From assembly GCF_003334355.1 (NCBI RefSeq), contig NZ_QOWP01000070.1: DNA of 3,518 bases. One strand, written 5' to 3'. The translations under genes were made by a program, and so were the position numbers. Positions 1 to 3,518 of this stretch are shown piece after piece. How positions within the stretch are numbered: position 1 is the first letter of the stretch; each line of letters begins with the position of its first letter. Origin of the DNA: Escherichia coli (GTDB taxonomy: Bacteria; Pseudomonadota; Gammaproteobacteria; Enterobacterales; Enterobacteriaceae). The notes beneath the pieces were generated by a model. The model saw only the letters and a list, made by a program, of their open reading frames with translations. It ran no database searches and had not been told where the DNA came from.

Positions 1-37
1 ATGCTTCCATCGGAAACGATGATCTGGCAGCCTGAGT

Positions 38-631
38 TCACAGATAAAACACTCTCCAGGAAACCCGGGGCGGTTCACGATGTTCAATAAAAGCATACCG
101 GACGACGGCATCGCCATAAATTTGTGCCTGGTGGACAATACGCGAGGCGCTAACCCTTGCGCGATCATAAATTTGTAGCAGGAGTTGATGGTCGGGCGTT
201 AAGCCTTGTGCGGCGACGATCATAGAATGTTGATCAATTAAGGCGTGACCAAATATTCTACATTGCCCGTAAACTAATGAGTCATGAATGGTGACACTGT
301 CACTTATATATGCACCCTGGCTGATTTCACTATTATCGATCCAGACATTATCCGTTGCGTGAACCTCTCCCCACAGCACGCTGGTGCCGGTGATACGCGT
401 ATTACCGGAAATCACCGTTCCGCCGAACGCAATAGCATTCTGGTCGTAAATCCAGCAATTTCCTTCCTGTGCTAACACCGTTTCGCGATCGATCCAGCCG
501 CCAGCGGTTCCTGCTATCACATCGTTAAAATCGCTAATGGCGATAATCTGCCGTAATAACACACTTTTTTTAGTGCCATCTTCCTGATAACTAAAGGCTC
601 GCTGTTCTTCACTTAGACGATATTTGCGCAT
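38..631 (-). CDS. ydcK: YdcK-like hexapeptide-repeat (left-handed beta-helix) acyl/acetyltransferase-family protein; 197-aa ORF, probably a frameshift-truncated copy of a longer gene (possible pseudogene)
   Basis: Minus-strand ORF from the track (ATG is the complement of 629-631, TGA the complement of 38-40). The translation is full of [LIV]-G-x-x-[STAV]-x type repeats ([46 protein letters not shown]). It is divergent from tehA, as ydcK is in E. coli. A second minus-strand frame stays open from about position 74 to the window edge and still looks repeat-like ([23 protein letters not shown]). Confidence 0.6.
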
Positions 632-754
632 AGCGTTTTCCCACAGGTGACTTACTATAACCGTAGCAAATTCTGCGGCTCTGGCTATGCTCGAGAAAAT
701 TCCATAAAATGCATTTCAAATATACTTTATAAATTAAACAAAATGAGTAAGAAG
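632..754. promoter_or_regulatory. Divergent intergenic region between ydcK and tehA; expected to hold both promoters. Only weak -10-like hexamers are visible (TATACT 721-726, TAAAAT 705-710) with no convincing -35 partner.
   Basis: 123-bp non-coding gap between two divergently oriented start codons. The box assignments are by eye only. Confidence 0.3.
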
Positions 755-1747
755 ATGCAGAGCGATAAAGTGCTCAATTTGCCGGCAGGCTACTTTGGTA
801 TTGTGTTGGGGACGATAGGGATGGGATTTGCCTGGCGCTATGCCAGCCAGGTTTGGCAGGTCAGCCACTGGTTAGGGGATGGGCTGGTGATTCTGGCGAT
901 GATCATCTGGGGATTATTAACTAGCGCATTTATTACCCGACTCATACGCTTTCCGCATAGCGTGCTGGCGGAAGTTCGCCATCCAGTGCTGAGCAGTTTT
1001 GTGAGTTTGTTTCCGGCAACGACGATGCTGGTGGCGATTGGTTTTGTTCCGTGGTTTCGCCCACTGGCGGTGTGCCTGTTCAGTTTTGGTGTCGTGGTTC
1101 AGTTGGCTTATGCCGCCTGGCAAACTGCGGGATTATGGCGCGGATCTCACCCTGAAGAAGCTACCACGCCTGGACTGTATCTGCCGACAGTTGCCAACAA
1201 CTTTATCAGCGCAATGGCCTGTGGTGCGTTGGGCTACACCGACGCCGGTCTGGTGTTTTTAGGCGCAGGCGTTTTCTCATGGCTAAGCCTTGAACCGGTG
1301 ATCTTGCAGCGTCTGCGCAGTTCGGGAGAATTACCCACGGCACTGCGGACATCACTCGGCATTCAGCTCGCTCCTGCGCTGGTGGCCTGTAGTGCCTGGC
1401 TGAGCGTCAACGGCGGCGAGGGTGACACGCTGGCGAAAATGCTTTTCGGTTATGGACTGCTGCAACTGCTGTTTATGCTACGTCTGATGCCATGGTATCT
1501 CTCCCAGCCATTTAATGCTTCATTCTGGAGTTTCTCGTTCGGCGTATCTGCACTGGCAACCACCGGTTTGCATCTGGGGAGTGGCAGCGATAATGGATTT
1601 TTCCATACGCTGGCGGTGCCGCTGTTTATCTTTACCAATTTTATTATTGCAATACTGCTCATCCGTACTTTTGCGCTTCTGATGCAGGGAAAATTGTTAG
1701 TCAGAACCGAGCGCGCCGTTTTAATGAAAGCAGAGGACAAAGAATGA
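755..1747 (+). CDS. tehA: Tellurite resistance protein TehA; TDT-family inner-membrane anion transporter, homologue of plant SLAC1 channels
   Basis: Long plus ORF (track 647..1747) encoding a strongly hydrophobic multi-pass membrane protein that I recognise as TehA. Start placed at ATG 755 ([19 protein letters not shown]...), which gives 330 aa and has a purine-rich GAGTAAGAAG just upstream. In-frame ATG 743 and GTG 647 are alternatives. The TGA stop at 1745-1747 overlaps the tehB ATG. Confidence 0.9.
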
Positions 1748-2337
1748 TCATTCGTGACGAAAACTATTTTACTGATAAATATGAATTAACCCGCACACAC
1801 TCTGAAGTACTGGAAGCGGTGAAAGTGGTTAAACCGGGTAAAACGCTGGATCTGGGCTGTGGCAATGGTCGTAACAGTCTTTACCTGGCAGCCAATGGTT
1901 ATGATGTTGACGCATGGGATAAAAATGCCATGAGTATCGCCAACGTCGAGCGCATTAAATCTATTGAAAATCTGGATAATTTACACACTCGGGTCGTTGA
2001 TCTGAATAACCTCACATTTGCTGGACAGTACGATTTTATTCTTTCGACTGTGGTGCTGATGTTCCTTGAGGCTAAAACCATCCCAGGGCTGATTGCCAAT
2101 ATGCAACGTTGCACGAAACCTGGCGGTTACAACCTGATTGTGGCGGCGATGGATAGCGCTGATTATCCATGTACCGTCGGCTTCCCGTTTGCCTTCAAAG
2201 AGAGAGAATTACGTCGATATTACGAAGGCTGGGAGATGGTGAAATACAATGAAGACGTCGGCGAGCTGCACCGCACCGACGCCAACGGTAATCGTATTAA
2301 ACTGCGTTTCGCCACGATGCTGGCACGTAAAAAATGA
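1744..2337 (+). CDS. tehB: Tellurite resistance protein TehB; class I SAM-dependent methyltransferase
   Basis: 197-aa ORF. SAM-binding motif I LDLGCGNG at 1846-1869 ([17 protein letters not shown]). The overall sequence matches what I know as E. coli TehB. Its start overlaps the tehA stop in ATGA (1744-1747), and AGAGGA lies about 10 nt upstream inside tehA. Confidence 0.95.
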
Positions 2338-2343
2338 CCCGGT

Positions 2344-2398
2344 AAGAACAAAGCGCGTGAAAATTCCCCACGCTGAGATGGTTTACTGTTCTTCTTTT
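2344..2398 (+). terminator. Weak candidate stem-loop with T-tract downstream of tehB
   Basis: AAGAACA (2344-2350) pairs with TGTTCTT (2387-2393), enclosing an inner GCGTG/CACGC stem (2355-2359 with 2369-2373), followed by CTTTT (2394-2398). The outer stem is AT-rich and the loop large, so this is not a canonical intrinsic terminator. Confidence 0.2.
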
Positions 2399-2497
2399 CG
2401 GTAAGCATATTTTTTATCGAAGGGATGTGAAATTAATCACAGTAGTCGAAGTTTTTTAGCAGCTTAACTAACTGAAATTTAACTACTGATGATTGAC

Positions 2498-2543
2498 TTA
2501 GCCCCTTTTTCGGCATTGACTATGTCGTCTGAAAAGGGGCTAA
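2498..2543. repeat. Perfect 12-bp inverted repeat (TTAGCCCCTTTT / AAAAGGGGCTAA) separated by 22 nt, in the tehB-ydcL spacer
   Basis: Arms 2498-2509 and 2532-2543 are exact reverse complements. The 7-mer ATTGACT occurs as a direct repeat at 2492-2498 and 2515-2521, the second copy inside the loop. An A6 run follows, not a T-run. Confidence 0.5.
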
Positions 2544-2594
2544 AAAATTTATTTTCACCAACACTTTTTTTGCCACAACACGAAGCGGCGCTTT

Positions 2595-2631
2595 TTGCTA
2601 TAACTTAAAAAGTAATATAATCATCTCAGGA
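2595..2631 (+). promoter_or_regulatory. Candidate ydcL promoter and ribosome-binding site: -35-like TTGCTA (2595-2600), consensus -10 TATAAT (2616-2621), Shine-Dalgarno AGGA (2628-2631) 8 nt before the ATG
   Basis: Exact TATAAT hexamer 19 nt upstream of the ydcL start, and AGGA at canonical spacing. The -35 match is weak and the spacer is only 15 bp, so the promoter call is tentative; the RBS is solid. Confidence 0.3.
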
Positions 2632-2639
2632 AACTATTC

Positions 2640-3308
2640 ATGCGTACCACATCATTTGCGAAAGTTGCAGCTTTATGCGGCTTATTGGCTCTGTCTGGTT
2701 GTGCCTCTAAAATCACCCAGCCAGATAAATATTCTGGTTTTTTAAACAATTACTCTGATTTAAAAGAAACAACCTCGGCTACAGGTAAACCTGTTTTACG
2801 TTGGGTAGACCCGAGTTTTGATCAAAGCAAATATGACAGCATCGTCTGGAACCCAATCACTTATTATCCGGTACCGAAACCGTCGACCCAGGTAGGGCAG
2901 AAAGTTCTGGATAAAATTTTGAACTATACCAACACCGAAATGAAAGAAGCGATAGCGCAGCGTAAACCACTGGTTACCACCGCTGGGCCGCGTAGTCTGA
3001 TTTTCCGTGGGGCCATTACCGGTGTAGATACCAGCAAAGAAGGGCTGCAATTCTATGAAGTGGTTCCTGTTGCATTAGTGGTTGCGGGGACGCAAATGGC
3101 TACAGGCCACCGTACCATGGATACTCGCCTCTATTTTGAAGGTGAGCTGATTGATGCAGCGACTAATAAACCGGTTATCAAAGTCGTTCGTCAGGGCGAA
3201 GGTAAAGACCTGAATAACGAAAGTACGCCAATGGCTTTCGAAAATATTAAACAAGTTATTGATGACATGGCGACCGATGCCACCATGTTTGACGTTAACA
3301 AAAAGTAG
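2640..3308 (+). CDS. ydcL: Lipoprotein YdcL (DUF3313-type, function unknown); probable outer-membrane lipoprotein
   Basis: 222-aa ORF. The N-terminus MRTTSFAKVAALCGLLALSGCAS is a signal peptide with lipobox L-S-G-C (2691-2702); Ala at +2 predicts Lol sorting to the outer membrane. Good SD, TAG stop at 3306-3308. Confidence 0.9.
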   Translation: MRTTSFAKVAALCGLLALSGCASKITQPDKYSGFLNNYSDLKETTSATGKPVLRWVDPSFDQSKYDSIVWNPITYYPVPKPSTQVGQKVLDKILNYTNTEMKEAIAQRKPLVTTAGPRSLIFRGAITGVDTSKEGLQFYEVVPVALVVAGTQMATGHRTMDTRLYFEGELIDAATNKPVIKVVRQGEGKDLNNESTPMAFENIKQVIDDMATDATMFDVNKK

Positions 3309-3316
3309 TTCCAGAC

Positions 3317-3341
3317 GCGCCATCGTTAGATGGCGCTTTTT
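3317..3341 (+). terminator. Rho-independent terminator downstream of ydcL
   Basis: Perfect 8-bp stem GCGCCATC (3317-3324) with GATGGCGC (3329-3336), 4-nt loop GTTA, then TTTTT (3337-3341). It starts 9 nt after the ydcL stop. Confidence 0.6.
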
Positions 3342-3518
3342 ATCCGGTGCGCCGTAAAACCCCATCCTTCAGGGCGGGGATATAAGGCGCGGTTTTCCAC
3401 CTGACCAGGTGTTTGCTGTTGTTCAATGTATTGGCGGATGACGGATATTGGCGCACCTCCGCAGCTACTGGCAAAATAGCCAGGACTCCACAAAACGCCT
3501 TTGTAGTAATACCTGACT
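3326..3518 (-). CDS. tnpA: IS200/IS605-family transposase TnpA (Y1 HUH tyrosine transposase), C-terminal fragment; gene continues beyond the 3' edge of the window
   Basis: Minus-strand frame open from the window edge to TAA (complement of 3326-3328). It translates to VRYYYKGVLWSPGYFASSCGGAPISVIRQYIEQQQTPGQVENRALYPRPEGWGFTAHRIKSAI*. The stretch LWSPGYFASSCGGAPISVIRQYIEQQQ matches the conserved C-terminal helix of IS200/IS605 TnpA that carries the catalytic tyrosine, as I recall it from IS608 TnpA (not an aligned comparison). The ORF track omits it because no start codon lies within the window. Confidence 0.6.
   Translation of the reverse strand, partial: VRYYYKGVLWSPGYFASSCGGAPISVIRQYIEQQQTPGQVENRALYPRPEGWGFTAHRIKSAI
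3344..3518 (-). mobile_element. End of an IS200/IS605-family insertion sequence (IS609-like), partial; exact junction with the chromosome uncertain, roughly 3309-3349
   Basis: Contains the TnpA C-terminus and an adjacent imperfect palindrome. A TTTAT pentanucleotide sits at 3339-3343; this family inserts 3' of short AT-rich target motifs. An IS609 copy downstream of ydcL is known in E. coli K-12. Confidence 0.4.
3349..3390. repeat. Imperfect palindrome: 19-nt arms (3349-3367 and 3372-3390) with a 4-nt loop; candidate subterminal hairpin of the IS200/IS605-family element
   Basis: Pairing the arms gives 14 Watson-Crick pairs plus one G-T, with mismatches spread through the stem. IS200/IS605 ends carry imperfect subterminal hairpins of this kind, recognised by TnpA. 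It overlaps the last codons of tnpA. Confidence 0.4.

Follow-up and report, generated by a model that had tools for sequence, protein, structure and literature searches.

The tehA gene of Escherichia coli probably initiates for the most part at an ATG codon that is a newer, Escherichia-specific addition (position 755 of the DNA analyzed here), while the ancestral start codon of the gene (ATG 743) persists 12 nt upstream. More tentatively, Escherichia tehA may represent a start-codon migration that has gone part of the way: a start without a Shine-Dalgarno (SD) sequence, ATG 743, which is fixed at 15 nt from an NsrR operator and a −10 element and probably has a leader of only ~10 nt, would have been superseded by ATG 755 and may still give rise to a minor or condition-dependent 334-aa form.

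The window (the whole stretch of DNA that was analyzed, 3,518 nt) is a chromosomal E. coli segment comprising ydcK, tehA, tehB, ydcL (2640–3308), and the edge of IS609. Positions 500–1100 were present in 5413 of 5426 complete E. coli genomes with 95–100% identity, and positions 600–800 are the MG1655 sequence without any difference. The features referred to below are the following, in window coordinates:

38–631, minus strand: 5′ part of ydcK, with the start ATG at 631, divergent from tehA.
632–742, no strand: divergent intergenic control region between ydcK and tehA, from the RefSeq annotation mapped onto the window.
647–649, plus strand: in-frame GTG opening the mechanical 366-aa ORF (647–1747); not a credible start.
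705–710, plus strand: TAAAAT, alternative putative −10-like hexamer, above 3 bits in 60% of the sequences; the transcription start site (TSS) would be near 717.
706–728, plus strand: NsrR operator, an 11-1-11 inverted repeat (AAAATGCATTT-C-AAATATACTTT), from a published tehA site and a half-site match.
721–726, plus strand: TATACT, best-conserved putative −10-like hexamer, from sigma-70 scoring; the TSS would be near 733.
743–745, plus strand: ATG orthologous to the tehA start of all other Enterobacteriaceae, invariant in 78 of 78 species loci.
746–754, plus strand: codons for Ser-Lys-Lys, the putatively ancestral N-terminal tail, which with G745 make up the purine-rich GAGTAAGAAG (745–754) immediately 5′ of ATG 755.
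755–757, plus strand: annotated start of tehA; this ATG is Escherichia-specific (AAG to ATG) and dominates initiation in vitro.
755–1747, plus strand: annotated tehA coding sequence, a TDT/SLAC1-family transporter of 330 aa, with the stop codon at 1745–1747.
1744–2337, plus strand: tehB, whose ATG overlaps the tehA stop codon (ATGA).

Several features of the surroundings were recorded as well. Because the end of an IS3-family element occupies positions 1–77, which are thus not ydcK, the ydcK gene is disrupted in the source strain. The terminal repeat of this element (TGAACCGCCCCGGG... on the minus strand) ends at 77, with the junction at 77/78, and the 326-aa ydcK of reference genomes is represented here by a 197-aa ORF that consists of ~184 ydcK codons and a read-through into the insertion sequence. 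A motif, A(A/C)CGTAGCAAA, at ~659–670 in the ydcK-tehA intergenic region is kept in nearly all genera; on the other strand, this is 26–39 nt upstream of the start of ydcK, and the motif may serve as a promoter element of that gene or as a site for a regulator. The ATGA overlap of tehA and tehB (1744–1747) is the usual arrangement for translational coupling. Just past ydcL, a strong terminator-like hairpin (3317–3346; GCGCCATC-GTTA-GATGGCGC, then TTTTT) is followed by the IS609 edge and a decayed IS200/IS605 tnpA (yncK) that is annotated in MG1655 (3326–3518).

The three candidate codons GTG 647, ATG 743 and ATG 755 share one reading frame and the same stop codon, and they open proteins of 366, 334 (MSKKMQSDK...), and 330 aa, respectively. 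The initial annotation had placed the three codons at these positions and in frame, and the coordinates and the ORF list agree with it. Three in-frame start-type codons within ~110 nt of A/T-rich DNA are statistically unremarkable. RefSeq/PGAP and the MG1655 annotation both place the tehA start at 755 (window 755–1747 corresponds to NC_000913.3 1500573–1501565, with ATG 743 at 1500561 and GTG 647 at 1500465), and the same protein has been deposited at all three lengths: at least 1000 contigs carry the 330-aa version, 81 the 334-aa version and 6 the 366-aa version.

That the 330-aa product is TehA, as had been recognized from its sequence, was confirmed by the RefSeq call at 755–1747 and by a match to the NCBIfam equivalog NF008032 with 570.5 bits (cut-off 342), which covers residues 37–363 of the 366-aa ORF and whose model position 1 is Met-755. 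TIGR00816 matched with 374 bits. The equivalog, a match to the Haemophilus influenzae TehA of known structure (PDB 3M71; E = 2.4e-61), and the tehA-tehB synteny place the protein in the TehA/TDT family of tellurite-resistance/dicarboxylate transporters (PF03595). The H. influenzae protein, a bacterial SLAC1 homologue, belongs to the same family with ~40% identity. Its alignment begins at residue 5 of both this protein and the 330-aa form, so that equal tails precede the LP(A/T)GYFG motif; the upstream DNA of the two species is unalignable and is therefore uninformative as to which ATG is used in E. coli.

We found no indication that the choice of the start alters the N-terminal topology, as had been supposed. 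Kyte-Doolittle averages were zero or below throughout residues 1–36 of the 366-aa ORF, with the first hydrophobic segment at approximately residues 40–48, so that neither the 36-aa extension nor the MSKK tail contains a hydrophobic segment. The latter adds two positive charges only and aligns before TM1, and the tail of the H. influenzae protein is as short as that of the 330-aa form. Predictions of topology and function are thus unchanged by the choice between ATG 743 and ATG 755, and this choice is of small practical weight: the two candidates differ by Met-Ser-Lys-Lys, in a tail that varies among genera and is absent from the crystallized Haemophilus homologue.

An alignment of the N-termini of TehA orthologues, which had been proposed as a check of ATG 755, favored ATG 743 instead. 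Proteins of close orthologues with 82–89% identity (from Citrobacter, Leclercia, Enterobacter, Salmonella arizonae and others) have their start 12 residues ahead of the invariant LPAGY motif, which is the position of ATG 743, and carry K, T, Q, P or other residues where E. coli has Met-755. Since protein starts are choices of gene callers, the DNA of 80 orthologous tehA loci was fetched and read, 78 of which, representing species of the Enterobacteriaceae, were analyzable. The equivalent of ATG 743 was found in every one of these loci, located 12 codons before the LP motif in 63 loci, 11 codons in 11 loci and 10 codons in 4 loci. It is the sole ATG, GTG or TTG between the upstream stop codon and the motif in 64 of the 78 loci; an in-frame stop lies zero to four codons upstream in 44 loci, and a stop codon directly precedes the ATG in 10. 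Among 74 distinct sequences the columns of this ATG are 100% conserved, with neighboring columns at 40–95%. An ATG at the position of 755, by comparison, occurred in only six of the 78 loci, which were the five sampled Escherichia lineages (E. coli-like, E. albertii, E. whittamii, Escherichia sp. E1V33 and E69) and Enterobacter sp. ENT03. Elsewhere the codon at this position is AAG (15 loci), AAC (10 loci), AAA (8 loci) or another one. ATG 743 was retained in every Escherichia lineage examined, a pattern compatible with its still being used. Of the three codons, it is the evolutionarily conserved start; an equivalent of GTG 647 as a start was found in two of the 78 loci. In the simplest history compatible with these alignments, ATG 743 would be the ancestral, family-wide start and ATG 755 a genus-specific addition. 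In the Enterobacter sp. ENT03 locus, a second in-frame ATG has arisen independently, also at −8 (MCKQMVSKK...), which illustrates that tandem starts can arise repeatedly in the Lys-rich tail, where AAG is one step away from ATG. One caveat applies to database comparisons: because NF008032 is based on E. coli and begins at Met-755, and because the annotations of other genera use a start that is not orthologous to it, N-termini of TehA are not comparable across genera.

Within E. coli, the exact sequence across both ATGs was found in 5278 of 5413 genomes. A difference somewhere in positions 722–781 was present in 156 genomes and a change within 755–780 in 102 of them, 63 of which carry the same Ser-to-Asn replacement (AGC to AAC) at position 762, in codon 3 of the 330-aa form. 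This replacement is consistent with weak constraint on the N-terminal tail. A change in ATG 743 is possible in no more than ~54 genomes (1%; absolute ceiling 156 genomes, ~3%) and one in ATG 755 in no more than 39 (0.7%), and the putatively ancestral AAG at 755 was found in none of the E. coli genomes searched. Both ATGs are thus effectively fixed, and therefore the population data do not discriminate between them.

The initial annotation had preferred ATG 755 on account of the purine-rich sequence in front of it and had discounted ATG 743 for its A/T-rich upstream region without an SD. Predicted duplexes with the 3′ end of the 16S rRNA did not sustain the first argument. The duplex energy was −2.2 kcal/mol for ATG 755, +1.3 kcal/mol for ATG 743, and −1.2 kcal/mol for GTG 647, compared to −3.8 kcal/mol as the mean of all window positions, −4.3 kcal/mol for ydcL, and −5.8 kcal/mol for tehB, which has the best SD in the window. 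Upstream of ATG 755 only GAG pairs, and the duplex is thus weaker than the window mean and those of both tehB and ydcL; UAAGAAG resembles UAAGGAG, yet it abuts the AUG directly. The stable 16S pairing 5–10 nt upstream that characterizes a canonical SD-led start was not found, and GAGTAAGAAG is at best a marginal SD for ATG 755. The description of ATG 743 as SD-less was correct, as shown by its positive duplex energy, but it is no ground for excluding this codon: in every other genus, the orthologues with this ATG as their sole start also have an A/T-rich, SD-less leader (...TTAAACAAA-ATG or ...TTAAAATTA-ATG), and hence the absence of an SD cannot count against it. A difference in mRNA accessibility was also considered as a cause of a preference for ATG 755 and was rejected. 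When modeled on the template used for in vitro profiling (see below) and on transcripts with 5′ ends at 717 or 733, the predicted mean probability of being unpaired was 0.58–0.66 for ATG 743 and 0.48–0.54 for ATG 755, so that the differences are small and ATG 755 is not favored.

Upstream of both ATGs, positions 706–728 (AAAATGCATTTCAAATATACTTT) read, on the opposite strand, exactly as the NsrR site published for tehA in strain CFT073 (PMC5320621 Table 4). The site is an 11-1-11 repeat that matches AANATGCATTT, with an exact half-site at 706–716. NsrR control of tehA is disputed, as ChIP-chip and repressor titration gave positive results while negative ones came from reporter fusions, from ChIP-seq in CFT073, and from qRT-PCR in Salmonella. 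The operator lies 15 nt upstream of ATG 743, and this spacing is kept without insertions or deletions across ~75 Enterobacteriaceae species, as is the 40-nt stretch from the operator up to ATG 743 when aligned across genera. Overlapping exact-match counts differ in a way that implies ~100 E. coli genomes with a single-nucleotide polymorphism at ~720–727, a region within the right NsrR half-site and the TATACT hexamer.

A generic sigma-70 consensus scan of positions 500–900 returned no promoter. Using a position-specific, conservation-weighted sigma-70 score over 78 distinct orthologous upstream sequences, we identified TATACT (−22 to −17 relative to ATG 743) as the best candidate, with a mean of +3.0 bits, 72% of the sequences above 3 bits, and a T at −17 that is 99% conserved. 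The NsrR operator contains both this hexamer and the alternative TAAAAT, an arrangement to be expected if the repressor acts by occluding the promoter. With a TSS near either 733 or 717, as these hexamers predict, both ATGs would be on the mRNA and GTG 647 would be excluded from it. A TSS near 733 would leave a leader of ~10 nt before AUG 743 and of ~22 nt before AUG 755, and the shortness of the former is a plausible candidate reason for a preference for ATG 755. No native tehA TSS was found in full-text literature searches, and the portion of the Cappable-seq supplements that was searched contained no tehA entry and no coordinates starting with 14984, 14985, 15004 or 15005. A leaderless mRNA for ATG 743 was also considered and finds no support in the position of the best-conserved −10-like hexamer: at the leaderless-compatible position (−13 to −8), a −10-like hexamer scored well in 26% of the orthologues, compared to 72% at −22 to −17.

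Profiling with initiation inhibitors had been suggested as a means to locate the start, and published in vitro data of this kind are available for tehA. They come from INRI-seq (Hör et al. 2022, PMC9825163), in which ribosomes of a reconstituted system are profiled with retapamulin on a synthetic E. coli transcriptome. The tehA template there consists of GGG followed by window positions 725–907, matches the window sequence exactly, and includes both ATGs. Peaks are assigned by footprint 3′ ends located 12–18 nt downstream of a start (PMC9825163), and the resulting assignment windows are separate for the two codons (755–761 for ATG 743 and 767–773 for ATG 755). In Table S2 of that study, a tehA peak is reported at the annotated TIS 1500573 with 270–420 CPM in five of five replicates (PMC9825163). 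Table S3, an uncut list of non-annotated sites that carry at least 10% of the reads of a template, has no entry for tehA (b1428 is followed by b1434; PMC9825163), a result with which minor use of ATG 743 below this threshold is compatible. For neighboring genes, upstream alternative sites are given (ydcK at −15 and trg at −20; PMC9825163). The template, a T7 transcript, has an artificial 5′ end (GGG) and just 18 native nt before AUG 743, which has to be considered when its initiation pattern is interpreted. An initiation site was thus detected in vitro for ATG 755 and for neither ATG 743 nor GTG 647, and the single peak gives no sign of dual N-terminal proteoforms. On the K-12 sequence, in vitro initiation is predominantly at AUG 755. 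The in vivo Ribo-RET value (Meydan 2019) for tehA is 0, as reproduced in Table S2 of the INRI-seq study (PMC9825163); tehA is not listed in the TetRP, ribosome-signature, and TRAINSPOTTER supplements, and no N-terminomics data on TehA were found in the literature supplements searched. The designation of ATG 755 as the start therefore keeps the backing of the reference annotation and of the in vitro peak, while the reasons originally given for it are weak and the orthologues point to ATG 743. More generally, an SD-like motif or a recognized protein offers weak grounds for choosing a start, and at tehA it is conservation and the in vitro data that disagree.

Taken together, positions 647–757 comprise the divergent ydcK-tehA control region and then the first tehA codons. 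ATG 743 would be the ancestral, SD-less start with an A/U-rich leader, located 15 nt downstream of the NsrR operator and a probable −10 element. ATG 755 would have been created four codons downstream when AAG became ATG through one transversion in the Escherichia ancestor, and on the E. coli sequence the ribosomes of the reconstituted system start overwhelmingly at this codon. As this is where in vitro initiation is concentrated, the 330-aa protein is probably the main product in E. coli; a minor 334-aa (MSKK-) proteoform is possible. Two other readings retain both ATGs as candidates. According to one of them, ATG 743 is still the main start in vivo, Met-755 is internal, and the 330-aa annotation is four codons short. 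The universal presence of ATG 743, its retention in all Escherichia lineages, the competence of the E. coli ribosome context that is suggested by relatives using an SD-less ATG at this place, the marginal SD of ATG 755, and the 334-aa call on 81 public contigs all speak for this possibility. We nevertheless consider it unlikely, as the INRI-seq peak is assignable to ATG 755 alone and nothing passed the filter for ATG 743 on a template that holds both codons, and as the predicted TSS near 733 would leave the upstream AUG with a leader of ~10 nt. According to the other, both ATGs are used appreciably, yielding 334- and 330-aa proteoforms that differ by a Met-Ser-Lys-Lys cytoplasmic tail. Both codons are fixed in Escherichia, the A-rich region around them is unstructured and their predicted accessibility is similar, and tandem in-frame starts are known in E. 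coli (PMC9825163). Since no second peak with at least 10% of the reads appeared in vitro, and since the four residues show no sign of importance (the tail is short in H. influenzae and highly variable among genera), appreciable use of both starts seems quite improbable.

A start at GTG 647, which would lengthen TehA to 366 aa through a soluble N-terminal extension of 36 residues, is hardly credible, even though the frame is open from this codon, six public contigs carry the 366-aa call and the extension resembles that of some relatives. This similarity of amino acids across genera arises because the operator and promoter DNA is conserved and seen in translation. GTG 647 has no SD. It falls within the control region, 16 nt away from the start codon of the divergent ydcK, and precedes the NsrR operator as well as the two −10-like candidates; as a start it is confined to two Escherichia lineages. 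In three of the five non-reference Escherichia lineages (loci L004, L007 and L008), a stop codon in this frame, located 28 codons ahead of the LP motif, interrupts the extension, and in-frame stops also occur in nearly all other genera. Moreover, homology to the family models and to the TehA of known structure does not reach upstream of residue 37 in the 366-aa ORF. The rejection of this codon in the initial annotation is therefore upheld, and the conclusion that GTG 647 is a chance in-frame codon in the control region, which is not used as a start, is firmly supported.

The ambiguity of the tehA start is real yet ordinary, in a well-known gene, and it can be compared with other systems. In-frame ATGs four codons apart are likewise found among the E. 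coli starts mapped with retapamulin (Meydan 2019 Ribo-RET; INRI-seq, PMC9825163), as exemplified by uidR, whose real start is four codons downstream of the annotated one (INRI-seq, PMC9825163), and in these cases, as at tehA, it takes initiation profiling to tell the two starts apart. With its A-rich, SD-poor context, tehA also resembles the non-canonical INRI-seq sites, for which such a context was reported to be typical (PMC9825163). It differs from the retapamulin-mapped cases in that detection was at the annotated site, the upstream ATG is conserved but went undetected, and neither codon has an in vivo signal. In comparison to the NsrR-repressed promoters of hmp, ytfE and ygbA, tehA shares the 11-1-11 consensus repeat over the likely −10 element, whereas its control by NsrR is disputed. 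Another parallel is the turnover of start codons, in which a new, lineage-specific ATG arises near the one conserved in orthologues. Consistent with such a process, tehA shows one AAG-to-ATG change in one genus and a new start 12 nt downstream, with the core of the protein unchanged; unlike a completed turnover, the old ATG has been kept and the replacement was demonstrated in vitro alone. As the old ATG was not lost, the shift of the tehA start, if real, is incomplete. If it holds true in vivo, tehA would be a tidy example of start-codon turnover on an SD-less mRNA with a short leader.

Follow-up and report, generated by a model that had tools for sequence, protein, structure and literature searches.

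tehA and tehB of Escherichia coli share the four nucleotides ATGA, in which the start codon of tehB overlaps the stop codon of tehA. The overlap is real but ordinary, being of the commonest type of gene junction in bacteria, and it is an already known feature. Comparison of tehB loci across species reveals that the ATGA start and the Shine-Dalgarno (SD) sequence ahead of it are properties of tehB, with or without tehA, which is a mildly new comparative result. The overlap is best read as a default product of gene packing. SD-assisted restart at tehB, which would make TehB synthesis partly to strongly dependent on tehA translation, is the most likely account of how the junction is used (probability roughly 0.6).

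The tehA and tehB genes

The stretch of DNA analyzed here, referred to as the window, is 3518 nt long and is the E. coli ydcK-tehA-tehB-ydcL region (Table 1). At least 80% of its length is matched in 5405 of 5426 complete E. coli genomes, with ~98-99% identity among the matches listed. The RefSeq gene order is ydcK (-), tehA (+), tehB (+), ydcL (+), an IS200/IS605 tnpA pseudogene, and insQ.

Table 1. Positions of the principal features in the window.
Feature	Position	Strand	Description
tehA coding sequence	755..1747	+	993 nt, 330 aa; TehA/SLAC1-family anion channel or dicarboxylate transporter
tehB Shine-Dalgarno sequence	1732..1737	+	AGAGGA with core GAGGA at 1733-1737, in the last tehA codons, 6 nt from the ATG
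ATGA overlap	1744..1747	+	tehB start 1744-1746, tehA stop 1745-1747; spacing -4 nt
tehB coding sequence	1744..2337	+	197 aa, starts MIIRDENYF; SAM-dependent tellurite methyltransferase
Stem-loop	2498..2543	+	in the 301-nt tehB-ydcL spacer; candidate tehAB transcript end

TehA scores 571 bits against the NCBIfam equivalog model NF008032 (cut-off 342) and matches the Haemophilus influenzae TehA structure 3m71 over residues 5-315 (E=2e-61). TehB scores 398 bits against the equivalog model NF008405 (cut-off 218) and matches PDB entries 4dq0 and 2xva, the crystallized E. coli TehB, with an E-value of about 1e-130 and an identical N-terminal Met. The gene names given in the earlier note are therefore upheld by equivalog models, solved structures, and RefSeq annotation alike. 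The open reading frame list gives the tehA end at 1747, and its start was placed at 755 to agree with the length annotated by PGAP. The C-terminus of TehA reads KAEDKE, followed directly by the stop codon.

The tehB frame has an upstream in-frame stop at 1591, and the ATG at 1744 is the earliest possible start. Other starts were considered for tehB and rejected; none lies in frame upstream, and the next candidates, GTG at 1819 and 1825 and ATG at 1930, lie at least 25 codons downstream within conserved sequence.

According to reviews, TehA is a membrane transporter, TehB is a SAM-dependent methyltransferase, and the two jointly confer tellurite resistance upon overexpression. The pair is known in the literature as the tehAB operon, and the Salmonella tehA and tehB mRNAs, which behave alike in qRT-PCR, are said to be possibly co-transcribed. 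On the basis of this literature, the evidence suggests that tehA and tehB share a single mRNA. No terminator was found between tehA and tehB. A candidate internal tehB promoter within tehA (TTTGCA-16-GATAAT, 1567-1594) was given no weight because promoter-like matches number 3 in the sequence and 5.1 +/- 2.5 in shuffled sequence.

The ATGA overlap

The ATGA at 1744-1747 was read directly from the letters. The TGA of tehA consists of the TG of the tehB ATG and the first base of the second tehB codon. This codon is ATC (Ile), in keeping with the A-first constraint on the downstream codon 2 of -4 overlaps. The earlier note had placed the tehB ATG and the tehA TGA on one shared ATGA, a placement borne out by the letters, the open reading frame list, the TehB N-terminus, and the RefSeq annotation. 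Two genuine protein-coding genes on the same strand, as judged by NCBIfam cut-offs and solved structures, thus share stop and start, and tehA/tehB is a textbook member of the -4 nt (NTGA) class of co-directional overlaps.

The + strand of the window has 18 copies of ATGA and the - strand has 12. A bare ATGA is therefore common, and it takes on meaning only by lying where two verified genes meet.

The junction is highly conserved within the species. A 61-nt junction sequence was recovered from 5403 of the 5426 complete E. coli genomes, in an identical form in 3322 and with 95-99% identity in 2081. The segment GAGGACAAAGAATGATC is invariant across six aligned Escherichia sequences including E. 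albertii, and all differences lie elsewhere in the junction. The 4-nt overlap is also present in the PGAP annotation of each of the five RefSeq genomes examined; in two of the RefSeq loci (L001 and L002), tehA spans 2178-3170 and tehB spans 3167-3760. The supplement of Huber et al. 2023 (PMC10666635) lists b1429 tehA / b1430 tehB with the entries '-4' and 'CMPLX not', so the overlap was already catalogued in a published genome-wide table.

Initiation signals and RNA folding

The tehB SD forms a duplex of -5.8 kcal/mol with the anti-SD sequence. The tehA SD is weak, with a best duplex of -2.2 kcal/mol, and in the predicted ensemble the tehA start codon at 755 is mostly base-paired, with a probability of 0.03 of being unpaired. 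Because the SD is weak and the start codon is predicted to be almost always paired, tehA is probably poorly initiated. A second in-frame tehA ATG lies four codons upstream at 743 (MSKKMQSDK...; window 743-757).

The junction RNA is not predicted to fold stably. The 120-nt junction has a minimum free energy (MFE) of -14.2 kcal/mol vs -18.4 +/- 3.2 kcal/mol for shuffled sequences (z = +1.33), and an equal or lower MFE was obtained in 182 of 200 shuffles. Within 30 nt on either side of the tehB start, the local MFE is only -3.8 kcal/mol. In a context of 100 nt on either side, the tehB SD has a mean unpaired probability of 0.35 and the tehB AUG one of 0.52. The aligned junctions show no evident conserved hairpin. 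Because the junction is not stably folded, a hairpin that masks the start of tehB has little support. Together, the good tehB SD and a junction that folds no better than its shuffles make independent initiation of tehB feasible, as is the case for bioBF.

The tehB SD lies in sequence that also encodes the TehA tail. TehA residues 316-330 (window 1700-1747) lie past the point where the solved H. influenzae homologue ends. Among Enterobacteriaceae, the last ~15 residues of TehA vary in both sequence and length, with the exception of the codons NAG GAN, which constitute the tehB SD. This variation of the tail apart from its SD codons suggests that constraint acts at the nucleotide rather than the protein level.

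Comparative survey of tehB loci

A search with an alignment of diverse TehB proteins, in a collection where each species is represented by a single genome, yielded 80 species-level tehB loci. The positions of tehA, its stop codon, and the tehB start were located in each locus, and tehA was scored as adjacent if it lay within 2.5 kb. By this measure tehA is adjacent to tehB in 20 of the 80 loci and lacks adjacency in 60. All 20 tehA-adjacent loci belong to Enterobacteriaceae, and in each the identity of TehB to the query is 68% or higher.

The loci without adjacent tehA comprise 23 short-form and 37 long-form tehB genes. Long-form TehB carries an N-terminal extension of ~90 residues, as in H. 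influenzae 3m70, and is found in Pasteurellaceae, Streptococcus, Acinetobacter, Yersinia, Serratia, and others; adjacent tehA is missing from all 37 of these loci (L036-L082). TehB of the Streptococcus mitis group is 58-60% identical to E. coli TehB, which is as close as many gammaproteobacterial proteins. The sequences hint that the mitis-group gene may have been acquired by horizontal transfer.

Where tehA is adjacent, the junction moves within a narrow range. Among 20 other tehA-adjacent species, the spacing is -4 in ten, -1 in seven, and ambiguous between +2 and -4 in three (Pseudocitrobacter and Pluralibacter). The -1 junctions read TAATGA or TGATGA, differ from the E. coli GAATGA by one substitution, and retain the ATGA as a second stop. 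In Salmonella enterica (L083, 2487-2514) the overlap is -14 because tehA uses the other frame and extends 14 nt into tehB, up to a TGA in the context GAGGAAAAAAATGACCGTTCGTGA; the SD and ATGA are kept. The junction thus takes the values -14, -4, -1, and +2, and no tehA-adjacent species has a spacer longer than 2 nt.

The SD is similarly persistent. An AGGA-type core lies at about -12 to -9 in 19 of the 20 other adjacent species, and Pluralibacter (L027) has a weaker, shifted GGGA. Most tehB loci without tehA also have an SD at about the same distance, with more variable strength. SD strength was compared between the two groups as a proxy for how far tehB relies on coupling. Judged by eye, the mean SD duplex is similar, at about -6.0 kcal/mol in tehA-linked loci and about -5.6 kcal/mol in loci without tehA, where the values spread more widely. 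The ATGA start is likewise found in 19 of the 23 stand-alone short-form tehB genes, which begin with Met-Thr, Met-Asn, or similar.

tehB therefore starts with ATG-A (Met-Thr or Met-Ile) regardless of tehA, and an upstream gene that arrives in the right frame will stop there. The tehA frame of the window is free of stops from 1684 to the ATGA; stops in the third frame lie at 1722, 1725, and 1755. With stops near the tehB start in each frame, an upstream gene that runs into tehB will end within a few codons whichever frame it uses. A 2025 review (PMC12548453) likewise describes the -4 spacing as abundant because it is easily evolved.

Loss of tehA in relatives

Among Enterobacteriaceae, the place of tehA, whether the gene is present or absent, is always between ydcK and tehB. 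In nine Enterobacteriaceae, ydcK lies beside tehB without an intervening tehA (L009 from Lelliottia, and L013, L014, L016, L019, L021, L023, L028, and L032). These loci have a divergent ydcK ~110-140 nt upstream of tehB. Comparison of Lelliottia nimipressuralis (L009, 986-2600) with Enterobacter cloacae (L010, 4-2600) reveals a clean deletion of ~980 nt that spares only about the last 24 nt of tehA, namely the SD, weakened to CAGGA, and TAATGA.

As these locus comparisons show, tehA is dispensable for the retention of tehB. In many lineages tehB is retained in the absence of tehA, so its initiation region is evidently able to function by itself. The retention of tehB without tehA in many relatives also cautions against treating TehA-TehB as an obligate transporter-enzyme unit.

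Comparison with known overlapping gene pairs

The trpE-trpD and trpB-trpA pairs of the E. coli trp operon are the classical cases of translational coupling. Like tehA/tehB, they have a stop/start overlap and an SD within the upstream coding sequence. The trp pairs encode heteromeric enzyme subunits and have been tested genetically; TehA and TehB, unlike the products of these pairs, are not known to associate.

The -4 spacing is the commonest co-directional spacing in E. coli, where 707 of 2,987 unidirectional pairs (24%) lie at -8 to +6 (PMC10666635). The same study found that coupling drops sharply beyond a spacing of ~20 nt. It reported complex subunits in 30.4% of E. coli short-overlap pairs vs 6.8%, a 4.5-fold enrichment; the remaining 69.6% of short-distance pairs encode no complex. 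tehA/tehB does not differ structurally from the general -4 class, and it is grouped with the ~70% of short-distance pairs whose products are not subunits of a complex.

Dual reporters have been used to examine five native ATGA pairs of E. coli (Huber et al. 2019, PMC6728339). Four of the five were coupled: three strictly and menDH at ~60%, with no coupling in bioBF. Removal of the SD lowered reinitiation in four of the five pairs. Saito et al. (PMC7538156) used ribosome profiling under RRF depletion and argued against reinitiation as a major mechanism of coupling in E. coli, and the mechanism of coupling is treated as unsettled in the 2025 review (PMC12548453).

The closest counterpart of the tehA/tehB junction is that of E. 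coli ydbH/ynbE, another -4 pair with GAGGA, a 6-nt gap, and ATGA, in which the SD lies within the upstream gene. The two junctions read GAGGA-AAAACA-ATGA in ydbH/ynbE and GAGGA-CAAAGA-ATGA in tehA/tehB. In ydbH/ynbE, coupling has been measured, is strict, and requires the SD (PMC6728339). The ydbH/ynbE products act together (PMC11126948), whereas tehA/tehB is scored as a non-complex pair. E. coli bioB/bioF is similar in a different respect: it is compared here as two enzyme genes with an ATGA overlap and no obligatory complex. The SD of bioF is very weak (GCGG), yet the gene is fully translated without coupling; tehB, in contrast, has a good SD.

Probable translational coupling at the junction

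According to the favored explanation, a ribosome that ends tehA at UGA 1745-1747 would stop right on the tehB AUG. It could be held there by the GAGGA 6 nt behind the AUG and would probably restart on tehB, in which case a substantial part of TehB output would probably depend on tehA translation. Because the tehA initiation region appears weak, coupling would keep TehB output linked to an upstream gene that is itself poorly translated. The -4 spacing falls inside the reinitiation range of about -8 to +10 nt (PMC10666635), with the Salmonella -14 just outside it, and the downstream SD lies within the upstream gene. A layout identical to that of ydbH/ynbE further raises the odds that tehA/tehB is coupled, and the tight junction retained by all tehA-adjacent species also speaks for coupling.

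The earlier note took the ATGA as indicating translational coupling. Coupling is a reasonable expectation from the spacing, the SD, and the ydbH/ynbE layout, but "indicating" is too strong, given that bioBF is uncoupled, the mechanism is disputed, and the junction has no stable structure. Both the occurrence and the strength of tehA/tehB coupling are what we infer, and they are plausible. A literature search found no published test of tehA/tehB translational coupling; Taylor 1994, Liu 2000, Turner 1997, and Whitby 2010 lay outside its coverage. The accessible parts of the supplements of Mori 2021 and Burkhardt 2017 contain no tehA/tehB values.

As the main alternative, the overlap could be a neutral by-product of compaction, with tehB initiated de novo at its own SD and essentially independent of tehA, as in bioB/bioF. 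The conserved tehB SD, with its -5.8 kcal/mol duplex and optimal 6-nt spacing, and the junction without stable structure both accord with this view. bioBF, likewise an ATGA pair, has a fully translated downstream gene without coupling, and the genome-wide case against reinitiation (PMC7538156) points the same way. So does the survey, in which tehB stands alone behind ydcK in nine Enterobacteriaceae, the Lelliottia deletion left the SD and TAATGA in place, and the ATGA start is the rule in stand-alone tehB (19/23). The reporter experiments weigh against neutrality, since four of five tested E. coli ATGA pairs are coupled, including the identically arranged ydbH/ynbE. So do the absence of any spacer longer than 2 nt among tehA-adjacent species and the mean unpaired probability of just 0.35 for the SD (+/-100 nt context). 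Neutrality thus has an appreciable chance of being correct, though the chances are against it.

A further proposal is that coupling exists to provide a fixed TehA:TehB ratio for a transporter-enzyme complex. The enrichment of complex subunits among short overlaps lends this some general appeal, as does the treatment of TehA and TehB by reviews as one resistance determinant. At this locus the details run against it: most E. coli short-distance pairs (69.6%) are not complexes, and tehA/tehB is curated as 'CMPLX not' (PMC10666635 supplement), which is a literature curation rather than an interaction assay. Linkage across genomes is also inconsistent, with tehA adjacent at 20/80 loci and missing at 60/80, including the 37 long-form loci and the nine ydcK-tehB Enterobacteriaceae. 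Moreover, coupling alone gives no 1:1 output, as reinitiation efficiency differs between gene pairs. The fixed-ratio proposal is accordingly improbable. The earlier note's description of a stoichiometrically expressed transporter and partner enzyme is not supported, given the same curation, the missing tehA, and the ATGA as the default start of tehB. Least probable of all is coupling by RNA unfolding, in which structure masks the tehB ribosome binding site and ribosomes that translate tehA melt it. This is a recognized general model (PMC12548453), and the moderate mean unpaired probability of the SD agrees with it. However, the 120-nt junction folds worse than its shuffles, the MFE around the start is slight, and the aligned junctions have no evident conserved hairpin; a masking structure at the junction was rejected on the first two of these.

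A broader reading combines several of these elements. It holds that the SD and ATGA are independent of tehA, and that tehA is dispensable and was lost in several Enterobacteriaceae lineages. Where tehA is present, the TehA tail (~15 residues) would be shaped by the tehB ribosome binding site, and coupling would throttle TehB via the weakly initiated tehA and set no ratio. Taken as a whole, this reading is offered tentatively and is rather doubtful.

If the two genes do prove to be coupled, mutations or insertions in tehA are expected to be polar on the tehB methyltransferase. Such polarity would be relevant to the interpretation of tehA knockouts in studies of tellurite or antiseptic resistance. 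Beyond good annotation, the importance of the overlap is small.

Flanking elements

The stem-loop in the tehB-ydcL spacer consists of UUAGCCCCUUUUUCGGCAU...AUGUCG...AAAAGGGGCUAA, followed by AAAAAATTTATTTT, an A run and then a T-rich stretch. Its MFE is -25.3 kcal/mol vs -11.4 +/- 2.8 kcal/mol for shuffled sequences (z = -5.0), and none of 200 shuffles is as stable. A simple terminator scan did not call this stem-loop, and an Rfam scan of the window returned nothing relevant, its sole match being a chance snoRNA (E=0.84). The predicted structure may terminate tehAB transcription or may be an RNA element of another kind.

Both ends of the window carry insertion sequences. Positions 1-78 are the end of an IS3-family element, whose terminal repeat ends ...CCGGGGCGGTTCA at 78. 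Copies of this segment with 100% identity are found at many IS3-family transposase loci in E. coli, both chromosomal and plasmid-borne. The element truncates ydcK (79-631, - strand) after ~184 of 326 codons. In most genomes the match to the window starts no earlier than 76-78, and the best match covers 1-78 only as a separate piece that belongs to a different IS copy. The IS-ydcK junction is therefore not contiguous among the matches listed from 5,426 complete genomes.

At the other end, ydcL has an intrinsic terminator at 3317-3336, composed of GCGCCATC-GTTA-GATGGCGC and then TTTTT. Directly after this terminator (region 3317-3518) is the edge of an IS200/IS605-family element, with a tnpA pseudogene on the - strand and insQ/TnpB beyond. 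Genomes that lack the element stop matching at 3343 and run into ydcO, which places the insertion boundary at ~3343/3344.

Follow-up and report, generated by a model that had tools for sequence, protein, structure and literature searches.

The tehAB genes of an Escherichia coli strain form an ordinary core operon behind a conserved NsrR operator

Overexpression of tehAB from multicopy plasmids makes Escherichia coli resistant to tellurite, with TehA described as a transporter and TehB as a SAM-dependent methyltransferase (PMC12348037). Expression of the two genes has no effect on tellurite efflux or uptake, and the mechanism of resistance has been called unknown (PMC5437285). The locus therefore raises the question of what these genes do natively. 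A previous reading of the same DNA, made from the sequence alone, had stated that resistance is conferred mainly on overexpression and that the physiological role is unclear; both statements are textbook knowledge and are backed by these two papers. That tehAB is a pair with an unclear native role is thus already known, the genes have long been annotated, and we claim no discovery on this point. The features of the window, i.e., of the whole stretch of 3,518 nucleotides that we analysed, are the following:

1-77, plus strand: right end of the IS3-family element IS629, truncating ydcK; 100% identical to the IS629 ends in Stx phages
78-631, minus strand: 5' part of ydcK (hexapeptide-repeat YdcK family), 185 codons; profile match and alignment with K-12
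632-754: divergent spacer between ydcK and tehA, 123 nt
706-728, no strand: NsrR operator, 11-1-11 inverted repeat of 23 bp, AAAATGCATTTCAAATATACTTT; identity to a published site and matrix score
755-1747, plus strand: tehA, predicted inner-membrane anion channel of the TDT/SLAC1 family, 330 aa
1744-1747, plus strand: ATGA in which the stop of tehA and the start of tehB overlap; direct reading of the sequence
1744-2337, plus strand: tehB, cytoplasmic class I SAM-dependent methyltransferase, 197 aa
1846-1869, plus strand: SAM-binding motif I LDLGCGNG, TehB residues 35-42; direct reading of the sequence
2269-2295, plus strand: codons of TehB H176, R177 and R184, all three residues being present
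2338-2639, plus strand: spacer between tehB and ydcL, ~300 nt, with a 12-nt perfect inverted repeat
2640-3308, plus strand: ydcL, intact gene for a DUF3313 lipoprotein (Pfam DUF3313, E 4.8e-63)
3317-3336, plus strand: terminator-like hairpin followed by a T run, 3' of ydcL
3344-3518: left end of IS609 (IS200/IS605 family), with the 3' end of a decayed tnpA on the minus strand

The sequence-only reading had placed the pair between a disrupted acyltransferase gene and the end of an insertion sequence. This is correct on the left side, where ydcK is disrupted. The fragment covers positions 1-185 of the 326-position YdcK_fam profile, and its product remains in register with the K-12 YdcK up to residue 185, where it runs into insertion-sequence DNA with a stop. 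The match of AP000400.1 to positions 1-77 of the window is annotated as [quoted passage not shown], and in strain Y5 the identical 77 nt terminate an element of the IS3 family. On the right side the description does not hold, since the end of IS609 is separated from tehB by the spacer of ~300 nt and by an intact ydcL, whose protein is identical to its K-12 counterpart. The IS609 feature of K-12 begins with the sequence found at position 3344 of the window, and the minus-strand open reading frame in this end matches the C-terminus of the IS200 transposase.

The spacer between tehB and ydcL carries an indel relative to K-12, such that an ungapped comparison with K-12 is invalid beyond position 2456. 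The arms of its inverted repeat (2498-2509 and 2532-2543) are followed by an A/T-rich sequence, and this repeat is a possible terminator of the operon; a consensus scan found no canonical terminator directly 3' of tehB. E. coli PSS-12 matches the window with 100% identity from position 78 on. The four best genome matches with apparent “100% coverage” were rejected as an artefact, in which an unrelated IS629 copy inside IS609 had been joined to the match. A scan of the whole window against Rfam (E<=1) identified no known RNA element. Its sole match, to a Tetrahymena snoRNA, was attributed to chance (17.8 bits for a gathering score of 70).

The limits of tehA and tehB taken together are exactly 755-2337, both on the plus strand, according to the table of open reading frames and to the sequence itself. 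Both genes are full length, with no frameshift or stop. Counting differences from K-12 gene by gene, we found a single substitution in TehA (A61T) and five in TehB (D93A, R94G, T138S, G154R and R165M), none of them at a conserved position. A93 and R154 of TehB each occur once among the 80 sequences compared, and the allele that combines them is common to other E. coli, e.g., PSS-12. The gene identities proposed from the sequence alone are amply confirmed: TehA scores far above the curated cut-offs of its equivalog families (NCBIfam NF008032, 571 bits vs 342; TIGR00816, 374.5 vs 237), as does TehB (NCBIfam NF008405; Pfam PF03848; 398.1 bits vs 218, over residues 1-197), and the matches to solved structures agree.

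TehA had also been described as a SLAC1-type homologue, and the structural matches bear this out. Its residues 5-315 align with residues 5-312 of the Haemophilus influenzae TehA (PDB 3m71, E 2e-61), and among the PDB entries it further matches the plant channels SLAH3 (E 2.4e-9) and SLAC1 (E 1.6e-6). Phe262 is the pore gate in the H. influenzae protein, HiTehA (PMC3172217). In our alignment F262 of TehA (codon 1538-1540) lies opposite this residue, and it is invariant among 49 TehA orthologues. TehA is hence predicted to be an intact ten-helix anion channel of the SLAC1 fold that retains the phenylalanine gating the pore.

TehB matches the solved E. coli TehB structures (PDB 2xva and 4dq0) at about E 1e-130. 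The SAM-binding motif LDLGCGNG is intact at residues 35-42, as had been read from the sequence alone, and among 80 TehB orthologues L35, D36, L37, G38, C39, G40 and G42 are invariant whereas residue 41 varies. H176 and R184, too, occur in all 80, and position 177 is taken by either R or K. We take these three to be the oxyanion-binding, active-site residues of the solved E. coli TehB. A study of the structure and mechanism of TehB by Choudhury et al. in 2011 is said to have assigned a catalytic role to H176, R177 and R184. Judging from these residues, TehB is predicted to be a class I SAM methyltransferase in which motif I and the three oxyanion-positioning residues are all in place. The K-12 TehB, which is 97% identical to the one studied here, has been reported to methylate tellurite and selenite in vitro in a SAM-dependent manner.

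The 123-nt spacer between ydcK and tehA contains an NsrR box (706-728), which ends 26 nt before the ATG of tehA. Among the 11-1-11 NsrR sites predicted for strain CFT073 and tabulated in PMC5320621, the one at tehA is exactly the reverse complement of 706-728. We built a symmetrised weight matrix from 20 other published NsrR sites, taken from the available part of this table. The box scores 24.7 bits, the runner-up position of the window 10.9, and the 20 training sites 12.9-23.8. The operator had been overlooked in the sequence-only reading; it is the sole sequence-level clue to the native role of the pair, and it was already published.

We searched 73 related enterobacterial loci (883 kb) with the same matrix. 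In 67 of them the best-scoring position of the locus was a site of at least 17 bits, and everywhere else in the 73 loci the score stayed below 15 bits. The conserved box always lies immediately upstream of tehA or, in loci lacking tehA, of tehB. It tracks tehA and not the divergent ydcK: it is found 38 nt from tehA in two loci where the spacer is ~800 nt long (L023, L024), and 26 nt from tehA also in a locus where ydcK is not adjacent (L014). The letters of the box differ among genera with the consensus being kept (Escherichia AAAATGCATTTCAAATATACTTT, Enterobacter AAATGGCATTTAAAATACATTTT, Klebsiella AAGGTTCTTTTAAAATGCAACTT). Turnover of this kind, around a consensus that persists from genus to genus, is the pattern expected of a binding site under selection. 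No sigma-70 promoter emerged 5' of tehA from a consensus scan, promoter matches being fewer than in shuffles, so that we can only infer an overlap between the box and the promoter.

The link between NsrR and tehAB is already known, and it is its functional meaning that is disputed. In all enterobacteria, according to Rodionov (2005), the tellurite-resistance homologue should be under NsrR control, and nitrite excretion was put forward as its role; the same work reports an NsrR box 5' of the long-form tehB in Photobacterium profundum. In K-12, NsrR was bound at the tehA promoter in ChIP-chip experiments and repressor titration was positive, whereas reporter fusions in E. coli revealed no NsrR regulation of tehA, ChIP-seq in CFT073 missed the site, and deletion of tehAB left the novel NO-scavenging activity of CFT073 in place (PMC5320621). 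In an nsrR mutant of Salmonella, tehA and tehB changed only 1.1-fold by qRT-PCR. The conservation of the box across genera strengthens the case for a functional site, without settling the matter of regulation.

Do tehA and tehB work as a pair? In 49 of 72 syntenic loci (described below) tehA lies directly 5' of tehB. The 4-nt ATGA overlap is found in at least 25 of these 49 loci, the remainder having the two genes within a few bases of each other. Translation of tehA and tehB is predicted to be coupled through this overlap. In the other 23 loci tehB is intact but a full tehA is lacking. They include Kosakonia, Phytobacter, Trabulsiella, Yokenella and some Buttiauxella and Cedecea, and in most of them ydcK and tehB are separated by a spacer of ~115-145 nt that contains the NsrR box. 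One Escherichia sp. locus (L004) retains a remnant of TehA, residues 42-102 only. Elsewhere, Streptococcus has a long TehB alone, tehA is found alone on ~142 Salmonella megaplasmids and several Cronobacter plasmids, and tehB alone on Rahnella plasmids. The loci without tehA and the stand-alone occurrences lead us to regard TehB as the constant element and TehA as an optional partner.

The weightiest rival explanation goes further and holds that TehA and TehB are functionally independent neighbours whose order on the chromosome is accidental, TehA being a general transporter of anions or lipophilic cations and TehB a stand-alone methyltransferase. The 23 syntenic species with tehB and no tehA, the solitary tehB of Streptococcus and the separate occurrences on plasmids of Salmonella, Cronobacter and Rahnella all fit this explanation, as does the resistance to antiseptics and disinfectants that TehA alone is reported to confer (credited to Turner 1997). 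It accounts poorly for the strict adjacency of the genes in 49 species, with the ATGA overlap in at least 25, and for the single operator 5' of both genes. On balance we consider full independence a real possibility, albeit one that we think will more probably fail than hold.

The second rival takes the name of the genes at face value: detoxification of chalcogens would be their native function, with TehB methylating tellurite or selenite and TehA exporting the product. Reviews do present TehB as methylating tellurite and TehA as an efflux protein. The conservation of H176, R177 (as R or K) and R184 in 80 orthologues is compatible with this function, and so is the coupling and adjacency of the two genes in 49 species. 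However, resistance appears on overexpression only, and expression of tehAB leaves tellurite efflux and uptake unchanged. In the available part of a genome-wide deletion screen on tellurite published in 2025, the methyltransferase hits are MetE, CysG, YfiC, RsmJ and RsmD, not TehB; tehAB is not among the hits given there and appears only as background. A full tehA is missing from 23 of the 72 syntenic loci, and the conserved operator belongs to a sensor of NO, not to a sensor of metalloids. Finally, one review calls tellurium a super-trace element, which would make selection for tellurium across all Enterobacteriaceae unlikely. We therefore hold a native role in chalcogen detoxification to be unlikely.

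The surroundings of the genes had been called an accessory-like context in the sequence-only reading, and this did not survive the analysis of genomic data. We found tehAB in 5413 of 5426 complete E. coli genomes (99.8%) at no less than 95% identity, with a median of one copy; the chromosomal places numbered 5411. A scan across species, in which one genome per species was kept, gave 80 tehB loci. Of these, 72 share a common neighbourhood, opgD-(ydcH)-rimL-ydcK-[tehA]-tehB-ydcL...ydcO, free of the insertion sequences, and they span Escherichia, Citrobacter, Salmonella, Enterobacter, Klebsiella, Raoultella, Kluyvera, Kosakonia, Buttiauxella, Cedecea and others. The comparison of neighbourhoods that had been suggested along with the earlier claim returned an arrangement conserved across 72 enterobacterial species.

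The dN/dS ratios relative to E. albertii are 0.028 for tehA and 0.050 for tehB (dS ~0.6, unsaturated), values that indicate purifying selection on both genes at the sequence level. None of the 5426 E. coli genomes has the junction between IS629 and ydcK, so that the insertion is private to the present strain. IS609 lies beyond ydcL and is missing from the loci of Escherichia other than E. coli, where ydcO directly adjoins ydcL. Candidate plasmid-borne copies of tehAB in E. coli were rejected, these “plasmid” matches being mostly records of 4.8-4.9 Mb, i.e., chromosomes filed as plasmids. The notion that tehAB is an accessory, horizontally mobile resistance module, which might be drawn from the presence of IS629 (1-77) and IS609 (from 3344) on either side and from the G+C content of tehB (~0.45, below the 0.52-0.57 of tehA), is refuted by the single chromosomal copy in nearly all complete genomes, by the same neighbours in 72 species without these elements, by an IS629 junction unique to this strain and by E. 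coli “plasmid” matches that are mostly of chromosome size, and we give it next to no credence. The interval is the tehAB operon that the E. coli/Shigella lineage ordinarily carries on the chromosome, and it is intact.

A second clue to the native role comes from the architecture of TehB in other bacteria. The long TehB of Streptococcus (286-288 aa) consists of an N-terminal DUF1971 followed by the TehB domain, and the DUF1971 part is homologous to the E. coli YeaR (E 8e-15). NsrR and NarL are both accepted regulators of the yeaR promoter, whose NsrR site is listed in the table of PMC5320621. The two halves of the long TehB are thus encoded in E. coli by separate genes that both have NsrR boxes; by the logic of domain fusion this hints at a shared pathway, in a manner that is suggestive only.

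These elements are best accommodated by an explanation that we think likely as a whole: tehAB is an ordinary core operon with an NsrR operator, it has a role in nitrosative or nitrite stress, and the methylation of tellurite is a side activity. The native context of tehAB is probably nitrosative stress and not tellurite. NsrR would normally hold tehAB down, the operon being part of the response to nitric oxide or nitrite stress. The resulting low native expression, due in part to NsrR, might lie behind the phenotype that has been termed cryptic. Methylation of tellurite and selenite would be a side activity of TehB. TehB would be the indispensable component of the system and TehA an optional conduit for anions.

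A more specific version can be put forward tentatively, and we rate it as rather doubtful in its details. In this version tehB, accompanied by tehA at the loci that have it, would act as a conserved effector in the NsrR response to nitrosative stress, TehA being a channel for nitrite or nitrate and YeaR the partner of TehB. The substrates would then be species of the type of nitrogen or sulfur oxyanions formed under NO or nitrite stress, TehA would be permeable to nitrite or nitrate as are the plant SLAC1 and SLAH3, and the methylation of tellurite and selenite would amount to a laboratory side reaction.

The preferred explanation, i.e., that of a core operon with a role in nitrosative or nitrite stress, changes the question that should be asked of these genes. 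The sole conserved regulatory signal at tehAB is the operator of an NO sensor, and it is kept 5' of tehB even after the loss of tehA. Together with the NsrR-regulated YeaR as the partner domain of the long TehB, it makes a role in nitrosative stress a more sensible question than one in tellurite resistance. This operator and the link with YeaR also account for the fact that the phenotyping of deletion strains on tellurite and selenite, which had been suggested earlier, has been uninformative.

The closest known system is the tehAB pair of K-12 (b1429-b1430), which has the same genes in the same order, the same ATGA overlap and the same neighbours ydcK, ydcL and IS609. The differences amount to 1 of 330 residues in TehA and 5 of 197 in TehB, and to ydcK, which is interrupted by IS629 only in the present strain. 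The H. influenzae TehA has in common with the E. coli protein an alignment over the full length and the gating Phe262. In contrast, the plant SLAC1/SLAH channels have long regulatory extensions in the cytoplasm at the N- and C-termini (chains of 556-635 aa), which TehA, with its 330 aa, lacks.

The long forms of TehB share the methyltransferase domain with the E. coli TehB: the Streptococcus TehB is ~60% identical to it, and the long TehB of H. influenzae (PDB 3m70) matches it at E 6e-68. They differ in that their genes carry DUF1971 and are not adjacent to a tehA, whereas in E. coli this domain is the separate protein YeaR.

As for regulation, the tehA operator resembles those of the core NsrR regulon (hmp, ytfE, ygbA, hcp-hcr, yeaR-yoaG) in its 11-1-11 form and its conservation across genera, and with 24.7 bits it is on a par with the best known NsrR sites. 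The difference lies in the response, core members being strongly derepressed in nsrR mutants (544-fold for ytfE, 284-fold for hcp) and tehA and tehB changing 1.1-fold in Salmonella.

Lastly, the ter operon (terZABCDEF) is called a tellurite-resistance determinant just as tehAB is. According to the available part of PMC8193136, it is found on prophage-like elements or plasmids and gives high-level resistance at its native copy number. The tehAB operon is unrelated to it in sequence, belongs to the core genome and is phenotypically silent at single copy.

tehB adjoins ydcK, with tehA missing between them, in many enterobacterial species (loci L026, L036, L037, L039, L040, L042, L043, L045, L050-L055, L057-L059, L063, L069-L071 and L082 of our numbered tehB neighbourhoods, which hold one genome per species). 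The spacer between ydcK and tehB in these loci is mostly about as long as that between ydcK and tehA elsewhere, and the NsrR box, the operator of the nitric-oxide repressor, is usually present, which suggests a clean loss, or gain, of tehA. In Escherichia sp. MOD1-EC7003, TehA residues 42-102 are the sole remnant of the protein (L004:5749-5931), between ydcK and an intact tehB, therefore tehA underwent an internal deletion. This locus has kept the NsrR box, 343 nt upstream of tehB.

The two genes are also found apart on plasmids. We found a solo tehA homologue (~66% nucleotide identity), without tehB, on around 142 large plasmids of Salmonella enterica (matches H91-H102 of the tehAB search; e.g., NZ_CP016413.1, 147622-148424). 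Most of the plasmids listed are of ~170-320 kb, and they are mostly conjugative. Cronobacter plasmids carry tehA alone and Rahnella plasmids tehB alone.

When compared with K-12, tehB (1744-2337) is much more polymorphic than tehA (755-1747), with 12 nucleotide and five amino acid changes versus three and one, respectively. A93 and R154 of the TehB allele in the window each occur in one of the 80 sequences compared. The R94 of K-12 is also rare, this position being G in 71 of the 80.

Some TehB have a long form (e.g., L074:5719-6582), whose N-terminal domain is homologous to E. coli YeaR (L084:2590-2949; DUF1971, E-value 8e-15). E. coli YeaR is a DUF1971 protein regulated by NsrR and NarL. One paper (PMC4959519) likens it to the TehB methyltransferase domain, which looks like a mix-up of the TehB domains, because the similarity falls on DUF1971.

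The region between tehB and ydcL is larger in Enterobacter, Klebsiella and Raoultella, where it has ~3 kb of extra sequence (e.g., L019:6585-9515; loci L016-L021, L025, L027, L030, L032, L038 and others). Encoded there are a paralogue of peptidase T (688 bits) and a dipeptide-binding protein similar to DppA, the latter scoring 913 bits, below the equivalog cut-off of 1005 bits. The features of the window outside tehAB are:

1-77, right end of IS629, breaking ydcK (78-631, minus strand) after codon 185
2426-2441, TGTGA-aattaa-TCACA, a perfect palindrome of the CRP core type, upstream of ydcL by ~200 nt
2498-2509 and 2532-2543, 12-nt perfect inverted repeat in the tehB-ydcL spacer, followed by AAAAATTTATTTT
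3317-3336, terminator hairpin of ydcL, 8 nt before the left end of IS609 (3344)

The CRP-type palindrome is kept in all six Escherichia sequences of the spacer alignment (A1). In the region 2338-2600, the initial ~140 nt of the spacer are restricted to Escherichia; Citrobacter and Salmonella arizonae lack them. At -78.6 kcal/mol, the spacer folds far better than shuffled sequences (z = -5.4), and it matched no Rfam family. It could serve as a terminator or as the leader of ydcL, or be what is left of a small repeat element.

The window is bordered by two insertion sequences. None of 5426 complete E. coli genomes had the exact IS629/ydcK junction, and its origin is therefore probably in Shigella or in an E. 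coli lineage that these genomes do not sample. The IS629 transposase and tehAB have the same orientation, and read-through from IS629 towards tehA is therefore conceivable. At the other end, IS609 was absent from the loci of non-coli Escherichia. Its tnpA is a pseudogene in the window (3317-3518 region), as it likewise is in K-12 (yncK).

Follow-up and report, generated by a model that had tools for sequence, protein, structure and literature searches.

The transcription of ydcL in Escherichia coli is already represented in published start-site and promoter tables, which document that this gene has a promoter and a transcript of its own. In the start-site map of Kim et al. 2012 (PMC3415461), 2 reads in one data set support a plus-strand start at NC_000913.2 1500452; it is attributed to ydcL, whose gene start is 1500481, and implies a UTR of 29 nt. 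The upstream sequence printed for this start is ACACTTTTTTTGCCACAACACGAAGCGGCGCTTTTTGCTATAACTTAGAAA, which ends in ...TTTTTGCTATAACTTAGAAA. A ydcL-only transcription unit, TU0-41775, appears among the 699 sigma-70 ChIP-exo promoters of Latif et al. 2018 (PMC5957442); only the identity of the unit is used here, and the coordinate column of that table appears to be wrong for plus-strand units. Genomic SELEX with the RpoS holoenzyme yielded a peak at 1500460, within the spacer between tehB and ydcL (Shimada et al. 2017; PMC5493296), and a reporter library in which 1805 native promoters were measured names ydcL among the activated promoters (PMC10665441). Unit TU0-41775 and the start of Kim et al. 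2012 concern the same locus as the present analysis and lead to the same conclusion. What is added here, beyond the published unit, is the family-wide conservation of the -10 element and the finding that an exact TATAAT in the spacer is not the element used.

The stretch of E. coli DNA analyzed, referred to as the window, is 3,518 nucleotides long and carries ydcK (on the minus strand), tehA, tehB, ydcL and the left end of IS609, in this order. In the ORF list, the sequence and the RefSeq annotation, tehA spans positions 755-1747 and tehB positions 1744-2337, both on the plus strand, and the tehA stop codon and the tehB start codon overlap in an ATGA at 1744-1747 (plus strand). The initial annotation had described tehA and tehB as translationally coupled, and this overlap is indeed present in both the ORF list and the sequence. 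The tehB stop codon ends at 2337 and the ATG of ydcL is located at 2640; ydcL itself, a DUF3313 lipoprotein gene, occupies 2640-3308 on the plus strand according to the ORF list and RefSeq. It is followed by a canonical intrinsic terminator at 3317-3343 (plus strand), GCGCCATC-GTTA-GATGGCGC and then TTTTTAT, in which a stem-loop (3317-3336) precedes T5. The tehB-ydcL spacer delimited in this way by the ORF bounds and the sequence, positions 2338-2639 on the plus strand, is 302 bp long and has a GC content of 36.8%, compared with 53% in tehA, 46% in tehB and 45% in ydcL; its reported length and AT-richness were thus both borne out. No feature is annotated within 2338-2639 in the RefSeq records examined, that of K-12 (NC_000913.3) included. 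Of 5426 complete E. coli genomes, 5394 carry at least 80% of the spacer's length. In strain 504239 the spacer matches the window with 100% identity, and K-12 MG1655 differs by 7 substitutions and one 1-nt deletion in a 381-bp alignment across the spacer. Window positions are converted to NC_000913.3 by adding 1,499,818 up to position 2451, and 1,499,817 from position 2453 onward.

When E. coli and K-12 are aligned with E. albertii, one deletion variant and three representatives of cryptic clades or other Escherichia, the spacer falls into three zones. Zone 1 (2338-2472) is an Escherichia-specific stretch of about 135 bp that is poorly conserved, with only 20 of 63 columns invariant between 2338 and 2400; it is missing in other genera, and is deleted in one Escherichia isolate (L003). 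Zone 2 (2473-2564) contains an inverted repeat that forms a hairpin, and zone 3 (2565-2639, plus strand) contains the promoter and the leader of ydcL. Zone 1 is fast-evolving, and the only element under constraint in it is the perfect CRP site discussed below. The spacer had also been thought unusually long for a compact genome. This impression does not survive comparison with other genera, in which tehB-ydcL spacers range from 138 to 594 bp; in most other genera that retain the adjacency they measure about 140-175 bp. We regard the tehB-ydcL spacer as an ordinary transcription-unit boundary: very probably, ydcL is expressed from its own extended -10 promoter, with its start at 2611 and a stable hairpin upstream.

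The start assigned to ydcL by Kim et al. 2012 corresponds to NC_000913.3 1502428, which is an A at position 2611 of the window, on the plus strand, and implies a leader of 29 nt. It is the sole start within the spacer in their table, and the RpoS-holoenzyme SELEX peak lies 8 bp away from it. The sequence just upstream includes the extended -10 element TGCTATAAC (TGC-TATAAC) at 2596-2604 (plus strand), which is matched only once in the window. In the register set by the mapped start, its TG falls at -15/-14, its C (C2598) at -13, and the hexamer TATAAC (2599-2604) at -12 to -7; 6 nt separate the hexamer from +1. No match to a -35 hexamer was found upstream of TGCTATAAC.

This element is recognizable far beyond E. 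coli. We fetched 80 ydcL loci, one genome per species, and counted motifs over 81 sequences. The pattern TG[CT]TA[TC] occurs 42-49 nt upstream of the ATG in all 81 loci, drawn from many enterobacterial genera, and TTTGCTAT is conserved in at least 90% of them. As the -10 hexamer, 53 loci have TATAAC, 8 TATTAT and 6 TATCCT. The T at -12 and the A at -11 are both present in E. coli; at position -7, E. coli and most genera have a C, and Citrobacter and Salmonella (TATTAT, TATCCT) have a T. Since deep conservation and the independently mapped start agree, we place TGCTATAAC as the -10 element of the start at 2611. The proposal that ydcL is transcribed separately from tehAB is upheld by the mapped start, the sigma-70 ChIP-exo unit, the RpoS SELEX peak in the spacer and the reporter-library activity of ydcL, and also by the presence of the same promoter motif where tehB is not a neighbor and by the canonical terminator that ydcL has to itself. 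In mechanistic terms, ydcL would be transcribed on its own from the extended -10 TGCTATAAC, with no usable -35.

A C at -13 is favored by sigma-S. At the ydcL promoter this nucleotide is C2598, and a sigma-S holoenzyme SELEX peak is found in the spacer. Because of the C at -13 and of the published holoenzyme data, the promoter would appear to be used in vivo by both forms of RNA polymerase; that is, the data suggest use by both sigma-70 and sigma-S.

The initial annotation had selected another element as the ydcL promoter, namely the exact TATAAT at 2616-2621 (plus strand), with transcription starting near 2628 and a leader of about 12 nt. The hexamer is there, and it is a perfect -10 that is invariant within Escherichia, with a weak TTGCTA 15 nt upstream; in addition, the holoenzyme and ChIP data are too coarse to resolve 17 bp. 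However, in the published start-site map checked for this purpose (Kim et al. 2012) the start is at 2611 and none is listed near 2628, so the mapped start uses TGCTATAAC instead, and TATAAT falls at +6 to +11 of the mapped transcript, inside its 29-nt leader. Conservation points in the same direction: among the 81 loci, a TATAAT is present at the equivalent position only in Escherichia and in one Pseudescherichia vulneris locus, whereas the upstream -10 is conserved everywhere. Nor is the hexamer unexpected by composition. The window contains one exact TATAAT, below the chance expectation of 2.4 per shuffle on average, and 176 of 200 shuffles had at least one. It has neither an acceptable -35 nor a TG extension, and at 2616-2621 it was not called by the promoter scan, for want of an acceptable -35. 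Finally, an mRNA beginning at 2628 would carry its Shine-Dalgarno sequence at the extreme 5' end. We therefore regard it as quite unlikely that TATAAT is the ydcL promoter; at most, it is a minor or weak secondary one. For AT-rich spacers in general this is a cautionary case, in which an exact TATAAT misled and the weaker-looking extended -10 was the element used. The extended -10 of ydcL is recognizable only by comparison across genera or from a start-site map.

Constraint within the spacer is strongest around the extended -10: in the Escherichia alignment, 44 of the 47 columns at 2565-2611 do not vary. Besides the -10, this block includes a family-wide conserved box, TTTTTTTGCCACAACAC, at 2565-2581 (-46 to -30, plus strand), which consists of a T-tract followed by CACAAC; its consensus is TTTTTG(C/T)CACAAC, and its distance to the -10 is fixed at 23 nt. 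This box cannot serve as a -35 because it is too far from the -10. Judging from the motif, candidate roles would be those of an UP-like element or of an activator site. Downstream, a GCAT-N4-TGCA-like leader motif is found in 52 of the 81 ydcL loci and has been lost in Escherichia, so that the TATAAT sits in a leader that is lineage-specific and remodeled. When 2611-2700 is folded, its first 35 nt remain unpaired. Transcription starting at A2611 would hence yield an unstructured 29-nt leader, with the AGGA at 2628-2631 (plus strand), 8 nt before the ydcL ATG, as the probable ribosome-binding site. A Shine-Dalgarno sequence is therefore present, as the initial annotation stated, but AGGA is adequate rather than strong.

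Zone 2 is dominated by the inverted repeat, which proved to be real: its arms, 2498-2509 and 2532-2543, are perfect over 12 nt. They belong to a hairpin at 2498-2543 (plus strand), identified by folding and conservation, with 13 + 6 bp, a 3-nt bulge and a 5-nt apical loop. The plus strand folds with -26.2 kcal/mol (z = -5.4) and the minus strand with -22.3 kcal/mol (z = -4.4). Across 7 Escherichia sequences, pairing is kept in 90% of the cells. The changes that occur mostly produce G-U pairs on the plus strand, where the minus strand would have A-C mismatches. With little variation among these 7 sequences, covariation was no higher than in shuffles. The tail of the hairpin is UAAAAAAUUUAUUUUC, i.e., A6 comes first and U-rich sequence only thereafter; consequently, the hairpin lacks a proximal U-tract and does not qualify as a canonical intrinsic terminator, and the terminator scan did not call it on either strand. 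Hairpins also end about 98-112 nt before the ydcL ATG in Citrobacter, Salmonella and Kluyvera, and canonical terminators occupy the same place in Trabulsiella, Yokenella and Pseudenterobacter, as well as in Enterobacter, there behind a different gene. The hairpin at 2498-2543 is probably the 3' boundary structure of the tehAB transcripts. Located upstream of a promoter block of about 90 bp, it would, on the plus strand, mark and protect the tehAB 3' end.

A weak stem and T-tract at 2344-2398, in zone 1, had initially been put forward as the element that separates the two units. Its predicted folding energy, -14.4 kcal/mol (z = -0.44), is like that of shuffled sequence. In six other Escherichia sequences this stretch has z-scores from -0.95 to +1.1, and is neither conserved nor significant, and the terminator scan of the plus strand was negative at 2344-2398. 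Overall, neither scans nor folds revealed a canonical terminator between tehB and ydcL, so that transcripts running on from tehAB could contribute to the expression of ydcL.

This raises the alternative that ydcL is expressed mainly by read-through, as the third gene of a tehA-tehB-ydcL operon, with the end at 2611 being minor or a processing product. Such an arrangement would fit with a tehB-ydcL stretch whose hairpin has no U-tract, and with the retention of tehB upstream of ydcL in many genera, namely Escherichia, Citrobacter, Salmonella arizonae/diarizonae, Klebsiella pneumoniae, Kluyvera, Buttiauxella and others. However, tehB is not the neighbor of ydcL in about 35 loci, from Enterobacter, Lelliottia, Leclercia, Raoultella, the Klebsiella oxytoca group and others, and these loci retain the same promoter block, directly preceded by the canonical terminator of another gene. 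In several genera in which the adjacency does exist, a canonical terminator lies between the two genes. For the spacer itself there are start-site and holoenzyme data, and 300 nt of untranslated RNA would be expected to favor Rho-dependent termination. In the data consulted from Adams et al. 2021 and Yan et al. 2018 for start sites and 3' ends, neither tehB nor ydcL is mentioned. On balance, we consider expression mainly by read-through to be very unlikely, and retain the independent promoter at TGCTATAAC as the principal source of ydcL transcripts.

It might also be supposed that the spacer encodes a product that has escaped annotation, such as a peptide of 39 amino acids, or a small RNA based on the hairpin or on a promoter-like and hairpin pair on the minus strand (from 2431 to about 2345). 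A 39-codon ORF does span the hairpin on the plus strand; according to the ORF list and the sequence it is found at 2489-2608, stop codon included, i.e., one position downstream of the 2488-2607 originally given. The ORF is intact in E. coli and sometimes annotated automatically, and its database entries, from E. coli and Shigella, are all automated calls of a "hypothetical protein". The hairpin at 2498-2543 is very stable, and on the minus strand TTCACA-16-TATGCT is followed by a hairpin with a T-rich tail at 2373-2355. Against this, the start codon of the ORF is ACG in one Escherichia lineage (L005) and ATA in E. albertii (L007), both with frameshifts; that is, start and frame are lost in two lineages. 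Substitutions among the Escherichia lineages are scattered over all codon positions with no third-position bias, and no Shine-Dalgarno sequence precedes the ORF. The hairpin lacks a U-tract on both strands, 2338-2400 is the least conserved part of the spacer and has no significant fold, and Kim et al. 2012 list no start site there. A search of all Rfam families at a permissive threshold returned chance-level matches only, the best with E = 0.84 and far below the gathering score, so no family was matched. The initial judgment that the 39-codon ORF should not be called a gene was sound: the frame is not conserved and there is no Shine-Dalgarno sequence. On this sequence evidence, the ORF at 2489-2608 is not a gene, and an unannotated product of either kind is highly improbable.

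The Escherichia-specific half of the spacer contains one element that had not been seen in the initial annotation, which had merely surmised that the spacer may carry regulatory inputs. The predicted CRP core palindrome TGTGAAATTAATCACA at 2426-2441 matches TGTGA-N6-TCACA with 0 mismatches, against a chance expectation of 0.12 matches per window at up to 1 mismatch, and gives that surmise some substance. None of the 10 core positions varies among 6 Escherichia lineages, whereas only 41-50% of the neighboring columns are invariant (P roughly 1e-4 to 1e-3 against background); the N6 does differ between lineages (AATTAA, AATAAA, AATAAG, AATGAA). Likewise, 4988 of 5407 E. coli genomes have the identical 30 nt at the site, and no more than 299 reach at least 99% identity over the 166 nt that surround it.

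The site may be functional, in that it controls an unmapped promoter of the spacer (antisense, or a second, upstream one for ydcL) or forms a roadblock or insulator, dependent on cAMP, at the tehAB-ydcL boundary. The perfect core, its invariance while the N6 and the flanks vary, and the conserved island in the E. coli population would be in line with such a role. The position of the site is difficult to reconcile with it: the center, at 2433.5, is at -177.5 from the mapped ydcL start, and no TANNNT hexamer is present at a distance compatible with a class I or class II promoter on either strand. Nearby, TANNNT hexamers are limited to the plus-strand TATTTT (2550-2555) and the minus-strand TATGCT, the sole candidate, which would put CRP at about -36.5. 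The CRP core is moreover absent from other genera that share the same ydcL promoter. The main text of the CRP SELEX paper does not mention the site, searching the literature for the sequence string did not bring it up either, and in the supplementary files of the Crp ChIP-exo paper ydcL is present only in the sigma-70 promoter table. A functional CRP site is, for these reasons, a tentative idea that we regard as doubtful.

In its broader form, the Escherichia-specific half of the spacer would be a previously undescribed cAMP-CRP element, which drives or represses an unmapped transcript or acts as a nutrient-dependent roadblock; this we deem unlikely. One example of a target would be the candidate promoter-like TTCACA-16-TATGCT at 2404-2431 on the minus strand, found by the promoter scan, whose -35 is a half-site of the CRP core. 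It points antisense into the 3' end of tehB and its TATGCT is retained in 5 of 6 lineages; no start is listed for it in Kim et al. 2012. In the roadblock version, the CRP site would set how much tehAB transcription continues into ydcL. The predicted site, conserved and perfectly consensus yet with no partner promoter, is a loose end, and as such it offers a small lead on a possible influence of carbon status on the tehAB/ydcL region.

Several other identities were considered and rejected. The segment with the hairpin and the CRP site is not a repeat family or the remnant of a mobile element, as it is single-copy in E. coli genomes by sensitive BLAST. Knockout of rob lowers ydcL under butanol stress (PMC7537768); a search of the spacer for a MarA/SoxS/Rob box with up to 3 mismatches returned no marbox, and matches in the window were fewer than expected by chance. 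By eye, none of the Pho box, Fur, FNR, Cra, IHF, NsrR, sigma-E and sigma-54 motifs fits the conserved box or the hairpin loop. A CTATAAC shared as -10 by tehA and ydcL was dismissed too, since the two copies are out of register and the correctly spaced hexamer for the mapped tehA start (window position 665) is TACTAT. As a whole, the analysis confirms tehAB and ydcL as separate transcription units, a result of limited weight for biology at large. The initial annotation was right in inferring separate transcription, and wrong in its assignments of the promoter and the terminator.

Compared with known systems, the cis elements of this spacer each resemble a described class and depart from it in defined ways. 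The predicted CRP site shares with class I and class II CRP operators the exact TGTGA-N6-TCACA, with conserved half-sites and a free N6; these operators are centered at -41.5, -61.5, -71.5 or a comparable distance, whereas the site in the spacer is at no such distance from a mapped or plausible start. Like the intrinsic terminators at operon ends, the E. coli hairpin is GC-rich, very stable and located between the end of one unit and the promoter of the next, but it has a long bulged stem and fails the U-tract criterion. With the extended -10 (TGn) promoters of sigma-70 and sigma-S, the ydcL promoter shares the TG at -15/-14, the T at -12, the A at -11 and the lack of a recognizable -35, and likewise has a C at -13 and a start 6 nt past the hexamer. 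It differs from them in having a C at -7 in E. coli, and an additional T-tract/CACAAC box 23 nt upstream.

Upstream of ydcL is a conserved TTTTTG(C/T)CACAAC box (window 2565-2581). Across the ydcL loci that we compared, it lies upstream of the -10 hexamer at a constant distance of 23 nt in nearly all genera. This distance is too great for a -35 element; comparison of the box with known factors gave no match.

The start site of tehA has been mapped by Kim et al. 2012 (PMC3415461) to NC_000913.2 coordinate 1498507, with a leader of 90 nt. This position corresponds to window 665, within the ydcK-tehA divergent region, where the in-register -10 is TACTAT. Separately, in supplementary table S1 of PMC5957442, the column labeled 'transcription_start_site' appears to show each plus-strand unit's right-hand end; for example, the ydcL entry, 1501149, is the end of the gene, and that for thrLABC is 5020. 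Its coordinates should not be taken for transcription starts.

Within the portion of the tehB-ydcL spacer that is specific to Escherichia is an exact CRP core, TGTGA-N6-TCACA (window 2426-2441), 177.5 bp upstream of the mapped ydcL start. Its half-sites are unchanged across E. coli, the cryptic clades and E. albertii, with variation in the N6 and the flanks; no partner promoter for this core is evident. The minus strand has a promoter-like TTCACA-16-TATGCT (window 2404-2431) and, some 25 nt further downstream on that strand, a hairpin resembling a terminator, GCGTGGGGAATTTTCACGC, whose tail is rich in T (window 2345-2373); the K-12 version of this tail has the better T-run. This pair would yield a roughly 50-nt antisense RNA against the region directly 3' of tehB. 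Conservation of this region is poor, and Kim et al. 2012 list no start site within it.

In Escherichia sp. MOD1-EC7003 the tehB-ydcL spacer is 174 bp long (2827-3000 of locus L003) and lacks the equivalent of window ~2343-2472, including the CRP site; the spacer hairpin and the ydcL promoter are both intact, and upstream of tehB the tehA match is a 70-residue fragment only. A few E. coli strains, among them E66 (H20) and MDR_56 (H45), have partial or two-place matches to the spacer, which suggests insertions or rearrangements within it. Five matches in the E. coli genome search were to plasmid records. Beyond the gene, ydcL ends in a canonical intrinsic terminator, GCGCCATC-GTTA-GATGGCGC followed by TTTTTAT (window 3317-3343), directly abutted by the left end of IS609 (window ~3344-3518, its start placed via K-12 coordinates), which carries the tnpA pseudogene yncK on the minus strand.

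A GCAT-N4-TGCA-like motif, e.g., ATGCATATCTGCA, is found in the leader of 52 of the 81 ydcL loci. Among L008-L082, it lies ~10-25 nt 3' of the conserved -10, right after the predicted start, i.e., at the equivalent of window 2612-2627. Escherichia has a TATAAT-containing sequence in its place; the motif may be an operator that was lost in this genus.

Follow-up and report, generated by a model that had tools for sequence, protein, structure and literature searches.

A single-copy stem-loop in the tehB–ydcL spacer is kept throughout the genus Escherichia and is most likely a terminator that lost its U-tract

The tehB–ydcL spacer and its inverted repeat

The window, that is, the whole 3,518-nt stretch of DNA analyzed here (contig NZ_QOWP01000070.1 of assembly GCF_003334355.1), is a stretch of the E. 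coli chromosome that carries ydcK on the minus strand (38–631), tehB on the plus strand (1744–2337), tehA between these two, and ydcL (2640–3308). The tehB and ydcL genes are separated by a spacer of 302 bp, in which RefSeq records hold no annotated feature. A canonical terminator, GCGCCATC-GTTA-GATGGCGC followed by a T-run, lies past the end of ydcL (3317–3343), and directly 3′ of it is the left end of IS609 (3344–3518), with a tnpA pseudogene on the minus strand. In strain FCI1, IS609 is missing from this place, and ydcO comes next after ydcL.

The ydcL gene is preceded on the plus strand by a promoter/leader block (2556–2639) that includes TTTTTTTGCCACAAC and is predicted to contain its promoter. 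The block harbors the elements TTTTTGYCACAAC and TTTGCTATAAC, the latter of which corresponds to an extended −10-like TGcTATAAC (2596–2604). A ydcL-based scan yielded 80 loci across the Enterobacteriaceae, and the block, spanning ~95 nt before the ydcL ATG, is conserved in all of them (80/80). A sigma-S holoenzyme peak has been found in the tehB/ydcL spacer by genomic SELEX (PMC5493296), and, under butanol stress, a rob mutant has less ydcL mRNA (PMC7537768).

Between tehB and this block, the spacer contains an inverted repeat consisting of a 5′ arm, TTAGCCCCTTTT (2498–2509), a loop of 22 nt (2510–2531), and a 3′ arm, AAAAGGGGCTAA (2532–2543). The arms are 100% complementary, and the perfect 12-bp repeat with a 22-nt loop that had been predicted here is thus real. 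The repeat starts 160 nt past the tehB stop codon, on the same strand, so that a tehB read-through transcript would carry the hairpin. Its 3′ end adjoins the predicted ydcL promoter block, 97 nt before the ydcL ATG. To judge chance occurrence, we counted perfect inverted repeats of at least 12 bp with a loop of 3–40 nt in dinucleotide-preserving shuffles of the window, and 3/300 contained one. By the same criterion, only 2/2000 shuffles of the tehB–ydcL spacer did, which indicates that a 12-bp repeat is rare by chance.

Folded as RNA, the hairpin reaches −24.4 kcal/mol on the plus strand (z = −7.0) and −18.2 kcal/mol on the minus strand (z = −4.2), and the whole tehB–ydcL spacer also folds unusually well (z = −5.5). 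The A/T pairs of the hairpin are located at the top of the stem and not at its base. In the E. coli plus-strand RNA, an additional inner stem between CGGCAT (2511–2516) and ATGTCG (2522–2527), with one G·U pair, may form within the loop. The loop between the perfect arms is 22 nt long and would shrink to 5 nt if this E. coli-only inner stem forms (5–12 nt with inner pairs). The heptamer ATTGACT, previously noted in the loop and in the upstream flank, occurs exactly twice in the whole window, at 2492–2498 and 2515–2521, the copies being 23 bp apart. Both are invariant across Escherichia, and the positions adjoining them vary. The TTGACT that they contain had been taken as −35-like, a suggestion that is not supported: by inspection there is no acceptable −10 at 16–18 bp, and the promoter scan calls nothing.

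The stem is followed by a tail (2544–2555) of AAAA and then TTTATTTT. The run of six A residues described as following the repeat on the plus strand does exist (2542–2547), but the 3′ arm takes in its first two residues, which leaves four beyond the stem. A purine-rich run of 6–8 nt stands between the stem and a T-rich stretch in every Escherichia lineage, and hence there is no U-tract directly 3′ of the stem; the first 8 nt 3′ of it contain 3 T. In agreement with the original prediction that neither strand carries an intrinsic terminator here, a terminator scan of both strands of the window made no call at the hairpin, yet called the canonical terminator of ydcL (3317–3336 plus T-run).

Distribution and conservation of the stem-loop

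The inverted repeat is a real RNA-type stem-loop, present in single copy and kept throughout the genus Escherichia. A search for further genomic copies of the repeat unit, which the original prediction had put forward, found one copy per genome: a 72-nt unit occurs at one place per genome (median) in 5407/5426 complete E. coli genomes, and the extra places in some genomes arose by local duplication. The version in the window, with its perfect 12-bp stem, is a minority allele, matched exactly over 72 nt in 1663 of the 5407 genomes (~31%). The K-12 version, found in 2984/5407 (~55%), differs by A2542G, which gives a U·G wobble on the plus strand; most strains, K-12 among them, thus have G at position 2542, where the window has A. 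O157 strains carry T2510G plus an additional A, and one strain carries A2532T. In strains 20Ec-P-124 (locus L083, 316–378) and FCI1 (L084), two tandem duplications in the 5′ arm and loop, one of 15 bp (AGCCCCTTTTTCGGC) and one of 21 bp (CTTTTTCGGCATTGACTATGT), have added 36 bp, indicating that the hairpin site is slippage-prone.

Beyond the chromosome, the unit has no match among phage records. Five matches labeled as plasmids are mislabeled chromosomes or chromosomal fragments, and the single match to a viral contig (giant virus) arose by chance and has an unrelated loop. No Rfam 15 family was matched at the window or in six related loci, the best overlapping score at the hairpin being 17.8 bits to a Tetrahymena snoRNA model with a gathering score of 70. 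Among the loci analyzed, the hairpin pattern was found only at the orthologous site.

The hairpin occupies the same site in five more Escherichia lineages (L002–L006), E. albertii among them. What is kept is a core stem of 9 bp, formed by GCCCCTTTT (2501–2509) and AAAAGGGGC, which is nearly invariant in Escherichia; the inner stem is not retained in the other species, and neither are the three basal pairs of the hairpin. By a hand tally, 2/18 core-stem positions vary among Escherichia versus 12/28 other hairpin positions (one-sided p ~0.03, also estimated by hand). The arm changes C2503T, A2532G, A2542G, and A2543G each produce U·G on the plus strand and C-A on the minus strand, and T2499C together with A2542G converts a T-A pair to C-G, the sole compensatory pair (2499/2542) within Escherichia. 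The proposed check by conservation and covariation thus showed the stem in five further Escherichia lineages, with one compensatory pair and four wobble changes. The core arms are invariant, and as a result true covariation cannot be demonstrated for the core stem.

Stem stability was compared with that of E. coli hairpin copies carrying an equal number of random substitutions. Each of the five species-level orthologues folds better than the mean of its mutated copies, the fractions being 0.0095, 0.10, 0.12, 0.16, and 0.26, which are mostly nonsignificant singly and come from lineages that are not independent. This provides modest evidence for stem maintenance. In L002 (Escherichia sp. MOD1-EC7003, 2320–2360) the stem has been strengthened to −26.0 kcal/mol. 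This lineage has also lost 128 bp of the spacer (window ~2344–2472), a deletion that reaches the upstream flank of the hairpin and leaves a spacer of Citrobacter length, and the hairpin is kept. Taken as a whole, the 46-nt hairpin shows 6–9 changes between Escherichia species and is not below the poorly conserved upstream spacer in this respect.

A gene relic in the spacer and the hairpins of other genera

In Klebsiella, Raoultella, Enterobacter, and Leclercia, ydcL is directly preceded by a gene for a periplasmic binding protein that resembles DppA. With a score of 920 bits, the protein falls short of the equivalog cutoff of the DppA model (1005), and its gene is accordingly a paralog of dppA. 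The final codons of the paralog, ending in FGKHIFYQVDIK and the stop, recur in E. coli at 2396–2436 (plus strand) as FGKHIFYRRDVKL, a relic of the last ~13 codons (FGKHIFY...) with in-frame stops just upstream. The relic marks the Escherichia spacer as a deletion remnant, which accounts for its length of ~300 bp compared with 140–175 bp in most other tehB-linked genera. In the genera that retain the gene, a canonical terminator lies between the stop codon of the dppA paralog and the ydcL block. In E. coli, the hairpin occupies the equivalent interval, but 61 nt past the stop position of the relic, as opposed to 6–20 nt.

A hairpin at this place is widespread. In most of the 80 loci one ends 96–107 nt before the ydcL ATG. 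Where a gene other than tehB stands upstream of ydcL, that hairpin is a canonical terminator with a T-run, and tehB-linked Trabulsiella, Yokenella, and Pseudenterobacter also carry a canonical T-run terminator before ydcL. Between tehB and the ydcL promoter block, Citrobacter and Salmonella have a different plus-strand hairpin, which also lacks a U-tract (loci L007–L026, ~100–140 nt before the ydcL ATG in alignment A7, with the loop ATTTTTTTG) and ends ~98 nt before the ATG. Compensatory changes are observed in 8/9 of its pairs, and 94% of the cells are paired, compared with ≤50% when the pairing is slid. This hairpin thus covaries, which argues that some stem-loop has been selected at this place.

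The Citrobacter/Salmonella hairpin is probably not the orthologue of the one in E. coli. A first cross-genus alignment, limited to 165 nt and then to ~67 nt upstream of ydcL, had given an apparent covariation (9/11 pairs compensatory; 37 G·U versus 8 A·C cells), which we withdrew as the product of a forced alignment of apparently nonorthologous hairpins. When the full spacers are aligned with MAFFT in either mode, the Citrobacter/Salmonella hairpin falls opposite the dppA-relic region of E. coli (2391–2436), and E. coli 2437–2548, hairpin included, is without a counterpart in these genera. Shuffles of the alignment scores favor the relic for most Citrobacter sequences and are equivocal for Salmonella. 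A covariance model of the Citrobacter/Salmonella hairpin missed 2498–2543 even with filters off, while it recovered both Citrobacter loci that had been left out of its training, with E values of 1e-8 to 1e-11. The E. coli-type motif does not occur before ydcL in any genus but Escherichia, despite the conserved promoter block. More generally, nonorthologous hairpins that share a position can, once aligned, give the false appearance of cross-genus covariation.

Several other features were seen in the spacer. A perfect CRP-consensus core, TGTGA-N6-TCACA (2426–2441), derives from the sequence around the stop codon of the gene relic and persists in the Escherichia lineages seen, except in L002, whose deletion takes it together with the relic; no promoter-like site was found at the standard distance from it. 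The core also forms the tip of a weak terminator-like structure followed by T6 (2417–2457, −8.6 kcal/mol), located upstream of the hairpin, at which some transcripts could be stopped before they reach 2498–2543. On the minus strand, a promoter-like TTCACA-16-TATGCT (2431–2404) is accompanied by a terminator-like hairpin with a T-rich tail (2373–2346), ~25 nt past the expected start. Together these two elements would define an RNA of ~50 nt just past the tehB stop; alternatively, the minus-strand hairpin may be what remains of the terminator of a convergent gene that has since disappeared. Three further candidates were rejected. A 39-codon open reading frame (2489–2608) is disrupted by indels in L004 and L006; an alternative partner for the 3′ arm, TTTTTTAGC (2453–2461), loses its pairing in the other Escherichia species; and an internal tandem duplication of 2378–2445 and 2461–2560 gives alignment scores no better than those of shuffles.

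Origin, role, and likeness to known systems

The reading we favor, with moderate confidence, is that the hairpin is a terminator-derived stem-loop without a U-tract, situated far out in the tehAB 3′ region, with the ydcL promoter directly after it. None of the three roles put forward originally has the strongest support. Most likely it is an ordinary feature, namely a terminator hairpin that no longer has its U-tract and remains in the scar of a lost gene. According to this scenario, a dppA-like gene that ended in an intrinsic terminator would once have stood between tehB and ydcL. Deletion of the gene would have left the 13-codon relic at 2396–2436, and the terminator hairpin would have stayed beside the ydcL promoter block, with the purine-rich run taking the place of the U-tract. 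Because the U-tract is absent, the hairpin cannot act as a classical Rho-independent terminator. Carried on tehAB transcripts that cross the spacer, it may block 3′-to-5′ exonucleases and so give these transcripts a stable 3′ end, and/or it may pause or weakly stop RNA polymerase short of the ydcL promoter. Its present role would then be that of a 3′-end barrier, a weak terminator, or an insulator before ydcL. Downstream of the stem in E. coli, C exceeds G by 7:1 over 32 nt (2544–2575) and by 14:7 over 57 nt (2544–2600). This bias is missing in Citrobacter and Salmonella (~1:1), and the stretch overlaps the ydcL promoter block.

A less probable alternative, though one to be taken seriously, is that the hairpin is a neutral relic, either the orphaned and decaying stem of the terminator that once served the lost dppA-like gene or some other leftover, which has no present function and persists only since the Escherichia lineages are little diverged. 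The loss of the U-tract fits this alternative, as does the nature of the spacer, a scar that holds the gene relic, the terminator-like leftover on the minus strand (2355–2373), and, in L002, a tolerated deletion of 128 bp. The 6–9 changes per 46 nt are like those of the neighboring spacer, neither the inner stem nor the three pairs at the base have been kept, two strains tolerate a 36-bp duplication in the 5′ arm, and the single-species stability tests are mostly nonsignificant. However, the substitutions avoid the core stem (2/18 against 12/28 positions by the hand tally), and those in the arms preserve pairing on the plus strand. All five species-level orthologues beat their mutated copies, that of L002 with a strengthened stem, and L002 retained the hairpin even though it lost 128 bp up to the hairpin flank. 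In addition, the sister genera keep a hairpin of their own at the same place through compensatory changes.

The protein-binding role that had also been considered, in which a regulator of the ydcL promoter recognizes the DNA palindrome GCCCCTTTT-N22-AAAAGGGGC, perhaps together with the ATTGACT repeats, at approximately −68 to −113, is improbable. In its favor, neither the core arms nor the two ATTGACT copies vary in Escherichia, in contrast to their neighbors. The site is upstream of a predicted sigma-S-type promoter, and ydcL does respond to regulators, being lower, for example, in the rob mutant (PMC7537768). Nevertheless, A2542G (55% of E. coli genomes), A2543G, C2503T, and A2532G break the symmetry of the duplex and keep pairing on the plus strand, that is, the arm changes are wobbles that maintain pairing only in the plus-strand RNA, whose fold is 6 kcal/mol better than that of the minus strand. 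Moreover, outside Escherichia no ydcL gene is preceded by the motif, even though these loci share the conserved promoter block. We know of no transcription-factor motif to which the palindrome corresponds.

It is similarly doubtful that the hairpin is no leftover but an Escherichia-specific regulatory module, comprising the stem-loop with the invariant ATTGACT at its apex and the other copy located 23 bp before it. In one possible variant of this idea, an RNA-binding protein or RNase would recognize the stem-loop, which has no U-tract, and thereby set the decay of the tehAB mRNA or gate read-through into the sigma-S-type ydcL promoter. Such a module may also have been gained as a single-copy insertion of ~85 nt between the 9-bp inverted repeats at 2453–2461 and 2540–2548.

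Less probable still is the proposal of a structured 5′ leader or small RNA, in which the hairpin would belong to the leader of a longer ydcL transcript or to an sRNA made from the Escherichia-specific segment, possibly under the control of the CRP-like site at 2426–2441. That site matches the consensus core perfectly, stands 57 nt before the hairpin, and has been conserved in Escherichia, and the folding of the spacer (z = −5.5) is consistent with a structured transcript. On the other hand, the scan finds no plus-strand promoter-like site between tehB and the hairpin, and what follows downstream is the ydcL block. The only −10-like hexamer recognized by inspection, GATGAT (2488–2493), would give the CRP-like site a position of about −66.5, where it would face the wrong side of the helix to activate, and a CRP-driven promoter for the hairpin was rejected on the basis of this spacing. 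There is also no U-tract to form the 3′ end of an sRNA and no Rfam match, and the 39-codon frame at 2489–2608 is broken by indels. A RIL-seq-derived table has only nodes for the tehB and ydcL coding sequences and no intergenic one. As to the spacer in general, Hfq CLASH data contain nothing for it, and the Adams 2021 and TERMITe supplements have no tehB or ydcL rows. Literature searches on ydcL, on tehB with CRP, and on tehB with Rho found nothing about the spacer.

Finally, the idea of a mobile or repeated palindromic remnant, whether a REP/BIME element, a MITE, or an IS200/IS605-type hairpin tied to IS609, draws on the perfect 9-bp inverted repeats TTTTTTAGC (2453–2461) and GCTAAAAAA (2540–2548) that bracket a block of ~80 nt without a counterpart in Citrobacter or Salmonella, and on IS609 itself, which starts ~800 bp downstream (~3344), but is very unlikely, as the hairpin is single copy in 5407 genomes, has no phage match and only chromosomal “plasmid” matches, is present in strain FCI1 with no IS609 next to ydcL, and has a bracketing repeat that is not kept in other Escherichia species. 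What stands of the relic that had been suggested here is a relic of another kind, a gene-loss scar with the hairpin at the place of the lost terminator.

As with REP/BIME elements, the hairpin is an extragenic palindrome in a 3′ region and could stabilize the upstream mRNA. However, those elements and MITEs are present in many copies, and the hairpin has one copy and no Rfam match; to our knowledge, it bears no resemblance to the REP consensus. Subterminal hairpins of the IS200/IS605 type, as in IS609, are located at the end of an IS and move with it, and this one does neither. The closest neighbor in position is the tehB-proximal hairpin of Citrobacter and Salmonella, which is likewise on the plus strand, without a U-tract, and between tehB and the ydcL block, yet differs in sequence and better matches the dppA relic of E. 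coli.

The terminator-derived stem-loop that we favor shares with the intrinsic terminators of the Enterobacteriaceae a stable sense-strand stem-loop with a G+C core, 3′ of a gene and before the next promoter, and it lies where most other genera carry a canonical one, 96–107 nt before the ydcL ATG. It differs from them in having no U-tract within 0–2 nt of the stem, a loop of 22 nt (5–12 nt if inner pairs form) where theirs measure about 3–8 nt, and A/T pairs at the top. A class of protective stem-loops without a U-tract, located at Rho-dependent 3′ ends, has been documented in E. coli (PMC6061677). The hairpin resembles this class in its stable stem-loop with no uridines after it, and the excess of C over G downstream in Escherichia would be a further likeness; it differs in its distance of 160 nt from the stop codon and in that the C>G bias is not common to the sister genera. 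Membership in the class is defined by a precise 3′ end of the steady-state RNA mapped to the base of the stem, by bicyclomycin-dependent read-through, and by trimming by PNPase or RNase II, and the likeness drawn here is one of sequence and predicted fold. If the favored reading is true, another E. coli transcription-unit end would be marked without a classical terminator, using the hairpin of a deleted gene. The tehAB–ydcL locus gains a structural element that was previously unannotated, one that opens no new biological question and belongs to a kind already known.

Follow-up and report, generated by a model that had tools for sequence, protein, structure and literature searches.

The locus described here raises the question of why a transposase gene comes to an end within the hairpin that follows its neighbour. 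In a stretch of 3518 bp of Escherichia coli DNA (the window, at its full length), the tnpA frame of the minus strand stops inside the loop of a hairpin located directly after ydcL, and this hairpin could belong either to the chromosome or to the insertion sequence (IS) that carries tnpA. We consider it very probable, taking the explanation as a whole, that the hairpin and its T tract (3317-3341) constitute the Rho-independent terminator of ydcL, a chromosomal feature, that IS609 inserted beside it and that tnpA has lost its own stop codon. The window is an entire draft contig (GCA_003334355.1, QOWP01000070.1) in which the left end of IS609 comes after the genes ydcK'-tehA-tehB-ydcL. Both of its ends break in repeats, an IS3-family end on one side and IS609 on the other, where window and contig end inside tnpA. 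The features relevant to the argument are the following:

2640-3308, plus strand: ydcL coding sequence, a DUF3313 lipoprotein (open reading frame list; PGAP annotation of the identical sequence in L002, L003 and L012).
3317-3341, plus strand: predicted chromosomal intrinsic terminator of ydcL (terminator scan, fold, IS-free genomes).
3340-3343, plus strand: TTAT, the target and left cleavage tetranucleotide of IS609, in flanking DNA outside the IS (invariant at 8 aligned sites).
3344-3518, plus strand: left end of IS609, IS200/IS605 family (empty versus occupied site; 97-100% identity to other IS609 copies).
3360-3379, plus strand: left subterminal imperfect hairpin of IS609, CCCCATCC-TTCA-GGGCGGGG (fold).
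3326-3403, minus strand: read-through tail of the tnpA frame (translations).
3401-3403, minus strand: CAG codon at the position of the TAG stop of O157:H7, codon 144 (alignment, codon table, homologue ends).
3404-3518, minus strand: 3' part of tnpA proper, encoding a Y1 HUH transposase with the putative catalytic-tyrosine helix motif RQYIEQQ (Pfam Y1_Tnp).

ydcL ends at a TAG codon (3306-3308). Downstream of it, GCGCCATC (3317-3324) pairs perfectly over 8 bp with GATGGCGC (3329-3336), enclosing a GTTA loop (3325-3328) and preceding a T5 tract (3337-3341). The minus-strand open reading frame 3326-3493 terminates at a TAA that is the complement of 3326-3328, within the GTTA loop, leaving a stop-to-stop gap of 17 bp (3309-3325). 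All of these coordinates had been given correctly in the preliminary description, as verified with the open reading frame list and the terminator scan. Six of the 8 pairs are G-C, the hairpin ranks first among the terminator-like sites of the window in the scan, and the fold of the 101 nt around it shows a z of -3.6 against shuffles. A G+C-rich 8-bp stem, a loop of 4 and T5, starting 8 nt after the TAG, correspond to a Rho-independent terminator on the plus strand, the only strand on which the scan finds the terminator consensus. From these characteristics, the hairpin is predicted to terminate ydcL transcripts. An Rfam search of the window and of the full locus at the gathering threshold returned zero matches. 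Another hairpin, GCCCCTTTTTCGG...CTGAAAAGGGGC, is located at approximately 2501-2540 in the tehB-ydcL intergenic region (window 2338-2639, 300 bp), and no Rfam family matches it.

The ownership of the ydcL hairpin was addressed by searching a query spanning the ydcL-IS609 junction (3100-3518) against 5426 complete E. coli genomes. The site was found to be occupied in 3255 of them, as judged by one place covering at least 80% of the query. In the 15 IS-free genomes that were sampled, the match ends at window position 3341-3343 and ydcO follows. IS-free E. coli has the same hairpin and T tract without any change, within the 34 bp that separate the stop codons of the convergent genes ydcL and ydcO; the convergent partner of ydcL at the hairpin is thus ydcO, not tnpA, in this arrangement. 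With a slash marking the junctions, the empty site reads ...GATGGCGCTTTTTAT/TATCGGTTTCTG... (L001) and the occupied site ...GATGGCGCTTTTTAT/CCGGTGCGCC...GGATGTCAA/TATCGGTTTCTG... (L002). At the junctions themselves, ...TTTTTAT/TATCGG in the empty site is replaced by ...TTTTTAT/CCGGTGCG...GATGTCAA/TATCGG in the occupied one, with no duplication. An empty-site comparison had been suggested as the means of assigning the hairpin to one owner or the other, and that of L001 with L002 assigns it to the chromosome.

The insertion also affects the end of ydcO. In IS-free genomes, this gene ends ...NRNR-TAA-TAA, and the first TAA overlaps the TTAT target (L001 1744-1749), such that IS609 splits the ydcO stop codon upon insertion. 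In occupied genomes, including K-12, ydcO ends ...RNRY-TGA (L002 5989-5997), with a tyrosine codon spanning the IS-flank junction and a TGA derived from the right end of the IS, GTCAA. The annotated lengths of ydcO agree with this, being 1173 nt in IS-free and 1176 nt in occupied genomes.

The alternative reading that survives best concerns the direction of termination. The preliminary description had proposed that the hairpin probably terminates transcription from both sides, in which case it would also end tnpA transcripts or other minus-strand transcripts leaving the IS and would shield ydcL from antisense RNA. The stem is a perfect palindrome, and the same hairpin can form in minus-strand RNA, where it is lengthened by CCGGAU/GUCUGG pairing (-21.4 kcal/mol, z = -4.0); in the ancestral arrangement, moreover, the hairpin comes 7 nt after the ydcO stop. 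The resemblance to intrinsic terminators shared by convergent genes is evident in the G+C-rich 8-bp stem, the 4-nt loop and the T5 directly after ydcL, as well as in the location between the ydcL and ydcO stop codons of IS-free genomes. In contrast to such shared terminators, the ydcL hairpin is asymmetric: 12 nt separate the stem from the A run upstream of it, which leaves the minus-strand hairpin with no adjacent U tract. On that strand the hairpin is followed by GUCUGGAACUACUUUUU, in which GUCUGGAACUAC comes ahead of any U run (UUUUU), and the scan detected zero minus-strand sites at the hairpin. In addition, a ribosome stopping in the loop would be expected to hold the hairpin open. Bidirectional action is therefore possible but unsupported by the sequence, and we regard it as rather doubtful.

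As a further test of the ownership of the hairpin, IS609 copies from seven other insertion sites were aligned with the ydcL site, giving 8 sites in all. Two of these other insertions interrupt genes, namely a TetR-family pseudogene located between yjfZ and ytfB (represented by two strains) and a DUF3251 gene; the remaining ones follow yfaY, gltX or a DUF1869 gene beside yeaR, or lie between ybcM and yedK. TTAT/CCGGTGCGCCGTAAAACCCC... is common to all aligned copies, and at all eight sites TTAT is followed by CCGGTGCGCC..., the sequence to the left of TTAT being unrelated. The complete element measures 1748 bp (L002 4245-5992), exactly the difference between the empty and occupied junctions. 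At the ydcL site, TTAT is the end of the terminator T tract (TTTTTAT), and insertion took place 3' of it without target-site duplication, as is typical of the IS200/IS605 family. The assignment to IS609 is further based on 98% nucleotide identity over 501 bp to the O157:H7 copies annotated IS609, whose protein is named "IS200/IS605-like element IS609 family transposase" by PGAP. K-12 carries the same element at the same chromosomal site, between ydcL and ydcO, consisting of the tnpA pseudogene yncK and insQ/tnpB. No essential difference from known E. coli IS609 was observed, apart from the CAG codon of the window allele, which replaces the TAG stop of O157:H7, and a tryptophan in place of arginine in the hairpin-encoded part of the tail.

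Both ends of IS609 carry subterminal imperfect hairpins in direct orientation, without terminal inverted repeats, which is again characteristic of this family. The left hairpin contains an A-C mismatch in the window copy, the other copies having a G, and the right hairpin, CCACGTCC-TTCA-GGGCGTGG, lies at L002 5963-5982. The two form a 21-nt direct repeat (86%), including one compensatory change from C-G to A-T. TTAT, where the left end is cleaved, lies 16 nt before the left hairpin, the right end closes with TCAA 10 nt past the hairpin foot, and an AAAA (3356-3359) precedes the left hairpin.

In IS608 of Helicobacter pylori, which serves as the mechanistic model of the family, the guide sequence AAAG pairs with TTAC. 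This TTAC is found 19 nt 5' of the left IS608 hairpin and TCAA 10 nt 3' of the right one, with guide tetranucleotides 5' of each hairpin foot (PMC3201880). IS609 resembles IS608 in its Y1 HUH TnpA, in its direct-orientation subterminal imperfect hairpins, in its insertion 3' of a tetranucleotide without duplication, in its TCAA right end 10 nt after the hairpin foot, and in having, 5' of the left hairpin, a tetranucleotide with the potential to pair with the target. Given that AAAA 3356-3359 occupies the position of the IS608 guide sequence, it may, by analogy, fulfil the same role (PMC3201880). IS609 differs from IS608 in its target, TTAT rather than TTAC, and in the distance from left cleavage site to hairpin, 16 nt rather than 19 nt. 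A further difference is the divergent orientation of the two IS609 genes, with tnpA on the minus and insQ/tnpB on the plus strand, which makes the left end of the element and the 3' end of tnpA overlap. Owing to this overlap, a stop loss can run into the flank.

Several other observations were made on IS609 copies. At the gltX site (L008 2457-2500), the copy immediately follows a terminator-like hairpin with its T tract, ACGGCAGG...CCTGCCGTTTTTTATTTAT/, and two of the 8 sites (ydcL and gltX) therefore have their TTAT at the end of a T tract, which could reflect target composition or preference. At the ybcM-yedK site (L014 and L015; locus 2333-2872), a variant with a tnpA of approximately 95% identity is present, in which homology is missing for the first 117 bp of the IS609 left end and tnpB is truncated. 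Its tnpA is annotated as an intact open reading frame (174-179 aa), and the variant seems to be an IS609 relative in decay. An exact 12-nt repeat, ATATCGGTTTCT, occurs once inside tnpA (L002 4699-4710) and once across the right IS-flank junction (5992-6003). Self-targeting by a TnpB guide through this repeat was considered and rejected: the internal copy is preceded by CCGG, not TTAT, and the repeat is probably due to chance.

The opposite end of the contig was also inspected. At positions 1-77, the window shares 100% identity with the terminal 77 bp of IS1203/IS629-type IS3-family copies (L005 4439-4515 and L013 7360-7436), indicating that an element of this type inserted in ydcK. The gene is cut to a 197-aa open reading frame (38-631, minus strand), of which the last 13 codons or so are IS-derived. 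No complete E. coli genome among those searched contains the junction of IS3-family sequence and ydcK in one piece. Besides the IS3-family sequence, the window differs from other strains by indels.

The homology of TnpA, which the preliminary description had left in need of support, is clear: the Pfam family Y1_Tnp (PF01797) matches with E = 8e-40 over the full model (1-121 of 121; residues 18-139), and both the HVH motif and the RQYIEQQ tyrosine helix are present. The tyrosine of RQYIEQQ is likely the catalytic one, by analogy with Y127 of IS608 (PMC3201880). The domain ends at residue 139 (3416-3418), shortly before the position where tnpA normally stops. In O157:H7, TnpA comprises 143 aa, with a TAG after ...EQQQTPG, 19 codons inside the IS. 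At codon 144, CAG is found in the window and in every other sampled IS609 copy besides that of O157:H7; the TAG allele was detected as an exact 47-mer in 1258 of the 4316 records having the region. Among the TnpA homologues with 80-87% identity, found in Salmonella, Photorhabdus, Proteus, Morganella and Klebsiella, the only lengths are 138, 143 and 146 aa, and all four with retrieved sequence, including those of Salmonella, Proteus and Photorhabdus, terminate in EQQQTPG or EQQQTPS. The extension of tnpA is thus best read as a stop loss, and the outgroup protein lengths suggest that the change was from TAG to CAG.

The tnpA frame extends into the flank only because CAG stands in place of the normal TAG. 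The IS boundary coincides exactly with a codon boundary, with 163 tnpA codons inside the IS, and the tail consists of 25 codons, 20 encoded by the IS (3344-3403, QVENRALYPRPEGWGFTAHR) and 5 by the flank (3329-3343, IKSAI), followed by TAA 3326-3328. Within it, the left hairpin is translated as PRPEGWG. The preliminary description had offered a chimeric C-terminus supplied by flanking DNA as one possibility; this holds at the level of the open reading frame, but the flank contributes five codons and the stop rather than "six or so" codons.

The E. coli IS609 tails are site-specific. The extensions start with RI and a codon beginning with A, the frame beyond the IS always opening with isoleucine (ATA, from TTAT). 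The flank provides IKSAI and a stop at the ydcL site, INQAKRML... (41 codons) at yjfZ-ytfB, 12 codons in the DUF3251 gene, 17 at gltX, 38 at yfaY, approximately 60 at ybcM and more than 70 at the DUF1869 gene. In the database, E. coli IS609 proteins are accordingly of 143, 160, 163, 168, 173, 177, 199, 204, 213, 222 and 224 aa. The ydcL-site product (P0005) is 168 aa long, ends in IKSAI and represents a cluster of 1137 sequences; in a variant from the same site (P0001, 213 aa), a leucine replaces the loop stop and the frame continues antisense to ydcL. Since at other sites this frame stays open for 12 to more than 70 codons of flank, the stop in the loop is a coincidence. Its placement looks like chance, the loop providing the first stop that the frame meets beyond the IS, and the tail would have no function.

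The following sequence of events best accounts for these observations. The ydcL hairpin, lying between the convergent genes ydcL and ydcO, predates IS609. The element inserted, presumably by the single-strand mechanism of the IS200/IS605 family, exactly 3' of the TTAT closing the T tract, which left the hairpin and T tract intact and no target duplication, with the IS starting at window position 3344. With the stop lost (CAG for TAG after ...EQQQTPG), the tnpA frame crosses the 60-nt left end, including the hairpin at 3360-3379, exits the IS in phase and halts at the first in-frame stop outside, the TAA provided by the loop of the ydcL hairpin. The overlap of stop codon and loop is a by-product of the landing place of the IS and not a designed feature.

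With regard to the direction of the stop change, both alleles are found at the yjfZ-ytfB site, where O157:H7 has TAG and another strain CAG (locus position 2558-2560; L004 versus L009). Reversion or gene conversion has therefore occurred, which bears against the inference of direction. Together with the presence of an internal TGA allele in IS609 copies at both the ydcL and ybcM sites, the two alleles at one site suggest gene conversion or recombination between IS609 copies. The TGA lies in frame at tnpA codon 96 (SGR-stop-LRR) in the closest complete genomes, namely PSS-12, which is a 100% match over window 78-3518, strain 504239 and K-12. It corresponds to window-equivalent 3545-3547, 27 nt past the window end; the source contig breaks inside IS609 before codon 96, and the TGA readings come from these other genomes. 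The exact 61-mer with the TGA is present in 2565 of 4998 records, and PGAP marks tnpA as a pseudogene in L002, L003 (K-12) and L012. In the nearest complete genomes, therefore, TnpA is unlikely to be produced at full length. For K-12, a stop codon in the transposase gene yncK and an absence of transposition have been reported (PMC2891674), and IS609 was responsible for 0 of 857 IS events in mutation-accumulation lines (PMC5009759).

One may nevertheless ask whether the chimeric 168-aa TnpA ending in IKSAI is real, expressed and active where the ydcL-site copy lacks the TGA, its tail being tolerated or functional. An intact ydcL-site allele exists in many genomes, the open reading frame being predicted in many assemblies (P0005, and P0016, which is N-terminally shorter and has a cluster of 155), and the extension starts past a complete Y1_Tnp domain and need not disrupt the fold. 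However, the tail is a mere translation of the left end and the flank, is wholly different between sites and is missing in the homologues of other genera. Moreover, thousands of genomes have IS609 at a small common set of chromosomal sites, a pattern suggesting that the element has moved little of late, and the K-12 studies cited above revealed no activity. We therefore consider an active chimeric enzyme unlikely.

The IS200 left end carries a terminator-like hairpin that blocks read-in transcription. The ydcL-site hairpin is similar to that of Salmonella IS200 in that it adjoins the end of an IS200/IS605-family element, at only 7 nt from the boundary, and could block read-in transcription; it differs in being host DNA older than the insertion and in the orientation of tnpA, which points outward, not inward. 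The reading in which the hairpin is such a structure of IS609 itself has a negligible probability and is refuted by the empty-site and multi-copy comparisons: the hairpin and T tract are unchanged in IS-free genomes and do not travel with the element, being absent at the seven other aligned sites, where homology begins at TTAT/CCGG, and the subterminal hairpin of the element is a different sequence (3360-3379). The preliminary description had named an identical hairpin and tail on other IS copies as the mark of IS ownership, and none of the copies at the seven other sites carries the hairpin.

The most probable explanation, a chromosomal terminator with IS609 beside it and a lost tnpA stop, is of little importance beyond annotation and leaves the understanding of the family unchanged. 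The presence of IS609 at the well-known ydcL-ydcO site beside an ordinary terminator is already known, and the chimeric tail, which the stop loss explains, is probably of no consequence. A broader interpretation, which we regard as highly unlikely, is that most E. coli IS609 tnpA genes have no stop of their own and that the TnpA tail, with 5 residues at ydcL and from 12 to over 70 at other sites, is set by each insertion site and might modulate or abolish transposase activity in individual copies; separately, TTAT at the end of terminator T tracts (ydcL and gltX) might be preferred as a "safe" landing place, out of reach of read-in transcription. A stop codon within a terminator loop is an oddity at the level of the open reading frame, arising from an IS200/IS605 insertion and a stop-loss mutation. 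The lost stop explains the inconsistent ends and lengths (143 to 224 aa) given to IS609 tnpA by gene callers and PGAP, often with the remark "missing C-terminus". In IS-bearing strains, including K-12, YdcO for its part has a C-terminal tyrosine at the junction, followed by an IS-encoded stop codon.

Follow-up and report, generated by a model that had tools for sequence, protein, structure and literature searches.

What kind of protein does ydcL encode, what might it do in the Escherichia coli envelope, and does the insertion sequence (IS) end beside it matter for the gene? The window, by which we mean the whole 3,518-nucleotide stretch of DNA that was analysed, is a piece of the E. coli chromosome for which near-identical RefSeq records show five annotated features, among them the ydcL gene that the initial annotation had already called by that name. 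These features and the IS end with its target site are as follows.

Ending at 631, minus strand: 5' part of ydcK (RefSeq)
755–1747: tehA (RefSeq)
1744–2337: tehB (RefSeq)
2640–3308, plus strand: ydcL coding sequence, 222 amino acids, ATG start and TAG stop at 3306–3308 (open reading frame list and RefSeq)
3340–3343, plus strand: TTAT, the target tetranucleotide directly 5' of the IS left end (filled versus empty site)
3344–3518, minus strand: left end of a 1748-bp IS200/IS605-family element of the IS609 type, running off the window (RefSeq and junctions)
Minus strand, with its 3' part within that left end: IS200/IS605-family tnpA pseudogene (RefSeq)

The YdcL translation is identical to RefSeq WP_001261013.1, a "DUF3313 domain-containing protein", and to the product of ydcL in locus L002. 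The ydcL-bearing block is present at a coverage of at least 80% in 5405 of 5426 complete E. coli genomes and therefore belongs to the core genome. ydcL is a real, already annotated core gene from a known family of uncharacterised function, its description here is accurate but ordinary, and nothing in its sequence is unusual for a lipoprotein of such a kind. Over window positions 78–3518 the sole difference from strain PSS-12 is at 2812 (C in the window, T in PSS-12), which makes YdcL residue 58 a Pro, as in the common allele WP_001261013.1, and a Leu in PSS-12. Upstream, two in-frame ATGs of tehA lie near each other (743 and 755), of which RefSeq takes 755 as the start, and the stop of tehA overlaps the tehB start in ATGA (1744–1747), an arrangement typical of translational coupling.

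Elements that could serve the expression of ydcL were read from the sequence around the gene, where no in-frame start lies 5' of 2640 (the open reading frame was taken from the first start codon after a stop).

2616–2621, plus strand: candidate -10 element, a perfect TATAAT
2628–2632, plus strand: putative Shine-Dalgarno-like AGGAA, 7 nt before the ATG
3317–3341, plus strand: intrinsic-terminator-like hairpin, GCGCCATC-GTTA-GATGGCGC, then TTTTT

The putative -10 element has a weak -35 counterpart, TTTGCT/TTGCTA at about 2594–2600, and a consensus scan found no full sigma-70 promoter 5' of ydcL, its sole plus-strand match being inside the open reading frame. Genomic SELEX placed an RpoS-holoenzyme binding peak within the tehB-ydcL spacer (PMC5493296). 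An Rfam scan of the whole window at E values up to 1 returned one chance snoRNA match and no known RNA in the 302-bp spacer. The spacer also holds a perfect 12-nt inverted repeat at 2498–2543 (TTAGCCCCTTTT / AAAAGGGGCTAA) with a 22-nt loop and no Rfam match, which might terminate tehB transcription or bind a protein.

The position of ydcL behind tehAB invites the idea that YdcL, TehA, and TehB form one functional unit in tellurite resistance, dicarboxylate export, and methylation. The tehA-tehB-ydcL order found in E. coli is kept, on one strand and with a spacer of 140 bp, in a relative whose YdcL is 74% identical (L020), and a Citrobacter entry bears the title [quoted passage not shown]. Against such a unit, the E. 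coli spacer carries the inverted repeat with its 12-bp arms, the TATAAT proper to ydcL and the RpoS-binding site, and the adjacency is gone in a 45%-identity homologue, which lies beside genes for a GGDEF protein and a Crp-like regulator, and in every homologue that is more distant still. The conserved tehAB-ydcL neighbourhood is limited to close enterics; this restriction and the spacer features fit inherited synteny better than a functional operon. Co-function with TehAB was rejected as the main idea on account of that restriction, and we regard it as highly improbable.

On its other side, ydcL is convergent with ydcO, and in strains with an empty site (for example, matches H34–H39) ydcL runs straight into ydcO, with the hairpin at 3317–3341 between the two genes. 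In the window an IS end intervenes, as had been claimed for this locus: in a search with window positions 3200–3518, other IS copies match from 3339 on, and the match to empty-site strains stops at 3343, beyond which those strains go on into ydcO. The empty-site junction reads ...GATGGCGCTTTTTAT|TATCGGTTTCTG... (...TTTTTAT|TATCGG...), the filled junction in the window reads ...TTTTTAT|CCGGTGCGCC... (TTTTTAT|CCGGTG), and the far junction of a filled strain reads ...GGATGTCAA|TATCGGTTTCTG... (GTCAA|TATCGG), so that the element inserted 3' of TTAT without target duplication. RefSeq annotates in it insQ/tnpB and a divergent tnpA (Y1 transposase) pseudogene, which has an internal stop. The window contains a subterminal hairpin, CCCC-ATCCTTCAGGGC-GGGG, as well as the tnpA pseudogene's 3' portion (...LWSPGYFASSCGGAPISVIRQYIEQQ), and the subterminal hairpins at both IS ends have a common loop, TCCTTCAGGGCG. 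Insertion at TTAT without duplication and subterminal hairpins are hallmarks of the IS200/IS605 family and place the element there; it resembles IS609-type members in its tnpA/tnpB layout, its TTAT insertion, and its hairpins, and differs in that tnpA is here a pseudogene.

The initial annotation had further suggested that the expression context of ydcL may differ between strains with and without the insertion. The polymorphism itself stands, the junction being as in the window in 3267 of 5426 complete E. coli genomes. An effect on ydcL was rejected: the element lies 35 nt 3' of the ydcL stop codon, beyond an intact hairpin and T-run (3317–3341) that is identical in IS-filled and empty-site strains, and promoter, coding sequence, and terminator are unchanged. 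What the insertion alters instead is the end of ydcO, since the insertion point falls within its TAA stop (T|TA; window 3343|3344; L002 3144–3149; L001 11011–11019), and ydcO of filled strains therefore gains one Tyr codon before a TGA from the IS right end. The IS609-type element is thus a polymorphic passenger that leaves ydcL intact. In strain Y5 and similar strains, a nested IS3-family element interrupts the tnpA pseudogene 3' of ydcL (L023 4748–6567), which explains the two-piece matches of "100% coverage" (H1–H4). A separate IS3-family element, IS1203-like, contributes its terminal part as window positions 1–77, 100% identical to many copies, and abuts ydcK sequence at 78. With this end at 77|78, ydcK is interrupted in the source strain and its frame ends at the stop at 38–40; none of the 5426 complete E. 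coli genomes covers at least 80% of window 1–140, across the IS3/ydcK junction. The tehAB-ydcL block of the source strain therefore sits between two unrelated IS ends.

The protein itself was examined for export signals, domains, and conserved positions, which are given here with the coordinates of their codons.

2640–2699, plus strand: predicted signal peptide, residues 1–20, with R2 and K8 in the n-region and the h-region AALCGLLAL (hydropathy and pattern match)
2691–2702, plus strand: lipobox L-S-G-C, bases CTGTCTGGTTGT
2727–3278, plus strand: DUF3313 domain, residues 30–213 (Pfam PF11769)
2730–2762, plus strand: N-terminal motif Y-S-G-F-L-x-D/N-Y-S-x-L, residues 31–41 (alignment)
3051–3107, plus strand: hydrophobic Ala/Gly-rich segment FYEVVPVALVVAGTQMATG, residues 138–156 (sequence, model, and alignment)
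3138–3155, plus strand: codons of E167 (3138–3140) and of the 96% conserved D172 (3153–3155) (alignment)

The N-terminus, MRTTSFAKVAALCGLLALSGC, combines two basic residues with an uncharged hydrophobic core and fits a PROSITE PS51257-style lipobox pattern; the criterion used was a charged n-region, an uncharged h-region, and [LVI]-[ASTVI]-[GAS]-C within the first ~35 residues, all of which YdcL has. A signal peptidase II site is predicted accordingly, Cys21 being encoded at 2700–2702 and followed by Ala at +2 (GCC, 2703–2705) and Ser at +3. The signal peptide and LSGC lipobox proposed from the sequence are borne out by homology: among 99 full-length homologues with 24–73% identity, the lipobox Cys is kept in 84, and the site is therefore not a chance match. 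The other 15 have ordinary AxA-type signal peptides in its place, so that the family is always exported and usually lipid-anchored; as these 15 are predicted to be soluble periplasmic proteins, the lipid anchor would be dispensable for the function of the family. A proteome paper on O157:H7 likewise lists YdcL as a lipoprotein with the predicted site "LSGC21A" (PMC3210124).

From the Ala at +2 an outer-membrane location had been proposed, and the evidence concurs. The +2 residue of the 84 lipobox homologues is A in 48, S in 16, T in 10, G in 6, V in 3, and H in 1, and in none is it Asp, the Lol-avoidance signal. YdcL has been found among E. coli outer-membrane vesicle proteins (PMC10673343), and in Shigella flexneri GMMA it makes up 0.035% of mass in the class "OM lipo" (PMC4820968). 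The lack of a +2 Asp and this published presence in vesicles and GMMA are what is expected of a Lol-sorted outer-membrane lipoprotein, and they support YdcL as a lipoprotein of the outer membrane, its lipidation and the side of the membrane on which it resides being predictions. The mature protein, counted from Cys21, has about 202 amino acids and a mass of 22.4 kDa.

DUF3313 accounts for nearly the whole mature protein. Pfam PF11769 matches with an E value of 4.8e-63 and 212.8 bits over model positions 1–186 of 187, and E. coli YdcL (b1431) is a named member of the family, from which it shows no difference. All 99 aligned homologues match DUF3313 alone in Pfam, and the NCBIfam scan of YdcL produced noise only (E values of at least 0.07, far below the cut-offs). 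A phmmer search of 1.84 billion cluster representatives (50% identity clusters) retrieved 810 relatives at E ≤ 0.001, 334 of them at E ≤ 1e-10. The named matches in AlphaFold DB come from Enterobacterales, Pseudomonas, Azotobacter, Bordetella, and marine gammaproteobacteria, and all are named DUF3313 or "lipoprotein"; no paper giving DUF3313 a function was found in the literature searched.

Conservation across the 99-sequence alignment is concentrated in a few places. E167 is invariant, and G33, L35, Y38, L41, Y65, P77, A125, T127, P143, and D172 are at least 90% conserved; no other polar residues of the family are as conserved as E167 and D172. The motif YSGFLxDYSxL starts about 10 residues past the lipid anchor, with a median distance of 11 residues from the Cys to G33. 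A hydrophobic Ala/Gly-rich stretch is present family-wide over residues 141–156 (P143 is 99% conserved), and the candidates for the role of segment 138–156 are a buried core, an oligomer interface, or a membrane contact.

To see whether genomic context points to a partner, about 12 DUF3313 neighbourhoods were examined. The distant DUF3313 genes adjoin OsmC in one case and ppk in another, precede a DUF1254/DUF1214 protein, ecotin, or DUF2846 in others, and in a further one have a PqiC-family gene and a DUF2092 gene as neighbours. The sole operon-like context that we met is on a metagenomic contig (L009, 917–7292), where a TetR gene and the DUF3313 gene share 4 nt at the end of the former, and the latter is followed on the same strand by genes for a 269-amino acid protein with no assigned identity, a sulfatase, two PqiA-domain proteins, and an MlaD-domain (PqiB-like) protein. 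The neighbours are often exported proteins, and no recurring partner gene appeared across the 12 single-protein contig look-ups.

The AlphaFold2 model of YdcL, built from the 99-sequence alignment, has a mean pLDDT of 92.6 and a pTM of 0.84. Its order is three short strands, a long helix (87–106), a long strand (119–133), a hydrophobic helix (143–155), two long strands (160–172 and 177–187), and a C-terminal helix (201–216); segment 138–156 thereby holds the helices 138–141 and 143–155. The structural matches to this model, with their scores, are as follows.

PelC: 9.6 and 9.5
TraT decamer: 9.5
Flagellar LPHT-ring protein: 9.2
HpaA: 8.9
LpoB: 8.5
PqiC: 8.2
CsgG: 8.2
DUF330 (XCC0632): 7.7
LptE: 7.4

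Sequence identity between YdcL and these proteins is 4–13%. Foldseek concurs, with PelC at an E value of 1e-5, and against AFDB50 it returned DUF3313 proteins only and no functional lead. A PDB profile search with the 99 DUF3313 sequences at E values up to 10 gave noise only (best E 0.24) and none of PelC, TraT, and CsgG. The confident model thus predicts for YdcL an alpha/beta architecture common to non-catalytic outer-membrane lipoproteins, outside all their sequence families. The initial annotation saw no recognisable catalytic motif in the mature protein and named a clear enzymatic fold as what would speak against its reading; NCBIfam found nothing, Pfam found only DUF3313, the model resembles non-enzymatic envelope lipoproteins, and no clear enzymatic fold emerged from the structural comparisons. 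With neither a catalytic family nor a catalytic fold, an enzyme reading of YdcL was rejected.

In a rival reading, YdcL, like PelC, TraT, or CsgG, would assemble into a ring of ten to twelve protomers under or in the outer membrane, in which segment 138–156 would be the oligomer interface or a membrane-dipping element. Such a ring would either work with a channel of the outer membrane or serve as a shield for the surface. PelC is the outer-membrane lipoprotein of the Pel exopolysaccharide exporter and forms a dodecameric ring, but its identity to YdcL is 6–13% with no profile match, YdcL is about 50–70 residues longer, and neither a pel operon nor pelB lies beside a DUF3313 gene at any locus examined. 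TraT, the IncF surface-exclusion lipoprotein, is a surface-exposed decamer with three amphipathic membrane helices that form an alpha-helical barrel in the outer membrane, and it has in addition an extracellular ring domain (PMC11733297). YdcL, in contrast, is chromosomal and core, and its model has one short hydrophobic helix (143–155) with two amphipathic flanking helices predicted to pack on the sheet; three membrane helices and a sequence match to TraT are lacking in it, as are tra genes nearby. The confident monomer model folds the segment as a 13-residue helix, too short to span a membrane. YdcL has neither sequence nor profile similarity to PelC, TraT, or CsgG, csg genes are absent from its surroundings as well, and LptE, LpoB, and PqiC have the same fold without such rings. 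We therefore consider a ring of this type unlikely.

In the E. coli outer membrane, the lipoproteins LptE, LpoB, and PqiC assist LptD, PBP1B, and PqiB, respectively, as partners without catalysis of their own. All three lipoproteins belong to sequence families other than that of YdcL, each is encoded separately in E. coli, and YdcL has neither the sequence family nor the LptD partnership of LptE. LpoB reaches its partner via a long disordered linker, whereas the linker of YdcL is only about 10 residues. PqiC offers a more specific model, in which YdcL would be an accessory of lipid trafficking that binds hydrophobic cargo or docks a periplasm-spanning transporter. Such a context was found in only two of about 12 distinct neighbourhoods, with pqiAB-like genes on the same strand in one, and E. 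coli ydcL is far from the pqi, mla, and let genes. PqiC is already present in E. coli, YdcL has no sequence similarity to PF03886 (PqiC / ABC_trans_aux), and none of the 99 DUF3313 members matches that family. A PqiC-like role appears very unlikely on these grounds.

Phenotypes of ydcL come from genome-wide screens. In two reports (PMC3112155, PMC5828445), the Keio ydcL mutant is reported to be thermosensitive at 47 °C, is suppressed by Mg2+, and groups with pal, tolQR, bamB, nlpI, and LPS-core mutants. Deletion of rob under butanol lowers ydcL mRNA to 13% (PMC7537768), a cysB mutant whose proteome resembles that of oxidative stress shows a 2-fold rise in YdcL protein (PMC6761508), and ydcL was a candidate fitness gene in a transposon screen of uropathogenic E. 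coli in bacteraemia (PMC3855560). Selection with phage T7 enriched ydcL I105K, to 100% on Earth and 33.9% in microgravity, alongside changes in hldE, galU, lptA, and mlaA (PMC12798971).

That last study presents ydcL as a transcription factor for slow-growing persisters and cites papers on ydcI in support. We reject the statement that ydcL is a transcription factor: the references concern ydcI, and in the strains compared, which are other than BL21, residue 105 is Ile in YdcL (codon 2952–2954) and Val in the YdcI of a closely related strain, so that I105K fits the lipoprotein and not the regulator. The co-enrichment of I105K with hldE, galU, lptA, and mlaA fits an outer-membrane role. The variant could also be a pre-existing hitchhiker, because the identical change arose in both T7 arms. 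A bolder view holds that DUF3313/YdcL is a previously unrecognised ring-forming lipoprotein of the PelC/TraT class that acts in LPS or outer-membrane lipid homeostasis and affects T7 susceptibility, which we judge quite unlikely; if it were true, an alteration of YdcL such as I105K would change the surface enough to lower T7 infection, and the T7-selected "ydcL" mutation would be the first direct phenotype for DUF3313.

The reading that we prefer, to which we assign a probability of roughly 0.55, is that YdcL is a small envelope lipoprotein, delivered by the Lol system, that acts as a non-catalytic binding or scaffolding factor for outer-membrane integrity. Its Sec-type signal peptide, ending in LSGC, would export the precursor, and processing by Lgt, LspA, and Lnt, following the established pathway, would leave the mature protein triacylated at Cys21. 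The Lol system would then carry it to the inner leaflet of the outer membrane, as the Lol pathway and the "+2 rule" suggest; TraT and HpaA, two top fold matches, are surface-exposed or surface-associated, which counts against this inner-leaflet placing. A tether of ~10 residues would keep the single globular domain near the membrane surface, where, to judge from the tether and the fold class, YdcL might bind or scaffold an envelope component, be it a protein, a glycolipid, or a polymer, probably through the conserved aromatic and acidic residues Y38, W55, Y65, E167, and D172. Its contribution, going by the screens, may be to outer-membrane integrity under stress, a role suggested by the 47 °C/Mg2+ phenotype, the Rob dependence, the RpoS-holoenzyme peak, and the T7-selected I105K. 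Weighing against the preferred reading, 15 of the 99 homologues are predicted to lack the lipid anchor, and the widely varying DUF3313 neighbourhoods yield no partner.

Databases already record the gene, the family, and the lipoprotein nature of the product, and the finding matters little as it stands. YdcL is one of the uncharacterised core E. coli lipoproteins and thus a small gap in the parts list of the envelope. Scattered screens converge on the outer membrane, in the Mg2+-rescued heat sensitivity, the dependence on Rob, and the selection of I105K by T7, and the predicted fold would place DUF3313 in a class of non-catalytic envelope lipoproteins that resemble PelC, TraT, and LptE, which narrows the functions to seek for this family.

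Follow-up and report, generated by a model that had tools for sequence, protein, structure and literature searches.

The last 175 nucleotides of the stretch of Escherichia coli DNA analyzed here (3,518 nucleotides, hereafter the window) are, with very little doubt, the left end of a chromosomal copy of the insertion sequence IS609, and the minus-strand open reading frame (ORF) at the same edge is the 3' end of its tnpA gene; we consider this copy to be a decaying and probably immobile relic. The ORF belongs to a gene for a Y1 HUH single-strand DNA transposase of the IS200/IS605 family. The presence of IS609 beside ydcL is already known and is annotated in the K-12 reference and, by PGAP, in thousands of genomes. 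The value of the present analysis thus lies in a correct annotation; namely, 38 of the 63 codons in the frame are true transposase, the tyrosine of QYIE is by alignment the catalytic one, and the gene is a pseudogene. The features on which the argument draws are the following, with coordinates counted from the first base of the window.

3317..3341, plus strand: intrinsic terminator of ydcL, composed of an 8-bp stem (GCGCCATC/GATGGCGC), a GTTA loop, and a T-run (terminator scan)
3340..3343, plus strand: target/left cleavage tetranucleotide TTAT (TTTAT with the preceding T), in the flank immediately 5' of the element (empty-site comparison)
3344..3518, plus strand: first 175 nt of IS609, with its left end (LE) on the top strand (MG1655 annotation and empty sites)
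3349..3390, plus strand: subterminal imperfect palindrome of the LE, with the outer stem GCGCC/GGCGC (folds)
3356..3359, plus strand: putative left guide AAAA, directly 5' of the hairpin foot
3360-3379, plus strand: inner LE hairpin, CCCCATCC-TTCA-GGGCGGGG
3326..3400, minus strand: read-through tail, VENRALYPRPEGWGFTAHR from the complement of the LE and then IKSAI and TAA (3326-3343) from the flank
3401..3403, minus strand: ancestral stop position of tnpA, CAG (Gln) in the window and TAG in intact IS609 tnpA
3404..3517, minus strand: true coding part of tnpA, its final 38 codons for residues 106-143 of the full 143-aa TnpA (VRYYYKGVLWSPGYFASSCGGAPISVIRQYIEQQQTPG), from Pfam model positions 91-121 of 121 and structure alignments
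within 3404..3517, minus strand: the GGAP loop and helix alpha-D, parts of the genuine TnpA coding sequence
3416-3418, minus strand: codon of the metal-coordinating Gln139 (alignment to IS608 Q131)
3428..3430, minus strand: codon TAC of the predicted catalytic tyrosine, Tyr135 of IS609 TnpA (alignment to IS608 Y127)

The window makes up one entire contig (QOWP01000070.1, 3518 bp) in the draft assembly GCA_003334355.1, and its genes are, as in E. coli, a truncated ydcK, tehA, tehB, and ydcL. The E. coli strain PSS-12 matches it with 100% identity over bases 78-3518, and ATCC 8739 shows no difference in the final 600 nt; what is described below beyond the window for the source strain (i.e., a TGA codon, the HUH motif, and insQ) is inferred from such orthologous loci, among which PSS-12 is the closest. 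At the other end, bases 1-77 come from the terminus of an IS3-family element, of which they form the outermost 77 nt, and they have an exact match in another record (L005). The first rows of a whole-window BLAST search, which looked like full-length matches, turned out to be composites, the 77-nt piece being supplied in strain Y5 by an IS3-family insertion in the tnpA of IS609. The contig ends at 3518 because its last 175 nt are repeat DNA, and the last base separating the window copy from an O157-type IS609, namely 3441, is positioned exactly 77 nt before that end. Both contig ends would then be breaks of a k=77 de Bruijn graph inside repeats, and a break of this kind implies at least one more copy of IS609 in the source genome. 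The source assembly has no sequence past 3518, and when records with exactly the truncated YdcK protein were looked up, this contig was the sole result.

Translation of 3326-3517 on the minus strand gave 63 sense codons and then TAA (VRYYYKGVLWSPGYFASSCGGAPISVIRQYIEQQQTPGQVENRALYPRPEGWGFTAHRIKSAI*), with the TAA being the complement of 3326-3328 and the frame staying open up to the window edge; both the open frame and the peptide quoted in an earlier interpretation made from the letters alone (hereafter the sequence-only reading) were hence confirmed. The ORF was called unlisted in that reading, which is correct for the whole frame, since ORFs running off an edge are not listed, but not for its internal part starting with TTG (3326..3493, minus strand, 55 aa). 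When the 63-aa fragment was compared with protein families, positions 91-121 of the 121-position model of Pfam PF01797 (Y1_Tnp) were matched with E=6.6e-8, and NCBIfam NF033573 was matched with E=1.2e-6 and 28.8 bits, a score that falls short of the cutoff of 55 for whole proteins, as a fragment of 31 positions would be expected to. The coverage in Pfam and NCBIfam was limited to residues 3-34 of the fragment, and the last ~25 codons of the frame had no family match in either. In terms of composition, therefore, the frame can be divided into 38 TnpA codons (3404-3517) that end in ...QYIEQQQTPG, 20 read-through codons from the complement of the left end (3344-3403), five read-through codons from the flank (3329-3343; IKSAI), and the TAA.

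The sequence-only reading had seen in this frame the catalytic helix at the C-terminus of a Y1 transposase from the IS200/IS605 family and had proposed to extend the ORF and run it against PF01797. The full conceptual ORF at the ATCC 8739 locus, which is 100% identical, indeed matched PF01797 over model positions 1-121 with E=2.6e-41 and also the NCBIfam model of the IS200/IS605 transposase (NF033573) with 145.8 bits (cutoff, 55). Full IS609 TnpA furthermore matched the solved TnpA of IS608, ISDra2, and Sulfolobus in the PDB with E of 1e-17 to 1e-20, and in these structure alignments, which also support the catalytic helix, the HUH motif of IS609 TnpA (H69-V-H71) was aligned to H64 and H66 of IS608. 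The nucleophile had, nonetheless, been misplaced: the tyrosine of the "YF" motif (3476-3478) aligns with Cys111 of IS608 (2a6m), whereas the tyrosine of RQYIEQQ aligns with Y127, which is the catalytic residue of IS608 TnpA and is located on helix alpha-D (PMC3597680, PMC5934647). As judged from this alignment, the nucleophile of IS609 TnpA is Tyr135, the tyrosine of RQYIEQQ on helix alpha-D. The residue numbering of IS608 was cross-checked with Y7, H64, H66, F112, Q131, and Q132 as named in PMC5934647.

We also weighed two other identities of the frame. A REP-associated tyrosine transposase (RAYT), i.e., a domesticated relative of TnpA, would have the HUH/Y1 fold in common with the present protein and would also be associated with a GC-rich palindrome, such as the one that the gene adjoins in the intergenic region; the full conceptual protein was even matched, albeit weakly, by the NCBIfam model REP_Tyr_transpos (E=1.9e-5). 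The score against NF047646 was, however, only 24.6 bits with a cutoff of 80, which is to be compared with the IS200/IS605 score far above its own cutoff, and the element has defined ends, a tnpB partner, and a presence/absence polymorphism with precise empty sites, while its copies are also found at other loci and on plasmids. Given the NCBIfam cutoffs and the empty-site comparison, the identity as RAYT is rejected, and we regard it as extremely improbable. An equally slim chance is given to a fortuitous ORF that spans intergenic DNA and the terminator of ydcL and was never a coding sequence. Its last 25 codons do cross the palindrome and the terminator without any family match, and a 44-aa ORF in another frame, also listed, overlaps it, but PF01797 aligns through its 31 C-terminal positions with the first 34 residues at the E-value given above, and in identical loci these residues form one stretch with a full-length Y1_Tnp domain. 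A fortuitous origin is thus refuted for 3404-3517 and is effectively true for 3326-3403.

The latter part of the frame requires a correction of the sequence-only reading, in which the ORF end at 3326 was taken as the C-terminus of the transposase. Intact 143-aa IS609 TnpA and three distant relatives stop earlier, after ...QQTP(G/I/E); the corresponding endings are ...QQTPI in Klebsiella (77% identity), ...QQTPE in Bifidobacterium (46%), and ...QDRPD in Pseudomonas (58%), all with the stop at the same position. Base 3403 is G in the window versus A in an intact copy (L003; WP_000604943.1, 143 aa, ...RQYIEQQQTPG-TAG). Because the three outgroup relatives stop there, the stop is ancestral and the CAG is a derived stop-loss; the 25 codons are accordingly read-through, given that TAG became CAG and that five of them, together with the final stop, fall outside the element. 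The tail after the lost stop is therefore not transposase sequence. In copies inserted elsewhere, the residues of the tail beyond ...AHRI differ in accordance with the flank. A tblastn search against plasmids had raised the idea that the tail is conserved as coding sequence in Pseudomonas, Klebsiella, and Bifidobacterium, which was discarded because the DNA has a stop at the ancestral position in all three; the similarity of the tail in the Pseudomonas and Klebsiella relatives comes from the conserved DNA of the LE palindrome and not from coding. With an exact 45-mer, the CAG allele was found in 4036 E. coli records versus 1258 for TAG. The stop-loss allele occurs at three insertion sites at least, once in an otherwise uninterrupted ORF of 180 codons (L014), and from this spread, elements with the stop-loss have transposed, either with their own extended TnpA or in trans. 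The stop-loss allele alone is no proof of inactivity.

The sequence-only reading had called the element consistent with the IS609 copy beside ydcL in K-12, and this is borne out by the annotation of MG1655, where the mobile_genetic_element "insertion sequence:IS609" spans 1503161-1504908 between ydcL and ydcO, begins at the base corresponding to 3344 of the window, and has the tnpA pseudogene yncK (b4578) in minus orientation and insQ (b1432; TnpB) in plus orientation. The 175 nt are identical at 174 positions to MG1655 and at all 175 to ATCC 8739 and PSS-12, and the whole IS609 is 1748 bp in MG1655, ATCC 8739, and the O157-type copy. PGAP annotates a tnpA pseudogene and insQ in the same arrangement in the matching complete genomes, and the name IS609 is based on the annotations of MG1655 and PGAP. 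The left boundary was set at 3343|3344 by comparing empty and filled sites: the empty site (L004) reads ...GCGCTTTTTAT|TATCGGTTTC..., i.e., TTTAT|TATCGG, and the filled site reads ...GCGCTTTTTAT|CCGGTGCGCC...GGATGTCAA|TATCGGTTTC..., i.e., TTTAT|CCGG...GTCAA|TATCGG. In this comparison, IS609 sits directly 3' of TTTAT at the ydcL site, and target duplication is absent. The same junction, TTTAT|CCGGTG, was also seen at three other IS609 sites; namely, in a TetR-family gene near ytfB, in a DUF3251 gene near nrdR, and in the gltX-yfeD interval.

The insertion is polymorphic, with ydcL directly followed by ydcO in some strains; when a 519-nt query spanning the ydcL-IS junction was required to be covered by at least 80%, the junction was found in 3254 of the 5426 complete E. 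coli genomes. IS609 was inserted into the 34-nt terminator region between ydcL and ydcO, and TTTAT at this site is formed by the T-tract that ends the intrinsic terminator of ydcL, extended by AT. This terminator (stem, 3317-3336; DNA fold of -10.3 kcal/mol, z=-5.5) is unchanged in the empty-site strain and is host flank outside the IS, and the TAA ending the ORF on the minus strand is located inside its loop. No sigma-70-like promoter sites were found in 3200-3518 by a promoter scan.

Inside the left boundary, the LE palindrome would be the binding site of TnpA, as TnpA of IS608 binds subterminal imperfect palindromes (PMC3201880). The palindrome is kept in the Klebsiella and Pseudomonas relatives, and the right end of the orthologous loci, past the window, has a matching hairpin, CCACGTCC-TTCA-GGGCGTGG, which is followed by AGGATGTCAA|. 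A G>A change at 3364 breaks a G-C pair in the inner stem and is present in all of the ydcL-site copies examined and only in those. The fold of the inner hairpin amounts to -3.9 kcal/mol (z -0.9) in the window versus -7.5 kcal/mol (z -3.0) in copies with G; on these folding energies, the change is predicted to weaken the LE hairpin and might thereby affect the binding of TnpA. In IS608, cleavage on the left occurs 3' of TTAC, a tetranucleotide that precedes the left hairpin by 19 nt, and on the right 3' of TCAA, which follows the right hairpin by 10 nt (PMC3201880), and these sites are read by 4-nt guides 5' of the hairpin feet (GL, AAAG; GR, GAAT), with GL pairing with the left cleavage site CL, TTAC (PMC5934647). 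By analogy, AAAA at 3356-3359 would be the left guide that pairs with the TTAT cleavage/target site of IS609, since the C>T difference in the site from that of IS608 is matched by a G>A difference in the guide.

In all nine ydcL-site copies examined, a premature stop codon, a frameshift, or an inserted IS disrupts tnpA, and all nine carry the stop-loss together with the changes at 3364 and 3385. The four copies most similar to the window (ATCC 8739, MG1655, EC6, and PSS-12) have a TGA nonsense codon, which takes the place of Leu96 in ATCC 8739 and is positioned 27 nt (nine codons) past the window edge in K-12-type copies; the copy of EC6 has an additional 19-bp duplication. The other lesions are a 5-bp deletion (L007 and L009), a 1-bp deletion (L010 and L011), and an IS3-family insertion (strain Y5). 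In the sequence-only reading, a frame that ended a few codons past the window edge with no HUH motif was to count against a transposase. The frame does close shortly past the edge in K-12-type strains, but orthologous loci that do not differ from the window in its last 600 nt still encode, without a change of frame, the HUH motif (PDHVHLL) that was to be looked for upstream in the protein; in ATCC 8739, the frame past the TGA continues through PDHVHLL to an ATG. The early TGA is therefore a sign of gene decay and does not refute the family identity. The gene lacks the uninterrupted ORF with a normal C-terminus that a functional tnpA would show, and its stop is lost in the window itself.

A tnpA that is intact and active, which would make the ydcL-site IS609 autonomous and 3326-3518 the coding sequence of a real C-terminus, is accordingly very improbable. 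Such a gene would be compatible with the frame in the window, which has no internal stop, with the end of the source record at 3518, and with the uninterrupted stop-loss ORF of 180 codons found elsewhere. Against it, however, are the pseudogenes in nine of nine ydcL-site copies with the nearby TGA in the four most similar ones, the position of the 3326 stop in flanking DNA while the outgroups end 25 codons sooner, and the mutated LE hairpin. Furthermore, none of the 758 new insertions in mutation-accumulation lines of K-12 was of IS609 (PMC5009759). The tnpA gene at the ydcL site is thus a family member by descent and a pseudogene, and the IS609 copy there is probably a decaying, immobile relic.

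Unlike tnpA, the second gene of the element is preserved. A tnpB, if present, had been placed beyond the window and was found in all of the orthologous loci as insQ, which encodes 402 aa and is located 7 nt from the start of tnpA. In eight aligned copies, insQ is an intact ORF of 402 codons with a pairwise pN/pS of ~0.2-0.6 from small counts, and insQ is annotated also in strain Y5. These results leave some room, though we would not bet on it, for the idea that the stop-loss tnpA is a working variant and, relatedly, that the ydcL-site copy persists in ~60% of E. coli through selection on intact insQ/TnpB amid the repeated decay of tnpA. If this were true, TnpA would have a C-terminal extension of 20 residues for which the complement of the element's own left-end hairpin serves as template, and the extension would end in a few residues differing at each insertion site, since those are derived from the flank. 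As for structured RNA, an Rfam scan of the whole window at the gathering thresholds gave nothing, and an E-value scan of the full element (L001) gave sub-threshold matches only, at the 3' end of insQ (HgcC, 22.2 bits versus 50; RAGATH-18, 25.4 versus 44.9). The location of these matches is suggestive of the omegaRNA region, while the matches themselves are no evidence.

The steps by which an active IS609 might move can be drawn by analogy with those established for IS608. A TnpA dimer would bind the subterminal hairpins of the top strand, the 4-nt guide at the hairpin foot (AAAA) would base-pair with the TTAT cleavage/target tetranucleotide, and Tyr135 on helix alpha-D would attack the DNA; IS609 would then leave as a single-stranded circle and re-insert 3' of another TTAT ("peel and paste"). 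As extrapolated from PMC8612924 and PMC10055086, InsQ together with a right-end omegaRNA would recognize the TAM TTTAT and the right flank TATCGGTTTC... (target, TATCGGTTTCTGTCAGCG). The empty ydcL-ydcO site reconstitutes exactly TTTAT + TATCGGTTTC..., and because the TAM and the guide target are rebuilt in this way, InsQ could cut vacated sites and favor the retention of the element. The spread of the stop-loss over several sites, the repeated and independent loss of an intact tnpA next to a preserved tnpB, and the restoration of the TAM and guide target in an empty site are modest population-genetic illustrations of how IS200/IS605 elements decay rather than new biology.

Among known elements, IS609 of MG1655 is the same in its locus (ydcL / IS609 / ydcO), left boundary, stop-loss, and LE hairpin mutation, and differs by one SNP at 3517; the ydcK of the source strain is interrupted by the IS3-family element, while that of MG1655 is not. 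The intact O157-type IS609 in the TetR-family gene near ytfB (WP_000604943.1) also shares the length of 1748 bp, the TTTAT target, and the ends, but there are five differences from the window over the 175 nt. It has kept the TAG stop (A at 3403), has a perfect inner stem with G at 3364 and a longer outer stem with C at 3385, and its LE folds with -18.6 kcal/mol versus -11.1 kcal/mol in the window.

Compared with IS608/IS605 of Helicobacter pylori, IS609 has in common the HUH motif, the tyrosine on the C-terminal helix alpha-D, and the GGAP...QYIExQQ pattern. Also shared with IS608 are subterminal hairpins at both ends, a right end with TCAA as its last bases at a distance of 10 nt from the hairpin foot, a tetranucleotide target on the 5' side of the LE with a 4-nt guide (putative in IS609), and no target duplication. 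The target and the guide are TTAC and AAAG in IS608, whereas those of IS609 are TTAT and, putatively, AAAA, and the distance from the cleavage site to the hairpin foot is 16 nt in IS609 versus 19 nt in IS608. IS609 TnpA is also without the C-terminal tail of ~20 aa in IS608 TnpA. In terms of gene order, tnpA and tnpB are co-directional in IS608 but divergent in IS609, as they are in IS605, and it is this divergent layout that puts the LE at the 3' end of tnpA.

In the IS609 copies compared at the ydcL site (L001, L002, L005 and L007-L012), the lesions that inactivated tnpA varied by lineage: namely, a TGA nonsense codon, deletions of 5 bp or 1 bp, a duplication of 19 bp, and an insertion of an IS3-family element. 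The other gene of the element, insQ (i.e., tnpB of IS609), was found as an intact ORF of 402 codons in all eight aligned copies at this site, with pN/pS of ~0.2-0.6. Also, a homologue of insQ/tnpB with ~95% identity in DNA was identified on the plasmid NZ_CP058684.1 (L015 1485-2693), where no adjoining tnpA was annotated. At the 3' end of insQ and the right end of IS609, the location expected for the omegaRNA, we noticed an overlapping match to the Rfam family HgcC on the plus strand (L001 7986-8102), which was below the threshold (22.2 bits vs the gathering score of 50).

The stop-loss allele of tnpA, in which CAG replaces the ancestral TAG stop codon, was present at two further insertion sites of IS609 (L013 306-794; L014 306-794). 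In L014, this tnpA was an ORF of 180 codons that has no other interruption and extends into the flank; nonetheless, it is labelled by PGAP as "missing C-terminus". The former stop codon is overlapped by a small palindrome:

3398-3411: palindrome CACCTGACCAGGTG

On the plus strand, this palindrome precedes a T-rich stretch; it was terminator-like by scan and could serve as a damper of the read-through from ydcL into IS609. Furthermore, the palindrome of the left end (...GCGCC..TATATCCCCGCCCTGAA...) is kept as DNA in elements of Pseudomonas (L016 2610-2680) and Klebsiella (L017 2625-2690), of which TnpA is just 58-77% identical; because of this conservation of DNA, tblastn seemingly aligns the protein tail past a stop codon.

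At the insertion point, the stop codon of ydcO is split by IS609 (L002 5906-5909; L004 2535-2537; both outside the window). The C-terminal end of ydcO reads ...R-TAA with the final T of TTTAT in the empty-site strains and ...R-Y-TGA with the stop codon within the right end of IS609 in the filled-site strains, and the two alleles thus differ by one C-terminal residue.

Each end of the contig is located exactly 77 nt inside repeat DNA (window 1-77; 3441-3518). The last SNP relative to the O157-type copy of IS609 is at 3441, and 3441 + 77 = 3518, the 3' end of the contig. A break of the assembly graph at k = 77 fits these stretches, which implies at least one further copy of IS609 in the source genome. 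The features at the opposite end are as follows:

1-77: terminus (77 nt) of an IS3-family element
38-631, minus strand: interrupted ydcK, an ORF of 197 aa

The reverse complement of this stretch begins with TGAACCGCCCCGGG, which is probably IS629/IS1203-like. The interruption by this element is the reason why ydcK is an ORF of 197 aa instead of the 326-aa protein.

Follow-up and report, generated by a model that had tools for sequence, protein, structure and literature searches.

The ydcL Locus and the Boundary of the Element

The window, by which we mean the whole stretch of 3,518 nucleotides of Escherichia coli DNA analysed here, carries ydcK on the minus strand, then tehA, tehB, and ydcL (plus strand, 2640–3308), a terminator, and finally the 3′ part of a tnpA-like gene on the minus strand. 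It is 99.1% identical to K-12. Over its last 319 nt it matches strain 504239 and many other E. coli chromosomes at 100% identity; in these the neighbouring annotation consists of ydcL, an IS200/IS605 tnpA pseudogene, and insQ/tnpB. The features downstream of ydcL are the following.

3317–3343, plus strand: flanking chromosomal DNA, the intrinsic terminator of ydcL, with the stem GCGCCATC/GATGGCGC at 3317–3336 and the T-tract TTTTTAT; the same in the empty-site strain
3339–3343, plus strand: target and predicted left cleavage site (CL), TTTAT, with the core TTAT at 3340–3343; insertion, and the expected cut, at T3343/C3344
3344–3518, plus strand: first 175 nt of IS609 (1748 bp, running past the end of the window), placed by the empty-site alignment and the MG1655 feature; the plus strand of the window is the "top" strand
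3349–3353, plus strand: 5′ arm of the outer helix, GCGCC, IS +6 to +10, pairing with 3386–3390
3356–3359, plus strand: left guide (GL), AAAA, IS +13 to +16, directly 5′ of the hairpin foot
3360–3379, plus strand: inner imperfect palindrome (IPL), CCCCATCC-TTCA-GGGCGGGG, 8 bp, with a T-G at 3365/3374 and a derived A-C at 3364/3375
3380–3385, plus strand: ATATAA, the 3′ side of the internal loop facing the guide
3386–3390, plus strand: 3′ arm of the outer helix, GGCGC, IS +43 to +47
3398–3411, plus strand: second small hairpin, CACCTgaccAGGTG, IS +55 to +68, over the native tnpA stop
3401–3518, minus strand: 3′ part of the tnpA pseudogene (yncK in K-12), with CAG at 3401–3403 where intact relatives have a stop

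A sequence-only reading of this DNA had placed the tip of an IS200/IS605 element near 3344, next to an imperfect palindrome, and had proposed a comparison with a genome lacking the insertion. Such an empty site was found in strain 4/0, where ydcL is directly followed by ydcO. Two segments of the occupied locus (L001) align with it, 1501–4144 with 1–2644 and 5893–8319 with 2645–5071, and between them lies a clean insertion of 1748 bp (L001 4145–5892) whose first base is window position 3344. The junction is therefore exactly 3343/3344, and the palindrome is not chromosomal sequence. No target was duplicated, TTTAT/TATCGG of the empty site becoming TTTAT/IS/TATCGG in the occupied one. The feature "insertion sequence:IS609" of MG1655 (1503161–1504908, 1748 bp) begins 36 nt past the ydcL stop codon, that is, at the same base. 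This copy at ydcL is present in about 3267 of 5426 complete genomes.

Further copies lie between gltX and yfeD (O157) and in yajI, and they share sequence with the ydcL copy from TTTAT to the same right terminus, ...GGATGTCAA. The match to the empty site stops at 3343, while the other IS copies match from 3339 on. Positions 3317–3343 lie outside the IS and supply its target; the TTTAT that had been seen adjoining the palindrome is this flanking target, found at three chromosomal sites (ydcL, gltX, and yajI), and its TTAT core is also found at Providencia, plasmid, and metagenomic sites. For the annotation of the window this means that IS609 starts at 3344 and that TTTAT at 3339–3343 is flank, not element.

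The TTTAT target forms the end of an intrinsic-terminator T-tract at ydcL (window 3317–3343) and again at gltX (3480–3505 of that locus, L003), and elements that target TTAT may often land in such tails. The insertion also splits the stop codon of ydcO, the convergent gene. At the empty site this stop is a TAA straddling the insertion point; with IS609 in place, YdcO gains one Tyr and ends at a TGA, for which the right end provides its terminal TCA (L001 5889–5894).

Two octamers, TTATCCGG (3340–3347) and ATAAGGCG (3382–3389), had been remarked on as recalling REP elements, with the reservation that this might be coincidence. Both are present, and both occur in REP consensus sequences. The palindrome could on this basis be a REP or REP-derived element recognised by a host RAYT transposase; RAYTs are related to TnpA, and the TnpA of a Providencia relative weakly matches NF047646 (25 bits against a cut-off of 80). 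However, TTATCCGG spans the junction, TTAT belonging to the flank and CCGG to the IS, and is absent from the empty site. No match to a REP consensus was found within three mismatches, and ATAAGGCG belongs to a left end conserved as far as Mariprofundaceae and Desulfobacteraceae. The empty-site comparison refutes the REP reading, to which we give practically no credence, and the likeness is a coincidence, as suspected.

IS609 and Its Two Ends

IS609 is a known and already annotated insertion sequence of E. coli, and the palindrome is its left-end DNA hairpin. The copy studied here is the same element as the IS609 of K-12 (MG1655; yncK/tnpA pseudogene and insQ), with the same locus, boundary, and length of 1748 bp, the same left end (LE) including an A at +21, and the same internal tnpA stop; the window comes from another strain, and otherwise nothing substantive differs. 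IS609 is oriented on the plus strand at 1.50 Mb of MG1655. Given the positions of oriC and ter, its top strand presumably lies on the lagging-strand template, the placement that the family would predict. Rfam gave no match in the window or in the full locus. The literature on IS609 that we found consists of mobile-element inventories, with no experiment on IS609 TnpA or on its ends.

The two ends of the element, CCGGTG... and ...GATGTCAA, are not inverted repeats. The right end carries the hairpin CCACGTCC-TTCA-GGGCGTGG followed by AGGATGTCAA, with TCAA 10 nt from the hairpin foot. This hairpin is of the same type and on the same strand as the one at 3360–3379 (CCCC(G/A)TCC-TTCA-GGGCGGGG), and its stem covaries among relatives (CCACGTCC/GGGCGTGG, CCTCGCCC/GGGCGGGG, and CCTCCGCC/GGCGGGGG). 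The right-end guide facing TCAA is GGAT in chromosomal IS609 and GAAT in plasmid relatives. InsQ, encoded outside the window (L001 4641–5849) by a gene that ends 43 nt before the end of the IS, scored 380.7 bits against NF040570 (cut-off 100).

The element thus has the properties of the IS200/IS605 family, of IS605 type: a Y1 HUH TnpA, tnpB near the right end, precise and duplication-free insertion 3′ of a fixed motif, similar subterminal palindromes on the same strand at both ends, and a guide matching the cleavage site. We are highly confident that 3344–3398 is the left end of IS609 (IS200/IS605; divergent tnpA and tnpB/insQ) and that the element entered the T-tract of the ydcL terminator on the 3′ side of TTTAT; its mechanism is predicted to be of the IS608 type.

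Pairing, Folding, and Chance Expectation of the Palindrome

The arms 3349–3367 (GCGCCGTAAAACCCCATCC) and 3372–3390 (GGGCGGGGATATAAGGCGC) enclose the loop TTCA at 3368–3371. Direct reading confirmed the 14 Watson–Crick pairs and one T-G (3365/3374) that had been claimed for them, with mismatches at four positions (3364 A-C, 3359 A-A, 3357 A-A, and 3354 G-A), and an independent palindrome scan returned the same match (start 3349, loop 4, 14 Watson–Crick pairs). The imperfection had been read as typical of subterminal IS200/IS605 ends; this was correct, and the central mismatches include the conserved guide AAAA. When the single strand was folded, as had also been proposed, z was only −1.0 to −1.6.

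Palindromes of equal quality (at least 14 of 19 Watson–Crick pairs, loop 3–8) arose 0.37 times per dinucleotide shuffle of the window, and 20% of the shuffles had at least one. The palindrome in this copy by itself is therefore not beyond chance, and its significance comes from the comparative evidence, namely the empty site, the other copies, the right end, and covariation. A repeat search with a 6-nt seed missed it and reported the ydcL terminator stem at 3317–3336 alone. Another imperfect palindrome of equal quality lies at 2498–2543 in the tehB–ydcL intergenic region (14 of 19 pairs, 8-nt loop, TTAGCCCCTTTTTCGG.../...CTGAAAAGGGGCTAA); the terminator scan made no call there.

Within the palindrome, the inner 8-bp hairpin is the sole part that is repeated at the right end, and by analogy it would be the part bound by TnpA. 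Pairing at +22/+31, where this copy has a T-G, is not maintained across 67 metagenomic left ends. Because the related left ends were gathered with patterns that fix the inner 3′ arm, any covariation of the left inner stem is invisible in them. The facing strand ATATAA is invariant in 12 aligned left ends with an AAAA or ATAT guide, and a left end with an AAAG guide has ATAC. Its first AT probably corresponds, by its position, to A+42/T+43 of IS608, which form base triples.

Related Left Ends

More than 1500 plasmid records matched the left end, mostly over just its first about 55–65 nt, joined to tnpB-only derivatives (Klebsiella, Salmonella, and E. coli). The retention of these about 55–65 nt marks the stretch as the cis-acting end. 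The tnpB-only derivatives (L007, L010, L011, L013, and L135–L137), found on more than 1200 plasmid records and chiefly on IncF plasmids of Klebsiella, keep no more than about 55–60 nt of the IS609-type left end, together with the right end. A Providencia plasmid carries a 78%-identical element with an intact tnpA.

Scans of genomes and metagenomes for the hairpin core revealed left ends in Acinetobacter, Mariprofundaceae, Thiotrichales, Desulfobacteraceae, Poribacteria, haloarchaea, a Woesearchaeota MAG, and many metagenomes. The pattern used for genomes specified 15 bases, and the 120 stretches that it returned were mostly chance matches, from which about 20 real relatives were sorted by context and by TnpB tblastn. 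By tblastn, tnpB lies directly downstream of eight of the genome-scan left ends (Acinetobacter, Thiotrichales, Desulfobacteraceae, and haloarchaea). A covariance-model search mixed opposite-strand and right-end matches with left ends, and its alignment was excluded from the counts given below.

The haloarchaeal (L076, L078, L079, L084, and L089) and Woesearchaeota (L105) ends have a nearly identical 20-nt hairpin core and an AAAA or AAAG guide upstream of tnpB. Their TnpB proteins are about 24% identical to InsQ; the end is far more conserved than its cargo, partly through ascertainment by the search pattern.

Correlation of the Guide with the Flanking Target

In IS608 of Helicobacter pylori, each hairpin foot has a four-base guide directly on its 5′ side, GL (AAAG) at the left end and GR (GAAT) at the right; the cleavage sites are CL (TTAC), 5′ of the left hairpin, and CR (TCAA), 10 nt 3′ of the right hairpin. 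The pairs A+16:T−3 and A+17:T−4 form there, with triples to A+42/T+43. A survey of 39 TnpB elements gave TTAT (left) and TCAA (right) as the commonest cleavage motifs. Considering these precedents, the AAAA guide of IS609 is expected to pair with the TTAT target.

We found that guide and flank were strongly associated across 110 distinct left ends (Fisher 1.3e-14, for sequences that are related and sites that are distinct). The AAAA guide (88 of 110) was accompanied by TTAT in 78 ends, by TTAC in 1, and by neither at the expected distance in 9, while the AAAG guide (22 of 110) was accompanied by TTAT in 1, by TTAC in 14, and by neither at the expected distance in 7. The flank lay mostly 12 nt upstream of the guide; about 16 of the 110 left ends had no TTAT or TTAC at the expected distance. 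Sequence comparison alone thus confirms the DNA-guide rule of IS608 (AAAG to TTAC, AAAA to TTAT) in about 100 natural left ends, drawn from genomic, plasmid, and metagenomic sequence. Experiments have demonstrated this code for IS608 and for ISGst2, whose TAM is TTTAT.

Two cases depart from the usual arrangement. In a Klebsiella pneumoniae plasmid (L011 2006–2057), three mismatches of the 5′ arm have all been changed to complement the 3′ arm, giving a near-perfect stem of 16 bp; the guide is ATAT instead of AAAA, the flank is TTTAC, and the guide rule is broken. This end may be a product of hairpin-templated repair or a dead end. A metagenomic group (L159, L217, L219, L228, L230, and L248) has AAAG and the same hairpin, followed by ATA(T/C)ACGGGGTTTAC and with TTAC 3′ of the hairpin, that is, a right-end-like layout with a left-end-type motif.

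By analogy with IS608, the following steps may be proposed. When the top strand becomes single-stranded, the inner hairpin at 3360–3379 would be bound by the Y1/HUH TnpA. AAAA at 3356–3359 would then pair with the flanking TTAT at 3340–3343, aided by the AT just 3′ of the hairpin, and this pairing would bring the phosphodiester between T3343 and C3344 to the active site. At the right end, the cut would fall after TCAA, which lies 10 nt 3′ of the corresponding hairpin, and the element would leave as a single-stranded circle and reinsert 3′ of another TTAT without duplication. The outer helix (3349–3353/3386–3390), which closes the internal loop bearing the guide, probably pre-organises or stabilises the fold of the left end.

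IS609 resembles IS608 in having subterminal hairpins on one strand at both ends with the guide 5′ of the foot, in the same GL/CL code (AAAG/TTAC in IS608 and AAAA/TTAT in IS609), in the AT dinucleotide 3′ of the left hairpin, and in a second small LE hairpin (at +46 to +60 in IS608 and, in a comparable position, at +55 to +68 in IS609). It differs in the hairpin sequence, in the distance from foot to cleavage site (19 nt quoted for IS608 and 16 nt in IS609), and in its inverted tnpA, which gives the divergent arrangement of IS605 type.

ISGst2 of Geobacillus stearothermophilus has a TTTAT target/TAM next to its LE, and its TnpB uses the same motif; its excision requires pairing of the TAM with the cognate LE DNA guide, and a combined swap of guide and TAM rescues excision (Meers et al. 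2023). As far as the published description allows the two to be likened, IS609 has the same TTTAT motif in a different host and a different sequence. Going by ISGst2, the TAM of the neighbouring TnpB (InsQ) is expected to be the same TTAT/TTTAT.

Covariation of the Outer Helix

The outer five pairs of the palindrome are absent from the right end, yet they covary. Among 13 left ends from genomes and plasmids, 4 of the 5 pairs were changed on both sides, and the covariation score was reached by 0 of 500 shuffles. The mismatches G11-A42, A14-A39, and A16-A37 were conserved in the same 13 ends, which fits a guide that must remain available. The 67 metagenomic left ends, which were chosen on the core only, gave the same picture: 90% of the cells were paired, 4 of the 5 pairs had changes on both sides, and 51 cells were changed on both sides where 12.5 were expected. 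Their covariation score was 0.181 against 0.056, again reached by 0 of 500 shuffles, and controls with a slid register scored far lower. These results rest on pair counting in a fixed register. A flexible-register helix search against shuffled flanks, in place of which the counting was used, had low power per sequence, and its combined p of 1e-5 came mainly from one Arsenophonus end.

On an Arsenophonus plasmid (L012 1990–2051), a left end stands alone, with neither tnpA nor tnpB in its vicinity. Its outer helix extends to 14 bp and takes in the TTAT target itself, with a fold of −19.7 kcal/mol (z −6.7).

We tentatively suggest, as a possibility to which we would not yet give even odds, that left ends of the IS609 type share a three-part fold, in which an outer 5-bp helix, free in sequence but kept paired, closes an invariant loop (G-TAAAA/ATAT-AA) carrying the guide on the TnpA hairpin. 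The outer helix might act as a functional clamp, setting the linker and the cleavage site in position, or as a gate, concealing the guide before TnpA is bound. Full formation of this helix and of the A-T pairs in the internal loop would sequester the guide; thus the fold of the free DNA and the active fold must differ. The haloarchaeal and Woesearchaeota left ends also have a helix adjoining the same hairpin, and the three-part fold may on this account be ancient.

In IS609 relatives, the covarying outer helix joins the linker (+6 to +10) with +43 to +47. To our knowledge, the published IS608 model does not include a three-part left-end fold with an outer helix. Of all the details, only the covarying outer helix had no description that we could find, the rest of the element being already known. 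The helix is a small addition to the left-end model and could matter for the engineering of targeted single-strand insertion.

The stem could also serve transcription. In IS200 (Salmonella and E. coli), a member of the same family with a subterminal LE palindrome within the first ~50 nt, nt 12–34 form a bidirectional terminator that protects against impinging transcription. Instead of or in addition to its role in transposition, the composite hairpin of IS609 might thus be a terminator or insulator at the IS edge, stopping transcription from ydcL. The RNA of the plus strand folds at −22.7 kcal/mol here, −28.1 in the O157 copy, and −26.6 in Providencia (z −4.6), and after the stem come GGUUUUCC here and a G and seven U in Providencia. 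However, the terminator scan made no call in the window or in Providencia, the U-run is just 4 nt here (UUUU after GG), and it is missing in many relatives that keep the helix (e.g., Mariprofundaceae, Desulfobacteraceae, and Acinetobacter). Moreover, the terminator of ydcL already lies 8 nt upstream. A terminator for tnpA is excluded, no T-run following on the minus strand. IS200 itself differs in that its palindrome is nearly perfect and a proven bidirectional terminator, with tnpA reading away from it. We regard terminator activity as unlikely.

The tnpA Reading Frame and the State of This Copy

The sequence-only reading had held that the palindrome overlaps tnpA codons, so that the same bases would serve as protein and as hairpin. 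An open frame does cross the palindrome, running on through the left end to a TAA at 3326–3328 in the flank; it is not native coding sequence, since intact relatives stop earlier and CAG here replaces TAG. The intact Providencia protein (WP_224051249; 83% identical; 148.5 bits against NF033573, cut-off 55) ends in ...YIEQQETPG with a TAG stop at IS +58 to +60, and in a Desulfobacteraceae relative tnpA likewise stops just before the palindrome. The last residues of the NCBIfam model are YIEQQ, and the ORF fragment in the window matches the final 31 positions of NF033573 (28.8 bits, E 1.2e-6; a fragment, below the whole-protein cut-off). All E. coli IS609 copies examined have CAG at the position of the stop codon. 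The hairpin thus lies within tnpA codons because the native stop was lost in E. coli IS609 (TAG to CAG, 3401–3403), and the tnpA frame beyond 3401 is read-through. The K-12 annotation also ends the pseudogene at 3401.

These findings bear on a further alternative, that the palindrome arose by chance, or is conserved merely through coding of the TnpA C-terminal tail. An equally good palindrome does occur in 20% of shuffled windows, and an open reading frame does cross it; however, tnpA of the intact relatives, like the NCBIfam model, ends before the palindrome, the palindrome is kept in tnpB-only elements that have no tnpA, and compensatory changes that keep the pairing are not a product of coding constraint. 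The covariation and the tnpA-less derivatives refute this alternative, which we consider extremely improbable, and the palindrome is best read as the DNA end of IS609.

The read-through tail of TnpA (3326–3403, minus strand) includes residues encoded by the flank, which differ at each site. The CAG state is common to three insertion sites; thus either TnpA remained active in its extended form or the copies were mobilised in trans.

In this copy, tnpA also has an internal stop at the equivalent of 3545–3547, just outside the window, in common with K-12; the O157 copy lacks an internal stop. Position 3364 is A here and in K-12, in place of the G (+21) of other copies, including those at gltX and yajI. 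The left hairpin folds at −13.7 kcal/mol with A against −17.3 with G, a cost of about 3.6 kcal/mol. In mutation-accumulation lines of K-12, none of 758 new insertions was of IS609. With its tnpA a pseudogene, its hairpin weakened, and no transposition seen in K-12, this IS609 copy is a fossil and now inactive.
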